A stretch of DNA of 64,000 bases, taken from NCBI GenBank assembly GCA_017435465.1, contig JAFSEX010000005.1, positions 6,793 to 70,792 on the forward strand, written 5' to 3'. The stretch is from Bacilli bacterium. Its GTDB lineage: Bacteria; Bacillota_I; Bacilli_A; RF39; UBA660. Positions 1 to 64,000 of the stretch are shown here, piece after piece. Both the position numbers and the translations under genes were made by a program. The notes below the pieces were generated by a model that was not told the DNA's origin, searched no databases, and saw only the letters and a list, made by a program, of their open reading frames with translations. How positions within the stretch are numbered: position 1 is the stretch's first letter; each line of letters starts with the position of its first letter.

Positions 1-2
1 TA

Positions 3-140
3 GGAGAATTTAAAGTCGCACAAATAGTATCAATAATTTTATTTTTAATTGGACTTATAATATTTATATTTACTCATAGGGGTTCAAAACTTGATGATTT
101 ATATAAAGAAGTTCCTAAAAAACAAGATATAAAATTTTAA
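3..140 (+). CDS. 3' end of a membrane protein gene, possibly prolipoprotein diacylglyceryl transferase; partial at window edge
   Basis: Open frame to TAA at 138-140. Translates GEFKVAQIVSIILFLIGLIIFIFTHRGSKLDDLYKEVPKKQDIKF, a hydrophobic helix plus basic tail. The Lgt assignment is from memory of Lgt C termini only. Confidence 0.3.
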   Translation, partial: GEFKVAQIVSIILFLIGLIIFIFTHRGSKLDDLYKEVPKKQDIKF

Positions 141-188
141 GGAAGTTAGAGTAATCTCTAACTTTTATACTAAAAGGAGGAAATAAGT

Positions 189-1094
189 ATGTATGATGTA
201 ATAATTATAGGATGTGGATGTGCAGGAATAAGTGCTGCTATATATGCAAAAAGAAGTAATATGGATGTTTTAATAATTGAAAGTAATGCTCCGGGTGGAC
301 AAATAAATAAATCATCAATTATTGAAAATTATCCTGGTTTTGAGAGTATTGATGGACCAAGTTTAGCTTATAATATGTTTAATCAATTACAAAAAATGGA
401 AATACCATATAAATATGGTAAAGTTATTGATATTGAATTAGAAAACAATAAAAAAATAGTAATAACTGATAAAGAGCGAATAGAAACAAAAACTGTCATT
501 ATCGCAAGTGGAAGAAATCCAAGAAAATTAAATATTGAAAATGAAGACAAATTATCTAGTAGAGGTATTAGTTGGTGTGCAATCTGCGATGGAAATCTTT
601 ATAAAGATAAAAATGTGGTAGTTATTGGTGGGGGAAATAGTGCAGCAGAAGAAAGCCTATATTTAAGTAAAATTGCTAAATCTGTAACTATTATCAATCG
701 TCGCAATGAATTAAGAGCTGATGAAAGTTTTATAAATGAATTAAAGAAAAAAAATAATATAAAAATATTATATAATTATAAACCACTTAAATTTATTGAG
801 GAAGAGAATAAATTTAGTGGAGTAGAAATTCAAAATACTATAGATGATAAGAAAGAAACTATAAAATGTGATGGTGTATTTATTTTTATAGGATATGAAC
901 CAGAAACAACATTTTGTAAAAAATTAAATATAACTGATGAAAACAATTATATTATTGTAAATGATAAAATGGAAACAAAAATAGATGGTATATATGCTTG
1001 TGGTGACGTTATAAAAAAAGATTTATATCAAATTGTAACATCAATTAGTGAAGGTGCGATTGCCGCAACAAGCGCAAAAAAACATGTGGACTAA
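189..1094 (+). CDS. trxB: thioredoxin-disulfide reductase
   Basis: 301 aa. N-terminal FAD motif GCGCAGISAA, redox-active CAIC in WCAICDG, NADPH motif GGGNSAAEE. SD AAAGGAGG lies upstream. Confidence 0.85.
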   Translation: MYDVIIIGCGCAGISAAIYAKRSNMDVLIIESNAPGGQINKSSIIENYPGFESIDGPSLAYNMFNQLQKMEIPYKYGKVIDIELENNKKIVITDKERIETKTVIIASGRNPRKLNIENEDKLSSRGISWCAICDGNLYKDKNVVVIGGGNSAAEESLYLSKIAKSVTIINRRNELRADESFINELKKKNNIKILYNYKPLKFIEEENKFSGVEIQNTIDDKKETIKCDGVFIFIGYEPETTFCKKLNITDENNYIIVNDKMETKIDGIYACGDVIKKDLYQIVTSISEGAIAATSAKKHVD

Positions 1095-1708
1095 TCTCCA
1101 CATGTTTTACATACATTACTATATGTTTCTTCAATCATAGATTTAAATACATTTTTAATTTCTTTTCTTTTTGCATCTGTCCAATATTCAGTAGGAGTAA
1201 TATCACTTGATATCATAGATGTATCATTATTATGAGATAAAATTTTACCTTCTTTTACTGCGTATACATCAGGAACAAATACTCTTTCATTTCCTTCATC
1301 ATCTTTTGGCAAGAAATTTTTTAATAATTTTACAATTTTTTGATATTCAGCAGTGTTTTCACTACGAATATTTTTTATATTATAATAATATATTTTTTCG
1401 ACTCCTTCTTCTTTAGCCACTTCATTTAACATTGGTACATAAGCTTGACACCAAGGACATTCAGGAAATCCAAAATATACAAGACCTGTACCACCTTCTA
1501 GTATTTTAATAATTTCATCGACATTTCTATAAACAAACACATTATTTTGGCCTACTTCTCCATATTCATTTGAAAATCTCTCATTATCCTTTAATTTATT
1601 ATTGCTAGTTTTAAAAATAATAAATAGCCCAACTAAAACTAAAATAACTCCAGAAATTAAAATATATTTTTTTGTTTTTTTATTCATACTTAACAACTCC
1701 ATATCCAT
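1091..1708 (-). CDS. membrane-anchored thioredoxin-fold protein (CPWC active site)
   Basis: N-terminal TM helix and a FGFPECPWCQ CxxC motif. The likely true start is ATG at 1687, which has a better SD spacing. Confidence 0.6.
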   Translation of the reverse strand: MDMELLSMNKKTKKYILISGVILVLVGLFIIFKTSNNKLKDNERFSNEYGEVGQNNVFVYRNVDEIIKILEGGTGLVYFGFPECPWCQAYVPMLNEVAKEEGVEKIYYYNIKNIRSENTAEYQKIVKLLKNFLPKDDEGNERVFVPDVYAVKEGKILSHNNDTSMISSDITPTEYWTDAKRKEIKNVFKSMIEETYSNVCKTCGD

Positions 1709-1806
1709 CTATAAATTTATTATAATATTTTTTTTATAATTTGTAAAACAAATAACACAAAAAAATGTTAATATGCTATAATATTAGTGAATTGGAGAGA
1801 TTTAAA

Positions 1807-3114
1807 ATGAGTAAATATTATTTTATAGGAATTAAAGGATCAGGAATGAGTTCTTTAGCGCAAGTATTATATGATTTAGGAAATGAAGTAATAGGATATG
1901 ATGATAATAAAGTACATGCTTATACCGAAGTAGAATTAGAAAAACGTGGAATAAAAATATATTATGAAACTCCAGAACTTACTAATGATACTATTGTGGT
2001 TAGAACATCTGCAGTAAGAGATAATCATAAAGAAATAGTTAATGCAAAAAATTTAGGTTTAAAAATATATCAATATTTTGAACTATTAGGTGAATTAACT
2101 GACAAATATAAAACAGTTGCAATATCTGGATGTCATGGTAAAACAACAACAACTGCTTTGCTTTCACATATATTTACTAATACTACAGGATGTAGTTATA
2201 TAATTGGAGATGGAACAGGAGTAGCAAATAAAAATAGTGATTTATTTTTTATTGAAGCTTGTGAATATTATAGACATTTCCTAAACTATCATCCAACATA
2301 TACAATTATTACAAATATTGAATTAGACCATGTAGATTATTATAAAGATTTTGATGATTATAAAAGTGCTTTCCAAGCGTTTGCCAATCAAACTAAACAA
2401 ACTGTTATTGCATGGGGAGATAGTGAAGATATAAGAACTTTAAATTTAAAAGATAAATTATATTATGGATTTAATGAAGATAATGATATAGTTTGTAAAA
2501 ATTTAAATTTAAAAGAAACTGGCGCAGAATTTGATGTATATATAAAAGGAGAATTCTATTATCATTTTGATTTACCATTACTTGGTGAGCATATGGTTTT
2601 AAATTCACTTGCAGTTATTGGAGTGTGCTATTTAGAAGGATTAGATCCAGAATTAGTTAAAGAAGAAATACATACATTTAAGGGTGCTAAAAGAAGATTT
2701 GTAGAAAATGTAATAGGGGATATTGTAACAGTTGATGATTATGCACATCATCCAACAGAAGTAGAAGCAACTATTAAAGCAGCTAGACAAAAATATCCAA
2801 ATAAAGAAGTTGTAGCGGTTTTTAAACCTAATACATATTCTAGAACTAAAGAACTTGCTAAAGACTTTGTAAGTGCTTTAAATTATGCTGATAAAGCATA
2901 TGTAACAGATATTACATGTGATAGAGAATTACCAAGTGAATTTCCAGGAGTAACATCAGATATAATTATTAATGAATTAAATAATGGAGAACACATTGGT
3001 GATGATACACTAGATAAATTACTAAAACATAAAAATGCAGTATTATTATTTATGAGTTGTAAAGATATTTATACAATGAAAGGAAATTTTGAAAAACTAC
3101 TAAAAGGAGAATAA
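1807..3114 (+). CDS. murC: UDP-N-acetylmuramate--L-alanine ligase
   Basis: MSKYYFIGIKGSGMS N terminus, GCHGKTTTT P-loop and DDYAHHPTE motif typical of MurC. The start was moved to ATG 1807, behind SD GGAGAG. Confidence 0.85.
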   Translation: MSKYYFIGIKGSGMSSLAQVLYDLGNEVIGYDDNKVHAYTEVELEKRGIKIYYETPELTNDTIVVRTSAVRDNHKEIVNAKNLGLKIYQYFELLGELTDKYKTVAISGCHGKTTTTALLSHIFTNTTGCSYIIGDGTGVANKNSDLFFIEACEYYRHFLNYHPTYTIITNIELDHVDYYKDFDDYKSAFQAFANQTKQTVIAWGDSEDIRTLNLKDKLYYGFNEDNDIVCKNLNLKETGAEFDVYIKGEFYYHFDLPLLGEHMVLNSLAVIGVCYLEGLDPELVKEEIHTFKGAKRRFVENVIGDIVTVDDYAHHPTEVEATIKAARQKYPNKEVVAVFKPNTYSRTKELAKDFVSALNYADKAYVTDITCDRELPSEFPGVTSDIIINELNNGEHIGDDTLDKLLKHKNAVLLFMSCKDIYTMKGNFEKLLKGE

Positions 3115-3116
3115 TA

Positions 3117-3662
3117 ATGAATATTCATAAAATTGTAGTAGGTAATTTAGATACAAATTGTTATTTGATTATTAAAAATCAGAAGTGTTTAATTGTTGAT
3201 CCGGGTGATGATTTTAACAAAATTAAGAATGAAATAGAAAAGTTAAATGTTAAACCAATTTGTGTATTAATAACACATCATCATTTTGATCATATTGGCA
3301 CACTAAATGATATATTAAATTATTATAATATTGAATTAATAGATTTTAATAACTATAAAACTGATGATGAAATAATAACTATTGACGAATTTAAATTCAA
3401 AATGATATATGTACCTGGTCATAAATCTGATTTAATTACTTATTATTTTGAAAATGAAAAAGTTATGTTTGTTGGAGATTTTATTTTCAAAAACAATATT
3501 GGAAGATGGGATTTAAAAACCGGAAATAAAGATGAAATGTTAAATAGTATTAAAAAGATTAAAAAGTATCCAAATGATATAACAATTTATCCTGGACATG
3601 GTGAAAATACTAATTTAGGATATGAAATTAAAAATAATATTTATTTTAATGAAATGATTTAA
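3117..3662 (+). CDS. MBL-fold metallo-hydrolase
   Basis: 181 aa with the THHHFDH metal-binding motif, VPGH, and PGHG near the C terminus. Confidence 0.75.
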   Translation: MNIHKIVVGNLDTNCYLIIKNQKCLIVDPGDDFNKIKNEIEKLNVKPICVLITHHHFDHIGTLNDILNYYNIELIDFNNYKTDDEIITIDEFKFKMIYVPGHKSDLITYYFENEKVMFVGDFIFKNNIGRWDLKTGNKDEMLNSIKKIKKYPNDITIYPGHGENTNLGYEIKNNIYFNEMI

Positions 3663-3741
3663 TTCATTTCATTTTTTGTTCTATCAACAGTTTTGTGGAA
3701 AACAAATTTATGTTATAATTAATAATATAAAAGGTGATGAT

Positions 3742-4359
3742 ATGAAAAATATTGAGTTAAAAATTATCAACAAAGAAAAATTAAATGATGATGAAATTAT
3801 AAAACTATTAGATTATATTGTTTCCAACGTTAGAAAAATTGTTAATGATGAAACATTTACTAATAAATGTGATTTAACACAAGGTCTTATCGGTAGATAT
3901 TTAAATACTTTAAATATTAAAAATAATCCTTGTATTACAAACAAGTCTATAAGTGACAATATAATAGGACATAGTTTTATTATTGCTGATTTTAGTGAAT
4001 ATGGAAATAAAAAATATATTATCGATCCATCATATATACAATTTCTATATTCAAATGATAAAGATAACGATATATATATTAATGATTTAAGAGTAAAATC
4101 AAAATCACCCTTTTATTATGCACATAAAATAAATAAAGATATTACAAATGAGTTTCTAAAAAACGGATATATGGAGTTAAATGAAGAGAATGCATTTTTA
4201 TATGGAAATAGTTTTTACAAAACTAAAACTGGTATTCCATCTTCATATGAAATCCCACTAATTAGTGGAAAAGTATATATGAATAGTTTTATAAAAGGTA
4301 ACGAAATATTAAGAAAATATGATTATAAAGAAATAGAAACAAGTATAAAAACAAAATAA
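3742..4359 (+). CDS. hypothetical protein
   Basis: Intact ORF. The start was moved to ATG 3742, behind AAAGGTGATG. No family recognised. Confidence 0.4.
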   Translation: MKNIELKIINKEKLNDDEIIKLLDYIVSNVRKIVNDETFTNKCDLTQGLIGRYLNTLNIKNNPCITNKSISDNIIGHSFIIADFSEYGNKKYIIDPSYIQFLYSNDKDNDIYINDLRVKSKSPFYYAHKINKDITNEFLKNGYMELNEENAFLYGNSFYKTKTGIPSSYEIPLISGKVYMNSFIKGNEILRKYDYKEIETSIKTK

Positions 4360-4374
4360 ACAAACGGAGGAATT

Positions 4375-6525
4375 ATGAACGAATTAATTATTAAACAAAT
4401 AAGTATAGATTTAAATATTAAAGAAAAACAAGTTATTGATACACTAAATTTACTTAGTGAAGGTAATACAATACCATTTATCGCAAGATACAGAAAAGAA
4501 GTTACAGGTTCACTAGATGAAGAACAAATTAGAAGTATTAGTGAAGTATATGAATATCAACAAAATTTATATAAAAGAAAAGAAGATGTTATTAGACTTA
4601 TAGATGAAAAAGGATTATTAACAGATGAATTAAAAGATAAAATTTTAAAATGTGAAAAACTAGTAGAAGTAGAAGATTTATATAGACCATATAAAGAAAA
4701 GAAAAAAACCAAAGCTACTGAAGCAATTAATAATGGATTAGAACCCCTTGCTAAAATTATAATGAGTTTTCCTACTACTGGTACAATTGAAGCAATATCA
4801 AATAAATTTTTAAATGATAAAGTTAAAACTTGCGAAGAAGCCATTACTGGAGCTTCATATATTATAGCAGAATGGATAAGTGATAATGCATCATATCGTA
4901 AATGGATAAGAAGTTATACATTTAGAAATGGTGTATTAAATACTAAAATAAAGAAGGGTGCAGAAGATGAAAACAAAGTATATGAAATGTACTATGATTA
5001 TTCTGAACCCGTAAGATTATTAAAATCACATCGTTATCTAGCAATCAATCGTGCAGAAAATGAGAAAATTATTTCTGTTAGTTTAGAAGTAGACAAGGAA
5101 TATATTCAAAACTATTTAAAACAAAAAATAGTTAAAAATAAAGAATCTTTTGTATATAAAGTGGTTAAGGATGCAATCACAGATAGTTACAAAAGATTAA
5201 TTGCTCCAAGTATTGAAAGAGAAATTAGAAGTGAACTATTTGAAAAAGCAGAAGAAAGCGCAATTGACATTTTTAGTAAAAATTTAGAAAATTTACTTCT
5301 TACTCCACCAATGAAAGAAAGAATGGTATTAGGACTTGACCCAGCATATAGAACTGGATGTAAACTGGCTGTATTAGATAAAACAGGTAAACCACTTAAT
5401 ATTAGTGTTATATATCCACATGAACCAAGAAAAGAATATGATAAAGCTAAAAACCATGTATTAGAATTAATTGATAAATATAAAATAGATATAATCGCAA
5501 TAGGAAATGGTACTGCATCAAGAGAAAGTGAAGCATTTGTAGTTGATGTTATAAAAGAATCAGGTAGAAAAGTAGAATATATAATTGTTAGTGAGGCAGG
5601 CGCAAGTGTATACTCAGCAAGTAAACTTGCAATATCGGAATTTCCTGATTTACACGTAGAAGAAAGAAGTGCGATAAGCATTGGTAGAAGATTACAAGAT
5701 CCATTATCTGAACTTGTAAAAATTGATACAAAAAGTATTGGAGTAGGACAATATCAGCATGATGTTTCTAGTAAAAAATTAAATGAATCGTTAGATTTCG
5801 TTGTTAGTAAGTCAGTAAACCAAGTTGGTGTAAATATAAACACTGCAAGTCCTTCATTATTAAAATATGTATCAGGATTAACTAAAAAAACTATTGAAAA
5901 AATTATTGAATATAGGGAAAAATATGGAAAAATCTTAAATAGAGAAGAAATTAAAAATATTAAATCATTTAGTGATAAAGTTTATGAACAATCAATTGGA
6001 TTTATAAGAATAGTTGATGGAAATAATCCATTAGATCAAACTCCTATACATCCAGAAAGTTATTCACATACTAATAAACTTTTGAAAGAATTAAACTTTA
6101 ATTTAAATGATTTAGGTAGTGAAAAATTAATTAACATTTTAGAAAATATAAATATAGATGAATTTTCAAATAAATTAAATATTGACAAATATACTTTAGA
6201 GGATATAATAGAAGCACTTAAAAAACCAACAAGAGATCCTCGTGATGAATTAGAAAAACCAATTTTAAAAAGTGATATTTTAAAAATTGAAGATTTAAAA
6301 CGAGGTATGAAACTTCAAGGAACAGTTAGAAATGTAGTTGATTTTGGTGTGTTTATAGATATTGGTTTAAAGAATGATGGACTTGCCCATATCTCAAAAT
6401 TAACTGATAAATATATTAAACATCCTATGGAAGTAGTAAATGTAGGAGATATTGTTGATTGTTACGTAGAAGATATTTTATTAGAAAAAAATAAAGTTGC
6501 TTTAACTTTAATAGAACCAAAATAA
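4375..6525 (+). CDS. tex: Tex-like transcription accessory protein (YqgF/HhH/S1 domains)
   Basis: 716 aa. N-terminal IPFIARYRKE motif, YqgF-like GLDPAYRTGCKLAV, and a C-terminal S1 domain (GTVRNVVDFGVFIDIG...GLAHISK). Confidence 0.85.
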   Translation: MNELIIKQISIDLNIKEKQVIDTLNLLSEGNTIPFIARYRKEVTGSLDEEQIRSISEVYEYQQNLYKRKEDVIRLIDEKGLLTDELKDKILKCEKLVEVEDLYRPYKEKKKTKATEAINNGLEPLAKIIMSFPTTGTIEAISNKFLNDKVKTCEEAITGASYIIAEWISDNASYRKWIRSYTFRNGVLNTKIKKGAEDENKVYEMYYDYSEPVRLLKSHRYLAINRAENEKIISVSLEVDKEYIQNYLKQKIVKNKESFVYKVVKDAITDSYKRLIAPSIEREIRSELFEKAEESAIDIFSKNLENLLLTPPMKERMVLGLDPAYRTGCKLAVLDKTGKPLNISVIYPHEPRKEYDKAKNHVLELIDKYKIDIIAIGNGTASRESEAFVVDVIKESGRKVEYIIVSEAGASVYSASKLAISEFPDLHVEERSAISIGRRLQDPLSELVKIDTKSIGVGQYQHDVSSKKLNESLDFVVSKSVNQVGVNINTASPSLLKYVSGLTKKTIEKIIEYREKYGKILNREEIKNIKSFSDKVYEQSIGFIRIVDGNNPLDQTPIHPESYSHTNKLLKELNFNLNDLGSEKLINILENINIDEFSNKLNIDKYTLEDIIEALKKPTRDPRDELEKPILKSDILKIEDLKRGMKLQGTVRNVVDFGVFIDIGLKNDGLAHISKLTDKYIKHPMEVVNVGDIVDCYVEDILLEKNKVALTLIEPK

Positions 6526-6538
6526 ATATGAATGGGGA

Positions 6539-7387
6539 ATGAGTATGATATATTTTTTATCACAATTTACAACAAAAGATTTACCAATAATTAAATTATT
6601 CTATTTTATAAAAGAAATTTTAAATATAATATTAATAGTTATTCCAATTATATTAATATTAATGGGTACAATTGATATAACTAAGGCAATAATTAATCAA
6701 AATGAACAAAAAAAAATAATTTCAAAATCTATAAAACGTATAATGTATGGAATAATAATATTTTTTGTACCGTTAATTGTGAATTATACTACATCATTAG
6801 TAGGCAGTAATTTAAATTCTAATAACCTATGGAATCAAGCAAATAAAGAAACTGTAAAAAATTTAGAGGCATTAAAAAAAGTTGAATTAGAAGCTAGTAA
6901 AAAAGCATATGAAGAAAATATAAAAAAAATAAAAGAAGAAGAAAAAGCTGAAAGAGAAAGACTAAAGGCAGAAAAGGAACAATATGAATTAAATAAAGAA
7001 CAAAACAAATCAGATGATAGTGCGTCGTCAACAAGAGATGAACTTGTGGATTTCGCATTAAAATATGTTGGAAAGCCATATATATGGGGTGGTAACAATT
7101 TGAATACTGGTGTTGATTGTTCTGGATTTACACAACAAGTTTATAAACATTTTGGAATTAGTATACCTAGAACTACTGGAACCCAAATAAATGTTGGAAA
7201 AAAAGTTGATATAAACAATCTAAAAAAAGGAGATTTGATTTTTTATAACGCAAAAAGTAATCATCATGTCGCAATATATATTGGTGGAGGAAAGATAGTA
7301 CATGCAAAAGGAAGAAAATGGGGAATCGTTATTGATAATGTATCGTATAGTTCACCGCTAAAAGGAGTGTCTATTATAAATGATTAA
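6539..7387 (+). CDS. NlpC/P60 family cell-wall peptidase with N-terminal membrane region and coiled-coil linker
   Basis: C-terminal YIWGGNNLNTGVDCSGF...HHVAIYIG matches the Cys-His catalytic pattern of NlpC/P60. Confidence 0.75.
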   Translation: MSMIYFLSQFTTKDLPIIKLFYFIKEILNIILIVIPIILILMGTIDITKAIINQNEQKKIISKSIKRIMYGIIIFFVPLIVNYTTSLVGSNLNSNNLWNQANKETVKNLEALKKVELEASKKAYEENIKKIKEEEKAERERLKAEKEQYELNKEQNKSDDSASSTRDELVDFALKYVGKPYIWGGNNLNTGVDCSGFTQQVYKHFGISIPRTTGTQINVGKKVDINNLKKGDLIFYNAKSNHHVAIYIGGGKIVHAKGRKWGIVIDNVSYSSPLKGVSIIND

Positions 7388-8084
7388 AAAAAGTATATTA
7401 GAAAATAAAATCAAATTAATTGTTATTTTGACTTTAATAGTTGGTGGAATATCAATACTATTTTTAAATACACAATCCAATTCAAAGGTAGAAATTAAAA
7501 AATTTAAAAATAAAGAATATGTATTTACTACTAATCAAAAAAATAATGACATAAAATGTCCTTATATTAATATTGATAGTGATGAAATAGACAAAATTAA
7601 CAATGATATAATATATAAATATTATTCAGTTATACAAAATAAATATAGTAAAATGGATTATGAATATTCAATAAATAATAATCATTTATCTTTAATAATA
7701 AAAATTATAAACATGAAATCTGAGGACGATTATGAAAAAAAAGAATATATTTCATATAATGTAAATATAAGCAGTAAAAAAGAGATAACTAATGATGAAT
7801 TATTAAAAGCACATAATTTATCACAAAGTGAAATAAATAATAATATATACGAAAAATTAAAAAATGCATATGAAATAGAATCAAATGAAATGTATATAGA
7901 ACCACAAGAATGTGATTTTAATTGTTACTTAAAAATTCATGAAGTAGATGATTTAGAAACAAAATTAGTTTATTTTATTGATAAAGAAAATAAAGTTATA
8001 GGATATTTAAATCATGTATTAGAAACAGTGTATTTTGACAAAAATGATTATAAAGAATTTACATCACAATTTTTATTAAATTAG
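7380..8084 (+). CDS. hypothetical membrane-anchored protein
   Basis: Overlaps the upstream stop (ATGA). Has an N-terminal TM helix. No motif recognised. Confidence 0.4.
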   Translation: MIKKSILENKIKLIVILTLIVGGISILFLNTQSNSKVEIKKFKNKEYVFTTNQKNNDIKCPYINIDSDEIDKINNDIIYKYYSVIQNKYSKMDYEYSINNNHLSLIIKIINMKSEDDYEKKEYISYNVNISSKKEITNDELLKAHNLSQSEINNNIYEKLKNAYEIESNEMYIEPQECDFNCYLKIHEVDDLETKLVYFIDKENKVIGYLNHVLETVYFDKNDYKEFTSQFLLN

Positions 8085-8104
8085 AAATAAAAATTCACCA
8101 TATT

Positions 8105-9211
8105 TTATTGGTGAATTTTTATGTTTATTAATTTTTCCCAAGGTAAATCTATATCTTTTCTTCCAAAATGACCATAACTAGCAATACTATAATATATTGG
8201 TTTTTGTAATTGTAATTCTTTTATAATATTTTTTACACTAAAATCAAAATTAGTATTAATAAAATTATAAATTTCTTCTAATGGTACTTTATTAGTATTG
8301 AATGTTTCTATATTTATAGATATTGGTTTTGTATTTCCTATCGCATAAGATACTCCTATTTCACAAACATCACATAGTTTATTATATACAATGTTTTTGG
8401 TAACATATCTTGCATAATAAGCCGCACTTCTATCTACTTTAGTTGGATCTTTACTACTAAAACATCCACCACCAATTTTGGCACTACCTCCGTATGAATC
8501 TACCACAATTTTTCTTCCAGTTGTACCACTATCTCCATATGGACCACCAATAGTAAATGAACCACTTGTATTTATTAATATTTGTGTTTGATTATCAATA
8601 TATTTTTTTGGTATTACTATATCTATAACTTTTTCTTTAATATAATTTTTCAATTCGGCTTGACTAATATTTTTAACATGCTGACTAGCAATAACAATTG
8701 TATTAATTCTTTTTGGAATATTATCTTCATATTATACAGATATTTGACTTTTTCCATCTGGCATTAGTGGGGAATTTTCATCTTCCTTTCTAACTTTTGT
8801 AAGTTGCATAGTTAATTTATTTGCAAGCAATATTGGAAGAGGCATATATTCTTTAGTTTCATTAGTAGCATAGCCAAACATTATACCTTGATCACCTGCA
8901 CAAATTCCATTTTTGTTAACAGCTCTATTAATCTCCCTAGATTGTTCACTCACTTTTACAATAACTTCAAAATCTTCATTATAACCAATATCCTTTAATA
9001 CCCACTTAGCAATACTCTCATAATCTAAATTAGCATTAGTAGTAGCCTCACCATAAATAAAAAGCAAGTTATCTTTTATTGTACATTCTACAGCCATTTT
9101 ACTGTTTTCATCAAATTCTAGAGCTGTATCTAGAATTTTGTCACTGATTTTATCACATATTTTATCTGGATGTCCTTCAGTAACTGATTCACTTGTTATT
9201 ATTTTTTTCAT
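8105..9211 (-). pseudogene. metK: S-adenosylmethionine synthetase interrupted by one in-frame TAA (complement of 8732-8734)
   Basis: The two track ORFs are the same reading frame. It reads ...PDGKSQISV-TAA-YEDNIPKRINTIVIASQH..., with the stop sitting where MetK proteins have Glu (TVEYD). ESVTEGHPDK and GGGCFSSKDPTKVDRSAAY motifs are intact. The start at 9211 follows SD AAGGAGG. Confidence 0.8.
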
Positions 9212-9242
9212 CTTATCCTCCTTCTTAGCTTTTACCAAAAAT

Positions 9243-9372
9243 AAAAAACTCTTGAAAGAGTTTTAATTTATCTTTATTTATACTCCTTCATCGGTATTAG
9301 CAGAACCACCTTACATATGCAGGTTGGTATGAGTTCATAGAGCTAATTCTCTCCCTCATTCTTGATAAAAGT
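9243..9372 (-). promoter_or_regulatory. SAM-I (S-box) riboswitch with intrinsic terminator, leader of metK
   Basis: The minus strand reads CTTTTATCAAGAATGAGGGAGAGAATTAGCTCTATGAACTCATACCAACC...GGTGGTTCTGCTAATACCGATGAAGGAG. A hairpin AAAACTCTTTCAAGAGTTTT plus T-run follows. This matches the S-box consensus as remembered. Confidence 0.75.
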
Positions 9373-9455
9373 CAACCTAAATATACTTTGTTTTATGTTA
9401 TTTGTCAATATTTATGATACAATTATAATAATTAGTAATAAGGAAGGTTGATATT

Positions 9456-10199
9456 ATGTTAAATTTACAAAATAAAGTTGTTATTATTACTGGAGGGACC
9501 AGGGGAATAGGATTAGAAATTACACGTACTTTTTATGAAAATAATGCCAAAGTAATTATTTTTGGCTCAAAAAAAGAAACTGTTGATAAAGCAATAGAAG
9601 AATTACAAAAAGAAGGTAAGGATATAAAAGGTTATTATCCAAATCTTAATGATTATGAAGAAATTAATAATATAGTAAAAGAAATATATAATGAAAACGG
9701 ACATATTGATATTTTAATAAATAATGCGGGAATTTCCGCAAACAAGAAAATCGAAGATACAAGTTCTGAAGATTTTGTTAAAATAATGGATATAAATGTT
9801 AATGCAATGTTTAATGTATCAAAAGCAGTTGTTCCTTATATGAAAAACAATAATGGTGGAGTAATTTTAAATACTAGTTCAATGGTTAGTATTTATGGAC
9901 AACCATCAGGAATAGGTTATCCAACTAGTAAATTTGCTGTAAATGGATTTACTAAATCTTTAGCACGTGAACTTGCACCATTTAATATTAGAGTAAATGC
10001 AGTTGCACCAGGGATTACTAAAACTGATATGATTGAATCACTTCCAAAGGAAATGATTAACACTCTTGTTGATAGTATACCACTAGGAAGAATGGGAAAA
10101 CCAAAAGATATAGCAAACGCTTTCTTATTTTTAGCGAGTGATATGGCAAGTTATATTAGTGGTGTTGTTTTACAAGTTGATGGACTGGCTAGAAATTAA
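9456..10199 (+). CDS. short-chain dehydrogenase/reductase, FabG-like
   Basis: TGGTRGIG cofactor motif, NNAG, and a catalytic S...YPTSK pattern. 247 aa. Confidence 0.75.
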   Translation: MLNLQNKVVIITGGTRGIGLEITRTFYENNAKVIIFGSKKETVDKAIEELQKEGKDIKGYYPNLNDYEEINNIVKEIYNENGHIDILINNAGISANKKIEDTSSEDFVKIMDINVNAMFNVSKAVVPYMKNNNGGVILNTSSMVSIYGQPSGIGYPTSKFAVNGFTKSLARELAPFNIRVNAVAPGITKTDMIESLPKEMINTLVDSIPLGRMGKPKDIANAFLFLASDMASYISGVVLQVDGLARN

Positions 10200-10213
10200 A
10201 TTTAAAGGAAAAA

Positions 10214-10795
10214 ATGAACATAGATAAAATATGTCAAGTATTAAATGATGGTGGATTAGTTATAAGCCCAACTGATACTATTTATGGAATAATGGGTGAT
10301 GCATTAAATGAAAATGTTATAAGGAAAATATATAATGTTAAAAAAAGAAATTATAACAAACCATTAATATTATTAATGAACAGCTTTGAAATGATAAAAG
10401 AATATACTGATAATATTAGTGAAATAGAAGAAAATGCTATAAAAAAGTTATTTCCGGGCTGTGTAACAATAATTTTAAAAAAGAATTATAAAATAAACAA
10501 TTTAATTACTAGTAATACAGAATATGTAGGTATTAGAATTCCTAATAATAAAGATTTAATATCTATTATAAATAAATTAGAAAGACCTATTGTATCGACA
10601 AGTGCTAACATTAGTGATGAAGATGTTATAACTAATATTAAAATGATTGATGAAAATTTGAAAAGGAAAATTGACTATATAGAAGATGGTGGAGAAATTA
10701 AAGAAAATGCTTCAACTATAATTAAGTTTGATAATGAAAAATTGATAATACTTAGAGAAGGTAATTTAACTAAAAAAATCAGAAATATGTTTTAA
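10214..10795 (+). CDS. L-threonylcarbamoyladenylate synthase (YrdC/YwlC/TsaC family)
   Basis: 193 aa. Contains PTDTIYG, KRNYNKPL, IRIPNN and STSAN, typical of the YrdC domain. Confidence 0.7.
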   Translation: MNIDKICQVLNDGGLVISPTDTIYGIMGDALNENVIRKIYNVKKRNYNKPLILLMNSFEMIKEYTDNISEIEENAIKKLFPGCVTIILKKNYKINNLITSNTEYVGIRIPNNKDLISIINKLERPIVSTSANISDEDVITNIKMIDENLKRKIDYIEDGGEIKENASTIIKFDNEKLIILREGNLTKKIRNMF

Positions 10796-10804
10796 TTAAA
10801 TAAC

Positions 10805-10835
10805 AACCCATATCATATTATGATATGGGTTATTT
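10805..10835 (+). terminator. intrinsic terminator after the TsaC-like gene
   Basis: 13-bp stem AACCCATATCATA/TATGATATGGGTT followed by a T-rich tract. Confidence 0.7.
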
Positions 10836-10841
10836 ATAATT

Positions 10842-10920
10842 AAAAACGAACTATTACTAGTTCGATTCATTTCAATGGAGCGGTTAAGCTACAGCTTACG
10901 AACTAATTAGTTCTTTTTTT
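10842..10920 (-). ncRNA. candidate small RNA, repeat copy A (unknown family)
   Basis: Minus-strand TTGAAA-17 nt-TATAAT promoter (10955-10927). Two hairpins follow, then a single-stranded AACCGCUCCAUUGA segment and a terminator CGAACTAGTAATAGTTCG plus U-run. Confidence 0.5.
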
Positions 10921-11098
10921 GAGTTTATTATAAGACATTTAAAAATGATTTTCAATATTATGTATAAAAAGATTAGAAAAAGAAAAAATTCCATCCACAG
11001 TACAAAATTGTCGAAAAAAGAGATTTTGTTTAGTACAGTAAACAAAATTGACAAACATTAAAATTAATAGTATAATTAGTTTAGAAAAGAGGAATAGT

Positions 11099-12307
11099 AT
11101 GATTATTAGGGAAAAATACTTATCAAAGATAAGACCTTTTTATGATCAAGATTTAATTAAAGTTATTACTGGTATAAGAAGATGTGGAAAATCAGTTATT
11201 TTAAATCAGATAATAGATGAATTAAAAGAAAAAGGAATTAAAGATGAACAAATAATATATATTAATTTTGAATTTGAAAATTACTATAATCTTTGCAATC
11301 ATATAGAATTCAATAATTATATTGAAGATAAAATAAAAGATAATAAAAAATATTACCTGTTCTTTGATGAAATTCAAAAAGTTGATAAATGGGAATTAGC
11401 TGTTAATTCTTTTAAAGCGGTACATGGAGATAAGGTTTCAATATTTATAACTGGATCTAATAGTGATTTATTATCTGGAGAACTTGCTACTCATATTGCA
11501 GGTCGTTATGTAAGTTTTAAAATATATCCTTTTACTTTTAAAGAAGTTTGTGAATTAAAAAACATTACTGATAAAGATAAATATGAATTGCAAAATTATT
11601 TTGATGATTATATTGTTTGGGGTGGTATGCCACAAAGATTTTTGATGACTGATGAAGAACAAACAAGAACTTATTTATCGGACATTTATAATTCAATAGT
11701 TATTAAAGATATTGTAGAAAGATTTAAAATAAAAGATTTAGATTTATTTAATAGGATTGTTGAATATATTGTTACTACACCATCTCAAACTTTCTCAGCA
11801 GAAAATCTCTCAAACTATCTATTAAAAGATAATATTGAAGTTTCAAAAATAACAATATATAACTATTTGGAATATATGTGTAGAGCATTATTAATTAACA
11901 AAGCGGAAAGATATGATGTTAGAGGAAAGAGAATTTTAAATGGGAAATATAAATATTATTTAGCTGATTTAGGATTAGGGCAAATTATTAATAAAGAAAG
12001 AAAAAAACAAATGGGTGCTTATTTAGAAAATATAGTTTATAATGAATTAATATCTCGTGGATACGATGTTAAAGTGGGTACATTTGAAAATGGTGAAATA
12101 GACTTTATTGCAACAAAATTTGAAGAAAAATTATATTTTCAAGTTGCATACATTTTAGCAGATGAAGAAGTAATAGAAAGAGAATTTGGTGCATATAAAG
12201 GAATTGATGATAATTATCCTAAATATGTTATTACAATGGATAAATTTGATATGTCACAAAATGGAATAATTCATAAAAATATTATTGATTGGTTATTAGA
12301 AATCTAA
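11099..12307 (+). CDS. AAA-family ATPase of the AAA_14/DUF4143 type
   Basis: Walker A GIRRCGKS and Walker B LFFDEIQ. The start was moved to ATG 11099, behind SD AAGAGGAA and promoter TTGACA-17-TATAAT (11048-11076). Confidence 0.65.
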   Translation: MIIREKYLSKIRPFYDQDLIKVITGIRRCGKSVILNQIIDELKEKGIKDEQIIYINFEFENYYNLCNHIEFNNYIEDKIKDNKKYYLFFDEIQKVDKWELAVNSFKAVHGDKVSIFITGSNSDLLSGELATHIAGRYVSFKIYPFTFKEVCELKNITDKDKYELQNYFDDYIVWGGMPQRFLMTDEEQTRTYLSDIYNSIVIKDIVERFKIKDLDLFNRIVEYIVTTPSQTFSAENLSNYLLKDNIEVSKITIYNYLEYMCRALLINKAERYDVRGKRILNGKYKYYLADLGLGQIINKERKKQMGAYLENIVYNELISRGYDVKVGTFENGEIDFIATKFEEKLYFQVAYILADEEVIEREFGAYKGIDDNYPKYVITMDKFDMSQNGIIHKNIIDWLLEI

Positions 12308-12317
12308 AACAAAAAAA

Positions 12318-12350
12318 AGAAACACGGTATATGAACTGTGTTTCTTTTTT
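12318..12350 (+). terminator. intrinsic terminator after the ATPase gene
   Basis: Stem AGAAACAC...GTGTTTCT plus T-run. Confidence 0.7.
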
Positions 12351-12420
12351 ATGTGTATATACTATCAAAAAATATTATCATCGTATTCGACCACTTTTCG
12401 ATTGTAATAAATTTATGTAT

Positions 12421-12502
12421 AAAAAAACGAACTAAAAAAGTTCGACTAAATATCAAATGGAGCGGTTAAGTTACAACTTGCGAACTAATTAGTTCTCTTT
12501 CT
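12421..12502 (-). ncRNA. candidate small RNA, repeat copy B
   Basis: Same module as copy A: TTGAAA-17-TATAAT on the minus strand (12537-12509), hairpins, AACCGCUCCAUUUGA, and terminator CGAACTTTTTTAGTTCG plus U-run. Confidence 0.5.
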
Positions 12503-12663
12503 ATAATTATTATAAGACAATTAAAAATAATTTTCAATATTATGTATAAAAAGATTAGAAAAAATATTCCAAAATTTTCCAATATACATTGACAAATAAT
12601 GACAAATTTTATAATATAAGTCTTGAAAAGTTTTAACTTGTTAATGTGAGAGGGGAAATATTA

Positions 12664-12749
12664 ATGAGATTAGATACTGTTACAAATTTATATTTAATGT
12701 TTATTAATGAGGGTAGAAGTACATTATAGGGACTTTTGCCCTCTTTTTT
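12664..12749 (+). promoter_or_regulatory. 21-codon leader ORF overlapping an intrinsic terminator (attenuator) upstream of the GNAT/rSAM operon
   Basis: SD GAGAGGGG then ATG 12664, encoding MRLDTVTNLYLMFINEGRSTL with stop at 12727-12729. The last 7 sense codons form the 5' arm of a 12-bp hairpin (12709-12743) followed by TTTTTT. Confidence 0.5.
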
Positions 12750-12767
12750 GATAGGAGAATGATAAAG

Positions 12768-13229
12768 ATGAATTTTATAATAAGAAAAGCAGATGTAAAA
12801 GATGCAAAAATTGCTAATAACTTTTTAACAAAACTAATTCAGGATGAAAAAAAATATGACGATAATATTAATGAAAATTGCGTTGTACACACATTATATG
12901 AAAATATAATTGAAAACGAACAAAATTGTATTTTTATAGCAGAAAATAAAGGGATTATAATGGGATATCTATATGGATTTGTTTTAAATGGTGGAGATGC
13001 ATATATTGATGTTGTTACACAACTTGATGCAATGTTCGTTGATGAAGAATATAGAAAACTTGGTATTGGTAATGCACTTATTGATGAATTTAAAAAATGG
13101 TCAAAACAAAAAAATGCAAAATACATTGAATTAAAAGTATGTAATAATAATGAGAACGCAATTTCATTATACAAAAAAAATGGATTTGAAAATGTTAAAA
13201 CTATTATGACATTAGAATTGGGGGATTAG
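12768..13229 (+). CDS. GNAT family N-acetyltransferase
   Basis: The acetyl-CoA site pattern RKLGIGNALIDEF and an NGF tail are present. Start ATG 12768 chosen because it lies 9 nt after SD AGGAGA; ATG 12759 abuts the SD. Confidence 0.7.
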   Translation: MNFIIRKADVKDAKIANNFLTKLIQDEKKYDDNINENCVVHTLYENIIENEQNCIFIAENKGIIMGYLYGFVLNGGDAYIDVVTQLDAMFVDEEYRKLGIGNALIDEFKKWSKQKNAKYIELKVCNNNENAISLYKKNGFENVKTIMTLELGD

Positions 13230-13230
13230 T

Positions 13231-14571
13231 ATGAAATTATCAAAATATTTTCATTATATTGAATTAGAAAACAACATATATGCAGTTTATAATTCATTAA
13301 TAATGGATGTAGTTTTTGTAAATAAATCTAAACTTGATGAAATAATAAATATTTCAGTTGATGACGAAGAAAAAGTAAAATTACAAAATTTAGGAATATA
13401 TATTACAAGTAAAGAACAGGATGAAGAAGCATTACAAATTGTAAAAAATAGATATGATGAAGTTACAGGTAAAGTTAATATTATGTATTTAATACTTTCA
13501 TCTGCATGTAATCTAGCATGTAAATATTGTTTTATAGAAAATTGTACATTTAATAATAAAGTAGAAATAAATATGAATTTAGATACAGTAAAAAATGCTA
13601 TTACTAAATATGATAATTATTTAAAAAGAGAAAATTTAGAAGAAGGATTAATCATTTTTTATGGTGGAGAACCACTTGTAAATTGGGATGCAATAGTTAC
13701 TGCTATTGAACTTGCAAAAGAATTAAAATCTCCTATAAAATTTTCAATGGTTACTAATGCAACTTTACTTACTGCTGAAAAGATTAAGTATTTAACAGAA
13801 AATAATGTTGAGATAGGAATTTCAATAGATGGACCTAAAGCATTAAACGATAAAAATAGAATTTATAGAACAAACGAAAAAAGTGTATATGATGAAGTAA
13901 TATCAAAATTCCCATTATTAAAAGCAGAAGAATGTAAATTTGGATTATCGATAACAGTTTCTGAAGATTTTTTGGATCAACAAGATGAAGTTTTAGATTG
14001 GTTAGAGCATCTTGGCGTAAGTAGCATATTTTATAATTTATATCACTATACTTGTTATGATGAAAATTGGGAAGAATATTACAATAGAGCAAGTAAATTT
14101 TTAATGAAATCATATGAAAAATTAGCAAGTCATAATATATATGATGGTAGATTAAATAGAAAAATAGATAGTATAATTGATAGTGAATTTAAATTTGCAG
14201 ATTGCGGAGCAATTGGCGGAAATCAACTTGCAATAAAACCTAGTGGTGATGTATGTATTTGTCATGGATATTTAAAAACTGATAAATATGTAATAGGTAA
14301 TGTTAATAAACAATCTATTGATGAATTAATGGATACTGATGAAATAAGATTCTGGAAAAGAAGAAGTACAATATATAATGATGAATGTTTAAATTGTGAA
14401 GCTATTTATACATGTGGAGGCGGATGTGCAATTCAAGCCGAAGCATTGTTTGGAAATAGAAATGAAATAGACAAACCATTTTGTATTCACACTAAAAGTG
14501 CATTAAGGTGGATACTTCAAAGAAGTTATAATAAAATGGTAGAAAATGAAAAGGAGGTGATAAAATGTTAG
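13231..14571 (+). CDS. radical SAM/SPASM-domain peptide maturase with N-terminal RRE-like region
   Basis: CNLACKYC CX3CX2C cluster. C-terminal Cys-rich SPASM region (CGAIGG...CICHG...CLNCEAIYTCGGGCAIQA...FCIH). About 85 aa lie before the rSAM core. Confidence 0.8.
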   Translation: MKLSKYFHYIELENNIYAVYNSLIMDVVFVNKSKLDEIINISVDDEEKVKLQNLGIYITSKEQDEEALQIVKNRYDEVTGKVNIMYLILSSACNLACKYCFIENCTFNNKVEINMNLDTVKNAITKYDNYLKRENLEEGLIIFYGGEPLVNWDAIVTAIELAKELKSPIKFSMVTNATLLTAEKIKYLTENNVEIGISIDGPKALNDKNRIYRTNEKSVYDEVISKFPLLKAEECKFGLSITVSEDFLDQQDEVLDWLEHLGVSSIFYNLYHYTCYDENWEEYYNRASKFLMKSYEKLASHNIYDGRLNRKIDSIIDSEFKFADCGAIGGNQLAIKPSGDVCICHGYLKTDKYVIGNVNKQSIDELMDTDEIRFWKRRSTIYNDECLNCEAIYTCGGGCAIQAEALFGNRNEIDKPFCIHTKSALRWILQRSYNKMVENEKEVIKC

Positions 14572-14744
14572 AAATGAATAAAAAAGAAGTTGCAAAAAAA
14601 TTCAGAATTGATGCAAAAGCATATGCTTCTGTATGTAACAGTTGTGCATGTGGAGGTGGAACATCTAGTTGCAATACAACTTGTAAAGGTTGTAAAGACA
14701 AAAGCGAAAACATAAAATCAGTAAAGAATGTATATGCAAAATAA
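14565..14744 (+). CDS. 59-aa Cys-rich precursor peptide candidate (six Cys in 20 residues); below the 60-aa cutoff of the ORF track
   Basis: SD AAGGAGGTGATAAA then ATG, overlapping the maturase stop by 7 nt. Encodes MLEMNKKEVAKKFRIDAKAYASVCNSCACGGGTSSCNTTCKGCKDKSENIKSVKNVYAK, followed by a terminator. Confidence 0.7.
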   Translation: MLEMNKKEVAKKFRIDAKAYASVCNSCACGGGTSSCNTTCKGCKDKSENIKSVKNVYAK

Positions 14745-14752
14745 TTAAATTT

Positions 14753-14780
14753 ATAAGGTTATCTAATAACCTTATTTTAT
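14753..14780 (+). terminator. intrinsic terminator after the peptide gene
   Basis: Stem ATAAGGTTA/TAACCTTAT with a 5-nt loop, then TTTT. Confidence 0.65.
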
Positions 14781-14800
14781 TATACAGGGGGGGAATACTA

Positions 14801-15784
14801 ATGATTATAGATACTCATAGTCATATTGGTAATGATTTTTATTGTGGCAATATAAAAATACAAGATTATATACAATTTTGCAAAAAAAATAAAATAGACA
14901 TTGGATTTCTAATGCCTACACCTTGGCCACAATACAAAGATAATAATCAATATGTTACATCTTTGATATGGGAACATGACAACTATATTAAAAAGAATTA
15001 TTATTCATTAATAAACGGAAATAAAGTATCAATTGAAAGTAATCCATATAAAAATGTTAATTATAATTGTTTTGATGAAATTAATAAAAATCATTGTAGC
15101 GATATTCAATTATATTTTGTACCACTTATTCATGGAGTATTAGATAATGCAAATTATTTAGAAAAGATGTTAGGTGAATTAAACCCAAAAGCTGTAAAAA
15201 TGCATGGGTTTGGAAGTGGATTTTCTCCAACTGAAATCAAATCTGATATTGTTGAAATTTTGAAATATTATGATATACCAATTATACTTCATACATCAGT
15301 ATATAATTATGATTATGGATATGGGGCAGACACAAAATATTGGAGAAATGAATGTCATCCCTATAAATGGATAGAATTTTTACTTAAGAATAATTTAAAG
15401 GGTGTTCTAAATCATGGGGCATGTTTACATAATGAAACAATTGATTTAGTAAATAAATCCGAAAAAATAATGGTGGCGTTAGGTCCTGACTTAGATATTT
15501 CTAAAGATTTTTTTAAAGTTGATATACCTAAAGAAACATATTTGAAAATAGAATACCTAAAATACTTAAAACAAAAGTTGGTATCTACAAAAATATTATT
15601 TGATATCGATTATAATTGGAATGTTGATGAAAATAATAATATAGATAATAACTCTATTCAAAGAGTAAGTGAAACATGGAGCGAAAATGAGTTGGATAAC
15701 ATTTTGTATAACAATGCATTAGAGTTCTTTAAACTGTCACACAATGAAGTTAAGGCAAAAATCTTAAAAAACACAAAAAATTAG
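14801..15784 (+). CDS. metal-dependent amidohydrolase-fold (TIM barrel) protein
   Basis: N-terminal IIDTHSHIG metal-binding motif with internal H residues (KMHGF, ILHTS). SD AGGGGGGGA. Confidence 0.55.
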   Translation: MIIDTHSHIGNDFYCGNIKIQDYIQFCKKNKIDIGFLMPTPWPQYKDNNQYVTSLIWEHDNYIKKNYYSLINGNKVSIESNPYKNVNYNCFDEINKNHCSDIQLYFVPLIHGVLDNANYLEKMLGELNPKAVKMHGFGSGFSPTEIKSDIVEILKYYDIPIILHTSVYNYDYGYGADTKYWRNECHPYKWIEFLLKNNLKGVLNHGACLHNETIDLVNKSEKIMVALGPDLDISKDFFKVDIPKETYLKIEYLKYLKQKLVSTKILFDIDYNWNVDENNNIDNNSIQRVSETWSENELDNILYNNALEFFKLSHNEVKAKILKNTKN

Positions 15785-15803
15785 TACCTAAATAGTACCT
15801 AAA
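15776..15803 (+). repeat. 28-bp direct repeat copy 1 (AAAAATTAGTACCTAAATAGTACCTAAA), containing a tandem 11-mer TAGTACCTAAA x2
   Basis: Identical to 35718-35745. Overlaps the amidohydrolase stop codon. Confidence 0.9.
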
Positions 15804-15812
15804 ATAGTTTTC

Positions 15813-15897
15813 AAAAATAAAAACCCTTATTTTATAAGGGTTTGTTTTCATATGGAGCGGTTAAGTTACAACTTGCGAACTAATTAGTTCTCTTTCT
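15813..15897 (-). ncRNA. candidate small RNA, repeat copy C
   Basis: TTGAAA-17-TATAAT on the minus strand (15932-15904). The body is identical to copy B through AACCGCUCCAUAUGA. The terminator is a different hairpin, AAACCCTTATAAAATAAGGGTTT, plus U-run. Confidence 0.5.
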
Positions 15898-15996
15898 GGA
15901 TTTATTATATAATAATTGTTATAATTTTTCAAGGCGTATGGCAAATTTTAATCATTTATAGTATAATTAACTTTAAAGTGTTCAGGAGATTTAGGT

Positions 15997-17700
15997 ATGA
16001 ATATTATAAATAAATTAGAATTAGAAAATATAAAAATTGGAATTAGATATTATGGATTAGAAAATTTGTCTACTGGAATAGCAGTTAAAGACTTAATGGA
16101 AGGAAAAGAAATTATATTAAATAATTATAAAAATAATAGTATCTTATCTTTAGATGATTATATAAATTACGTTTTTTTGGATTATATTATGAAATTTCAA
16201 GAAGTTATACCATATGTTAAAGAAGATAAAAAAGAAGAATTTAAAAATTTTATAATTAATTGTAAATTAATATATGATAAATATAGATTTGCAGATATAG
16301 TAAAATACATTCAAAAGGATTACAAAGAAATTTATAATTATGATGACGATGATAATGTTGATTGTTTAGTATTTGATTTAAAAAACTATACCTCAGAATT
16401 TATTGGTGAACATTTCAATTGTTTCAATGAAGAGGTTATACAATATATAATTAACGAAGCAACATATGATGTTATAGACTATTTTGAAAAGTGGAAAAAA
16501 TTTTTTGTTAAAAATCCTGAAAAACTAAAAATTTTATTTAGTGAAGATAATATAAATAAAGTATTTCTTATGCGAATTCAAGAACTTATAGGTATAATTG
16601 AATCATTGCGTAACAACCGCAAATTTGATGAGGCAGTATTGAATGCAATGGATATTATTTATAACATATTAAAAAAACAATATTTTAATCCTGCGGGAGA
16701 ACAACATATTTGGCAAAGTTATTTTATGCTTAATGACTGTCTATCTTTTTATAGAAAAATGTATTCACCTTATGCCTATAAATTAGAGATTGAACTAGAA
16801 AAACAAGAAATTTTATTTAATGATAACTTGTTAAAAAATGGTAACAGTCAACCAATCGAGTTTGATTTAAAACCTTTCAAAGATTTTTTTGAAGATAATA
16901 CAAAACCTTGGGAAATAAGAATTGTATTTTCAACTCATTCTAGAGATGAAAATGGTAAATTAGTGAGTTTTCTAGAACAAGGTGCAAAATGCCCTATTAA
17001 AGGATTAAGTGATGAATTAGCCAGGAAAAATCCTGGAACAGATAATTATTTTACAGGTTGGAGATTAAGGAATTTATCTTTATATTCATTTGAAACAAAA
17101 TCAAAGTTTATGACTTTGATGAGTACTAATCATAATATTAGTGAATATTTATCCGACATTTATGGTGAATTACGATATATATGTGAAAATATTAATACAA
17201 CAATGGAATTTGAAGGACTAGATGAAAATATGGAAATGTTATTGCAATTTTTATCTGACTTATTTATAAATTTACCTAGCGATGTCGATGTACAACAATA
17301 TCAATTACCAATTAAAACTACTGTATATGGATGCGCTATGTTCTTATGTGGATTAATTGAAAAAGTTTTGCGTATTATATATAAAAACAGTATGAAGGAA
17401 ATATCATATATTCCAGACTCAAGTATAAATTTGGGTAATTTATTGATTGAGAATGATAAACATACATCTATAATTTTAGATATATTAGGAATTGAACAAG
17501 TTAAATGTCTTAAGTATTATCTTCAAAAAATAGATTTTTATAATGCGGTTGGACAAAATATACGTAACGATCTTGCTCACATAAATGGCAGAACAATGAA
17601 AAATTTAAATCATTACCTAATTTTAGAATTGCTGTCTTATTTTACATCAATCCTTAATAGTTGTGTTTTGTATTATCAAGGAAAAAACAAACATTCGTAG
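15997..17700 (+). CDS. hypothetical 567-aa protein with C-terminal HEPN-like Rx4H motif
   Basis: Intact ORF with SD CAGGAGA. It is cytoplasmic-looking, and GQNIRNDLAHINGR lies near the C terminus (DNA 17563-17580). Confidence 0.45.
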   Translation: MNIINKLELENIKIGIRYYGLENLSTGIAVKDLMEGKEIILNNYKNNSILSLDDYINYVFLDYIMKFQEVIPYVKEDKKEEFKNFIINCKLIYDKYRFADIVKYIQKDYKEIYNYDDDDNVDCLVFDLKNYTSEFIGEHFNCFNEEVIQYIINEATYDVIDYFEKWKKFFVKNPEKLKILFSEDNINKVFLMRIQELIGIIESLRNNRKFDEAVLNAMDIIYNILKKQYFNPAGEQHIWQSYFMLNDCLSFYRKMYSPYAYKLEIELEKQEILFNDNLLKNGNSQPIEFDLKPFKDFFEDNTKPWEIRIVFSTHSRDENGKLVSFLEQGAKCPIKGLSDELARKNPGTDNYFTGWRLRNLSLYSFETKSKFMTLMSTNHNISEYLSDIYGELRYICENINTTMEFEGLDENMEMLLQFLSDLFINLPSDVDVQQYQLPIKTTVYGCAMFLCGLIEKVLRIIYKNSMKEISYIPDSSINLGNLLIENDKHTSIILDILGIEQVKCLKYYLQKIDFYNAVGQNIRNDLAHINGRTMKNLNHYLILELLSYFTSILNSCVLYYQGKNKHS

Positions 17701-17739
17701 TTGTTTATTAGGTATATTTGTAATGATTTTGATTAAGGT

Positions 17740-17915
17740 TGTTTATTATATTCTAGATGATAATGAAAATGTAGTTAATAGGGAAATTTTAAATATATAA
17801 GATAATTGATGGTAATTAGCCTAAAAATGTTATTACAATAGATATATTTGACATACCCCAAGATGGAATAATTCATAAAAACAATATAGATTGAGTATTA
17901 GAAAAATATAATAAA
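17740..17915 (+). pseudogene. degenerate 3' remnant of a second AAA/DUF4143 ATPase gene plus its terminator
   Basis: 17800-17960 aligns by eye with 12195-12350 (GGAATAATTCATAAAAA..., AAGAAACAC...GTGTTTCTTTTTT). No intact frame remains. Confidence 0.6.
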
Positions 17916-18016
17916 AAAAAGAAACACGTTATTTCAACCTTATAAACTGTGTTTCTTTTTTTTATGTATTTAAAATTAATATAAAATATTTCTTTAATTA
18001 TAACTTAAAAATGGGA

Positions 18017-18391
18017 TTAATCTTTTTTTAAATCAAGTATTGCTTGTATGTAAGTTTCCACTTTTATTTTTTCTTCACCATCCAAGCATCTATAATTTGT
18101 TATTAAGTAAAGTTCTTTGTCGGAAAGAATAAAATCAGGTGGAGTTGGATTATCTGTCAAATCAAATAAATAATCAGTAGATGTATTTAATAATTTGGCC
18201 ATTTCTATTATAGTAGCAGTTTTAGGTTTGATTTTTCCACTAATATATTGACTCATCGCCTCCTGTGATACTTCTAATTCTACTGCTATTGAAGTTAATG
18301 ATTTATTTTTAGCTTTTACGATTTTCTTTAAATTTTTCATTGTTGTCTTTTTATTACTTTTCAAGGACTTCACCTCCATAAATTTAAACAT
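18017..18391 (-). CDS. XRE-family helix-turn-helix transcriptional regulator
   Basis: The HTH reads SLTSIAVELEVSQEAMSQYISGKIKPKTATIIEMAKLLNTSTDYL. The start is ambiguous among three in-frame ATGs. Confidence 0.7.
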   Translation of the reverse strand: MFKFMEVKSLKSNKKTTMKNLKKIVKAKNKSLTSIAVELEVSQEAMSQYISGKIKPKTATIIEMAKLLNTSTDYLFDLTDNPTPPDFILSDKELYLITNYRCLDGEEKIKVETYIQAILDLKKD

Positions 18392-18415
18392 TTATATAAA
18401 AATTATATAATTATT

Positions 18416-18457
18416 ACTTCAAATTAACTTGAAGTGTGCTATAATATATATTGAAGT
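18416..18457. promoter_or_regulatory. candidate operator/promoter between the XRE gene and the surface locus
   Basis: Perfect palindrome ACTTCAA-N6-TTGAAGT (18416-18435), a third TTGAAGT half-site at 18451, and TATAAT at 18440-18445. Confidence 0.4.
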
Positions 18458-18536
18458 AATAATTATAATTGAGAATGAAATATTAAAATGTCAATTATTG
18501 TATTTGTTACTAATTTTATATAGGAGGAAGTGTGAT

Positions 18537-21500
18537 ATGAAAAAGAAAAAAGGTTTGATTTTATTTTCAGTAATTGCTATAACTACAATATTATCTTTTG
18601 GGATATATAAAGTTTTAGCAGAACAACAATTTAATACTATTGCAACTATTGATAATGGAATAATTAATGATTTAAACGAAGAGTTTACATTAACTATTAA
18701 TGCAGATGATTTGCCAGGGGAAGGGTTAGCGTCAGGTCAATTTTATGTTGATTATAATCCAGATATATTCCAAGTAGAAACAACTAATGGAGAAATATCT
18801 GATAGTTCAATAGAATTTGGACAGGACAGAGATAATAATTTTTCTCACTCAATAAAACAATCAGACAATATAGGAAGAGTAACTGTTCTATATTATGATA
18901 ATAGTGCTAATTTAAATCAACCACTAGAAAATGGTGAGTTATTTAAATTGAAATTTAAATATATAGGCAACTTACTTGAACAAATTGATGATGAGCATGA
19001 AGAATTAATAACAATTTCTGGTGAAGGATTTTCAACAATACAAAGGGAAACAACACAAAATGGTGAAAATCTAGATATTGTCGATCTTGCTTCAAAATTT
19101 AATAATGTAAATGTTGTTATTAGAAATAGAGAATTAAAAATCAACAATGTAACTTCTAATGATGACAAAATTTATAATGGTAGAGTTAATAATTTATCAT
19201 TAAATTTAACATCAATTGATTTTGATGAAAATACTGAAATTTCATTTGATATTCAAAGAGAAAATTACTATGGAGATTTAAACTTTGATGGAATAATTGA
19301 TTCAGTAGATGTAAATTATCTTGAAAGTTATTTGGCAAAAAGTAGATTTTTATCAACAATTCAATATAAAGCAGCTGACGTAAATGGAGATAATAATTTA
19401 ACACAATCTGATGTGATTATTATTCAACAATATATAAGTAATACTTCCGCTTCACATTATAAAACAGGAGAATTGATGTCGGAGGCATCAAAAAATGAAA
19501 CAAACAAATTTACTGTTTCATCAAATAATGTGGGAAGTCCAATAGATGGAATATCAACAATAAATATAAATTTAGATACATTAAATACTATAGAAGTGGG
19601 AACATATAAAGTTGTTGCCAACATTGGTGATGTAGAATCTAATGTTTATACATTCCATGTTAAAGAACAACCTGTAACAAAAGTAGAACTTGATTCAAAC
19701 GAATATACTGTAGGAATTAATAATACTAAACAGGCAAATGCAACTATAACGCCAATTAATGCTCATGTTAAAAATATTAAATGGAGTGTTGAAGATGAAA
19801 ATATTGCTACAGTTGATGAATTTGGTGTAATAACAGGTGTAAGTGAAGGTACAACTTTACTATATGCAAAAAGTATGGATGGAACATTAATTCAAACAAG
19901 TGCAACGATAAATGTTGTTAATCAAATAATCAGTATAGATTCAAATGCTTTACAATATACACCTAGCAAATCTTATGGTGCATCATCTACAGGTAAAATA
20001 TACGATAAAGATGGTGGAACAATTAAAGGGAATGTTGCTATCGCAAATACTACAACAGATAATCTAAGTTATGTACTTGTAAGAAGTGATGATAATAATC
20101 AAACAAATATCATAGATAAAGTTAATGCTAATGTTACTTTAGCACAAGCAGGAAATATACATGAATTATCAATTACAATACCTGAAGAAACATTAGAAGC
20201 AGGAAGTTATGATTTCAAAATTATAAATGGAGAAAACATTGAGTCTAATATAATTAAAATAGTGATTAATGATTATATACCTGTAACAGGAGTGAATTTA
20301 AAACATAATGGTCAAAGTATTACAGGAATTAATATCTTAAAAGGAGACCAAGTTGAATTTGTTGCAGAAGTATTACCAGAAAATGCAACTAATAAAGATT
20401 TAATTTGGGGATTATCTGGAAATAATAAATTTATTCAAACTGAAACATCAGATACTTATCATCAAACAATTAAAGCAAATGATGTTGGTGATGGGACATT
20501 ATCTATAAAAAGTGCAGAAAATGAAAGTATTTCTAAATCTATTAAAATAAATGTAATTGATCCAACAGATACAGTTGGAACATCAGAAGTAACAAGTAAT
20601 ATTGTTGGAAATAATGTTATTGATGAAAGATTTGGTGGAGTATTTACAAATATAATCAATTTTACTGACGTAGAAGACAATACTACTTTAGAAGTAAGTT
20701 TATATAATGGTAATAATACATTAATTGAAACTGATAAATATGATGTTGAATCTGATTTAACAGTTATTAATAATAGTGCTGAAATATCTATAGAAATAGG
20801 GGATAATCAACTATCATCAGGAACTTATACAGTTAAATATAAATACATTTTAAATGATGTATATAAAACTGAAAAAACAGGTTCTTATGAAATTGTTATT
20901 CATGAATTTATACCTATTGAAACAATAGAAAGCACAGTTGAAAAAATAACTCTAATTAAAGGTCAAACATATACTTTTAGTGATTATACTGTTGCTCCAT
21001 CTAATGCAACATATAAAGTATTAAAATTTGAAGTTGATAATGAAAATATAAGTTTATCAACATGGTCAAAAGCAGAATTAACTGCAAATGCTACAGGTAC
21101 ATCAATATTAACTATCAAAACTCTTGATGGTAGTGAAAAAACAAAAGAAATATTAGTAGAAGTAATTGAACATGATATACATTCTGTTCATTTTGAAGTT
21201 GATTTAAATAATAAAAAAGTAAAAAGAATAAACGATAAATTAACTTATAATAATTTATTAGATAAGATTAATAAACATAATGAAATAACAACAAAAGCAT
21301 TTAGAAATGATGTAGAAATTAATTATGAAAAAGATTTAATTGGAACAGGTACATTGCTAAAAACATATTTAAATAATAAATTATTTAATACATACACAAT
21401 GATTGTAGATGGAGATATAGATGGTAATGGTAAAGTTGTTGCAAACGACATATTATTTGTTAAATCACACATATTGAAAAAGCAAACTTTAGAGGGAATA

Positions 21501-21608
21501 TATTTTGAAGCGGGAGATATTGATAAAAATGGTTCAGCAAATGCTACTGATATTTTATATATGAAAAGATATATTTTAAGTAAGTCTGATAATGTGTGGG
21601 GTGATTAA
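18537..21608 (+). CDS. large secreted protein: N-terminal cohesin-like module, internal dockerin, several Big_2-like repeats, C-terminal dockerin
   Basis: Start at ATG 18537 behind SD TAGGAGGAAG, with a signal peptide. Cohesin-like GLASGQFYVDYNPDIF, Ca-binding repeats DLNFDGIIDSVD / DVNGDNNLTQSD, and a C-terminal pair DIDGNGKVVANDIL / DIDKNGSANATDIL. Big_2-like repeats include ATITPINA...KWSVEDENIATVD. Confidence 0.7.
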   Translation: MKKKKGLILFSVIAITTILSFGIYKVLAEQQFNTIATIDNGIINDLNEEFTLTINADDLPGEGLASGQFYVDYNPDIFQVETTNGEISDSSIEFGQDRDNNFSHSIKQSDNIGRVTVLYYDNSANLNQPLENGELFKLKFKYIGNLLEQIDDEHEELITISGEGFSTIQRETTQNGENLDIVDLASKFNNVNVVIRNRELKINNVTSNDDKIYNGRVNNLSLNLTSIDFDENTEISFDIQRENYYGDLNFDGIIDSVDVNYLESYLAKSRFLSTIQYKAADVNGDNNLTQSDVIIIQQYISNTSASHYKTGELMSEASKNETNKFTVSSNNVGSPIDGISTININLDTLNTIEVGTYKVVANIGDVESNVYTFHVKEQPVTKVELDSNEYTVGINNTKQANATITPINAHVKNIKWSVEDENIATVDEFGVITGVSEGTTLLYAKSMDGTLIQTSATINVVNQIISIDSNALQYTPSKSYGASSTGKIYDKDGGTIKGNVAIANTTTDNLSYVLVRSDDNNQTNIIDKVNANVTLAQAGNIHELSITIPEETLEAGSYDFKIINGENIESNIIKIVINDYIPVTGVNLKHNGQSITGINILKGDQVEFVAEVLPENATNKDLIWGLSGNNKFIQTETSDTYHQTIKANDVGDGTLSIKSAENESISKSIKINVIDPTDTVGTSEVTSNIVGNNVIDERFGGVFTNIINFTDVEDNTTLEVSLYNGNNTLIETDKYDVESDLTVINNSAEISIEIGDNQLSSGTYTVKYKYILNDVYKTEKTGSYEIVIHEFIPIETIESTVEKITLIKGQTYTFSDYTVAPSNATYKVLKFEVDNENISLSTWSKAELTANATGTSILTIKTLDGSEKTKEILVEVIEHDIHSVHFEVDLNNKKVKRINDKLTYNNLLDKINKHNEITTKAFRNDVEINYEKDLIGTGTLLKTYLNNKLFNTYTMIVDGDIDGNGKVVANDILFVKSHILKKQTLEGIYFEAGDIDKNGSANATDILYMKRYILSKSDNVWGD

Positions 21609-21609
21609 G

Positions 21610-22515
21610 TTGTTTAAGAAAATATTATGGATCGTTCCTTTGGTTATTTTACTTTCAACAACTAATGTATATGCTGCATCATTTGATATGGATTTGGTAA
21701 TAGACCAAACAACAGTAACTAAAGGTGAAGATTTAAATGTAAAATTATCTAATAAAAATTTAGATAATAATGGATTAGCATCAGGTCAATTTTATATTGA
21801 GTACGATACAAACTATTATAATTTCAGTTGTGATGATGTAACATATAAACGAAATGTTACATCTTCTGAAATTGATTGTAATGTGTCTAATAACCAAATA
21901 ATTATTATGTATGTTGATGAAGATGCAGGAGATAGTCCAATAACTAACGGAGAATTTTTAAATTTAAAATTCAACGTTAAAACAGGTGTTACAACTACAA
22001 CACCAACTACTTTTAAATTAAGTGGTGAAGGATTTTCAAGTGTTAATGGGAGTAAGATTGTTAATTTAACGTCTAATTCAAATATCACTAAAACTGTTTC
22101 AATAGAAAAACAAAAAAATTCAGATATTTATTTAGGAACATTAAGTATTGATGGATATAATATAGGATTTGATAAAAATAAATTTGAATATTCAATTGAA
22201 GTAGAAAACAATGTATCTAAAATAAATATAAAGGCAACTACTAATACTTCAACATCTACTGTAGTTGGTAGTGGAGAAAAAGAATTAGTAGTTGGGGATA
22301 ATAAATTTACATTAACAGTAACCGCAGAAAATGGTTCAACACAAAACTATGTTATTAATGTAAAAAGGTTAGATGTTGCAAAAGATACAGGAACAATTAA
22401 AGAAAATCCTCAAACAGGAGTAAATCATAGTGTAACAGCTATTGTGTTCATACTTATAGCAGGTGTTGCTACATTATATATTACAAGAAAGAGAAATTTC
22501 TTTCCAAAGATTTAA
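21610..22515 (+). CDS. cell-wall-anchored cohesin-like scaffold with cadherin-like beta-sandwich module and NPQTG sorting signal
   Basis: Signal peptide, GLASGQFYIEYDTNYY, and a LSIDGYNIGFDKNKFEYSIEV module. NPQTG (22405-22419) is followed by a hydrophobic helix and an RKRNFFPKI tail. The start is TTG 21610 or ATG 21592. Confidence 0.65.
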   Translation: MFKKILWIVPLVILLSTTNVYAASFDMDLVIDQTTVTKGEDLNVKLSNKNLDNNGLASGQFYIEYDTNYYNFSCDDVTYKRNVTSSEIDCNVSNNQIIIMYVDEDAGDSPITNGEFLNLKFNVKTGVTTTTPTTFKLSGEGFSSVNGSKIVNLTSNSNITKTVSIEKQKNSDIYLGTLSIDGYNIGFDKNKFEYSIEVENNVSKINIKATTNTSTSTVVGSGEKELVVGDNKFTLTVTAENGSTQNYVINVKRLDVAKDTGTIKENPQTGVNHSVTAIVFILIAGVATLYITRKRNFFPKI

Positions 22516-22524
22516 GGAGAATTT

Positions 22525-23592
22525 ATGAAGAAAGTATTTTTAATGATTCTTCCAATATTAATGTTATTTATGCCAACAGTTGTAAATGCTAGTACTAATT
22601 TTAATACTAGCATTTCTGTTAGTAGTAGTGATATTAAATTGGATAAAGAGTTTAGTATATCAATTAATTTATCAAATTTAAGTAGTTCAGGTTTAGCATC
22701 TGGACAATATTATATCTCATACGATAAAAGTAAAATGTCGTATTTAGGATATTCAGTAGGACAAAATAAACCTGCAGCAGATTATAGTGTAAGTGATAAC
22801 AATGGTAATATTGTTGTATTATATGTAGATAATACAGCAGGAGAAAACATATTAAAAAATGGTGTGTTTGCTACTTTAAGATTTAAAGCAATAAAAGAGG
22901 GAACAGGTAGTATTAATTTGTCTGGTGAGGGTTTTGCAACTATTACTGATTCAATTATTGATTTATCAACAAATACTGCTAATAAATCAATTACAATAAC
23001 AAAAGAAGTTGTTGTTCCGCCGGCACAAGAGGAAAATAAAAATAATAACAATAGCAATAATACAAACAACAATAGTAATTCAAATAATACTTCAAATAAA
23101 ACTGAAACTAAAAAAGAAGAAGTAAAAAAAGAAGAATCAAAATTAAGTAATGATGCATTATTAAAAAAATTGGAAATAAAGGAATTAGAATTAAAGTTTA
23201 GTAGTGATAAAACTGATTATAAAATATCAGTACCTTATGAAACTACTAAATTAAATATAAGTTATGAGACTTCACATGATAAAGCAACTGTAGAATTAGA
23301 TAATAAACCATTACAAGTAGGTAACAATGAAATAACAATTAAAGTAATTGCTGAAGATAAAACAGAAAAAATATATAAAATAACAGTTACAAGAAATGAA
23401 GAACTACCTGTTATAGATTTAGATGATGATAACGAAAAGAATGATATAGAAATAGAAAAACAAGATAATGCTGAACCTAAAGAGAATAATACAACAAAAA
23501 TTATTGTTTGTTCAATAGTAATAATATTATCATTAGTACTTGGAGGATATGCATTATATATTACTATTAAAAAGGATGTGAAAGAAGTATGA
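22525..23592 (+). CDS. membrane-anchored cohesin-like scaffold with N/K/E-rich linker and cadherin-like module
   Basis: Signal peptide, GLASGQYYISYDKSKM, an Asn-rich low-complexity linker, LEIKELELKFSSDKTDYKISV, and a C-terminal TM helix. Confidence 0.6.
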   Translation: MKKVFLMILPILMLFMPTVVNASTNFNTSISVSSSDIKLDKEFSISINLSNLSSSGLASGQYYISYDKSKMSYLGYSVGQNKPAADYSVSDNNGNIVVLYVDNTAGENILKNGVFATLRFKAIKEGTGSINLSGEGFATITDSIIDLSTNTANKSITITKEVVVPPAQEENKNNNNSNNTNNNSNSNNTSNKTETKKEEVKKEESKLSNDALLKKLEIKELELKFSSDKTDYKISVPYETTKLNISYETSHDKATVELDNKPLQVGNNEITIKVIAEDKTEKIYKITVTRNEELPVIDLDDDNEKNDIEIEKQDNAEPKENNTTKIIVCSIVIILSLVLGGYALYITIKKDVKEV

Positions 23593-26500
23593 AAAAATGG
23601 AAAAACAAAAAATTAATTATCATCTTATCATTCTTTTTCGTCTTTGCACTAGTAAGTGCGTTTATAAATAATGCATTTTTTAAACCTACTAAATTAAATG
23701 CATTTATTACCGCAAAAATTTACAAAAGTCCTTCAAATATTTCATTTAAAGATGATGCGTTATATAAATGCGTTATTGATGCTTATAACATTCAAAATAA
23801 TACAGAAGAACCATATACAACAAGTTTGTCTGAAACTCAATTGTCAACAATAGAAAATTTAGCTTGTTCTGGAACAATATATGAAGTTGATGGAATTGAA
23901 ACTTTAACTAATTTAAAGAAATTAGATATTATTCTTGATACCTATAGATATTACAATATAGATATTTCAAATAAAGAGTTACAAGAAATTAATATTATTG
24001 CGTCAGATAATCTATTATTAAATCTTGAACAAGCGACAAAACTTACAAAATTACATGTTGATGTAGGAGAAATATTAGGTACTTTAGATTTAAGTAATAA
24101 CATTGATCTGACTGATTTAAAAATAGACACTTCCAAATATGGGACTTATACAGGTGATAAATTGATACTAAATAATAATATTAATTTAAAAAGTCTAGAT
24201 TTAAATATTACTTCATATTCTTTTGGTGAAGTCCTTGATATATCATCCAATACCAACCTAGAAAAATTAAAGATACATGATGGATATATGAGTGAAATTA
24301 TTTTTAGTAATTATCAAGACCTAAAAGAAATAGACTTTAGTTTAGGTGATTTAGCTACCGAAGTAAATTTAAATAAAATGCCTAATTTGGAAAAATTAAA
24401 AATCCATAACAATGGGTCTGAAATACTTGGGTTTTCTGAGTTAACTAAATTAAAAGAAATAAATTTAAATTATAATACATATATAGATACATTGGATTTG
24501 AGTAATAGTTCATATTTGGAATCAGCAAATTTAATTGGAAATGGATTTATTTCTGTTACACTAGATAGTGATAGCTTAGAAACAGTCAATGTATCTAACA
24601 ACAATAATAATAATTTATCTATATCAAGTAATAAATTGAATGATGTTACAATAAGTGGAAGTAAATTAAAAACATTAGTGTTTAACAATAATACTATTGA
24701 TACACTTAATTTAAGTTCAACTCCATTATTAAATTCGATTACTATTGATAGTTCTGCACTTAAAAATATAAATATTCAAGATAGTTCTGAACCATTATCA
24801 AGTTTAACTGTTTCTATTTCCGGAACAGAAGAAATGAGTCTTAATGGTAAAGTAAATGAATTAAATTTAGAAAGTCCAACCCTTAAAAATTTGAACGTAA
24901 GTAATTTAGGTTTAATTAATTTAAATATTGATAATTCTACTGGTCTTGAAATATTAAATGTAAATAATAATAATTTAGATTCATTGGATTTAAATAATAA
25001 TAGTCAAATTAAAAATATAAATTTAAGCAATAATTCTATTAGTGAATTAGATATTTCATCAAATACAGAACTTTCAGAATTAATTGCAAACAGTAATAAA
25101 ATAAGTAGTATAGACTTATCAAATAATACAAAATTAGCTGTTTTAGAATTAAATGATAATCTGTTAAATGACATTGATTTTGCTAATAACAATAGATTGA
25201 TATCTTTAAAAATAAATGAAAATAATTTAAAAACACTAGATTTCAAAAATTGTACTTATTTTGAATCATTATCGGCAACTAACAATTCAAATTTAGAATA
25301 TGTTAATTTGGAAAATAATAAATATGTTGAAACAATTGATTTGTTTAGCAGTCTTAATTGTGATGGTGAACAGGATGAATATAATTCTTGTCTAAGTAAT
25401 AATGCTTTTAGAGGCAAGGTGAAATTACATCCAGAAACAAATACTATTTCATTTAGTGCATCTTCATATAAGAGAACAGGAGTTTTTAGTTCTGTACATC
25501 CCTTAATCTATAGTTGTCCAAGTCGTACATATGATTTTGCATATAACTTTTTTGAGAATTATAATCCACTTGAAAACACACATACTCTTGATTTATCTGC
25601 TGGAAATGTATTTAGAAAATATGATGGAAATATTAGATATTGTGAAACTGCTTTCTATATTGACGGTGGTCTTTACAGGGAAACAAATGCTGTTTATTTT
25701 ATAGAATTAGCGTCAAATTCTTCATATTTTATTGATACTGATGAAAATTTTATAGATATATATGATGAAAAAATTTCAAACAATATATTGGATAATTTAT
25801 CATTAAATTATGGTGAAATGAGAATTAATAATGATAAATTACAAGTGTTATTCGACAATGAAGTAATAAAAGAATTTGACATTAGGACAACCTATGTTTC
25901 ACCAATCAATATAAATAATAAAGTTTTATCGAATACAATTAACAATGATAATAGCTGGTATAAAGGTTATAATGGAAATTTTTCATTTGATATAATCGCT
26001 AATGATGAAAATCTTGATTTAAATACTTTAAACGTTAGTGTTATTAAAAATAATAGTGATGTTAGTCATATATTTAATATTGATAAAGAAATTGTTGATG
26101 ATAAATTAACTATTAATATTTATAATATATCTGCGTCATGTGATATTGGGGATTATTATGTTAATATTAGTGATAGTAATGAGGTAATGGATACTATACT
26201 GTTTACAATATCAGAACCTACAAAAGTTAGTAATATTACTACAGAAAATATTAGAACAGTTAATGTTGATGAAATTATTGATATTAATTATAAAATTTTA
26301 CCAGAAAATGCAACCAATAAACAATTAGAATTAATAATTGCCGATGAAAGTATTGCAATAATTGAAAATGGTAAGATAAAAGGTTTAAAAGAAGGTGAAA
26401 CAACCTTAACATTAAAAGCAACTGATGGTAGTAATATTGTAAAAACAATCACTATAAAAGTTATTGATTTTGATATTAAAACTGATAAATATAATATAGA

Positions 26501-26900
26501 TGATAATTTAGTAATTAAAAAAATAAAAGACAAATTATTATTTGATAATTTCATTAATGATTTTACAGTTAATAGTGATATAAATATTAAGGTATTTAAT
26601 AATGATGTTGAAATTGATTATACAAAATCATTAGGAACAGGACACAAATTAAAAACATATTCTAATGATGAATTATTAAATGAATATACATTAATTGTGT
26701 CTGGTGATATAAATGGTGATGGACAATCTAATGCAGCTGATATTATATTTATGAAAAGTCATATATTAGGTAAAAGTACTTTAGATGGTATTTTATTTAA
26801 AGCAGGAGATATTGATGAAAACAATTCTGTAAATGCTACTGATATTATATATTTGAAAAGTTATATTTTGGGTAAAACTAATAATGTATGGAGTAGTTAA
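23589..26900 (+). CDS. large secreted leucine-rich-repeat protein with Big_2-like domain and C-terminal dockerin
   Basis: There are about 20 LxxLxLxxN-type repeats (residues ~100-560), and Big_2-like ILPENATNKQLELIIADESIAIIENGKIKGLKEGETTL. The dockerin pair is DINGDGQSNAADII / DIDENNSVNATDII. The last ~130 aa are homologous to the C terminus of 18537-21608. Confidence 0.7.
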   Translation: MKKWKNKKLIIILSFFFVFALVSAFINNAFFKPTKLNAFITAKIYKSPSNISFKDDALYKCVIDAYNIQNNTEEPYTTSLSETQLSTIENLACSGTIYEVDGIETLTNLKKLDIILDTYRYYNIDISNKELQEINIIASDNLLLNLEQATKLTKLHVDVGEILGTLDLSNNIDLTDLKIDTSKYGTYTGDKLILNNNINLKSLDLNITSYSFGEVLDISSNTNLEKLKIHDGYMSEIIFSNYQDLKEIDFSLGDLATEVNLNKMPNLEKLKIHNNGSEILGFSELTKLKEINLNYNTYIDTLDLSNSSYLESANLIGNGFISVTLDSDSLETVNVSNNNNNNLSISSNKLNDVTISGSKLKTLVFNNNTIDTLNLSSTPLLNSITIDSSALKNINIQDSSEPLSSLTVSISGTEEMSLNGKVNELNLESPTLKNLNVSNLGLINLNIDNSTGLEILNVNNNNLDSLDLNNNSQIKNINLSNNSISELDISSNTELSELIANSNKISSIDLSNNTKLAVLELNDNLLNDIDFANNNRLISLKINENNLKTLDFKNCTYFESLSATNNSNLEYVNLENNKYVETIDLFSSLNCDGEQDEYNSCLSNNAFRGKVKLHPETNTISFSASSYKRTGVFSSVHPLIYSCPSRTYDFAYNFFENYNPLENTHTLDLSAGNVFRKYDGNIRYCETAFYIDGGLYRETNAVYFIELASNSSYFIDTDENFIDIYDEKISNNILDNLSLNYGEMRINNDKLQVLFDNEVIKEFDIRTTYVSPININNKVLSNTINNDNSWYKGYNGNFSFDIIANDENLDLNTLNVSVIKNNSDVSHIFNIDKEIVDDKLTINIYNISASCDIGDYYVNISDSNEVMDTILFTISEPTKVSNITTENIRTVNVDEIIDINYKILPENATNKQLELIIADESIAIIENGKIKGLKEGETTLTLKATDGSNIVKTITIKVIDFDIKTDKYNIDDNLVIKKIKDKLLFDNFINDFTVNSDINIKVFNNDVEIDYTKSLGTGHKLKTYSNDELLNEYTLIVSGDINGDGQSNAADIIFMKSHILGKSTLDGILFKAGDIDENNSVNATDIIYLKSYILGKTNNVWSS

Positions 26901-27023
26901 AATTATTTTATAAATAATTCACATAATTTTATAATTTTATTAAGGGTATGGGATTCCCCCATAATTTGAAAATGTTAGGAGTCCATTTTCAGTGCTTGCC
27001 AAGACAAAAATATTGATAATTCT

Positions 27024-27052
27024 AAAAACGAGGAAAATTTTTTCCTCGTTTT
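27024..27052. terminator. bidirectional intrinsic terminator
   Basis: AAAAACGAGGAAAATTTTTTCCTCGTTTT: a 9-bp stem flanked by A- and T-runs. Confidence 0.65.
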
Positions 27053-27389
27053 AATCATAAATTAATTCATTTAAAACTATTTCTTCTGCAATATTTTTAT
27101 AATTATTCATTAGTTGTACCCACTCAAGTTGGTTGATTTCTTTATTTTTTTCAGACAGTTTTTCATCACTTTTGATGTAATTATCCATCAGAATTTTTAC
27201 TTTTTCTTCTGCCATTTCACCAACTGAAAATAAATAATTGTTTAATTCACCACACATTAATAGGTATTCATATAATGCTTTTTTATTATGTTTTATATGA
27301 ACTAATTTTAATAAACCATATTTATTTAATTGTTTTTCATCATTGTTAACTACTATATATTTTACTTTCATTTTATTAATTCCTTTCAT
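27051..27389 (-). CDS. hypothetical protein (element X)
   Basis: Intact ORF immediately downstream of the recombinase on the same strand. Confidence 0.4.
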   Translation of the reverse strand: MKGINKMKVKYIVVNNDEKQLNKYGLLKLVHIKHNKKALYEYLLMCGELNNYLFSVGEMAEEKVKILMDNYIKSDEKLSEKNKEINQLEWVQLMNNYKNIAEEIVLNELIYD

Positions 27390-29180
27390 TTATTCATAAA
27401 TTATTTTAGTTTTTGGTATAAGCATAAGGTTATCAATGATGTTTCCTTTGCTTATTAGAGGACAATTTATAATGCCGTCATAATAGAAATGTTCACTTAC
27501 TAGAGAACAAAATGCTTCTTGTTCTAGAGTAGAATATTCATTATTTTGATATTTATTTAATGAATATATGTAGTAATTTTTCTCATATTTAGGTATGTCA
27601 TCCACACTTATTTGTTCATAATACTTAATTCCCATATTATCATTTTGTAAAATATCATTAAGATATTCTAAATATTCTTTATTACTTTTTGATATAAATT
27701 CATCATAAAACTTAATATTTTTGATTTCAATATTATAATTTTTTTCTCTAGTTATTTCTAAACTTGATATAAGTTTTTGTATTAAATCTTTCTTTGTTTG
27801 TCTTTTTAGACTATCCCACACAAAAGAAAATCCTAATTTATTGAACATAATATTTTCATTATTTTGATAATCACAGTCTATTTTTTTAACTAATTCTACT
27901 ACATATTCTTTAAAATCATCATCTGGATTTAATAATTCTTTTTTCTTATTTAACTTTTGAATTTCTTTTTTTATGGTTTCATTTTTAGTATTAATGGTAT
28001 CAACAGGTAATGTTGATGAGATATATAAATCAACTAATCGTTTTTCTTGTAGTTTTAATTTTTCTATTGCTTTATCAATATCTTTAATATCTTTTGATTT
28101 AGTAGAGTTACATACTATAATTTCATTATCCATATCATACATATATCTAGTTAATTCATTTAATATACGACCTAATCTTTTTTCAATTTTATCAGAACTA
28201 TAATGTAAACCTTTTGATTTACAGTTAGGATTTTTACAAGTTAAATGATAATATTCAATTCTATTTTTATTTCTATCATATTTATAAGATATAGTAGAAG
28301 ATAGTATTTTAGAACATTCTGGGCACTTTACAATAGAAGTAAATAAATGTATATGTTCTCCATAGTTTGGATGTTTATTCTTCTCTAAATTAGTTCTAGT
28401 AACATTCCAAGTATTCATATCTATAATTGGTTCACAATAGTTTTCAACTCTTAAAATATCTTCATCTTTTCTTCTATATTTACCATATTCAAATATCCCA
28501 ATATAAATAGAATTAGTTAATATTTTATAAACTCTATCTGCTCTCCATTTTCCTTCTTTTAGATATGCATTTGTTTCGTTTAGAATACTCGCAATACCTC
28601 TTGTAGAATGCCTATCTTTACACAAATTAAATATTTCTTTAACTACTTGTGCCTCAATAGGTTCTATCTCTAAATGACCTGTTTCTTTATTTCTAACATA
28701 TCCATAGGGTGATTTAGCAGGGTGTATTTTAGATAATGCCATTTCTTCCATAGCACGTTTAGTTCTTGCACCTATTTCTTTTCTTTCTCTTTGTCCAAAT
28801 ACTAAATTCATTCCAAATATCATTTCACCATTAGCAGTTCCTACATCATAAGGTTCTAATATCAGTTCAATTTTTACATCGTGTTTTTCACAATAATTAA
28901 GTAACCAAAATCCATCGTAATTATTTCTAGTTAGTCTATCTACTTTTATTGCGACTAACTTATCAATCTTTTTTGCCTTAATATCTTTTAATAATCTTTG
29001 CATTTCTGGTCTCATTAAATCTTTTCCAGAATAACCTGCATCATTATAAACATCAATAATAGAATATTCATTCTTTTCACAATATTCTTTAATCATACGA
29101 AGTTGTGAATCAATAGAGTATCCATTATCTCTTTGATCGTCTGTACTTACTCTTACATATATTGCGCATCTTTTACTCAC
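27390..29180 (-). CDS. large serine recombinase
   Basis: N-terminal resolvase catalytic domain CAIYVRVSTDDQ...GYSIDSQ, a recombinase domain, and a zinc-ribbon CPEC...C..C region. GTG start lies 9 nt after SD AAGGAG. Confidence 0.85.
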   Translation of the reverse strand: MSKRCAIYVRVSTDDQRDNGYSIDSQLRMIKEYCEKNEYSIIDVYNDAGYSGKDLMRPEMQRLLKDIKAKKIDKLVAIKVDRLTRNNYDGFWLLNYCEKHDVKIELILEPYDVGTANGEMIFGMNLVFGQRERKEIGARTKRAMEEMALSKIHPAKSPYGYVRNKETGHLEIEPIEAQVVKEIFNLCKDRHSTRGIASILNETNAYLKEGKWRADRVYKILTNSIYIGIFEYGKYRRKDEDILRVENYCEPIIDMNTWNVTRTNLEKNKHPNYGEHIHLFTSIVKCPECSKILSSTISYKYDRNKNRIEYYHLTCKNPNCKSKGLHYSSDKIEKRLGRILNELTRYMYDMDNEIIVCNSTKSKDIKDIDKAIEKLKLQEKRLVDLYISSTLPVDTINTKNETIKKEIQKLNKKKELLNPDDDFKEYVVELVKKIDCDYQNNENIMFNKLGFSFVWDSLKRQTKKDLIQKLISSLEITREKNYNIEIKNIKFYDEFISKSNKEYLEYLNDILQNDNMGIKYYEQISVDDIPKYEKNYYIYSLNKYQNNEYSTLEQEAFCSLVSEHFYYDGIINCPLISKGNIIDNLMLIPKTKIIYE

Positions 29181-29375
29181 TCAAATCATCTCCTTTTGTA
29201 TATTCGTAACACTGAATTTGTACTCCCAATAAAAAAGTCACTGGTTTTATTAACCAATGACTTGTAATTTTTTTAAATTATAATATTTTTCAAATTTCAG
29301 TACTTTCATACGTGATTACCTCCGATGTATATATCTCCTAACTTGGTTTCATTATAATTTATTTTATTATTTAAG

Positions 29376-29660
29376 TCAATTGGCTAATTTTTGTAGAATT
29401 GATTTGAGTTCTTTAAGATTATATTTCTTGTTGTATTCTTTGATATAAAATGGTTTATTACTAATCTCATTTACTTTATATTCAAGTATTGTAAGAGTAG
29501 TAGGTTCTGTAATTAAATATTCTGTTGGTTCAATAAATTGTAGATTTGTCTTTTCTAAATGTTTTACTTTGCCATTTTTAGTTTTGTAAGTGTAGTTTTT
29601 AATTAGTTCTAGAACCTCAGTATTTGGTTTAAGTATTTCTAATGTTTTAAATTCAAGCAT
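29376..29660 (-). CDS. small conserved protein upstream of the serine recombinase (paralog of 35187-35462)
   Basis: Start ATG 29660 behind SD AAGGAGG. It shares the LEKTNLQFIEP / LDKTNLTYIEP block with the element Y protein. Confidence 0.5.
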   Translation of the reverse strand: MLEFKTLEILKPNTEVLELIKNYTYKTKNGKVKHLEKTNLQFIEPTEYLITEPTTLTILEYKVNEISNKPFYIKEYNKKYNLKELKSILQKLAN

Positions 29661-29699
29661 TAAAAAATGTCCTCCTTTCCAGAAAGAGAACATTTAAGT

Positions 29700-29790
29700 A
29701 TTAAAAAAACTTACAAACCATATTGGTTCGTAAGTTGATTTCAAATGGAGCAGTTGTCGAAGATATCTACAACTTTCAACTTCTTAACGA
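29700..29790 (-). repeat. TGGAGC-core module D (divergent relative of the small-RNA-like repeats A-C)
   Basis: The minus strand reads hairpin ...CAACTGCTCCATTTGAAATC, then terminator AACTTACGAACCAATATGGTTTGTAAGTT plus T-run. Confidence 0.35.
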
Positions 29791-29931
29791 TTTGATATAC
29801 AAAATATCAATCTCTAATAATATTTTAACATATTTTTTATCAAATATGTCTAATTTTATATAATTTTTCTTAAAAATGTAAAAAACAAGCAAAATCATGT
29901 TATAATTATATTAAATAAAGGAGGTTTAATT

Positions 29932-30198
29932 ATGCATCAAACTGAATATATAGATGTTTTAATTGGTACAAGTAATGGGTGCTATATTGTTGAAAAAAAG
30001 GAATTTGAAAAAGGAAGTAAAGAAGCATTAGAAGCAACGGAAATGCTAAAAGCATTAGCTCTTAAAGGTATGAAAGAAGGACATCCTATTTATAGAAAAC
30101 ACGGAGATAAATTAGTTGAAGCCAATTTAGAAGTAGATTATGCTTATTTACTTGAATTAGAATTGTTACCAAAAGAAGGACGTTCAATAGGAAGATAA
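29932..30198 (+). CDS. hypothetical protein (element Y cargo)
   Basis: Intact ORF with SD AAGGAGG, translationally coupled to the next ORF. Confidence 0.4.
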   Translation: MHQTEYIDVLIGTSNGCYIVEKKEFEKGSKEALEATEMLKALALKGMKEGHPIYRKHGDKLVEANLEVDYAYLLELELLPKEGRSIGR

Positions 30199-30200
30199 TT

Positions 30201-31580
30201 ATGGAAAAAATTAATTATTTTAAACTTAAAAATATTAAATATGACATAGAGTTTTGTCGTAATTTTCCTATAAAAGTTTCATTATCTGATAATGCAATAA
30301 GATTCTTGAAAGTATTGTTAAGTTATAACAATTTAAGTCTAGAAAAAATATTATCAATGTTAGAAAACAATAAAACACTTGAACTATTAAATATAAAAAA
30401 GATAGATCCAAATGAATTAGAAGTAGTATTTGATATATTTTATGAAGTATCAGATTTTTTTCGAAATCTTGATAGAACAGGTAAATTAACTTTTGATGAA
30501 ATGAAATATGCTTATCAAAAATTAAAAGAAAGTAATAAATTTAGTGAAAGTGAATTGCATTTTTTTCAAATGTTTATAGATATAAGAAAAGAAAGAATTG
30601 ACAGCATATATAATTTAAATAGTTCGGAATTAGAATCTCTAATTATAGGAATGGGATTAGATGAAATAAAAGAATTAAAAGTATTACTTGGATTTAGTAA
30701 GAAGCCTGTATATATACATTTGTCTGATTATTCAAATTCTAAAAAAGTTTCAGAAAATTATATATATGATTTAACACCTGAAGAAAAGCAATTGGATTTT
30801 TTAATAGATCAATATTTAGAAAAAAAAGAACAAAAAGAAGAATCTGAATATGGATTTTCTTTCTATAATAAAATTAGTGATGAATTTTTTAAATATTATG
30901 ATTATAGCATATATATTATTGAAACAATGCAAGCTGAGTTTGATAAAAAATATGATGAAATGTTTGAACAATATAAAGATAAAAATTCACAGACTGAAAG
31001 TAAAAATCAAACTTATGACACTTCAAAACGAGATTTAGCTAATTTACAAAATTTGGTAGGGAAGATTTCTGATTCTTCACAAGAATTGATTAGTAATAGT
31101 ACAACAATTAATGATATAATGAGTTTAGACGAATTATTGAATTATAGAAATAGTTTGGATGAAAACTTCTTTTGGCTAAAAAAGGCAATAACTGAAGTTA
31201 TAAGAAAAATGAATCAACGAATTATAAGTTTTAACGAATGTGTTGCTAATGGTAATGTTAACGAAAAATTAAAAGATATGAGTTTATGGCAAAAAAGACA
31301 ATTATTATTTTTACGTAAACTTCCAAATTTAGAACATTATAATCCAAGTAATGAATTAGCCAATTTTACCTATGATGCCACAAATATGTTGTGGAATTCC
31401 ATTAAAGAAGATGAATTAAAAGAAGCTCAAGATAATGGTTTTGATACTTTTGACGAGTATATGCTATCTATATATGAAAATGATATAAAAGATAAAGATA
31501 TCATTGATTTTAGGCAAATATATATTATTAATTATTATAAAAATAAAATAAATCAGGATAAAGGTATCCCTAAAAAATAA
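30201..31580 (+). CDS. hypothetical 459-aa protein (element Y cargo)
   Basis: Intact ORF. It is acidic and helical-looking, and no motif was recognised. Confidence 0.4.
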   Translation: MEKINYFKLKNIKYDIEFCRNFPIKVSLSDNAIRFLKVLLSYNNLSLEKILSMLENNKTLELLNIKKIDPNELEVVFDIFYEVSDFFRNLDRTGKLTFDEMKYAYQKLKESNKFSESELHFFQMFIDIRKERIDSIYNLNSSELESLIIGMGLDEIKELKVLLGFSKKPVYIHLSDYSNSKKVSENYIYDLTPEEKQLDFLIDQYLEKKEQKEESEYGFSFYNKISDEFFKYYDYSIYIIETMQAEFDKKYDEMFEQYKDKNSQTESKNQTYDTSKRDLANLQNLVGKISDSSQELISNSTTINDIMSLDELLNYRNSLDENFFWLKKAITEVIRKMNQRIISFNECVANGNVNEKLKDMSLWQKRQLLFLRKLPNLEHYNPSNELANFTYDATNMLWNSIKEDELKEAQDNGFDTFDEYMLSIYENDIKDKDIIDFRQIYIINYYKNKINQDKGIPKK

Positions 31581-31601
31581 TATAAAAGATGATTGAAAGC
31601 A

Positions 31602-32932
31602 TTAACGCTCATAATCATCTTTTTCTTTTGTTATATAATCTCTTGAACTGTTAATAGGTTTAGAAAAATTTATTAATTGTTCATAATCAGCTTCATCTAA
31701 ACCTTTATGCTCATATAAATCACGGGTAAGTTTAATATATTTATCTTTTTCTTTGTGGTCTAAAATTCTAGTAATAATGAAATGTTTAATAAAATAAAAT
31801 TTATCTTTTAATTTTTGTAAAAGGGATTTTAAATTAAGATTTTCTTTCTTAAGTTCAGAGATTTCTTCATCTTTTTGTTTAATATTTTTTGTTAAGCTAT
31901 CAACTTTTAGAGATAAATCATCATTATTTTCTTCTAACAATTTTAATCTATCACGATTATTTAATAACTCTGATTCTAGTTCTTTTAAAGTAGCAGTTAG
32001 TTCTGAAATACTTTCATATTCTACAATAGTTTTATCAACTAAATTTATAAAAGCAATCATCTTATCTCTATCAACAACTTTTAATACTAATTCACTTTTT
32101 ACAAAACCTTTTGATTTTAAATTATCTAATATTTCTTCAATTTCTTTAGTTTTATTAGATAAATCATTGTTTTTATCTTGAATTTTTTTTAAGGTTTGTT
32201 GATGCCTTTTGATATTTTTCTTTAAATAAATATATTGTTTTTTTGTATAATCAACATTTCGTCCTTCCATTTTTTCGCTTAATATATCTTTTGAATTATA
32301 TTCCTTATTAAAAGATTCAATACATAATGTTCTCATTTTATCTTGTAAATTTCTAAGTGATTCTTTGGTAAAAACTTCAGATTTTCCAACTTGTTTTTTC
32401 ATACCATTTTTACCACCAATTTTAATAGGAACACCAATAATGTGCATATTGGAGAAGTTTCATCATAATGAATTATAGCACTTGCTATTTTAAAATTAGG
32501 TACAAGATTTTCTAAATCAATAACTTGTTGTTTGAAAACATTTGTCATTTTTCTCTTAAACTTTAGATCTTTAGTATCCCAAAATTCTTTATCTCCAAGT
32601 TCAATTATTATCTCACAAGCCAAATCATTTTTAGAACTATTACTAATGTGTGAAAAATAATCTTTAATCCTTCTATCATCTCTAATTTGCCTAGAATTAT
32701 ATTCATTTCTTGCATCTTCAAACTCATCTAAATATAATTTTTTAACATCATCGTATAGAGAATTAGTACCTCTAATAAATTCAATATCATTAATTTTATC
32801 ATCATACTTTCTACAATTATGCTTATCTGCTTTTGATAATCCAGCTGCATTTTGGATAGCATTATTTGCAAGTGATGTTGTACCACTTAAATTAGATTTA
32901 GCACTTGCTTTACTACTATTTTTCTTATTCAT
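31602..32932 (-). pseudogene. MobV-family (Mob_Pre) relaxase with a 1-nt frameshift inside the HxDExxPHxH motif
   Basis: The upstream ORF ends ...AIIHYDETSPICTLL and the downstream ORF begins MHIIGVPI. Restoring one base at ~32446-32452 gives HYDETSPHMHIIGVP. An N-terminal KHNCR motif and a coiled-coil C terminus are present. Confidence 0.7.
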
Positions 32933-33017
32933 ATCTCTTCCTAGATGGAAAGAATAAGCTAATTCTATAATCAATCACGCTCCTTTTTTTAGTAGTTAAA
33001 ACTTGGTTTTTTAGAGT

Positions 33018-33039
33018 ATATTTTGTTATGACAAAATAT
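33018..33039. promoter_or_regulatory. inverted repeat upstream of mob, candidate oriT hairpin
   Basis: ATATTTTG-N6-CAAAATAT lies ~90 bp upstream of the relaxase start. A second hairpin, CTAAGGCTCGCCTTAG, lies at ~33083-33098. Confidence 0.3.
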
Positions 33040-33116
33040 TTAACCCCCTAGGCATTTTGACATACTATCAAAATACCAGTGGGCTAAGGCTCGCCTTAGA
33101 ATCCGATATAGAAGAA

Positions 33117-35114
<1,998 letters not shown>

Positions 35115-35186
35115 TCATATTTACTTCTGTCCGTCTATATTAATTATATCATTTTTTTCGACAAAAGTCCATCTTTGCAAATGGCG

Positions 35187-35462
35187 TTAGTTAATACTCT
35201 TAATGTAATTTTCTAATTCTGATAACTGAATTTTATTGTTTAAATTTTTAATGTAGATATCAGTAGAATAATTAAATGCAAGAAATGTTATATTTTTAAT
35301 AATAACTTTATGAGGTTCAATATAAGTTAAATTAGTTTTATCTAATTTTCTTATACTACCATTTATGATAGTAGGAGTAGTATTACAAAAATCACATATA
35401 AATTCTAACTTTTGTTTTAAACCTTTTTCCATCTCAATTTCCTGTTTAATAATATTAAGCAT
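35187..35462 (-). CDS. small conserved protein upstream of the serine recombinase (paralog of 29376-29660)
   Basis: Start ATG 35462 behind SD AAGGAAGGA. Its size and motif are shared with the element X protein. Confidence 0.5.
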   Translation of the reverse strand: MLNIIKQEIEMEKGLKQKLEFICDFCNTTPTIINGSIRKLDKTNLTYIEPHKVIIKNITFLAFNYSTDIYIKNLNNKIQLSELENYIKSIN

Positions 35463-35539
35463 AAACACCATCCTTCCTTTAGGATGATTTCTTTGTATGG
35501 CTTCCAAGCTAGACACGTGGAAGTTCATAAACACAAAAA

Positions 35540-35640
35540 AATCAATCTTTCGATTGATTTTCTATATATCAATGTCCGAATAGTTCGAACAGATTCGTCA
35601 ATGGAGCAGATGATGGGAAACTGAACCCGGTATTTTTTGG
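35540..35640 (-). repeat. TGGAGC-core module E
   Basis: The minus strand reads ...CATCATCTGCTCCATTGACGAATCTGTTCGAACTATTCG. This aligns with copy A (GCTCCATTGAAATGAATCGAACTAGTAATAGTTCG). Confidence 0.35.
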
Positions 35641-35717
35641 GTATTTTTGACTTTTATAACCCCTTTAAATATAAGGGTTTGTGCTATTTTTAAGTATTAC
35701 GAAATTTTATGTTTTTG

Positions 35718-35745
35718 AAAAATTAGTACCTAAATAGTACCTAAA
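35718..35745 (+). repeat. 28-bp direct repeat copy 2, overlapping the integrase stop codon; probable att core
   Basis: Identical to 15776-15803. Confidence 0.9.
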
Positions 35746-36851
35746 TTTTCTAATACATCTATTATAACTTTTTCAGTTTCAGGAAATAAATGGGCATATG
35801 TATTTAAGACAACTTCAATAGTATCTCCCAATCTTTCGGCTATTAAATTAGTTGGAACTTTGTTGCTAATTAGCAAACTAGCATGACTATGTCTAAATTC
35901 ATGAATTGTTATTCTTTTGTCATTTAAACCAGCCAATTCAAAATAATTATCACAATGTCTTGAAATAGTAGTGTAGGGTAGATATTCTAATCCACCAAAT
36001 ACAAACCAACTATTATCAAAGTTACATATTTTAGATTGTTCATTATAATGCTGTTTTAATATATTTACTAATTGGGTAGGCATACTTATTATACGATTCT
36101 TTTTGTTTTTAGTATTTGTTTCCTTATGACCTTTTTTAAATGTTCTAAAACTAATTTGTTTTATTATCTTAACTTTATTTGTATTAAAGTCAATGTCAGT
36201 CCATTTTAATGCTCCAGCTTCACCTTTACGAACTCCCATATAATACAAAAAGTGAAAATATGCTTTATCTGTTAAGTCTTCAATAACACTCTGAAAAATA
36301 TTGAACTCTTCTGGAGTAATATATCTTACTTTGTTTGTATCATCAATTATTTCTTCTGTGTTTTTAGCAAAGTTATTAATATTCTTCATAATATTAGTTT
36401 TAATTATTTTATTGTCTTTTGCAAATCTAAAAATTGAAGATAATACATTAAATATTGCTTGTTTATAAGATGTTTCATATTCTTTTTCATTTATATCTAT
36501 TTTTGATTTCCAATTTTCAATATCTGATTCAGTTATTTTTGTTATTTTCTTATCACCTAAATATTCCTTAATGTGTGCTCTATATCTATCATTGTGAGTA
36601 TAAATTGTTGATTCTTTTACTAATGTATAATTTGATTTATATAATTCAAATACTTCATCAAGTGTTAAATCATTAGAAATTTGCTCCCCGGCACATGATA
36701 GAAATATTCTTTCTTGTTCTTCTGCCTCTTTTTTAGTCATGTATTTTTTTGATTTTTTTACCTTTCTAACATTATCTATATTAGTGTAGTAAACTTTAAA
36801 ATACCATGTTCTTCCATCTTTTGTTTTTTCTTTTGCTTTATATACTGGCAT
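35730..36851 (-). CDS. int: tyrosine-type phage integrase
   Basis: 373 aa. N-terminal SAM-like domain, then a C-terminal catalytic pattern: GVRKGEAGAL, HEFRHSHASLL, and LNTYAHL with the terminal Tyr. Confidence 0.85.
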   Translation of the reverse strand: MPVYKAKEKTKDGRTWYFKVYYTNIDNVRKVKKSKKYMTKKEAEEQERIFLSCAGEQISNDLTLDEVFELYKSNYTLVKESTIYTHNDRYRAHIKEYLGDKKITKITESDIENWKSKIDINEKEYETSYKQAIFNVLSSIFRFAKDNKIIKTNIMKNINNFAKNTEEIIDDTNKVRYITPEEFNIFQSVIEDLTDKAYFHFLYYMGVRKGEAGALKWTDIDFNTNKVKIIKQISFRTFKKGHKETNTKNKKNRIISMPTQLVNILKQHYNEQSKICNFDNSWFVFGGLEYLPYTTISRHCDNYFELAGLNDKRITIHEFRHSHASLLISNKVPTNLIAERLGDTIEVVLNTYAHLFPETEKVIIDVLENLGTI

Positions 36852-36980
36852 AATATCACTCCTTTTATTGCATAATTTTATTAAATTTGCTATAATTTAG
36901 AGTATAGAAAAGGAACTATCGTGGTAGATAATTTTTTCTATACATTTCTCTTAACTGTTGGCGCAGTTAGGAGACTTTTT

Positions 36981-37427
36981 TTATTTTATGATAGCATTAT
37001 CAATATTTAACGCAGACCCTAATATTGGATTTAAATCTTCAATTGTGCCACAAAAATTTATTGTATCTCCACTATTAATAGTTTTTGAAATCTCGTCTTG
37101 TGTATAATTTAAATAGACTTCTGCTATTACATTTCCATCTTGAACCATTAAATATACATCTTTAGTAAATTCATTATAATTAACACTTTCAACAACCCCT
37201 GAAAGATTAAAAGATTTACCTAAATATTTTTCTCTAGCTAAAACCTCATTGTTTTTGTTTTCATTATATATTTCTGATATAGTGGAATTTTCAAATTCAT
37301 GACATTGAATTGGTTCAGATATTTTTCTTTCTCCTAATCTTTTTATGTGACTATATAAAAAGAACCCAATTAAAGCTACAATAATTATTGCTAAAACCGC
37401 ATTCGATGATTGTTTTTTTTCTTTCAT
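36981..37427 (-). CDS. membrane-anchored protein with OB-fold-like (tRNA_anti-like) ectodomain; moron position between int and repressor
   Basis: N-terminal TM helix. The pattern ...AREKYLGKSFNLSGVVESV...GDTINFCGTI resembles tRNA_anti-like lipoproteins as remembered. Confidence 0.4.
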   Translation of the reverse strand: MKEKKQSSNAVLAIIIVALIGFFLYSHIKRLGERKISEPIQCHEFENSTISEIYNENKNNEVLAREKYLGKSFNLSGVVESVNYNEFTKDVYLMVQDGNVIAEVYLNYTQDEISKTINSGDTINFCGTIEDLNPILGSALNIDNAIIK

Positions 37428-37497
37428 AATTTCACATCCTTATATATTTTTTTAAATTTTAATGGATTTTCTACTATATATCAAAAATTTTATTTAA

Positions 37498-38154
37498 TTA
37501 TAATCTAGTTCTTTTTTCTTTGGCAATACCTATTATTCTAACAGGTAAATTTTCTATCTGTTCATTGTTATAAAATGTAGGTAAATAATTATCTTGATTA
37601 TTTAAATTTAATGGGACTAACGTTATGCCTGCTTCACTTATCGTAACATTTTTAAATGTAGCATCATATCCATTTACCATTACAGCACAGTCTTTATTAT
37701 TAGCAATAGTATAATCTACAACTTGTTCAAATATAACAATATCGTTTTCATTATATTTAGGATACATACTATCGCCACTTATTTTTAATCCATAATAGTT
37801 TTTTCCACCCATAGTCCATTCTTTAGGTATATCAATATATTCTAATATATCTTGTTGTGCTTCGATTGCTATACCAGCTTTAATTGTGCCTAAAACCGGT
37901 ATTTGAATTGTATCAGATAAAACTTCAACTTGTTCAGCATTATCAAATTGTAAATCCTTTATAAGTAAATCAGGAAGAGGAACACGCAATGCTTTTGCTA
38001 CTTCTTCAACATTATCAATTGATGGTTTTATTTCATCAGTTTCCCATCTACCAATAGTAGATTGATTTACACCAACCATTTCTCCTAATTTGTTTTTTGA
38101 TATTCCTTTATTTTCTCGAATAAATTTTAAATTCTTTGAAAAGAAATTGCCCAC
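37498..38154 (-). CDS. CI/LexA-like repressor (XRE HTH + S24 peptidase domain)
   Basis: N-terminal HTH ISKNKLGEMVGVNQSTIGRWE and a C-terminal S24 pattern (KISGDSMYP...). It is divergent from a Cro-like gene. Confidence 0.8.
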   Translation of the reverse strand: MGNFFSKNLKFIRENKGISKNKLGEMVGVNQSTIGRWETDEIKPSIDNVEEVAKALRVPLPDLLIKDLQFDNAEQVEVLSDTIQIPVLGTIKAGIAIEAQQDILEYIDIPKEWTMGGKNYYGLKISGDSMYPKYNENDIVIFEQVVDYTIANNKDCAVMVNGYDATFKNVTISEAGITLVPLNLNNQDNYLPTFYNNEQIENLPVRIIGIAKEKRTRL

Positions 38155-38287
38155 AATGCCACCTCCTTTAGACTAATTATAATTGATAAAAATTAAAAAA
38201 TCAATAAAAATTATGCTTTTTTGCATAAAAACTATTGACTTGTGCGAATACGCATAGTATAATGGGTTACAGATAGGAGGTTAAAGA

Positions 38288-38530
38288 TTGAAAACCACAA
38301 GAGAATTAATTTCAGAAGAATTAAGAAGCATACGAGCAAAAAAGAAATTAACTATTGAAAGCGTTGCAGAACAAAGTGGAGTAAATAAAGATACTATTTC
38401 TAGATATGAAAATAATTTAGTATCTATGCAAATAGATATATTAGAAAAATTATTAAATTTCTATGACATTGACTTTAGTATTTTTTTTACAAACGTATAT
38501 GCGAATAAGCACAACAAAGTTATGGGGTGA
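38288..38530 (+). CDS. Cro-like XRE-family regulator
   Basis: 80 aa with HTH LTIESVAEQSGVNKDTISRYE. TTG start behind SD TAGGAGG, and a TTGACT...TATAAT promoter at ~38237-38265. Confidence 0.7.
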   Translation: MKTTRELISEELRSIRAKKKLTIESVAEQSGVNKDTISRYENNLVSMQIDILEKLLNFYDIDFSIFFTNVYANKHNKVMG

Positions 38531-38572
38531 GAATGTAAGAGTTAAATTATCTACCACGATAGGAGGTTAAAT

Positions 38573-38839
38573 ATGAGAAGAGGTAAATATGAAAATCTTT
38601 CAGCAAGTCAAATGTTAAATGTAATAGCAAAACAATGGGCAACGAATGATGATATATGCAAAATAGGAAATGTTGGAAGTAACAAAGCAATTGAAATAAG
38701 AAGAGCTATTGAAAATGAAATTAAAAAAAATGGATACAATTTACCGAGACAATCAATTGTACCAATGAAAAATGTAATTGAATATTTTCAAATAGATATC
38801 AATTATTTAAAAAAACTATCAAATTTAGAAAGGGGATAA
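38573..38839 (+). CDS. hypothetical phage early protein
   Basis: Intact ORF behind SD TAGGAGG. Confidence 0.4.
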   Translation: MRRGKYENLSASQMLNVIAKQWATNDDICKIGNVGSNKAIEIRRAIENEIKKNGYNLPRQSIVPMKNVIEYFQIDINYLKKLSNLERG

Positions 38840-38843
38840 CAAA

Positions 38844-39083
38844 ATGAAAAATAAAAAAAAGAGAACCCTATACCACAAAAGGAACTCTTTCGTTAAAAAA
38901 ATAACAATCATATTTTATCTTATAATTGCAATTTTGTCAATTATGAGCCACAAAATAGACAGTTTAAGCAACTTATTAGCAGAAATAACAGTTTATACAA
39001 GTTTAGCAATAATGTTAAATACAATGCTTAAAAATGTATCTATAAGCAAGATAATGAGTGATATGAAATTACTATTTGATTAG
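38844..39083 (+). CDS. small membrane protein
   Basis: 79 aa with two hydrophobic helices. Confidence 0.4.
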   Translation: MKNKKKRTLYHKRNSFVKKITIIFYLIIAILSIMSHKIDSLSNLLAEITVYTSLAIMLNTMLKNVSISKIMSDMKLLFD

Positions 39084-39095
39084 GAGGTATACAAA

Positions 39096-39752
39096 ATGGG
39101 AAAAAACAGTTTTATATTGTATACCGATTATGAAGAAAAATTAGCACCACTTTCTGATAAAGAATTAGGTGAAATAATAAGAAATATATTTGTATATTTA
39201 AGAACAGGAAAAGTCCAAAAAATGGATAGAGCACTTTCATTTGTATTCAATTTTATCAAAGTAGAATTAGATAAAAATAATGAAAATTATGAAAGAATTG
39301 TTGAGAGAAATAAGGAAAACGGGAAGAAAGGTGGAAGACCAAAAACCACCAAAACCCAAAAAAACCCAAAAAACCCAGTGGGGTCCAAAAAAGCCGATAC
39401 TGATACTGATACTGATATAAAAATAATAATAAATAATTATTTTTATAAGAAAGAAATTATAAAAGAAAGATTTTATGAATTTTTAGAAGTTAGAAAAAAA
39501 CTAAAAGCAGTAAATACACCTAGAGCAATAAAATTACTTTTAAAAGATTTAGATAATGCTACTGATATTGAAAAATTAGTAATGATTGAAAAGAGTATTA
39601 AAAATAGTTGGAAATCATTTTATGAACTTAAACCACATGAAAAACAAAAATTAGTAGATGTACCAGATTGGTTTGATAAAACAATTGAAAAAGAAAAATT
39701 AACAAAAGAAGAACAAAATGAAATAGAAAAATTGTTGGAGGAGTTCAAATGA
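39096..39752 (+). CDS. hypothetical phage early protein with basic KKGGRPK patch and Asp-Thr repeat
   Basis: Intact ORF. A (GATACT)x4 tract at ~39394-39417 encodes DTDTDTD. Confidence 0.4.
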   Translation: MGKNSFILYTDYEEKLAPLSDKELGEIIRNIFVYLRTGKVQKMDRALSFVFNFIKVELDKNNENYERIVERNKENGKKGGRPKTTKTQKNPKNPVGSKKADTDTDTDIKIIINNYFYKKEIIKERFYEFLEVRKKLKAVNTPRAIKLLLKDLDNATDIEKLVMIEKSIKNSWKSFYELKPHEKQKLVDVPDWFDKTIEKEKLTKEEQNEIEKLLEEFK

Positions 39753-39940
39753 TTATGGTTAATTTAAAAGATTATAATTTAGAAAACTTTAAAGAAAAAG
39801 ATTTATATACAGTAGATGAAGTGATTTCAAAAATAGAAGATATGGAATGCACAATACATACCTTACAAGAAAAATTAAAAGAACTTAATGAACAAAAAGA
39901 AAGAGATATGTACGAAGATTATAGATTGGGGTTAATTTAA
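39749..39940 (+). CDS. hypothetical small protein
   Basis: ATGA overlap with the upstream ORF. Confidence 0.35.
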   Translation: MIMVNLKDYNLENFKEKDLYTVDEVISKIEDMECTIHTLQEKLKELNEQKERDMYEDYRLGLI

Positions 39941-40102
39941 ATGACAAATAAAAGTTTTAAAGAATTAAAACAAAATACTCAAAAAGATAAACACAGAACT
40001 GCTTGGAAATTAATAACAAGCGAATTAACAAGAAAAGATTTTACAAAAAGACAATGGGAAATTTTTAAAAACGAATTTAAATTAGTGAAAGGAAATTAGA
40101 AA

Positions 40103-40939
40103 ATGATAGATAGTGAAAAATTAAAAAAACTTAATGAAGAAATAGAAAGTATTGAATTAAAAAGAAAAGATAAAGAAACAGGGGAAACAAAGATAACACA
40201 ATACGTTGATGTATCAAAAAGAATAGAAGCATTTAGAGAATTAATACCAAATGGAACTATTTTTACAGAAATAGTACATGAATCAGATGAAACTATAAAC
40301 AATCAAACAATTCATAGTATTAGATTTAAAGCAAGTGTATATGATGAAAACGATAAAATATTAGCAATAGCGCATGCAGAAGAAAAAAATAATACTTATA
40401 TAAACAGAACATCATTAATCGAAAACTGTGAAACATCAGCAGTAGGTAGAGCATTAGGTTTTCTAGGAATTGGAATTAAAAAAGGAATTGCCTCAAGTGA
40501 AGAAATGCAAAAGGTAATAGCAGAACAAAACAAATTTGAAATATATGAAAATATGTATATTAGTGAACCTGAAGCTAAAAAGATTATTGTTTCAACACTA
40601 GCAGAACTTTCAAGAAAATTTGGTTTAAGAAAAGCTGATTTAGAACAAAAGATAAATGAAAAATTATGGACAAGTTTAGATAAGTTAGATGTTCATCAAT
40701 TATTAAGATTAGAAACAAAACTAAAAACAGTAAATATGCAAAATGATGAATGGCATGATATTTATAATCAAAATTTAAAAATCAAAAATGTAGTACCAGA
40801 AGACCAAGAAGTAAGTTACAAATCAAGTCATCATAAATTTGGTGAAATAGCATTACAAAAAGCAAACGATAACGAAATGCTTAAAAATGACATAATTGAT
40901 TACTACTTAAATGCAGGAATTAATTTAGCAGGTGATTAA
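40103..40939 (+). CDS. possible single-strand annealing (Rad52/Sak-like) recombination protein
   Basis: The block CETSAVGRALGFLGIG resembles phage SSAPs as remembered, and an ssb gene lies nearby. This call is not verified. Confidence 0.35.
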   Translation: MIDSEKLKKLNEEIESIELKRKDKETGETKITQYVDVSKRIEAFRELIPNGTIFTEIVHESDETINNQTIHSIRFKASVYDENDKILAIAHAEEKNNTYINRTSLIENCETSAVGRALGFLGIGIKKGIASSEEMQKVIAEQNKFEIYENMYISEPEAKKIIVSTLAELSRKFGLRKADLEQKINEKLWTSLDKLDVHQLLRLETKLKTVNMQNDEWHDIYNQNLKIKNVVPEDQEVSYKSSHHKFGEIALQKANDNEMLKNDIIDYYLNAGINLAGD

Positions 40940-41270
40940 TTTGGACTTATATAACGAATTAATGCAAAAACAAAAAGAACTAGATATATGTATCAAATCA
41001 TTAAGAAAAACAGGTAATGACTATGCAGAAGCATATACAAATTACAGAATTAAATTATCACAAGAATTAGTTAAATTACGTGATGAAGGTATGCCTGTAA
41101 CAATAGCTTATGATGTTGCTAGAGGTAAACAAGAAATAGCAAAAGCAAAGTTTAATGAAATATCAAAAGAAGCAATATACAAAGCAAATTTAGAAAGTAT
41201 AAATGCAATTAAATTACAGATTAAGATTTTAGATAACCAATTAGAAAAAGAATGGGGAAATGCTAAATGA
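40932..41270 (+). CDS. hypothetical phage protein
   Basis: Overlapping GTG start. Coiled-coil-like. Confidence 0.35.
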   Translation: MINLDLYNELMQKQKELDICIKSLRKTGNDYAEAYTNYRIKLSQELVKLRDEGMPVTIAYDVARGKQEIAKAKFNEISKEAIYKANLESINAIKLQIKILDNQLEKEWGNAK

Positions 41271-41611
41271 TATTTGAATTATTAAAACTATATGAATGGA
41301 AAAAGAAAAAAGATATTCTAAAAGAATTAAACGAACATGGAGTTCATATAGACGAAAGAAACTTTAGAAAAATAGTAGAAAGACACAATAAATTATATTT
41401 TGAACATAGAACTGATTACTATTTAGCACATAGTCCAAAAGGATATAAACTCACAAAAAATGAAGAAGAAATACGAAATTCAGCACTAGATTATCGCAAA
41501 CGTGGAATAAATCAGTTAATAAAGTCAAGCAAAACATTAAAAGCATTAAATGAAAATTCAAATTTTAGATTAGAAATAAAAAATGGAGAATTAATTTATT
41601 CAGAGATATAA
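41267..41611 (+). CDS. hypothetical phage protein
   Basis: ATGA overlap with the upstream ORF. Intact ORF. Confidence 0.35.
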   Translation: MIFELLKLYEWKKKKDILKELNEHGVHIDERNFRKIVERHNKLYFEHRTDYYLAHSPKGYKLTKNEEEIRNSALDYRKRGINQLIKSSKTLKALNENSNFRLEIKNGELIYSEI

Positions 41612-41620
41612 GGGGGAAAT

Positions 41621-41866
41621 ATGACAAGATTAGAACAAAGAAAAAACAGTATTGAAAAAACATTAAAAGATTTCAAAATACCTTATGAAACAATGTATGA
41701 CAGAAGATATTTCAAGATAAAACATCAAGGACACAAATTATTACTAGAAGTAACTAATAGATACATCGATATAAGGAATAGAAAAGATACCATGAGTTAT
41801 GGATATTTTGAAGGTGTAACTGATTTTAGACATTGCATTGAAAATGGTTACAGTTTAGTAGATTAA
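41621..41866 (+). CDS. hypothetical phage protein
   Basis: Intact ORF behind SD AAGGGGGA. Confidence 0.35.
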   Translation: MTRLEQRKNSIEKTLKDFKIPYETMYDRRYFKIKHQGHKLLLEVTNRYIDIRNRKDTMSYGYFEGVTDFRHCIENGYSLVD

Positions 41867-41880
41867 TAGGGGGTTAAGGT

Positions 41881-42198
41881 ATGGAAATACCAAAGAAAGT
41901 AAGGAATGAATTAGACAAGCTATATGAAGCTTATGACAATCCAGATTATATAGTGGATTATAAAGGTCAATATCTACCTAAGAAAGGGAATGTATTTACT
42001 ATACGACATTATCATCACGTAGATAGAGATAGAAATAACAATGAATTATGGAATCTAGTTCCACTAGGATATAACGACCATATAATAGAAATTCATTCTA
42101 GAAATAACAAAGAAGTAAAACAAAGGATATATGGATTCATGTGTAATCAATTTCCAGAACATGAAGAACATTATAGAAAATATTTATTGGAGGTTTAA
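41881..42198 (+). CDS. HNH-type endonuclease-like protein
   Basis: HHVDRDRNNNELWNLVPLGYNDHIIEIH fits the H-N-(N)-H pattern. Confidence 0.5.
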   Translation: MEIPKKVRNELDKLYEAYDNPDYIVDYKGQYLPKKGNVFTIRHYHHVDRDRNNNELWNLVPLGYNDHIIEIHSRNNKEVKQRIYGFMCNQFPEHEEHYRKYLLEV

Positions 42199-42380
42199 AT
42201 GAAAAAAGCAATTGCATTTATATTATTACCATTATCAATTTTAATAACATTGTTACAAGCAATGTATGAATCGGTGATAGAACCATTATCAACAAGTATT
42301 GGTAATGGAATAAATGAACTATTAACAACTAACTATGAATTTTGGAAGAAAGTTTTCAGGTGGAAGTAAGAGGTGAATAA

Positions 42381-42605
42381 ATGACAAGAGAAGAAATAAA
42401 AGAAGAATTATTAACTGATGATGACCAACAATTTAAAACAATGGTAGCAGCACAAATTGCAGTATTGTATGAATACCTTGTTAAAAAAGAGGTTTTTACA
42501 GAAAAAGATATAAAAGAAATGAATAAATCAACAGAAGAACTTGCTGAAAAAATAAACGAATTATCAGTTGAGTTAATAATGAAAAAAATTGAGGAAGGTG
42601 AATAA
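42381..42605 (+). CDS. hypothetical small acidic protein
   Basis: Intact ORF behind SD AAGAGGTGA. Confidence 0.35.
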   Translation: MTREEIKEELLTDDDQQFKTMVAAQIAVLYEYLVKKEVFTEKDIKEMNKSTEELAEKINELSVELIMKKIEEGE

Positions 42606-42983
42606 ATGAAAATAAATAGTGAAGAATTATATAAGTTCATTAATGAATTAGGAACTAATGAAAAAGTTAGATTCAAAGTTTATTACGATGATAATTATGT
42701 TACAGAAGTATTATGGAATGGAGATAGCTTTGAATGGGAAACAGGAACATTTACATCAGAAGCATTCTTTAACCCGTTATATGATTTTGAAGAAATAAAA
42801 GAAGAAAAAGAAATAGAAAAAATAATTTTAAATAGTGACGGTGATATTGTCTACTATGAAAATGGAGAAAAACATAGATTTACAACTAATAAACAAACAA
42901 AATATCTTACACATAAAATCAATGAAATAATAGATGAAATAAATAGATTAAAGAAAGGAAATGATGACTTATCAATAAGGTAA
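42606..42983 (+). CDS. hypothetical phage protein
   Basis: TAAATG junction with the upstream ORF. Intact ORF. Confidence 0.35.
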   Translation: MKINSEELYKFINELGTNEKVRFKVYYDDNYVTEVLWNGDSFEWETGTFTSEAFFNPLYDFEEIKEEKEIEKIILNSDGDIVYYENGEKHRFTTNKQTKYLTHKINEIIDEINRLKKGNDDLSIR

Positions 42984-43363
42984 TACTGATTGGGAGATTA
43001 ACCCAAAATCCAGCAAGATATTCAAAAAAAGATGGAACAACATATTGCAAATTTTCAGTAGCAATAAATAGGGGAGAAGATAAAGCAGATTTTATAAATT
43101 GTACATGCTTTAGTAAGCAAGCAGAAAACATAATTAAATACCTTTCTAAAGGTAGTTTAGTAGCAGTAGAAGGAAGATTACAAACAAGTAAATATTATGA
43201 TGACAGAAGTCAAAAAAACATAACTACAACAGATGTAATAGTAGATAATGTAAAATTCCTAGATAGAAAAAAAGAACAAACAAATGAATTTGAAAATTTA
43301 AGTACAAATACATTTTATACAAATGATATAGAGATATCAGAAGAAGATTTACCATTTGAATAG
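42971..43363 (+). CDS. ssb: single-stranded DNA-binding protein lacking ATG/GTG/TTG start; absent from the ORF track
   Basis: The frame reads (I)NKVILIGRLTQNPARYSKKDGTTYCKFSVAINRGEDKADFINCTCFSKQAENIIKYLSKGSLVAVEGRLQTSKYYD...EEDLPFE. That is an OB-fold SSB with the acidic DLPF tail. ATC occupies the expected ATG position, 10 nt after AGGAA. Confidence 0.75.
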   Translation: MNKVILIGRLTQNPARYSKKDGTTYCKFSVAINRGEDKADFINCTCFSKQAENIIKYLSKGSLVAVEGRLQTSKYYDDRSQKNITTTDVIVDNVKFLDRKKEQTNEFENLSTNTFYTNDIEISEEDLPFE

Positions 43364-43375
43364 GAGGAAACAGAA

Positions 43376-43846
43376 ATGACTAAAAAATATAACGAAAAAA
43401 TGATAGTTCATAGTGGAAAAATGGTATACGCAATATCTTTAGAAGATAAAAATAACATGAATGATGATAGAACACACATTTTGATTGATAATGGAAAAGT
43501 ATATTTCAGTAATACATGGTATTCTAACACAAGAGAATTTAATTTTAATGATGAAGCACATAAAATAGCGAAAGAAATATTTGTATCACAATTACAAGTG
43601 GACATTAAAAGAAGAATATTAGAATTAAAACAATTAGAAGAAATATTTGAAAGTGTAGGATTAAAAGAATGTCTTGGAAATTCAATATATGATAATTCAC
43701 AAAAAATTTTAGAAATGAAAAAAGAAATAAAAAAAGATTTACGAAAAGACATCAAAAATATTGAAACTAAAATAGAAGAAAAAACTATTGAAGCAATTGA
43801 AGATAATGTAAAAAGTATAGCAAGAAAGAAAAAGAAAAATCAATAA
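43376..43846 (+). CDS. hypothetical phage protein
   Basis: Intact ORF behind SD TAGGAGGAA. Confidence 0.4.
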   Translation: MTKKYNEKMIVHSGKMVYAISLEDKNNMNDDRTHILIDNGKVYFSNTWYSNTREFNFNDEAHKIAKEIFVSQLQVDIKRRILELKQLEEIFESVGLKECLGNSIYDNSQKILEMKKEIKKDLRKDIKNIETKIEEKTIEAIEDNVKSIARKKKKNQ

Positions 43847-43947
43847 CTAGAAACGATAGATAAAAAAACTACACATTTCCAAATCTCACCTTTATTTATA
43901 CAGCAAGTTTTAAGTAGTTTTCTTGCTTTTTATTTTAGGAGGATTAA

Positions 43948-44145
43948 ATGAAAGAAGAAAATTATCATCAAAAGAAAGTAATAGATAGACTATCAAGAAA
44001 AATTCAAAAGTTAAAAAAGGAATATAGAAAATTAGAAAGTAAAAAAAGACCACCAACATTATATGGTAGAGAAGTTGTTGTAGTACCTGATAGTATGCTT
44101 AATGAAATTATAGTGGTAAATAAAGATTTTTTTGATTTTAGTTAG
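43948..44145 (+). CDS. hypothetical small basic protein
   Basis: Intact ORF behind SD TAGGAGGA. Confidence 0.35.
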   Translation: MKEENYHQKKVIDRLSRKIQKLKKEYRKLESKKRPPTLYGREVVVVPDSMLNEIIVVNKDFFDFS

Positions 44146-44157
44146 GAGTAATAAAAT

Positions 44158-44367
44158 ATGGATAAATATCAAGTAATAGTTAAAAACTTAGGTAGAAGAA
44201 AAGTAAATTTAAAAGTTGATGGAGTATCTGAATATGAAACAAAAGAAATAATACTAAAATTTTGTAAAAGACATTTATTATCAGATGAAATATATTTGAT
44301 GGCAAATGGAGATATAGTTGTTGGATGGAGAAAAGTAGGGGAATTTAAAATAATAAAAACAAATTAG
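44158..44367 (+). CDS. hypothetical small protein
   Basis: Intact ORF behind SD TAGGAG. Confidence 0.35.
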   Translation: MDKYQVIVKNLGRRKVNLKVDGVSEYETKEIILKFCKRHLLSDEIYLMANGDIVVGWRKVGEFKIIKTN

Positions 44368-44537
44368 TTGGGAGTTATAAATATGAAAGAAGAACTAAAA
44401 CCAAAACAAATACAATGGTTAGAAGAAATAAAAGAAGTAATAGAAAAATATGATTATAAACCTACAACAAAAGAGATAAATAAAATTTTAGGTGGAAATA
44501 AGAAACTAGAAAAAACGATACATAGGGAGATGAAATA

Positions 44538-45122
44538 ATGAAAGAGGACTCATTGCAAATAATACAACATTATGGATATAGAAACCAATTAAAAAAACTA
44601 AATGAAGAATGTTATGAGTTAGTAGAAGCAGTAATTAATGCAGAACACAATAGAAATATAGGAGTAATTAGAAAACCATGCCAAACAGCTATTGATAACA
44701 TAACGGAAGAAATAGCAGATGTATTAAACATGGTAGAACAATTCATGTATTACTATGAAATAGATATAGATGATGTAATAGGGATTATGCATAAAAAGGT
44801 ACATAGACAACTAGAACGAATTGAGAATGGAGAATATGATATGGAAAAATATATAAAGTTAGAAACAGTTTCAAAAGAGGGAATCAAACATGAATTAAAA
44901 ATGAAAAGAATAGATGAAGATTTTCTAATAGATTATATAGTAAAAATAAATGAAGTATATAACAAATTAATAGATAAAGTAAATGAACAAGACCAAATAA
45001 TAAGAGAAGCAAGGGAATTTGTAAATCTTAGATTAAAAGAGTGTGAAGAATATAATTGTTGTGGTATGCAACCTGAATATAAGGAAGAACTTATAGAAAT
45101 ATTAGATAGGAATGTGAAATAA
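44538..45122 (+). CDS. MazG-like nucleotide pyrophosphohydrolase domain protein with C-terminal extension
   Basis: EExxE-type motifs LNEECYELVEAV and EEIADVLNMVEQF. Confidence 0.55.
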   Translation: MKEDSLQIIQHYGYRNQLKKLNEECYELVEAVINAEHNRNIGVIRKPCQTAIDNITEEIADVLNMVEQFMYYYEIDIDDVIGIMHKKVHRQLERIENGEYDMEKYIKLETVSKEGIKHELKMKRIDEDFLIDYIVKINEVYNKLIDKVNEQDQIIREAREFVNLRLKECEEYNCCGMQPEYKEELIEILDRNVK

Positions 45123-45126
45123 GATT

Positions 45127-45552
45127 ATGAAATTCAATAATATGAAAGAAGTGGTGGAATATTTAGACACCATCAATGATACAGAAGATTTAAGATATGA
45201 TGATTGTAAAATGCATGGATTTATAAATGAAGATAGTTACAAAAGAATATTAGCCGAAGTTTTGAAATTAAAAGAAAAACCAAAGCGAGTTGTTGATATA
45301 GGAAGTAACTTAAATCAATTTGGATATTTATTTGTAAATGAAGGCATTGATTACATAGGTATTGATTTATGGAATGCTTGTAGATACATGAAACCAGTAG
45401 AAACTGAACACATAAAATTTATAGGAGCAAGATATGAAGATATATCTGAATTTTTCAAAGATGATGTGATTATAAGTAATTTATGTGTAGGTTATTTAGT
45501 TGATGAAAAAGATGTTAAAGCAAAACATTTTATAAATGGGAAGGATTTGTAA
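45127..45552 (+). CDS. hypothetical protein (weak class-I methyltransferase-like motif VVDIGSN)
   Basis: Intact ORF. The motif match is weak. Confidence 0.3.
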   Translation: MKFNNMKEVVEYLDTINDTEDLRYDDCKMHGFINEDSYKRILAEVLKLKEKPKRVVDIGSNLNQFGYLFVNEGIDYIGIDLWNACRYMKPVETEHIKFIGARYEDISEFFKDDVIISNLCVGYLVDEKDVKAKHFINGKDL

Positions 45553-45576
45553 AGATAGATTAGGAAGTGAAATAAG

Positions 45577-46278
45577 ATGAAGATATTAGTTGCTTGTGAA
45601 GAAAGCCAAGCCGTTACAAAAGAATTGAGAAAACTAGGACACGAAGCATATAGTTGTGATTTAATTGAATGTTCTGGGGGGCATCCAGAATGGCATATTA
45701 AACAAGATGTTATTCCATTGTTAAATGGTAAATGTTCTTTTTATACTTGTGATGGTATTCAACATAAAATATTAAGTAAGTGGGATTTAATTATAGCACA
45801 TCCGCCTTGTACTCATTTATCTTCTACTGGACAATGGGCTTATAAAAAAGGCAAACCAATTTCTTTAAGGGAAGATGCGGTAGATTTTTTTATGAAATTT
45901 GTAAATGCTGATTGTGATAGGATTGCTATTGAAAATCCAGTGGGTATAATGTCAACTAGATATCAAAAACCAAATCAAATTATTCATCCGTGGCAATTTG
46001 GTGATGAAGCAGAAAAAACAACTTGTTTGTGGCTTAAAGGGTTACCTAAATTACAACCAACAAAAATAGTAGGCAAAGGAGAAACATTTGATTATGTAAA
46101 TCCTAAAACTGGTGGTATAAAACATTATCCAAAGTGGATGATGGATGCTTTAAAAGCTAAAACACCAGAAGAAAGGTCAAGATTAAGAAGTAAAACATTT
46201 CCAGGAATAGCACTTGCTATGGCCACACAATGGACTAATGTACCAAACTTAATAGATTTGGTAGAAAAGATAGATTAG
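45577..46278 (+). CDS. short phage-type DNA cytosine-5 methyltransferase-like protein
   Basis: KILVACEESQ N terminus, a PPC motif (AHPPCTHLS) and an ENP motif (IENPVGIMS). Flanked by 24-bp direct repeats. Confidence 0.5.
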   Translation: MKILVACEESQAVTKELRKLGHEAYSCDLIECSGGHPEWHIKQDVIPLLNGKCSFYTCDGIQHKILSKWDLIIAHPPCTHLSSTGQWAYKKGKPISLREDAVDFFMKFVNADCDRIAIENPVGIMSTRYQKPNQIIHPWQFGDEAEKTTCLWLKGLPKLQPTKIVGKGETFDYVNPKTGGIKHYPKWMMDALKAKTPEERSRLRSKTFPGIALAMATQWTNVPNLIDLVEKID

Positions 46279-46466
46279 GAAGTGAAATATAATGAATGAT
46301 AAAGATTTAAAAGTAAAAGTTAAAGAAACAAGTGATTATTATTTTAAAGAGATAAAACGAAAAGAAAAACTAATAGAGATATTACAAGCAGAAATAGAAT
46401 TAACGTATGAATTTATAAACTCAATAGATAGAATTGGTGAATTAGTATTTAGGGAAGTGAAATAAG

Positions 46467-46754
46467 ATGAGTGAAAGAGAATTAGTAGCCTTTAAAACAA
46501 GAATAGCAAAAGATTATCCAGCATATTGGGAATTAGCTGATTATGTTTTAATACTAGAACAAGAAAGAAACAACTATAAAGAACTATATGAAAAAGAGAT
46601 TGAAAAGAGCAAAAAATTTAAAGAATATTTAAATGGTTGTATAAAAGAACTAGATAATCAATCTATGAACTCGTTAAAAAATGTACTTAACGGTGGAATA
46701 ATAGAAATCACAAAAACTATATTAGAGAGATATGAGGATTTAGAAAGGAAATAG
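46467..46754 (+). CDS. hypothetical phage protein
   Basis: Intact ORF behind GGGAAGTGAAATAAG. Confidence 0.35.
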   Translation: MSERELVAFKTRIAKDYPAYWELADYVLILEQERNNYKELYEKEIEKSKKFKEYLNGCIKELDNQSMNSLKNVLNGGIIEITKTILERYEDLERK

Positions 46755-46757
46755 AGT

Positions 46758-46958
46758 ATGAAAGAAAATAGAGAACTAGTAAGTTTAGATTATGAAGCAG
46801 AATGTAATATGTTAAGACAAACATTAAATGAACAAGCAGATGAATGGGCAAAGAAAATAGATAGTATTGTTTATGAAAAAAATATAATTATAGAAAACCA
46901 ACTTGAAGAAATAGAATTTTATAAAAATATAATTAAATCAATGTTGCATATTAAATAA
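46758..46958 (+). CDS. hypothetical small protein
   Basis: Intact ORF. Confidence 0.3.
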   Translation: MKENRELVSLDYEAECNMLRQTLNEQADEWAKKIDSIVYEKNIIIENQLEEIEFYKNIIKSMLHIK

Positions 46959-47056
46959 TTTAGAAATAGAAAGTAGGAATAAGTAATGATTAATTTTATA
47001 TTAGGATTAATAATAGGAAGTTTACTAATGGCTATTGTAGTAGGAGGGAATAAGGA

Positions 47057-47245
47057 ATGACATATATAACAAGAAATAATTATGTAATCAAACATGATTG
47101 TGATAGTTGCATACATGATAGTATGTGTAAATATAGAGATGTTATTGATGATTTAGAAACAATAGCAGATAAATTTGAAGAATATGAAGATATCAATTTA
47201 ACTGGTGAAATTAAGTGTGAAATGTATATGGAAGAAGATAGGTGA
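47057..47245 (+). CDS. hypothetical small Cys-containing protein
   Basis: Intact ORF behind SD AGGAGGGAA. Confidence 0.3.
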   Translation: MTYITRNNYVIKHDCDSCIHDSMCKYRDVIDDLETIADKFEEYEDINLTGEIKCEMYMEEDR

Positions 47246-47405
47246 TTAGTAATGAACAAAAATGAAATAATTAAAATACTTAATGAAGTAAGAAAAGAAG
47301 ATAAAGAGCTAATAAAAGATTTAATTAGAATAAACGAAAGATTATCAATGGAATTAAAAGATATACTTAGAGAATTACAAAAGTTTTTAATAAAGGGGGA
47401 TAATA

Positions 47406-47606
47406 ATGAATAAATACATAATACCAACAATAATAACATTCTTAATAGGAATATATCTAACATGGTTAATAACAGATATAAACATATCAAAAAAATATAG
47501 AGAAGAATTAAATGTATGTAAAGGCATGAATAATACTTACGTAGAAGAAATAAATATAAGAGATGAAATTATAAATAAATTAGAACAAGGAAAAGAAAAT
47601 GAATGA
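47406..47606 (+). CDS. small membrane protein
   Basis: N-terminal TM helix IPTIITFLIGIYLTWLI. Confidence 0.35.
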   Translation: MNKYIIPTIITFLIGIYLTWLITDINISKKYREELNVCKGMNNTYVEEINIRDEIINKLEQGKENE

Positions 47607-47855
47607 AAATATAGAATATGCAGAAGATTGGTTATTAGAACAGTTAATTAAGACCGATTTTGAAGAGAAACAAACTGGAAATATAATTTATGCAAGGATT
47701 AAGAAAAAAGACTTGTACAAGCTATTTATTAAGTTTATAAAATTGATGAAAATGCACTAAATTTTGAAAAAACTGTGCATTTTGGGAGAAAAAATCTCTC
47801 AAAAACACAATAATTGTGCAAAAAAGGGGTTTTGGGTTGAATTAGAAAGGAAAAT

Positions 47856-48278
47856 ATGGAAGAAATATTTATTGAGTATGAAGAATATTTAAATAAATTT
47901 AGAGATGCGCAAAAAGAATACAACAAGGTATTAACAAAAAAAGAACAATTATATAAATTGATATATCCGCAGTCATCAAGTATTAAAGATACACCAAGTA
48001 ATATTTCAACAGAAAATAATAGCAAACAACAAAGATTTGTAGAATTAGAAGAAATATTAATAAAACAATTAAATTCATCCAAAAGTATATTAGGTGAAAG
48101 AGAATATTTAAAAAAACTTAAAGAAAGAGAATTAAGAAATAGCACTAATACAATGGATATAGTTTATGTTTTACGATATTTAGATAGAAAAAAAGTATCT
48201 TATATAGCACGTAATTTAGGATATAGTAGAGATAACGTATATAAAATACTTACAAAAATAAAAACCGCTTTACAGTAA
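47856..48278 (+). CDS. sigma-70 region-4-like / ArpU-type phage transcriptional regulator
   Basis: 140 aa with a C-terminal HTH KKVSYIARNLGYSRDNVYKILTKIKTAL. Size and position fit late-gene activators. Confidence 0.45.
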   Translation: MEEIFIEYEEYLNKFRDAQKEYNKVLTKKEQLYKLIYPQSSSIKDTPSNISTENNSKQQRFVELEEILIKQLNSSKSILGEREYLKKLKERELRNSTNTMDIVYVLRYLDRKKVSYIARNLGYSRDNVYKILTKIKTALQ

Positions 48279-48357
48279 AAGTTCTTTGAAAATTTAGTAA
48301 AAAGTTGAGAATACTACTTATAAATGTTATACTTATATTATAGTAGGAGGGTAATTT

Positions 48358-48822
48358 ATGGAAGAAAAAATTTCAAATACTGACCAGTATAAAATAATTA
48401 ATCTTATAGACTTTATAGAGAGTTTTGCAGAAGATAAGGATAACAGTATTAAAATCAAGAAAGAATTTTTAGAAGGATATTTTAAACGTTTAAATGATGA
48501 ATTGGTTGGTAACAAAGGACCATATGCAAAATGTATAGAAGATATTTATATGTATAAAATATATGAAAATTCAGATTATTATGAATATCTTAAATTTGTA
48601 ATTTCTATATGTAATAAATATCTTGATATTGCATCGGGAAATAAATATCACAAAAACAAACAAGATATCGAACGTAGAAGAGAAAAATATAAACAATTAA
48701 ATATAACATTACTTCCAAATGAAAAGGAAGAATTTAAAAAAGCAACAGAAAAAAATGGAACTACCATGAAAGATGCAATAAAACAATTTATTTTAGAATA
48801 TATAGAAAAAAATAAAAAATAA
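48358..48822 (+). CDS. hypothetical protein with C-terminal ribbon-helix-helix-like segment
   Basis: LNITLLPNEKEEFKKATEKNGTTMKDAIKQFILEYI resembles a CopG/RHH fold. Confidence 0.35.
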   Translation: MEEKISNTDQYKIINLIDFIESFAEDKDNSIKIKKEFLEGYFKRLNDELVGNKGPYAKCIEDIYMYKIYENSDYYEYLKFVISICNKYLDIASGNKYHKNKQDIERRREKYKQLNITLLPNEKEEFKKATEKNGTTMKDAIKQFILEYIEKNKK

Positions 48823-49057
48823 AAATAACCTCTTGACAATTAGCGACTAGTCGTGTATATTGTTGTCATAAGGTGGTGATAGTATAAAAGGAATAAATAA
48901 GTGTACAAAAAAAGATAAGTAGTGTTCCCGCTAAGAAATTTCTACTTATCAAATTGAATAAACTCACTTAAAAGTAAATTCTTTTATATTATACACAAAA
49001 AGTCTTTATTTTTCAAGTGAGTATAAACAAATATTTGAGAAATGGAGACTTTTTACT

Positions 49058-49300
49058 ATGAAAAAAATTAGAATATTTTTAACAAATAAAGGATTTGAGA
49101 AATGCTATTTGCATTATTTAATTGAAATGAACGAATATTATTTATTTGTTAACACAAAAAAATATAATCGTAAGTTAAAAGAAATTATTGAGAAAGCAAA
49201 ACAACAAATTTATAAAGAAAATATTATTGAAAAAAGCAAAAGATTAAAATTTATTCCACTAGGATATGAAAAAACGATTAGATATTATGATAATAATTAA
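49058..49300 (+). CDS. hypothetical small protein
   Basis: Intact ORF behind SD AATGGAGA. A TTGACA...TATATT promoter lies at ~48834-48862. Confidence 0.35.
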   Translation: MKKIRIFLTNKGFEKCYLHYLIEMNEYYLFVNTKKYNRKLKEIIEKAKQQIYKENIIEKSKRLKFIPLGYEKTIRYYDNN

Positions 49301-49329
49301 CATATTAAAATAGAAAGAAGGTAAAACAA

Positions 49330-50064
49330 TTGAATTTAGAATTAATTAAGATAGATGTAAATGAAAATAATGAACCAATAGTATGTGGTAGAGAATTACA
49401 TAGAGCACTTGAAATACAAACTCCATATAAAAAATGGTTTGAAAGAATGTGTGAATATGGTTTCATAGAAAATCAAGATTATTATACAGTTGGACAAAAA
49501 AGTCCAATCGCAAATGGTGGCTATCAAGAAGTTGCTAATCATGATATTAGATTAGATATGGCAAAAGAGATTGCAATGATACAAAGAAATGAAGTGGGGA
49601 AAACCGTAAGACAATATTTTCTACAAGTTGAAAAAGAATATAATAGTCCAGAAAAAGTAATGGCACGAGCTTTAAGAATTGCTGAACAACAAATAAACTC
49701 ATTAACTATAACAACAAAAGAATTAGAGAATAAATTAGAAGAACAAAAACCTAAAGTGTTATTTGCAAATGCAGTAGAAACAGCACATACTAGCATATTA
49801 ATAGGTGATTTAGCAAAATTAATCAAACAAAATGGATATGATATAGGGCAAAATAGATTATTTAAATGGTTAAGAGAAAATGGATATTTAATTAAAAGTG
49901 GTGAAAGAAGAAATATGCCTACTCAAAGTGCTATGGAAAAAGAGTTATTTGAAGTAAAGGAAAGAACTATTAATGACCCAAATGGGGTAGTTAGAATCAC
50001 CAAAACAGTTAAATGTACTGGAAAAGGTCAAATATACTTTATAAATAAATTTTGTGAAATATAG
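49330..50064 (+). CDS. phage antirepressor (AntA/AntB N-terminal + KilAC C-terminal domains)
   Basis: N-terminal VCGRELHRALEIQTPYKKWFERM...ENQDY and C-terminal LIGDLAKLIKQNGYDIGQNRLFKWLRENGYL. Confidence 0.65.
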   Translation: MNLELIKIDVNENNEPIVCGRELHRALEIQTPYKKWFERMCEYGFIENQDYYTVGQKSPIANGGYQEVANHDIRLDMAKEIAMIQRNEVGKTVRQYFLQVEKEYNSPEKVMARALRIAEQQINSLTITTKELENKLEEQKPKVLFANAVETAHTSILIGDLAKLIKQNGYDIGQNRLFKWLRENGYLIKSGERRNMPTQSAMEKELFEVKERTINDPNGVVRITKTVKCTGKGQIYFINKFCEI

Positions 50065-50175
50065 AAAGATTACAAAAAATTATACAAATAGCATAGTATA
50101 ATGATAATGTCAGTATTATATGCTGTTACCCCTGACAAGAGATAGAAATATCTCTTTTTATTATGTGGTGATTTA

Positions 50176-50517
50176 ATGAAAATAGTAATAGATTACAAAT
50201 TAGACAATTGGAATGATACTATAAACCATTGCAGAAACAATAAATATAAAGCCAATACAAGGAAAAAGAAAGAAATGGATATAATAAGATACTTTCTATT
50301 AAATGTCCCTAAAATAGAGCATTATCCTATTAAATTAAACTGTATATGGCATGTAACAAATATGAATAGTGATTTAGATAACAAAAGTTTAAAAGCAGTA
50401 TTAGACCAAATGCAATTAAGTGGGATATTAGAGAATGACAATTGCAAACACATTAATTCAATTTCACATCAAGTTGTTAAAGACACCAAAGATTATTTAG
50501 AAATAGAAATAATTTGA
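50176..50517 (+). CDS. RusA-like Holliday junction resolvase
   Basis: 113 aa. The DLDNKSLKAVLDQMQLSGILENDN pattern resembles the RusA catalytic Asp cluster as remembered. Confidence 0.4.
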   Translation: MKIVIDYKLDNWNDTINHCRNNKYKANTRKKKEMDIIRYFLLNVPKIEHYPIKLNCIWHVTNMNSDLDNKSLKAVLDQMQLSGILENDNCKHINSISHQVVKDTKDYLEIEII

Positions 50518-50810
50518 TAATAGTGTACTTAATAATATATAAAATGTTGGAGCGATAAAGGTTGAAACGATTGGGGATGTGCTAAATCTCAAAATAGTTA
50601 CGTTGCCGAAAGTACTTCAAAAGTAGTGGTTGATATTAGTTGCAAATGATATTAACAATAAAGCCTTTATATTATTTAGTACAGTGTTATTAAAAAAGGT
50701 GGTAACAATGAAAAAAGAAGAAAAGGTGGACATTCACTGTATAAAATTTGCAGGAAATTGTAAGTTTTGCCCCAAATACAGGTTTTGTTACAAAGAAAAG
50801 GAAAAGGATT

Positions 50811-51131
50811 ATGAAAGTAAAAATAAAAAATTACAATTACGAAATAATAGAAGTAGAACAAAATGATAATAATTTAATCGGAAATGACAATAACTATCAT
50901 TGGGGAATATGTGATTACAAACAAAGAAAAATATTTATAATGAATGATTTGATGAATAAAGACAAAAGAACAGTATTAATTCATGAAGTATCACATGCAT
51001 TCATAGAAGCATATGGTTTTTTACAAGTAAAATTAAATGATGAAATAATGAGTGATTTTATCGCCAGTTATAGTGAAGATATATTAAAAATAGTTAATGA
51101 TTATTTTATGGAGGTAATCAAATGCCAATAA
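50811..51131 (+). CDS. small zinc metallopeptidase-like protein (HExxH)
   Basis: Contains VLIHEVSHAF. Start ATG 50811 lies behind AAAGGAAAAGGA. Confidence 0.45.
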   Translation: MKVKIKNYNYEIIEVEQNDNNLIGNDNNYHWGICDYKQRKIFIMNDLMNKDKRTVLIHEVSHAFIEAYGFLQVKLNDEIMSDFIASYSEDILKIVNDYFMEVIKCQ

Positions 51132-51370
51132 GAAATAAATTGCCATATGGTGAATATATAGACGAAATAATAAATGATATGTGTTACACATTAAAAAATA
51201 ACAAAAAAATAATAGAAGATTTAAGTAAAGGTTTTACTAAAGCAATTAATATAAGTTTTAGTGTGATTCCAGATGAAATGTTAACTATGGATATATATTG
51301 TAGTAAATTAGTTGAAACCGAAAATTTAGAATTAGAAAAGAGTATAAATTTGGAACATGAAAAGCATTAA
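51122..51370 (+). CDS. hypothetical phage protein
   Basis: Intact ORF overlapping its neighbours. Confidence 0.35.
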   Translation: MPIRNKLPYGEYIDEIINDMCYTLKNNKKIIEDLSKGFTKAINISFSVIPDEMLTMDIYCSKLVETENLELEKSINLEHEKH

Positions 51371-51527
51371 ATTTTATATTTTACTAATATTTGAATTAAT
51401 TATAATAATAATGTTAGGAATTTTAATAAATAGAACACAGTATAGACCAGAAGATGCAAATAGAGATGGTATAGTAGATATAAAAGATTTATTAAGAGTA
51501 CAAAAATACATATTAGGAGAAATTTGA
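51357..51527 (+). CDS. 56-aa membrane-anchored peptide with a single dockerin-type Ca-binding repeat; below the 60-aa cutoff of the ORF track
   Basis: Encodes MKSIKFYILLIFELIIIIMLGILINRTQYRPEDANRDGIVDIKDLLRVQKYILGEI. DANRDGIVDIKDLLRVQKYILG matches the repeat pattern of the dockerins at 21.4 and 26.7 kb. Confidence 0.5.
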   Translation: MKSIKFYILLIFELIIIIMLGILINRTQYRPEDANRDGIVDIKDLLRVQKYILGEI

Positions 51528-51598
51528 AAAATATGGAATAATTTGGTATACTTTACTCGTAGCTTGCTAGTATAGGAGTTTACTAGAAGGAGTAGAGT

Positions 51599-52051
51599 AT
51601 GAAAAAATGTAAGTATTGCATGAGTGAAATCGATGCAAAGGCAAAAATTTGTCCACATTGTGCAAAAAAACAAAACAAGATTCCTGTTGTAGGTAGAATA
51701 GTTATAGCTGTAATAGTTTTCTTTGTGTTAATTGGTTTATTTTCTGATAGTAATTCTGAAAATAACATACCAGAAGAAGAAAAATTCACTATATCTGATG
51801 TGAAAGCTTATTCCGATGATAGTGGTTTTGCGTATTACATAGAAGGTATAGTAAAAAACAACACAGATAAAGATTATAATTATATACAAATTACCTATAA
51901 TGTGTATGACAAAGATGACAATAATTTAGGAACATGTTTGGACAATAATAGCAATTTAAAATCAGGCGAAACATGGAAATTCAAAACAATGTGTAGTGGT
52001 AGTCCAGATGAAATTGTAAGATATGAATTAGATGAAATAACAAGTTACTAA
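51599..52051 (+). CDS. zinc-ribbon membrane protein with FxLYD-type extracellular domain
   Basis: CKYC...CPHC zinc ribbon, a TM helix, and ITYNVYDKDDNNLG (FxLYD-like). A terminator lies at 52052-52075. Confidence 0.55.
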   Translation: MKKCKYCMSEIDAKAKICPHCAKKQNKIPVVGRIVIAVIVFFVLIGLFSDSNSENNIPEEEKFTISDVKAYSDDSGFAYYIEGIVKNNTDKDYNYIQITYNVYDKDDNNLGTCLDNNSNLKSGETWKFKTMCSGSPDEIVRYELDEITSY

Positions 52052-52078
52052 GAGATGCGAAAGCATCTTTTTTCATAT

Positions 52079-52154
52079 CGCGAGATAGAGTAGAGGTAAA
52101 CTCGTCAGTGTCGTTAGCTGAAGAACGTGGGTTCGAATCCCGCTCTCGCAACCA
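52079..52154 (+). tRNA. phage-encoded tRNA, anticodon CGU (nominally Thr) with initiator-tRNA-like acceptor and D-stem features
   Basis: Hand-folded 76-nt cloverleaf: CGCGAGA-TA-GAGT-AGAGGTAA-ACTC-G-TCAGT-GTCGTTA-GCTGA-AGAAC-GTGGG-TTCGAAT-CCCGC-TCTCGCA-A-CCA. Confidence 0.75.
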
Positions 52155-52319
52155 ATATTGATAATTAATAATAAGGAGGGAACAACATAATGGAAAAATT
52201 AAAAGTTCTAGAAGAAAATGGAAAGAAAATAATCCAATTATTTGGCATTAAATATGAATTAATATTTGATGATAAAAAAATAAGCAAAGAAAGTAAAGAT
52301 AAAAAGTAGGTAGATAATT

Positions 52320-52730
52320 ATGGCAAATGAAGTTGGAAGACCAAGAAAATATAGTAATGTAGAAGAATTACAGTATATGATTGATGAATATTTTGAATGT
52401 TGTAATCAAAATCATAGACCATATACAATAACAGGATTAGCACTATGGTTGGATATGGATAGAAAAGGATTACTAAGATATGAAAAGGACTATGAAGATG
52501 AATTTTGCCACACAATAAAAAGAGCAAAAGAAAGAGTCCAAGAATATGTTGAATGTTGTTTGTTTAAAAAAGGTATAACAGCTGGAGTTATTTTTAATTT
52601 AAAAAACAACTTTGGCTGGGAAGATGCAGAAGTTGTAGAACATAAAGGCGCACAGCCAATAATAGATGTTTCTAAACTTACTGATGAACAAATACAAGAA
52701 ATGCTAAATAAATATGACAAAACAGAATGA
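52320..52730 (+). CDS. terS: terminase small subunit
   Basis: 136 aa with a GRPRKYSNVEELQ HTH-like N terminus. It lies immediately upstream of the large terminase and overlaps it. Confidence 0.7.
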   Translation: MANEVGRPRKYSNVEELQYMIDEYFECCNQNHRPYTITGLALWLDMDRKGLLRYEKDYEDEFCHTIKRAKERVQEYVECCLFKKGITAGVIFNLKNNFGWEDAEVVEHKGAQPIIDVSKLTDEQIQEMLNKYDKTE

Positions 52731-54078
52731 TTTAATATTAGCATTAAAATGTGAACAAGCTAGACGTTCTTTTTGGTGTTACTGTAAATTAAAAGCGCCA
52801 GATTTTTACAAGGAAAGTAGAACATATCTAAAACAGTTTTGTAATAATTTACAAGACTTTTTTTATGGAGATAAAAAGGTATTAGTAATTAATATGCCTC
52901 CAAGACATGGTAAGTCTAGAACATTAACATTGTTCGTTCAATGGATTTTAGGAAAATATTCAACACACAAAGTGATGACAGGTTCTTATAATGAAACATT
53001 ATCAACTACTTTTGCAAAACAAGTAAGAGATAGTATTCAAGAAGAGGATGGAATATTTAGTAAAGTTTTTCCTGATATTGAGATAAAATATGGGGAAGCA
53101 AGTATGTCTAAATGGGCATTAAAAGGTAGTGAAGAATCTAATTATCTAGCTACAAGTCCAACAGGTATAGCTACAGGTTTTGGATGTAACTTAATGATAA
53201 TAGATGATTTAATTAAGAATGCTTTAGAAGCGTATACTCAAACTGTTTTAGAAAAACATATTGAATGGTTTGATAATACTATGCTACAACGTACAGAAAA
53301 AGGTTTTAAAATAATAATAGTTATGACAAGATGGGCAGAAAATGATTTAGCGGGTTACATTTTGAGAGAATATGCAAATGATGTTATTCATGTTAATTAT
53401 AAAGCTGTACAGGAAGATGGTTCAATGTTGTGCGATGAGGTATTAAGCAAGGAAGATTATGAATTTAAAACACAAAAGATGAATGTGGATATAATATCTG
53501 CAAACTATCAACAAGAACCTATCGATGTAAAGGGTAGATTGTATCAAAATTTACAAGAATACGAAAGCTTACCCTCATTATATGAAATTAAATCTAAGTG
53601 TGATGTTGCAGATAGTGGGGATGACTATTTATCTAATATTGTTTATGCAGAAGATATAAGAAATAAAAAAGCATATATATTAGATGTTTTATTTACAAAT
53701 AAAGGTCAAGAAGAAACTGAAAATTTGCTAGCTGAACAATTAAAAAAGTGGAAAGTACAAAGAGCTTGGTTTGAGTCAAATAATGGTGGGAAAGCATTTG
53801 CAAGACTTGTTGAAAACAAAACAAGAAAATTAGGAAACATTACTACAGTTTTTTCATGGAACGCAAATACTAGCAATAAGGAAGCAAGAATATTAAGTAA
53901 TTCAACAATAGTTGAAAATAATATATATTTTCCATTAAATTGGAAAAATACATTTAAAGATTTTGCAGTTAATGTATTAGGATATTTAAGAGCAGGAAAA
54001 AACAAACATGATGATGGGCCTGATAATTTAACAATGATAGCAGAAGATTTAGATAAGGGTGAATTAGAATTCATTTAA
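52714..54078 (+). CDS. terL: terminase large subunit
   Basis: 454 aa with Walker A-like MPPRHGKS, Walker B LMIIDD, and C-terminal nuclease Asp residues (DVADSGDD...HDDGPD). Confidence 0.85.
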   Translation: MTKQNDLILALKCEQARRSFWCYCKLKAPDFYKESRTYLKQFCNNLQDFFYGDKKVLVINMPPRHGKSRTLTLFVQWILGKYSTHKVMTGSYNETLSTTFAKQVRDSIQEEDGIFSKVFPDIEIKYGEASMSKWALKGSEESNYLATSPTGIATGFGCNLMIIDDLIKNALEAYTQTVLEKHIEWFDNTMLQRTEKGFKIIIVMTRWAENDLAGYILREYANDVIHVNYKAVQEDGSMLCDEVLSKEDYEFKTQKMNVDIISANYQQEPIDVKGRLYQNLQEYESLPSLYEIKSKCDVADSGDDYLSNIVYAEDIRNKKAYILDVLFTNKGQEETENLLAEQLKKWKVQRAWFESNNGGKAFARLVENKTRKLGNITTVFSWNANTSNKEARILSNSTIVENNIYFPLNWKNTFKDFAVNVLGYLRAGKNKHDDGPDNLTMIAEDLDKGELEFI

Positions 54079-54089
54079 GAGGTGATAAA

Positions 54090-55412
54090 ACGAATTATTA
54101 TGTTGATGAAAATTTTGAACTTACTGATAAAATAATTGATGAAGTAATAAGAAAATATGAATCATTTAAAAGAAAATATAAAAAACTAGAAGATTATTAT
54201 GATGGAAAACACACTATATTAAAACGCAAAAAATCAGATGACAAATCTAATAATAAAGCAATTATAAATCATGCAAAATATATAACAGATATGGCAACTG
54301 GATTTTTTATATCAGAACCTGTTGACTATCAAGTTGAAAAAGCAATAAATTTGGAACCAGTATTAGATGTATATAAAATCCAAACGATAAATAAACTAGA
54401 CACTAGAATAGCAAAAAATTGTAGCAAAAAAGGAAGAACTTTTGAATATATATACTCAGATAAAAATGCTAATCCAAAGTCATGTGTTTTGGATAATGTA
54501 ATTATATTTAGAGATAATACAGTAGAACATAACAAATTATGCGCTATATCTTATGATTATGTATATGAAAATAACAAATTAGTACGTAACAAATATTCAT
54601 TAAAGAAAATAATGCCTGATGAGACTATTAATGGTACATTTTACAATGGAGTATTTAATGAAACAGATAGTGATTATACTTTTTTTGGCGAAGTTCCAAT
54701 TATTGAATATATAAACACAGAAGAAAAACAAGGTGATTATGAACCTGTAATAAGTTTGATTGATGCTTATAATTTGTTACAAAGTGATAGATTAAATGAT
54801 AAGGAACAGCTAGTTGATGCAATTCTTTGTGTTTATGGCATGAGTATGACTCCTGAACAAAAAGAATTACTTAAAGAAAAAAGAATGCTTGTAAATATTC
54901 CTCCTGATGCGAAAATAGAATATTTAACAAAAGCTCTTAATGAAGCAGATAATGATGTTCTAAGAGGAGTAATAGAACAAGACATACACAAAATTAGTAT
55001 GGTTCCAAATATGAGTGATGTCAATTTTGCAGGTAATTCTAGTGGTGTAGCTATTAAATTTAAATTATTAGCATTTTTATATTTAATAAAAAATAAAGAA
55101 AGATGTTTTGAAGAAGGATTATTAGATAGATTTAGAATGTATAATTATTTTTTAAATATTAAATCAAATATGCCAATAATACCTACACATGAAATAGATA
55201 TAGTATTTAAACATTCTTTACCAAGCAATGACTTAGAAATTGCACAAACAATCTCATATTTAGACGGTAAAGTTGATAATGAAACATTAATAAGTCAATT
55301 GTCGTTTATAAAAGACGCTAGTGAAATAACAGAAATCGTAAAAAAAGAAAAAGAATCGAATACGATGAAATACTTAGGCCAATTTGGTGATATAAATAAT
55401 CAAGATGAATAG
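54090..55412 (+). CDS. portal protein (SPP1 gp6-like), start reassigned to ACG 54090
   Basis: The frame is open from 54063. The region upstream of ATG 54291 encodes portal-like ...LEDYYDGKHTILKRKK...NNKAIINHAKYITDMATGFF. No ATG/GTG/TTG is in frame before 54291. AAGAGGTGATAAA precedes ACG. Confidence 0.75.
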   Translation, partial: TNYYVDENFELTDKIIDEVIRKYESFKRKYKKLEDYYDGKHTILKRKKSDDKSNNKAIINHAKYITDMATGFFISEPVDYQVEKAINLEPVLDVYKIQTINKLDTRIAKNCSKKGRTFEYIYSDKNANPKSCVLDNVIIFRDNTVEHNKLCAISYDYVYENNKLVRNKYSLKKIMPDETINGTFYNGVFNETDSDYTFFGEVPIIEYINTEEKQGDYEPVISLIDAYNLLQSDRLNDKEQLVDAILCVYGMSMTPEQKELLKEKRMLVNIPPDAKIEYLTKALNEADNDVLRGVIEQDIHKISMVPNMSDVNFAGNSSGVAIKFKLLAFLYLIKNKERCFEEGLLDRFRMYNYFLNIKSNMPIIPTHEIDIVFKHSLPSNDLEIAQTISYLDGKVDNETLISQLSFIKDASEITEIVKKEKESNTMKYLGQFGDINNQDE

Positions 55413-55420
55413 GTGATAAT

Positions 55421-56989
55421 ATGACCTATTGGGAAAAACGTGGATTACAACGACTTAAAGAGGTAGAAAAATCAAGTGAAGAAATAATTAAAAAGACAAT
55501 TTCAATATATAATAAGGCATTAGAGGATATTGATAAAGAAATTAAATATATATATGAAGTTTATTCCGAAAAAAGTGGATTAAATATGTTGGAATTAAAA
55601 AAAATAATGAATTCTAGTGAAACAGAAAAAATGATTATAGAATTCAATAAGTTAATTTCTAACATACCTGATTCTAAAGTGAAAAAACAATTGTTAGCTA
55701 GATATAGTGTAGAAGCATATAAATCTAGAATTAATAGATTAGAAGCTTTAAAAGAAAAGATATATCTAGAAACTAATTTAATTGCAACTAAAGAAGAATT
55801 AGTTAATTACAATCATTATTATGATACTGTTCAAAATAGCTATTTTAAAAACATATATGATACACAACTAAATACAGGATTAGCATTTAGTTTTTCACAG
55901 TTAAATCCAGTTAAAATAAACAGAATACTAAATGCAGACTGGCATGGAAGAAACTATTCAAAATCTATATGGAATAATACAGGACAATTAGCTGAAAATC
56001 TACAAGAAATTATAACTAGTAGCATTGCAAGTGGAAAAAGTTATCAAAAGATGGCTAATGAGGTTAAAAACTTGTTTGAGGTGGCAAATTATAAAGCAAT
56101 AAGATTAATTAGAACTGAATCAAATCACTTTCATAATTTAGCTAATTTATTAGCATATAAAGAGGAACAAATAGAAAAATATCAATTTGTCGCAACATTA
56201 GATAATAGAACATCAGAAATATGTGCAAAATTAGATGGAAAAATATTTAATTTATCTGAAGCCAAAGAAGGAGTCAATTACCCAAATATGCATGTTAATT
56301 GTCGTTCTATAACCATTGCAGTATTTGATAATGATTGTTATAATAAATTAAAAGAGAGAACAGCACGAGATGAAAATGGTAAATTAATAAAAGTACCTGG
56401 AAATACTACTTATAAAGAGTGGAGCAAACAATATGCCCCTGAAATATATATAAAATATTTCGAAAATTCTGGATTATCTTCAAATACAAAATATACTTTT
56501 GGAAAACACCCAAAACCTAAATTATTAGAAAATATAAATGTAAAAGATGAAAATATTATAAATAACATATTAGAAAAGTATGAAAATAAAATAAAAGATG
56601 ATAAAATAGAAAACGCAATAGTTGTTACAACAAAAGGAAATGTTTATCAATGTTTTGGTAATTCGACAAATGTATGGCCTGATATAGATTTAGGAGATGA
56701 ATTAATAGGAGCGATAGTTTCACATAATCACTCTAAAACAGAAACCAATTATAGTTTTAGTCAGGCAGATATAAACTTGTTTGAAAAATATAATTTAAAA
56801 AGACTTCGAGGAATTGATGAAAAATATCTTTATGAATTTGATAGAAGTAAAAAATGCAATATGAAGAGAATTACTATTAATGATGATATAGAAGACATAA
56901 CGTATGAACATATTAAATCAGTAGATTATTCAGTTAATAATAATATTTTGTATAGGAGAGAACAATGGACAGAATCTGGAAACGAATAA
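55421..56989 (+). CDS. MuF/SPP1 gp7-like head morphogenesis protein with ~170-aa extra C-terminal domain
   Basis: MuF core ATLDNRTSEICAKLDGKIF...NYPNMHVNCRS. The C-terminal region has SHNHSKTETNYSFSQAD. Confidence 0.75.
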   Translation: MTYWEKRGLQRLKEVEKSSEEIIKKTISIYNKALEDIDKEIKYIYEVYSEKSGLNMLELKKIMNSSETEKMIIEFNKLISNIPDSKVKKQLLARYSVEAYKSRINRLEALKEKIYLETNLIATKEELVNYNHYYDTVQNSYFKNIYDTQLNTGLAFSFSQLNPVKINRILNADWHGRNYSKSIWNNTGQLAENLQEIITSSIASGKSYQKMANEVKNLFEVANYKAIRLIRTESNHFHNLANLLAYKEEQIEKYQFVATLDNRTSEICAKLDGKIFNLSEAKEGVNYPNMHVNCRSITIAVFDNDCYNKLKERTARDENGKLIKVPGNTTYKEWSKQYAPEIYIKYFENSGLSSNTKYTFGKHPKPKLLENINVKDENIINNILEKYENKIKDDKIENAIVVTTKGNVYQCFGNSTNVWPDIDLGDELIGAIVSHNHSKTETNYSFSQADINLFEKYNLKRLRGIDEKYLYEFDRSKKCNMKRITINDDIEDITYEHIKSVDYSVNNNILYRREQWTESGNE

Positions 56990-57162
56990 ACAATGAATTT
57001 CAAAAAGAATTAAAAGAATTTATGGATTATCACAATGAAAAAACAAAAAATATGACAGAGGAAGAAGAAAATAGATATGTAAAAGAAAACGACTTGAATC
57101 GTAAAATAATTGAAATCCAAAATAAATATAAGAAAAAATACAAAGACACTCAAAAAAAATAG
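56965..57162 (+). CDS. small K/E-rich protein overlapping the end of the MuF gene
   Basis: SD AGGAGAG then ATG. 65 aa. Confidence 0.4.
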   Translation: MDRIWKRINNEFQKELKEFMDYHNEKTKNMTEEEENRYVKENDLNRKIIEIQNKYKKKYKDTQKK

Positions 57163-57377
57163 AGTGTTTTTATTATGCATCACTTTATAAGTGGTGTACT
57201 GATGATATAACCGACATTTAGAAATAAATGTGTCTGTGGACAGTAGGCGCCTATATATCATTGGTACAGTGCTTATAAATGGCACTTAAGAACATAGAAA
57301 TATGTTCTTTTTTGTATTCGAAAATGGCAATGGTCTGGGCTTATTAGAATGGACTGGGGCAAAGGAGGAATAGATAT

Positions 57378-57959
57378 ATGAATACTAAAAAAACAAAATT
57401 AATGGATTTGAATATCCAAAAGTTTGCTGAAGATCCAGCAACTCCACCTGCAAATGATGGTAATGGAAGTAAAAAAACTTTAATTGAACTATTAAAGGAC
57501 AATCCTGATTATCAAAGCGAATTTGATAAGTTAAATGCTAAATCAATAGAAACAGCATTAACAAAAGCTAAAGAACAAGCTGAAAAAGATAAAAAACAAG
57601 CAGAGGAATTAGCTAAATTGTCGGAAGCAGACAAACAAAAGAAAATTCTTGAAGACAAAGAAAAAGAATTGAAAGAAAGAGAAAATGATATTGCTTTAGG
57701 AAATATGAGATTAGAGGCAATAAAAATTCTCGATGAAAAAAATATTGATATTAATTTAGTTGATTTTGTTATTAAACCAAACGCAGATGAAACTAAAGAA
57801 AATATCGATAAGTTAGAGAAAGCATTTTCAACAGCAGTTGAGAAAGCAGTAATTGAACGTCTTAAAGGTAAAGCGCCTAAAGACAATAACAAAAATAGTA
57901 ATTCAAGTAACACAGCAGATTTTGTATCTGTTATAAAAGAAAATCAAACAAGAAAATAG
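57378..57959 (+). CDS. capsid scaffolding protein
   Basis: 193 aa, K/E-rich coiled coil, immediately upstream of the capsid gene. SD AAAGGAGGAA. Confidence 0.6.
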   Translation: MNTKKTKLMDLNIQKFAEDPATPPANDGNGSKKTLIELLKDNPDYQSEFDKLNAKSIETALTKAKEQAEKDKKQAEELAKLSEADKQKKILEDKEKELKERENDIALGNMRLEAIKILDEKNIDINLVDFVIKPNADETKENIDKLEKAFSTAVEKAVIERLKGKAPKDNNKNSNSSNTADFVSVIKENQTRK

Positions 57960-57972
57960 GAGAGTGATATAA

Positions 57973-58857
57973 ATGTATTTAAAAGATGAATTACAAGGTT
58001 TTGTTCCAACAGAACAAGCAAGTGAAATTATGAAAGATGTTGCTAGAGGTTCTAGCGTATTAAAATTATCAAAAGTTAGTGCTATGGAAAGTGATACAAA
58101 AAAAATTCCAGTTTTAGCAGAAGGTCCAGGTGCATACTGGGTTGGAGAAGGAGAAAGAATCCAAACTAGCAAAGCTACATGGATATTCCCAGAATTAAAA
58201 GCAAAAAAATTAGCAGTTATTATACCTGTAACAAAAGAAAAATTAGACGATACAACTATAAATGTATTCGAAGAATTAAAAGAACCAATTGCGGAAACAT
58301 TTTATAAAGCATTTGATTCTGCTGCAATATTTGGTACATCAAGTCCATTTGCAAAGAATATAATGAGTTCAATTGAAACAGCTAACAACAAAATTGAAAT
58401 TGAAACTAATGGAACTGGACATTTAGATTTAGACGTGTCTGATGCTATGGCTTTAGTAGAAGATAGTGGTTTAGATGTTAATGGATTCGTGGCTAAAAAT
58501 GGTATTAAAAATTCATTAAGAAAATTAAGAGATGGTAATGGTAATCAATTATATGTTGATGGTGTAAATAGTAAAGAATTTTACGCACAACCAATTGAAT
58601 TTTCAAGAAATGGAGCATGGGATAATACAAAAGCTGAAATTATTGGTGGAGATTTTGATAAATCATTAGTAGGTATTAGAGATGGAATAGAATATGAAAT
58701 CTTAAAAGAAGCAACATTACAAGGTACTGTTGATGCTGATGACAAACCAATTTCATTAGCTGAACAAGATATGATTGCAATTAAAGCTACAATGAGAATT
58801 GCTTATTTACCAATTAAAGATGAAGCATTCTGTGCTGTTGTTCCTAAAACTGTTTAA
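57973..58857 (+). CDS. major capsid protein
   Basis: 294 aa. Assigned from its position after the scaffold, its strong SD TAGGAGAG, and the downstream terminator after 59058. Confidence 0.65.
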   Translation: MYLKDELQGFVPTEQASEIMKDVARGSSVLKLSKVSAMESDTKKIPVLAEGPGAYWVGEGERIQTSKATWIFPELKAKKLAVIIPVTKEKLDDTTINVFEELKEPIAETFYKAFDSAAIFGTSSPFAKNIMSSIETANNKIEIETNGTGHLDLDVSDAMALVEDSGLDVNGFVAKNGIKNSLRKLRDGNGNQLYVDGVNSKEFYAQPIEFSRNGAWDNTKAEIIGGDFDKSLVGIRDGIEYEILKEATLQGTVDADDKPISLAEQDMIAIKATMRIAYLPIKDEAFCAVVPKTV

Positions 58858-58872
58858 TTACAGGAGTAAAAA

Positions 58873-59058
58873 GTGAATAAGTATATATTAAATAATAAAA
58901 TTATAAATGCTACTGAAAAAGCATTTAATTTAATTTATAAGGCACAGGGATTTACTCCATATAAAGGTAATAAAAATAATAAATCAGAAAATAACGTATT
59001 AGATGAGTCTAAAAACGTTAAAAAAATATCAAGTAAAAAAACGAAAGAGACGAAATAA
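58873..59058 (+). CDS. hypothetical small protein after the capsid gene
   Basis: GTG start behind SD CAGGAG. Followed by hairpin AGAGACGAA...TTCGTCTCT plus T-run (59045-59076). Confidence 0.35.
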   Translation: MNKYILNNKIINATEKAFNLIYKAQGFTPYKGNKNNKSENNVLDESKNVKKISSKKTKETK

Positions 59059-59094
59059 TTGAATTCGTCTCTTTTATATAATGAGGTGTGCATA

Positions 59095-59460
59095 ATGGAA
59101 ACAAAAGATAAAATCAAGAAATATTTAGAAGAAAAATTCTCTAAAGAAGTAAATGATATATATGATATAGATTATTTTATTGAAGAAACAATAGATAGAG
59201 CGCTTAATTATATGAATAGAGATAATATTCCAGAGAGGTTAGAAAGAATTATTACTAGAGCCGTAGTTGGTGTAATAAAATCATACAAAAATGAAATTTT
59301 GAATGATGAAATTCAACATGAAATCAAGAGCATAAGTGATAATGGCCAAACAATTTCTTATGGTGATGTAATTAATTTTATGAATAATAAAAAAGATGCC
59401 GAAATCTTTGATGGAATAATTATTCATTTAGATAAGTATAGACTAGGAGATATTGTTTGA
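59095..59460 (+). CDS. head-tail connector (gp6-like)
   Basis: Start ATG 59095 behind SD GAGGTG. Assigned from size and position in the connector module. Confidence 0.5.
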   Translation: METKDKIKKYLEEKFSKEVNDIYDIDYFIEETIDRALNYMNRDNIPERLERIITRAVVGVIKSYKNEILNDEIQHEIKSISDNGQTISYGDVINFMNNKKDAEIFDGIIIHLDKYRLGDIV

Positions 59461-59789
59461 AAATACCAAAATCGTTTAAGGAAATAACAAAAAAGATTTT
59501 CTATGATAAAGATATTAATTTATATCAAAAGATAACTTCTGAAGATTCTGAAGGTGGTTTTATAGAAACCTTAAGTGATGAATTTATTCCATTTAAAGGA
59601 AATTTGCAATTTTCAAATAAAGAAAAAATACAAAATGATTATGGTATATCAATAGATGCAGAAATTGTTATAACTAGTGATTTTAAATGTGAAGAAAATC
59701 AAATTATAGAATACCTAGATAACAAATATGAAATTATAAAAGTGATTCCACGTGATAGTCATTTTGTTATTTTTGCTAATTCAAAATGA
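59457..59789 (+). CDS. head closure / head-tail adaptor protein
   Basis: 110 aa. Overlapping start, with position-based assignment. Confidence 0.45.
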   Translation: MKIPKSFKEITKKIFYDKDINLYQKITSEDSEGGFIETLSDEFIPFKGNLQFSNKEKIQNDYGISIDAEIVITSDFKCEENQIIEYLDNKYEIIKVIPRDSHFVIFANSK

Positions 59790-60229
59790 GAAAAAATTTC
59801 AAGAAAATCTGTGATATTGATTTAAGCATTCCAATAAAAAAAGGAATTAGGAAAGTGCAAGACACTGCTAAAATATTAGTTGCTGTGGATTTAGGGGATT
59901 TAAGAAATTCAATAGACACAAAAATATCTAAAAATCAAAATGAAGTAATTGGTGAGGTATTTACTAATAATGACCATGCAGCATATATAGAATTTGGTAC
60001 AGGGCCTAAGGGAACAGGAACTTACCCATTTAAAATAAAGGGAATAACCTTAAAATATGTAAATTATAATTGGATTTATTTTAGTGAAAAATTAAAACAT
60101 TTTGTTTATACGAAAGGGCAAATTGCAAAACCTTATATGTATCCGGCATTAAAAACTAATAAAAAACAAATTATTAAATATATTGCAGATTATTATAAGC
60201 AAGAAATAAGAAAGTTGGGAATTAAATGA
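59786..60229 (+). CDS. HK97 gp10-family tail-head joining protein
   Basis: GDLRNSI...AAYIEFGTGPKG motif. Confidence 0.6.
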   Translation: MRKNFKKICDIDLSIPIKKGIRKVQDTAKILVAVDLGDLRNSIDTKISKNQNEVIGEVFTNNDHAAYIEFGTGPKGTGTYPFKIKGITLKYVNYNWIYFSEKLKHFVYTKGQIAKPYMYPALKTNKKQIIKYIADYYKQEIRKLGIK

Positions 60230-60555
60230 TAAAACCAAAAAAGAATTTAAAAGAAATACTTAAGGATTTAAATGCATCTCAAACGAAACCTAAAGAGATT
60301 AGTGAACTTCCAAAGATAACCTTTTCTCTGTTGGATGATGAAATAAATATTGATTTAGAAAAAAATGTATTATTTCAAGATGTAGCTTTTCAATTAGATT
60401 TTTGGGGTAAAACCTCTGTAGAAACGAGTGAGTTGTTAGAAACTACTACGCTATTGTTATTGGAAAATGACTACATTAGAACAATGTGTAAGGATTTGGA
60501 AGACCCTAGTGGATTTTATAGGTATGTAACAAGATTTGAAAAAAAGGAGGAATAA
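60226..60555 (+). CDS. tail completion protein (position-based)
   Basis: 109 aa. ATGA overlap with the upstream ORF. Confidence 0.4.
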   Translation: MIKPKKNLKEILKDLNASQTKPKEISELPKITFSLLDDEINIDLEKNVLFQDVAFQLDFWGKTSVETSELLETTTLLLLENDYIRTMCKDLEDPSGFYRYVTRFEKKEE

Positions 60556-60558
60556 CAA

Positions 60559-60975
60559 ATGCAAGCAATGGGAAGTACTTTGACAAAAATTAAAAGTGGT
60601 TCTGAATTAGAAGACACTAAAATTGCTAATTTAACTAAAATTGGCGAAGTAGGAGTTGAAAGAGAAGAACGTGATATAACAGACTTAGATAGTCCAGATG
60701 AATATAAAGAATTTGAACCAGGATTAAAAGATGCTGGTGAATGTGAAATTGAGGGTTATGTTAAGACTGAAGAGAATGTTAACAAATTGTTATCGTTAGC
60801 TGAAAGTGGTAGTGTAGAAAATTGGAAAATAACACTTAAAAGTGGTTCAACATGGGAGTTTAAAGCATGGTTAAAAAAATTCAAAACTGGTGAACTTACA
60901 ACTGATGGAAATGTTACATTCTCTGGTACTTTAAGAATTACTGGTAAACCTACATTTACAAAAGTAACATCATAG
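60559..60975 (+). CDS. major tail protein
   Basis: 138 aa with strong SD AAGGAGGAA, directly upstream of the chaperone pair. A terminator-like hairpin GGGGGATAAATTTAATCCCTC lies downstream. Confidence 0.55.
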   Translation: MQAMGSTLTKIKSGSELEDTKIANLTKIGEVGVEREERDITDLDSPDEYKEFEPGLKDAGECEIEGYVKTEENVNKLLSLAESGSVENWKITLKSGSTWEFKAWLKKFKTGELTTDGNVTFSGTLRITGKPTFTKVTS

Positions 60976-61024
60976 TATTAAGGGGGATAAATTTAATCCC
61001 TCTCTTTTTTATTATAAGGAGGAA

Positions 61025-61357
61025 ATGAAAAAAATGGATTTTAAATATAGAGCAAAAGATATAGAAAAAATAGAAAAAGCGAAAAATGAACAAATTGGTA
61101 AAATAGCTGTGGATGGAACAATTTCATCAATAGCACTATTAATTAAATATGGAACTGATTGTTCATTAGATAGAGCATATGATATTATCGATGAAGAAAG
61201 AGAAAAAGGGAAGGACACTGAAGAGTTAGTACTAGAAATTGTTGAGGCATTAACAAATCAGGGTTTTTTGACAAAAGAACTGAATATAGAGAAAATGAAG
61301 AAAGCGAAAGCATCACAAATGGAAATGGCGAATATTCAGTTAGAAAAAATGATTTAA
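61025..61357 (+). CDS. tail assembly chaperone (G-like, short form)
   Basis: 110 aa and acidic, immediately upstream of the tape measure. It ends just after an A6 slippery run. Confidence 0.65.
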   Translation: MKKMDFKYRAKDIEKIEKAKNEQIGKIAVDGTISSIALLIKYGTDCSLDRAYDIIDEEREKGKDTEELVLEIVEALTNQGFLTKELNIEKMKKAKASQMEMANIQLEKMI

Positions 61358-61689
61358 AGTTTTATGAAATATGGGAAGAACAGGAAAAAAATGCATTAAA
61401 AATAGGATTAGATTTAGATAGCTACTGGAATTTAAATCCTAAACAATTTGAAAAACACATATTAAATTATGAAGAGAAACAACTAGAAAAAGCAAATTAT
61501 GATAGAGTTCTTATTTATAATTTAGGATATTATATATTACTTGCTTTTAATAAGCCAAGTGATTATCCAGATAAACCAGAATTATTGAAATTACATAATG
61601 ATAAACCTATGAATGATGATGAAATGGAAAGAATTATAGAACGTAACACTTATGCTTTAGGAGGTGAAGTTGTGAACGACAATAGATGA
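61025..61689 (+). CDS. tail assembly chaperone, long form made by -1 programmed frameshift at G-AAA-AAA-T (61343-61350)
   Basis: The -1 frame is open from before the slippery run to TGA 61687-61689 (~110 codons) and has no start codon of its own. This is the canonical G/GT arrangement. Confidence 0.6.
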
Positions 61690-63481
61690 GGTTAAAGTAA
61701 AAGTAACTGCGACACATGATGAATTAAATAAGGAATTAAATAATGCAAGTAAATTAGTGGACAATTTCGAAAATAAAACAAAGTATAAAGGGTCAAAAAT
61801 TTTAAATGTTCTAAGAAATGCTTTTAGTGGAAATACTACCAAATTAGATGTTGATAGTACAGAATATGATAATCTAGCTACTAAATTAGATATAATTAAT
61901 TCAAAAATTGAAAGTCAAAAACAAAAATTAGCTTCATTAAGAGAGAGATTATCTGGTGTTCTTGATATACCAATTAATGAAAGTAAAATAGCTAAAATAA
62001 ATGATGATATAAGAAAAACAGAAACATCAATAAAGAGTTTGACTTTACAAAGTAATAAAACAGCTCAATCAATGTGGAAATTAGAAGATAAAATGAAAAA
62101 TGTGTCAAATCAGAGCAATAATATTACTTCTAATGGTATAAATAGTATAAACAAATCAGTTAATTCAGGAATCTCAAAAATAGTTAAATATGGATTAGCT
62201 CTTTTTAGTATAAGAAGTATATATACTTTGTTAAGTAGAGCAAGTTCACAATATATGCAATATGATACAGAAAATGCTAACAAAATAAAAAGTGCATGGG
62301 TAGGCTTAGGTGCTACACTTCAACCTATAATTACTTATATTGGAAATGCAATACTTAAATTAGTTAGTTATATAAATCTTTTTGTTAAAGCATTAACAGG
62401 TACAGATATGATTGCAAATGCTAATACAAAATATTTAAATCAACAAGCTAAAGCTACGAAAAATTTAACTAAAGCAAATCAGGGATTAAGCTCGATGGAT
62501 GAAATAACTAATTTATCGGATTCTAACGCTGATAGTGGTTCAGCAAATGAAGATTATAATCCTTTTTCTGCATTTGAAAATGTTGAATTAGACGATGGAT
62601 GGGCAAAAGCTTTTACCTCTGCTGGAGAAAAATTGAGACCGGTTTGGGAATGGCTTTGTGAATGGATTCCAAAACTTGGGAAATGGATATTAGAAAATTG
62701 GGAAGATGTAGTAAGTACTTTTCTTTTAATTAAAATGGTATTTGATATTTCAACTGGGAATTGGATTGGGCTTGTTATGGATTTTGTACTATATTTAATC
62801 GTAAATTTACCTAGATTGTGGGATTCCGTTAAAGGAATTTGGGATGGATTAGTTCAGTTTGGTTCATGGCTTATTGGTGGCCTTTGTAATATGGTTTCAA
62901 GTGCTGTAGATTGGTTTGTTGATAAGTGGCAAATAGCTAAAGACTTTATTGTTGAATTTATTTCTAATATTCCAGACATGATATCAAAAATGTGGAAAAA
63001 AGTTGTAACCACATTTAAGAATATTGGGCTTAAGATTGGGGAAGTTGTAGGAAAAGCATTCACTTCTACTGTTAATGCAGTATTAACAGTAATGGAAAAT
63101 ATATTAAATACACCAATAAAAGCAATAAATTCATTAATAAAAGTTATAAATACTCTTCCTGGTGTTGAAATAAATAAAATCAAAACATTTAAACTTCCAA
63201 GATTAGATACTGGAACAAATAGAGTTCCTAGAGATATGACAGCAGTAATACATAAAGATGAAGCAGTAGTACCAAAAAAATATAACCCAGCTGTCAATAA
63301 TCAAAATAATTCTTCTATAACTGATGAATTATTAATTGAATTAATATCTAAAGTTGAAGACTTATCACAAAGACCAGTTGACCTTAAAATAGATGGTAAA
63401 GAATTTGCTAGAACAACTTATTCATACTATAAAAATGAAGAAAAAAGACTTGGAAGTTCAACAGCAATAAGGAGAGTGTAA
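61676..63481 (+). CDS. tail tape measure protein (start uncertain: ACG 61676 or GTG 61757)
   Basis: About 600 aa with coiled-coil N-terminal segments, hydrophobic segments in the C-terminal half, and a position after the chaperones. The frame is open from 61676. GTG 61757 has no SD. Confidence 0.75.
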   Translation, partial: TTIDEVKVKVTATHDELNKELNNASKLVDNFENKTKYKGSKILNVLRNAFSGNTTKLDVDSTEYDNLATKLDIINSKIESQKQKLASLRERLSGVLDIPINESKIAKINDDIRKTETSIKSLTLQSNKTAQSMWKLEDKMKNVSNQSNNITSNGINSINKSVNSGISKIVKYGLALFSIRSIYTLLSRASSQYMQYDTENANKIKSAWVGLGATLQPIITYIGNAILKLVSYINLFVKALTGTDMIANANTKYLNQQAKATKNLTKANQGLSSMDEITNLSDSNADSGSANEDYNPFSAFENVELDDGWAKAFTSAGEKLRPVWEWLCEWIPKLGKWILENWEDVVSTFLLIKMVFDISTGNWIGLVMDFVLYLIVNLPRLWDSVKGIWDGLVQFGSWLIGGLCNMVSSAVDWFVDKWQIAKDFIVEFISNIPDMISKMWKKVVTTFKNIGLKIGEVVGKAFTSTVNAVLTVMENILNTPIKAINSLIKVINTLPGVEINKIKTFKLPRLDTGTNRVPRDMTAVIHKDEAVVPKKYNPAVNNQNNSSITDELLIELISKVEDLSQRPVDLKIDGKEFARTTYSYYKNEEKRLGSSTAIRRV

Positions 63482-63482
63482 A

Positions 63483-63866
63483 ATGGCATTATTAGAAGCA
63501 AGTGTAGATAATAAAAGAACATGGTTTCCACTACCAACACCTTCTCCAGATAATTATGAAACTAGGAGAGAGCATTTAGAAAAATCATATGTTGGTTCAA
63601 CAGGATATTTAAATAGGGATATAATAAGACGTTCAAGAAATAAAGTATTCTGTGGATATAATGCATTAGATGGTTCAAAAACAGCATTATTAGATAGTCT
63701 ATATGATTATGATTATTTCTATTTGAAATTCACTAATAATAAAAATGAAAGAATCGTTTGTAAGGTATATGCTGGACCATTAGAGGGAAAAGCTTCTTTG
63801 ATGAATAAATCAGATTATACAATTAAATGGAGAACATCTGTACAAATGAATTTTATTGAATATTAA
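63483..63866 (+). CDS. tail protein (position-based; distal tail region)
   Basis: 127 aa with start 1 nt after the tape measure stop. Confidence 0.4.
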   Translation: MALLEASVDNKRTWFPLPTPSPDNYETRREHLEKSYVGSTGYLNRDIIRRSRNKVFCGYNALDGSKTALLDSLYDYDYFYLKFTNNKNERIVCKVYAGPLEGKASLMNKSDYTIKWRTSVQMNFIEY

Positions 63867-64000
63867 TGTATAAAAATGATACAAGAGAAATAAAAGGTTA
63901 TGTAGAAATAGTCAATGAAAATATAGATAACTGCAAAAATAATGCAGTTGTTAATGGAAACGAAAATACATTTTCAGATATGAATCAAGTTGTTGATAGT
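63866..64000 (+). CDS. 5' end of next tail gene (partial at window edge)
   Basis: ATG overlaps the previous stop (TAATG). The frame is open to the window end (MYKNDTREIKGYVEIVNENIDN...). Confidence 0.4.
   Translation, partial: MYKNDTREIKGYVEIVNENIDNCKNNAVVNGNENTFSDMNQVVDS

What the first reader, a model, noticed from the sequence alone, without database searches (positions are those of the whole stretch)
52079..54092. Prophage tRNA with the bacterial initiator-tRNA identity set but a CGU anticodon, upstream of a portal gene whose only SD-positioned start codon is ACG
52079-52154 folds by hand into a clean 76-nt cloverleaf with U8, A14, GG in the D loop, a TTCGAAT T loop and an encoded CCA. 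Its acceptor end CGCG.../...CGCA-A-CCA gives a C1xA72 mismatch with G2:C71, C3:G70, G4:C69 and A73, and the D stem has A11:U24. These are the features that mark bacterial tRNA-fMet for formylation and distinguish it from elongators. However, the anticodon loop is GUCGUUA, so the anticodon CGU pairs with ACG rather than AUG. Only one of the three initiator G:C pairs in the anticodon stem survives. Independently, the portal reading frame is open and portal-like for 67 codons upstream of its first ATG (54291), with no in-frame ATG/GTG/TTG. AAGAGGTGATAAA-ACG (54077-54092) places ACG exactly where ATG sits in AAGGAGGTGATAAA-ATG at 14551-14567. An initiator-derived tRNA reading ACG, next to a late gene that appears to start at ACG, suggests phage-controlled non-AUG initiation. 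I am not aware of such a system being described.
Basis: partly seen in the sequence, partly recalled or inferred. Interest (0 to 1): 0.85.

Follow-up and report, generated by a model that had tools for sequence, protein, structure and literature searches.

The report
Phage initiator tRNA reading ACG starts
A prophage carries a transfer RNA built like the bacterial start-of-translation tRNA but with an anticodon that reads ACG instead of AUG. It and unrelated phages with the same tRNA begin key late genes with ACG, which points to a natural virus-encoded reassignment of the start codon.

Summary
52079-52154 is a real tRNA with anticodon CGU (ARAGORN; Rfam 52.4 bits). It has C1xA72, G2:C71, C3:G70, G4:C69, A73, A11:U24, an encoded CCA, and only G30:C40 of the three initiator G:C pairs.

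The portal gene must start at ACG 54090. Homologues begin within one codon of it, with ATG behind the same Shine-Dalgarno (SD) geometry, and an independent sample carries the identical sequence.

- **Co-occurrence.** Six divergent phage lineages with this tRNA type all start their portal at an SD-positioned ACG. About 85 tRNA-less relatives use ATG or GTG.
- **Close relatives.** In one portal family, six late genes have ACG in tRNA-bearing phages exactly where tRNA-less relatives have ATG or TTG.
- **Anticodon covariation.** A sister class of initiator-like phage tRNAs with anticodon CCU goes with AGG starts. Candidate counts are ACG 8/AGG 0, against ACG 1/AGG 45, against 0/1 in 758 kb of controls.
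- **Second case in the window.** The tape-measure gene probably also starts at ACG (61676).

I found no published description of such a system. The charged amino acid, formylation and biological purpose are untested. Confidence that the tRNA initiates at ACG is about 0.85.

The parts
52052..52073 (+). Stem-loop (GAGATGC-GAAA-GCATCTT) followed by a T-run. It ends 5 nt before the tRNA 5' end, directly after the stop of ORF 51599-52051.
   Evidence: Read and folded (-12.6 kcal/mol with flanks). A similar hairpin + T-run + (T)ATAT lies in front of the related tRNAs in L302, L304, L024, L003 and L005. The consensus terminator scan did not call it. Its role (terminator, processing signal or promoter context) is inferred only.
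52079..52154 (+). 76-nt tRNA with initiator-type acceptor and D stem (C1xA72, G2:C71, C3:G70, G4:C69, A73, A11:U24, CCA). Anticodon CGU in loop GUCGUUA (G32, U37). Anticodon stem A29:U41, G30:C40, U31.G39.
   Evidence: ARAGORN and Rfam tRNA at 52.4 bits. In the seven-member family alignment, 12 of 21 pairs show compensatory changes and the 1:72 position is never paired. The identical anticodon loop occurs in L024, L302, L304 and L306.
52320..52730 (+). Small terminase subunit gene (ATG start). Context: first late gene after the tRNA.
   Evidence: ORF list. Pfam GP3_package on the identical gene in L001.
52714..54078 (+). Large terminase subunit gene (ATG start). Its stop TAA 54076-54078 lies 11 nt before the portal ACG.
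54077..54086 (+). Shine-Dalgarno sequence AAGAGGTGAT serving the portal start. GGTG + 5 nt + start codon, the same geometry as in ATG-starting homologues.
   Evidence: Homologues read ...aaggaggtgtaaga ATG.
54090..54092 (+). ACG, the proposed start codon of the portal gene.
   Evidence: Homologue N-termini (MYTLPKD...) align within one codon of it. There is no ATG/GTG/TTG in frame for 67 codons. It is identical in an independent sample. Portals of five other tRNA-bearing lineages also start at ACG.
54090..55412 (+). Portal protein gene (SPP1-type, phrog_64), 440 codons from ACG. Gene callers truncate it to 373 aa from ATG 54291.
61659..61667 (+). Shine-Dalgarno sequence AGGAGGTGA in front of the tape-measure gene.
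61676..63481 (+). Tape-measure protein gene. The frame opens exactly at ACG 61676-61678, the probable second ACG start. The first canonical codon, GTG 61757, has no SD.
   Evidence: Tape-measure genes start at ACG in L302/L304/L306 where tRNA-less relatives have ATG/TTG, and at AGG in 8 CCU-class contigs. Homologue N-termini and lengths fit a start at 61676. The SD spacing is long (11 nt), so confidence is lower than for the portal.

Best explanation
The prophage encodes its own initiator tRNA whose anticodon, CGU, pairs with ACG instead of AUG. The tRNA keeps the acceptor-end features that mark bacterial initiator tRNA for formylation and keep it away from EF-Tu and peptidyl-tRNA hydrolase: C1xA72, G2:C71, C3:G70 and A73, plus A11:U24. 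It also keeps the central G30:C40 pair of the anticodon stem. It sits at the head of the late (packaging and morphogenesis) gene block.

Ribosomes positioned by a normal Shine-Dalgarno sequence on the portal mRNA (ACG 54090), and probably on the tape-measure mRNA (ACG 61676), place this tRNA in the P site and start the protein there. Those late proteins therefore depend on the phage tRNA rather than on host tRNA-fMet.

**Shown by sequence comparison:**
- the tRNA and its features;
- that the portal must start at ACG;
- that the tRNA and ACG starts co-occur, and that anticodon and start codon covary.

**Inferred:**
- P-site decoding by this tRNA;
- charging, probably with threonine by ThrRS through G35/U36, because anticodon-mutant initiators take the amino acid of the new anticodon;
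- formylation;
- a possible fourth base pair between U37 and the A that precedes ACG;
- the purpose. Candidates are timing or insulation of late-gene translation, dosage control, genetic isolation from tRNA-less phages and satellites, and independence from host initiator tRNA.
For: 1. **The tRNA is real and structurally constrained.**. The cloverleaf is kept by compensatory changes in 12 of 21 pairs across 7 family members, while 1:72 is unpaired in 7 of 7.
2. **The portal N-terminus lies at ACG.** 15 of 15 aligned homologues and 80 of 80 related IMG/VR loci begin within one codon of it, with ATG (rarely GTG) behind the same SD spacing. No other canonical start exists for 67 codons. The sequence is identical in an independent sample.
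3. **Co-occurrence.** None of the 80 related loci has such a tRNA. In a second portal family, lineages picked only because gene callers had truncated the portal (P0128, P0129, P0142) all carry the tRNA with the identical loop GUCGUUA, C1xA72, G2:C71, C3:G70, A73 and A11:U24. They have 5-6 SD-positioned ACG starts each. Full-length relatives (P0134-P0136) have no tRNA and no ACG candidates.
4. **Orthologous table.** terL, portal, major-capsid-like, 138-aa, tail and tape-measure genes have ACG in tRNA-bearing phages exactly where tRNA-less relatives have ATG/TTG. Some genes flip between ACG and ATG within tRNA-bearing lineages only.
5. **Candidate census.**

| Group | Sequence | ACG | AGG |
|---|---|---|---|
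| CGU tRNA loci | 43.8 kb | 8 | 0 |
| CCU tRNA loci, IMG/VR | 248 kb | 1 | 45 |
| CCU tRNA loci, genomes/metagenomes | 15 kb | 0 | 3 |
| Controls | 758 kb | 0 | 1 |

6. **PHROG profiles confirm the N-termini.** L003 portal residue 8 aligns with profile position 7. L008 capsid residue 3 aligns with position 6. L260 capsid residue 2 aligns with position 4, with the first canonical codon 77 codons later.
7. **ACG is a very rare sense codon here**, 0.55-1.5 per 1000, so codon supplementation is a poor motive. L003 also carries an ordinary tRNA-Thr(UGU).
8. **Major capsid genes start at ACG or AGG in several phages.** They need hundreds of copies per virion, which near-cognate reading by host tRNA-fMet could hardly supply (inference).
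9. **A at -1.** A precedes 23 of 25 distinct ACG starts, against 40 of 68 ATG starts in the same loci (p = 0.002). This fits U37 pairing with the -1 base.
10. **Engineered precedent.** Engineered E. coli initiator tRNAs with changed anticodons do exactly this (bioRxiv 10.1101/2021.05.25.445580).
Against: - There is no expression, charging, formylation or N-terminal protein data. Everything is comparative.
- Two of the three initiator G:C pairs are missing (A29:U41, U31.G39). In E. coli such changes impair P-site selection, although au/GC/gu variants occur naturally in mycoplasmas and alpha-proteobacteria (PMC5389676).
- U37 and G32 are highly unusual, and their effect is unknown.
- The ThrRS acceptor identity known from E. 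coli (G1:C72, C2:G71; my own knowledge) is absent, so charging may be inefficient or by another enzyme.
- Part of the tRNA family (L003, L004, L005, L024 and the CCU class) was found with patterns that imposed CGCG...CGCAA, so acceptor conservation in those members is not independent evidence. L302, L304 and L306 are independent.
- L004/L005 (CGU with C37) show no convincing ACG start in the 4-10 kb available.
- In this window only two genes use ACG, and the tape-measure SD spacing is long (11 nt).
- The prophage also has an SSB-like gene with no canonical start and no ACG (42968-43363). That could instead hint at decay.
Confidence: 0.85

Rival explanations
1. The tRNA is an ordinary, if odd, elongator tRNA-Thr that supplements the rare ACG codon. 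The portal ACG is an unrelated point mutation of ATG in a decaying prophage.
For: - ARAGORN names it tRNA-Thr.
- ACG is rare in the host, so a CGU tRNA could be limiting.
- The prophage has another gene without a start codon (SSB-like).
- A sister copy has a deletion in the capsid gene.
Against: - The C1xA72 mismatch is kept in 7 of 7 family members. U37 replaces the purine-37 that is near-universal in tRNAs, and A11:U24 is an initiator trait rather than an elongator one.
- Only 9 ACG sense codons occur in about 6000 prophage codons.
- ACG sits at the exact start position in six divergent lineages and in up to six genes per phage, never in about 85 tRNA-less relatives.
- The CCU class shows the same pattern with AGG.
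Confidence: 0.03
2. ACG is used as a weak near-cognate start read by host tRNA-fMet, to keep portal and tape-measure levels low. The tRNA has another job, for example replacing or decoying a tRNA attacked by a host anticodon nuclease.
For: - Portal and tape measure are low-copy proteins.
- Phage tRNAs with altered anticodon loops that escape host nucleases are described (PMC10264068, listed).
- The loop here is aberrant (G32, U37).
Against: - This does not explain why ACG starts occur only where the tRNA is present, nor why the start codon changes to AGG when the anticodon is CCU.
- In L003, L302-L306, L008 and L260 the major capsid gene itself starts at ACG or AGG. That is incompatible with a trickle of near-cognate initiation (inference).
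- The initiator-type acceptor end would be pointless for a decoy or an elongator.
Confidence: 0.06
3. The portal starts elsewhere: at ATT 54069 or 54063, at ATG 54291 giving a truncated protein, or by a frameshift from the out-of-frame ATG at 54100/54106.
For: - ATT is a known rare bacterial start codon.
- A weak AAGGGTGA lies upstream of ATT 54069.
- Gene callers chose ATG 54291.
Against: - Starting at 54291 would delete 67 conserved residues of the portal profile.
- The strong SD is positioned for 54090, with the same spacing as in ATG homologues.
- No slippery site links the ATG 54100 frame to the portal frame, and homology to MY..xxD..T starts right at 54093.
- The same ATG-to-ACG replacement recurs in other lineages where no ATT alternative exists.
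Confidence: 0.04
4. The mRNA is edited C-to-U, so that ACG becomes AUG, as at some plant organelle start codons.
For: ACG-to-AUG editing of start codons exists in plant organelles (my own knowledge).
Against: - No such mRNA editing is known in phages or Firmicutes.
- It cannot explain AGG starts.
- It does not explain the matched anticodons.
Confidence: 0.01

Closest known systems
Bacterial initiator tRNA (tRNA-fMet)
   Same: C1xA72 mismatch, G2:C71, C3:G70, G4:C69, A73, A11:U24, G30:C40, encoded CCA and overall size. Use at SD-positioned start codons is inferred.
   Different: The anticodon is CGU, not CAU. Only one of the three consecutive G:C pairs is kept. The anticodon loop is GUCGUUA (G32, U37) instead of CUCAUAA. 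It is probably not charged with methionine.
Engineered anticodon-mutant initiator tRNAs in E. coli. Examples are i-tRNA(AAC) initiating at GUU (bioRxiv 10.1101/2021.05.25.445580) and, from my own knowledge, the amber initiator and the GAC/GAA mutants of Schulman and RajBhandary.
   Same: An initiator body with a non-CAU anticodon. Initiation at the complementary non-AUG codon behind a normal SD. The amino acid follows the new anticodon, and formylation is partial.
   Different: Those are laboratory constructs that keep the 3 G:C pairs and A37. Here the system is natural, phage-encoded, tied to late genes, and has a remodelled anticodon stem-loop (U31.G39, Y37).
Stop-codon recoding in phages through phage-encoded suppressor tRNAs (for example TAG read as Gln in gut phages; PMC10879173 and bioRxiv 10.1101/2022.01.06.475225, listed)
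   Same: A phage tRNA changes the meaning of a codon. The recoded codons sit in late (structural or lysis) genes, so late-gene translation depends on the phage tRNA.
   Different: That system acts in elongation and termination at stop codons. This one acts in initiation at a sense codon and needs initiator identity.
Natural initiator tRNA variants with au/GC/gu anticodon stems (mycoplasmas, alpha-proteobacteria; PMC5389676)
   Same: A29:U41 and G30:C40 with a wobble pair at 31:39. This shows that initiators can work without all three G:C pairs.
   Different: Those keep the CAU anticodon and an R:Y orientation (G31:U39). Here 31:39 is U.G and the anticodon is changed.
Phage tRNAs with anticodon-loop changes that evade host anticodon nucleases (PMC10264068)
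   Same: A phage-encoded tRNA with an unusual anticodon loop.
   Different: Those are elongators that duplicate host decoding capacity. They do not carry initiator identity or go with recoded start codons.

Membership tests
Bacterial initiator tRNA (tRNA-fMet) | Mismatch or weak pair at 1:72 (C1xA72) | tested here: met
   C1 and A72 read. Rfam marks the pair as non-standard. It is unpaired in 7 of 7 family members.
Bacterial initiator tRNA (tRNA-fMet) | Formylase determinants G2:C71 and C3:G70 (plus G4:C69 and A73) | tested here: met
   They are invariant in the family, including the pattern-independent members L302, L304 and L306. The 4:69 pair is A:U in L302/L304.
Bacterial initiator tRNA (tRNA-fMet) | A11:U24 (purine 11:pyrimidine 24) in the D stem | tested here: met
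   D stem GAGU/ACUC. A:U in 6 of 7 family members and U:A in L024.
Bacterial initiator tRNA (tRNA-fMet) | Three consecutive G:C pairs at 29:41, 30:40 and 31:39 | tested here: not met
   The pairs are A29:U41, G30:C40 and U31.G39. Only the middle pair is kept, though it is kept in 20 of 20 distinct CGU- and CCU-class sequences.
Bacterial initiator tRNA (tRNA-fMet) | CAU anticodon, charged with Met and formylated | tested here: not met
   The anticodon is CGU. Charging and formylation are not testable with these tools.
Elongator tRNA-Thr(CGU) | Anticodon CGU (G35 and U36 are ThrRS determinants) | tested here: met
Elongator tRNA-Thr(CGU) | Paired 1:72 and C2:G71 acceptor identity; Y11:R24; purine (t6A) at position 37 | tested here: not met
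   C1xA72, G2:C71, A11:U24 and U37. The identity rules are from my own knowledge of E. coli ThrRS and of tRNA conservation.
Orthogonal (anticodon-changed) initiator tRNA with matching non-AUG start codon | Initiator-type body with a non-CAU anticodon | tested here: met
Orthogonal (anticodon-changed) initiator tRNA with matching non-AUG start codon | Genes whose SD-positioned start codon is complementary to that anticodon, co-occurring with the tRNA | tested here: met
   Portal ACG 54090. Co-occurrence and covariation are shown.
Orthogonal (anticodon-changed) initiator tRNA with matching non-AUG start codon | Demonstrated tRNA-dependent initiation in vivo or in vitro | not testable with these tools
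   Needs reporter assays, toeprinting and N-terminal proteomics.
Phage suppressor-tRNA recoding systems | tRNA anticodon complementary to a stop codon, with in-frame stops in late genes | tested here: not met
   The anticodon is CGU. Late genes read through with code 11 and have no internal stops.

The most novel reading that the evidence does not exclude
Temperate and lytic phages of low-GC Gram-positive bacteria run a private translation-initiation channel. It consists of a family of phage-encoded initiator tRNAs with non-CAU anticodons: CGU reading ACG, CCU reading AGG, and possibly GAC, GUU and CUG. These would start packaging, head and tail proteins at reassigned start codons, probably with a non-methionine first residue (Thr, Arg). 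A remodelled anticodon loop with pyrimidine 37 may add a fourth base pair with the A that precedes the start codon. These would be the first natural initiator tRNAs in any system that do not read AUG. They would make late-gene translation conditional on a phage RNA, giving timing, insulation in the lysogen, isolation from tRNA-less phages or satellites, or independence from host tRNA-fMet.
Probability: 0.6. Interest if true: 0.96.

Novelty: categorically new. Interest (0 to 1): 0.93.

Why it matters
To my knowledge, every initiator tRNA described so far carries the anticodon CAU. Non-AUG starts are read by that same tRNA through mismatches. A natural initiator tRNA with a different anticodon, paired with start codons rewritten to match, would be a new way of altering the genetic code. 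It would act at initiation rather than at stop codons.

- **Annotation.** It would explain why gene callers systematically truncate portal, capsid, terminase and tape-measure genes in a set of phages. That is an annotation error affecting public databases.
- **Phage biology.** It would add a new layer of late-gene control in phages.
- **Engineering.** It would hand synthetic biologists naturally evolved orthogonal initiator/start-codon pairs, including the design solutions evolution chose: G30:C40 only, U31.G39, Y37, and A at -1.
- **Basic questions.** It makes several questions directly testable: how much of the 3 G:C rule, A37 and methionine is really needed for initiation.

Tried and rejected
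- **Sequencing error at ACG.** Rejected. The sequence is identical in an independent sample that is 99.7% identical overall.
- **Frameshift from ATG 54100/54106 into the portal frame.** Rejected. That frame stops after 11 codons, there is no slippery heptamer, and homology starts at 54093.
- **ATT 54063/54069 as the start.** Considered unlikely. The strong SD is placed for 54090, and other lineages have no ATT alternative.
- **GenBank phages.** No close relative; only terminase and portal fragments at 64-74% identity.
- **Genome contigs and metagenome scans with the tRNA pattern.** Mostly canonical initiator genes with a single anticodon base change and intact 3 G:C pairs (L007, L013, L018, L020, L023 and others). 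Their contigs show no convincing matching starts, so they are probably pseudogenes or errors.
- **Anticodon-arm-only scan of IMG/VR.** It returned only L003 and L024.
- **L004/L005 (CGU with C37).** No convincing ACG start in the short contigs. Unresolved.
- **GAC-anticodon class (at least 23 contigs).** A search for GTC/GTT starts gave no clear signal. The hosts probably lack SD guidance. Unresolved.
- **CUG class.** No CAG-start signal.
- **Consensus promoter/terminator scan around the tRNA.** Uninformative.
- **PHROG and homologue evidence for the window tape-measure N-terminus.** Only weak.
- **Literature.** Seven full-text searches found no description of natural non-CAU initiator tRNAs in phages. 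The library lacks most subscription journals, so prior description cannot be excluded.

Full report
**1. The observation**

ARAGORN finds one tRNA in the 64-kb window, at 52079-52154 (+), anticodon CGU. Rfam's tRNA model scores it at 52.4 bits and flags pair 1:72 as non-standard. Reading the sequence gives:
- acceptor CGCGAGA/UCUCGCA, that is C1xA72, G2:C71, C3:G70, G4:C69, then A73 and an encoded CCA;
- U8, A14, GG in the D loop, D stem GAGU/ACUC (A11:U24), and T loop UUCGAAU;
- anticodon stem UCAGU/GCUGA, that is A29:U41, G30:C40, U31.G39;
- anticodon loop GUCGUUA, that is G32, U33, CGU, U37, A38.

I add that G32 and U37 are themselves very unusual.

The window is about 25% G+C. A prophage runs from an integrase at 35730-36851 (-) to beyond 64000. 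The tRNA lies between the early region and terS (52320), terL (52714) and the portal gene. A protein identical to the window's tape measure is deposited under an uncultured 'Bacilli bacterium' MAG. The source contigs are metagenome scaffolds.

**2. The portal start**

The portal frame opens at 54063. ACG is at 54090, directly after AAGAGGTGATAAA. The first ATG/GTG/TTG in frame is at 54291, 67 codons later. ATG 54100, TTG 54103 and ATG 54106 are in another frame that stops after 11 codons.

In a search of 5.8 billion proteins, the only identical hit is the truncated 373-aa call. All other relatives are at most 57% identical and full length. Their N-termini (MYTLPKDTKIT...) align with the window's T-N-YYVDENFELT. 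The homologous Met falls within one codon of ACG.

In 80 IMG/VR loci with related portals the start is ATG, or GTG in one or two. It lies at that position behind GGAGGTG + 5 nt, the same spacing as GAGGTG + 5 nt + ACG here. The tRNA and the ACG region are identical in a second, independent metagenome sample whose copy is 99.7% identical overall. So the portal must begin at or next to 54090, and ACG is not an error. ACG makes up only 0.35% of trinucleotides in the prophage.

**3. Other members of the tRNA type, and what their genomes do**

*Pattern scans.* Scans of IMG/VR for an initiator-type acceptor with a CGU anticodon found:
- L003 (44% GC, loop GUCGUUG);
- L004/L005 (54% GC, loop AUCGUCG);
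- L024 (28% GC, anticodon arm identical to the window's).

*L003.* This contig has five ORFs that open 0-5 codons before an SD-positioned ACG. They are terS, portal, two minor head proteins and the major capsid gene. A census of SD-positioned codons near ORF openings on its coding strand gives ATG 8, ACG 5 and every other codon 2 or fewer. Pfam and PHROG profiles show these N-terminal extensions belong to the proteins. For example, portal residue 8 aligns with profile position 7, and the terS HTH would be deleted by the first canonical codon.

*L024.* It repeats the window's order tRNA-terS-terL-portal with non-homologous terL and portal. Its portal opens exactly at ACG, with the first canonical codon 77 codons later. 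The L003 and L024 portals are only 21% identical over 129 residues.

*Caveat.* For these members the acceptor features were imposed by my search pattern. The ACG starts were not.

**4. A natural experiment free of any tRNA pattern**

I searched with the L024 portal protein. This gave many full-length relatives (462-469 aa) and a set of closer ones that gene callers had truncated (356-445 aa). I fetched contigs for three truncated lineages (P0128, P0129, P0142) and three full-length ones (P0134, P0135, P0136).

All truncated lineages (L302-L307) carry, just upstream of terS, a tRNA with:
- C1xA72, G2:C71, C3:G70, A73, A11:U24 and CCA;
- the identical loop GUCGUUA;
- stem A29:U41, G30:C40, U31.G39.

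Each has 5-6 SD-positioned ACG starts. All full-length lineages (L308-L312) have no tRNA at all and no ACG candidates.

Start codon at the orthologous position in six late genes:

| Gene | tRNA-bearing (L302, L304, L306) | tRNA-less (L308, L310, L311) |
|---|---|---|
| terL | ACG in L302; ATG in L304 and L306 | ATG |
| portal | ACG | ATG |
| major-capsid-like | ACG | ATG |
| 138-aa protein | ACG in L302 and L304; ATG in L306 | ATG |
| tail protein | ACG | ATG |
| tape measure | ACG | ATG in L308; TTG in L310 and L311 |

The flanking sequence is often nearly identical. An example is ...aaggagtgatacaa ATG GAAAAAGTAGTTAAAGAT against ...aaaggagtgatgaa ACG GAAAAAGTAGTTAAAGAT. L024 also has ACG at the terL position. 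Within tRNA-bearing lineages individual genes flip between ACG and ATG. This never happens in tRNA-less ones.

**5. Anticodon and start codon covary**

The same scans turned up initiator-like tRNAs with anticodon CCU:
- L008 in a Bacilli MAG, plus L019 and L021;
- 36 IMG/VR contigs, mostly with loop UUCCUUA or CUCCUUA, so again U37.

Their contigs start late genes at SD-positioned AGG. The genes are terL, portal, minor head, head-tail adaptor, major capsid and tape measure. PHROG alignments reach the first residues. L008 capsid residue 3 aligns with profile position 6. L260 capsid residue 2 aligns with position 4, with the first canonical codon 77 codons later.

I counted candidates under one fixed rule: ORF of at least 100 codons, SD at 3-11 nt, no more than 10 codons after the ORF opening, and at least 5 codons before the first ATG/GTG/TTG.

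| Group | Sequence | ACG | AGG |
|---|---|---|---|
| CGU loci (window prophage, L003, L024) | 43.8 kb | 8 | 0 |
| CCU loci, genomes/metagenomes | 15 kb | 0 | 3 |
| CCU loci, IMG/VR | 248 kb | 1 | 45 |
| Control portal loci | 758 kb | 0 | 1 |

Many CCU contigs and many control loci are closely related, so these are not independent events. The direction is still unambiguous.

**6. The tRNA family**

Seven CGU members align with 12 of 21 cloverleaf pairs showing compensatory changes. Pairing is 94%, against about 40% when partners are slid. The 1:72 position is never paired.

Features not imposed by any pattern:

| Feature | CGU + CCU distinct sequences | Comparison |
|---|---|---|
| G30:C40 | 20 of 20 | |
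| U31.G39 | 16 of 20 | |
| Pyrimidine at 37 | 16 of 20 | 9 of 53 other tRNAs in the same loci |
| Purine 11:pyrimidine 24 | 10 of 20 | |

The base before the start codon is A in 23 of 25 distinct ACG starts, against 40 of 68 ATG starts in the same loci (p = 0.002). For AGG starts it is 16 of 22 against 24 of 55 (p = 0.025). The base after ACG is G in 17 of 25 against 20 of 68. These genes include homologues and are not independent. The -1 result suggests, but does not show, that U37 pairs with A(-1).

**7. The rest of this prophage**

The tape-measure frame opens exactly at ACG 61676, after AGGAGGTGA (61659-61667). The first canonical codon, GTG 61757, has no SD. Tape-measure genes are recurrent ACG/AGG users elsewhere, and homologue N-termini and lengths fit. 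I therefore take this as a probable second ACG start, although the SD spacing is long at 11 nt. All other late genes, including those downstream of the window (L106), have canonical starts. ACG is a very rare sense codon: host 0.55 and prophage 1.5 per 1000 codons. That argues against codon supplementation and makes ACG a clean private signal.

**8. Mechanism**

*Best supported.* The tRNA acts as an initiator in the P site on ACG codons placed by ordinary SD sequences.

*Established knowledge behind this.*
- C1xA72 with G2:C71 and C3:G70 are the determinants for the formyltransferase (PMC5389676).
- Initiators with au/GC/gu anticodon stems exist in nature (PMC5389676).
- E. coli initiator tRNAs with altered anticodons are charged according to the new anticodon, are partly formylated, and initiate at the complementary codon (bioRxiv 10.1101/2021.05.25.445580).

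*By analogy.* I infer charging with Thr through G35/U36, and a Thr or formyl-Thr N-terminus. This is not shown.

*Purpose.* The purpose is open. The tRNA heads the late block and is preceded within 4-6 nt by a hairpin and T-run in most lineages. That could tie its synthesis to late transcription. Candidate roles are delay or threshold control of late proteins, silence in the lysogen, dosage control, genetic isolation, or independence from host tRNA-fMet.

**9. Comparison with the known, and novelty**

The tRNA is not a member of canonical tRNA-fMet, because it lacks the CAU anticodon and the 3 G:C pairs. It is not a member of elongator tRNA-Thr, because of its unpaired 1:72, A11:U24 and U37. 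It works like the engineered orthogonal initiator tRNAs. Conceptually it parallels phage stop-codon recoding by suppressor tRNAs, but at initiation.

Seven full-text searches found no report of a natural non-CAU initiator tRNA or of phage start-codon reassignment. The library omits most subscription journals, so this is 'not found', not 'proven absent'.

**10. Verdict**

The finding generalises to a class of phage-encoded initiator-like tRNAs with matching start codons. Confidence in ACG initiation by this tRNA is about 0.85. Interest is very high.

Noticed in passing
window 42968-43363 (+): An SSB-like ORF (..INKVILIGRL.., C-terminal DLPF) has no ATG/GTG/TTG anywhere in frame and no ACG. ATC at 42971 sits where homologues have ATG, and two ATGs lie just upstream in another frame. 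It may be another non-canonical start, a frameshift, or decay.
   Followed up: partly
L008 4698-4771; L019; L021; 36 IMG/VR contigs such as L229, L235, L260, L231, L288: A sister class of initiator-like phage tRNAs has anticodon CCU, mostly with U37. Their contigs start terL, portal, capsid, adaptor, minor head and tape-measure genes at SD-positioned AGG.
   Followed up: yes
L110-L228 (23 of the first 120 hits, e.g. L120 13957-14029); L129; L152: Initiator-like acceptor and D stem occur with anticodon GAC (loop UUGACUU, U37) in many 36-43% GC viral contigs, and with GUU (loop UUGUUCA) in two. I could not show GTC/GTT or AAC starts. CAU-anticodon versions with U37 (UUCAUUC, CUCAUUA) also exist.
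   Followed up: partly
L234, L248, L257, L262, L274, L278, L284, L291, L298: tRNAs with CGCG...CGCAA ends and anticodon CUG (loop CUCUGAA, A37, U11:A24). There is no CAG-start signal in their contigs, and their nature is unclear.
   Followed up: partly
window 52052-52078; L302 ~7855-7896; L304 ~7890-7929; L005 7230-7315: A hairpin + T-run + (T)ATAT ends 4-6 nt before the tRNA 5' end in most lineages. In L005 the hairpin matches Rfam gut-2 RNA (RF02990). The stretch after that tRNA matches the GP20-b motif (RF03003).
   Followed up: partly
L302 7973-8070; L304 8007-8100; L024 4510-4609 (-): Directly downstream of the tRNA lies an 18-25 bp perfect hairpin. Its internal loop contains CACCUCCUUU, identical to the 3' end of 16S rRNA (an anti-SD mimic), just before the terS SD. 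It is absent in the window and L306, which have a small ORF there instead.
   Followed up: partly
L002 ~9160 / L107 ~5228 (window 58610-58705): An independent copy of this prophage lacks about 96 bp inside the major capsid gene, which is called as 219 aa instead of 294. This is either a decaying copy or an assembly artefact.
   Followed up: no
L007 289-363 (Lysinibacillus contaminans); L013, L018, L020, L023 and others: Otherwise canonical initiator tRNA genes (3 G:C pairs, loop CUCNUAA) carry a single anticodon base change to CGU, CCU or CUU in chromosomal or metagenome contigs. The L007 copy sits beside three normal tRNA-Met genes. They are probably pseudogenes or errors.
   Followed up: partly
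window 61025-61357 and 61246-61689 (+): A tail assembly chaperone with an overlapping second frame that has no start of its own. This is the usual -1 frameshift G/GT arrangement upstream of the tape measure.
   Followed up: no
L026 7607-7683; L029; L038; L306 7403-7478: Phage tRNA-Ile(UAU) genes with acceptor AGACAAG/AGGCAAG recur in related phages. In L306 one lies next to the CGU tRNA.
   Followed up: no
window 9285-9371 (-); 27390-29180 (-); 33117-35108 (-): A SAM (S-box) riboswitch, and two large serine recombinase genes just outside the prophage integrase. This suggests other mobile elements next to the prophage.
   Followed up: no
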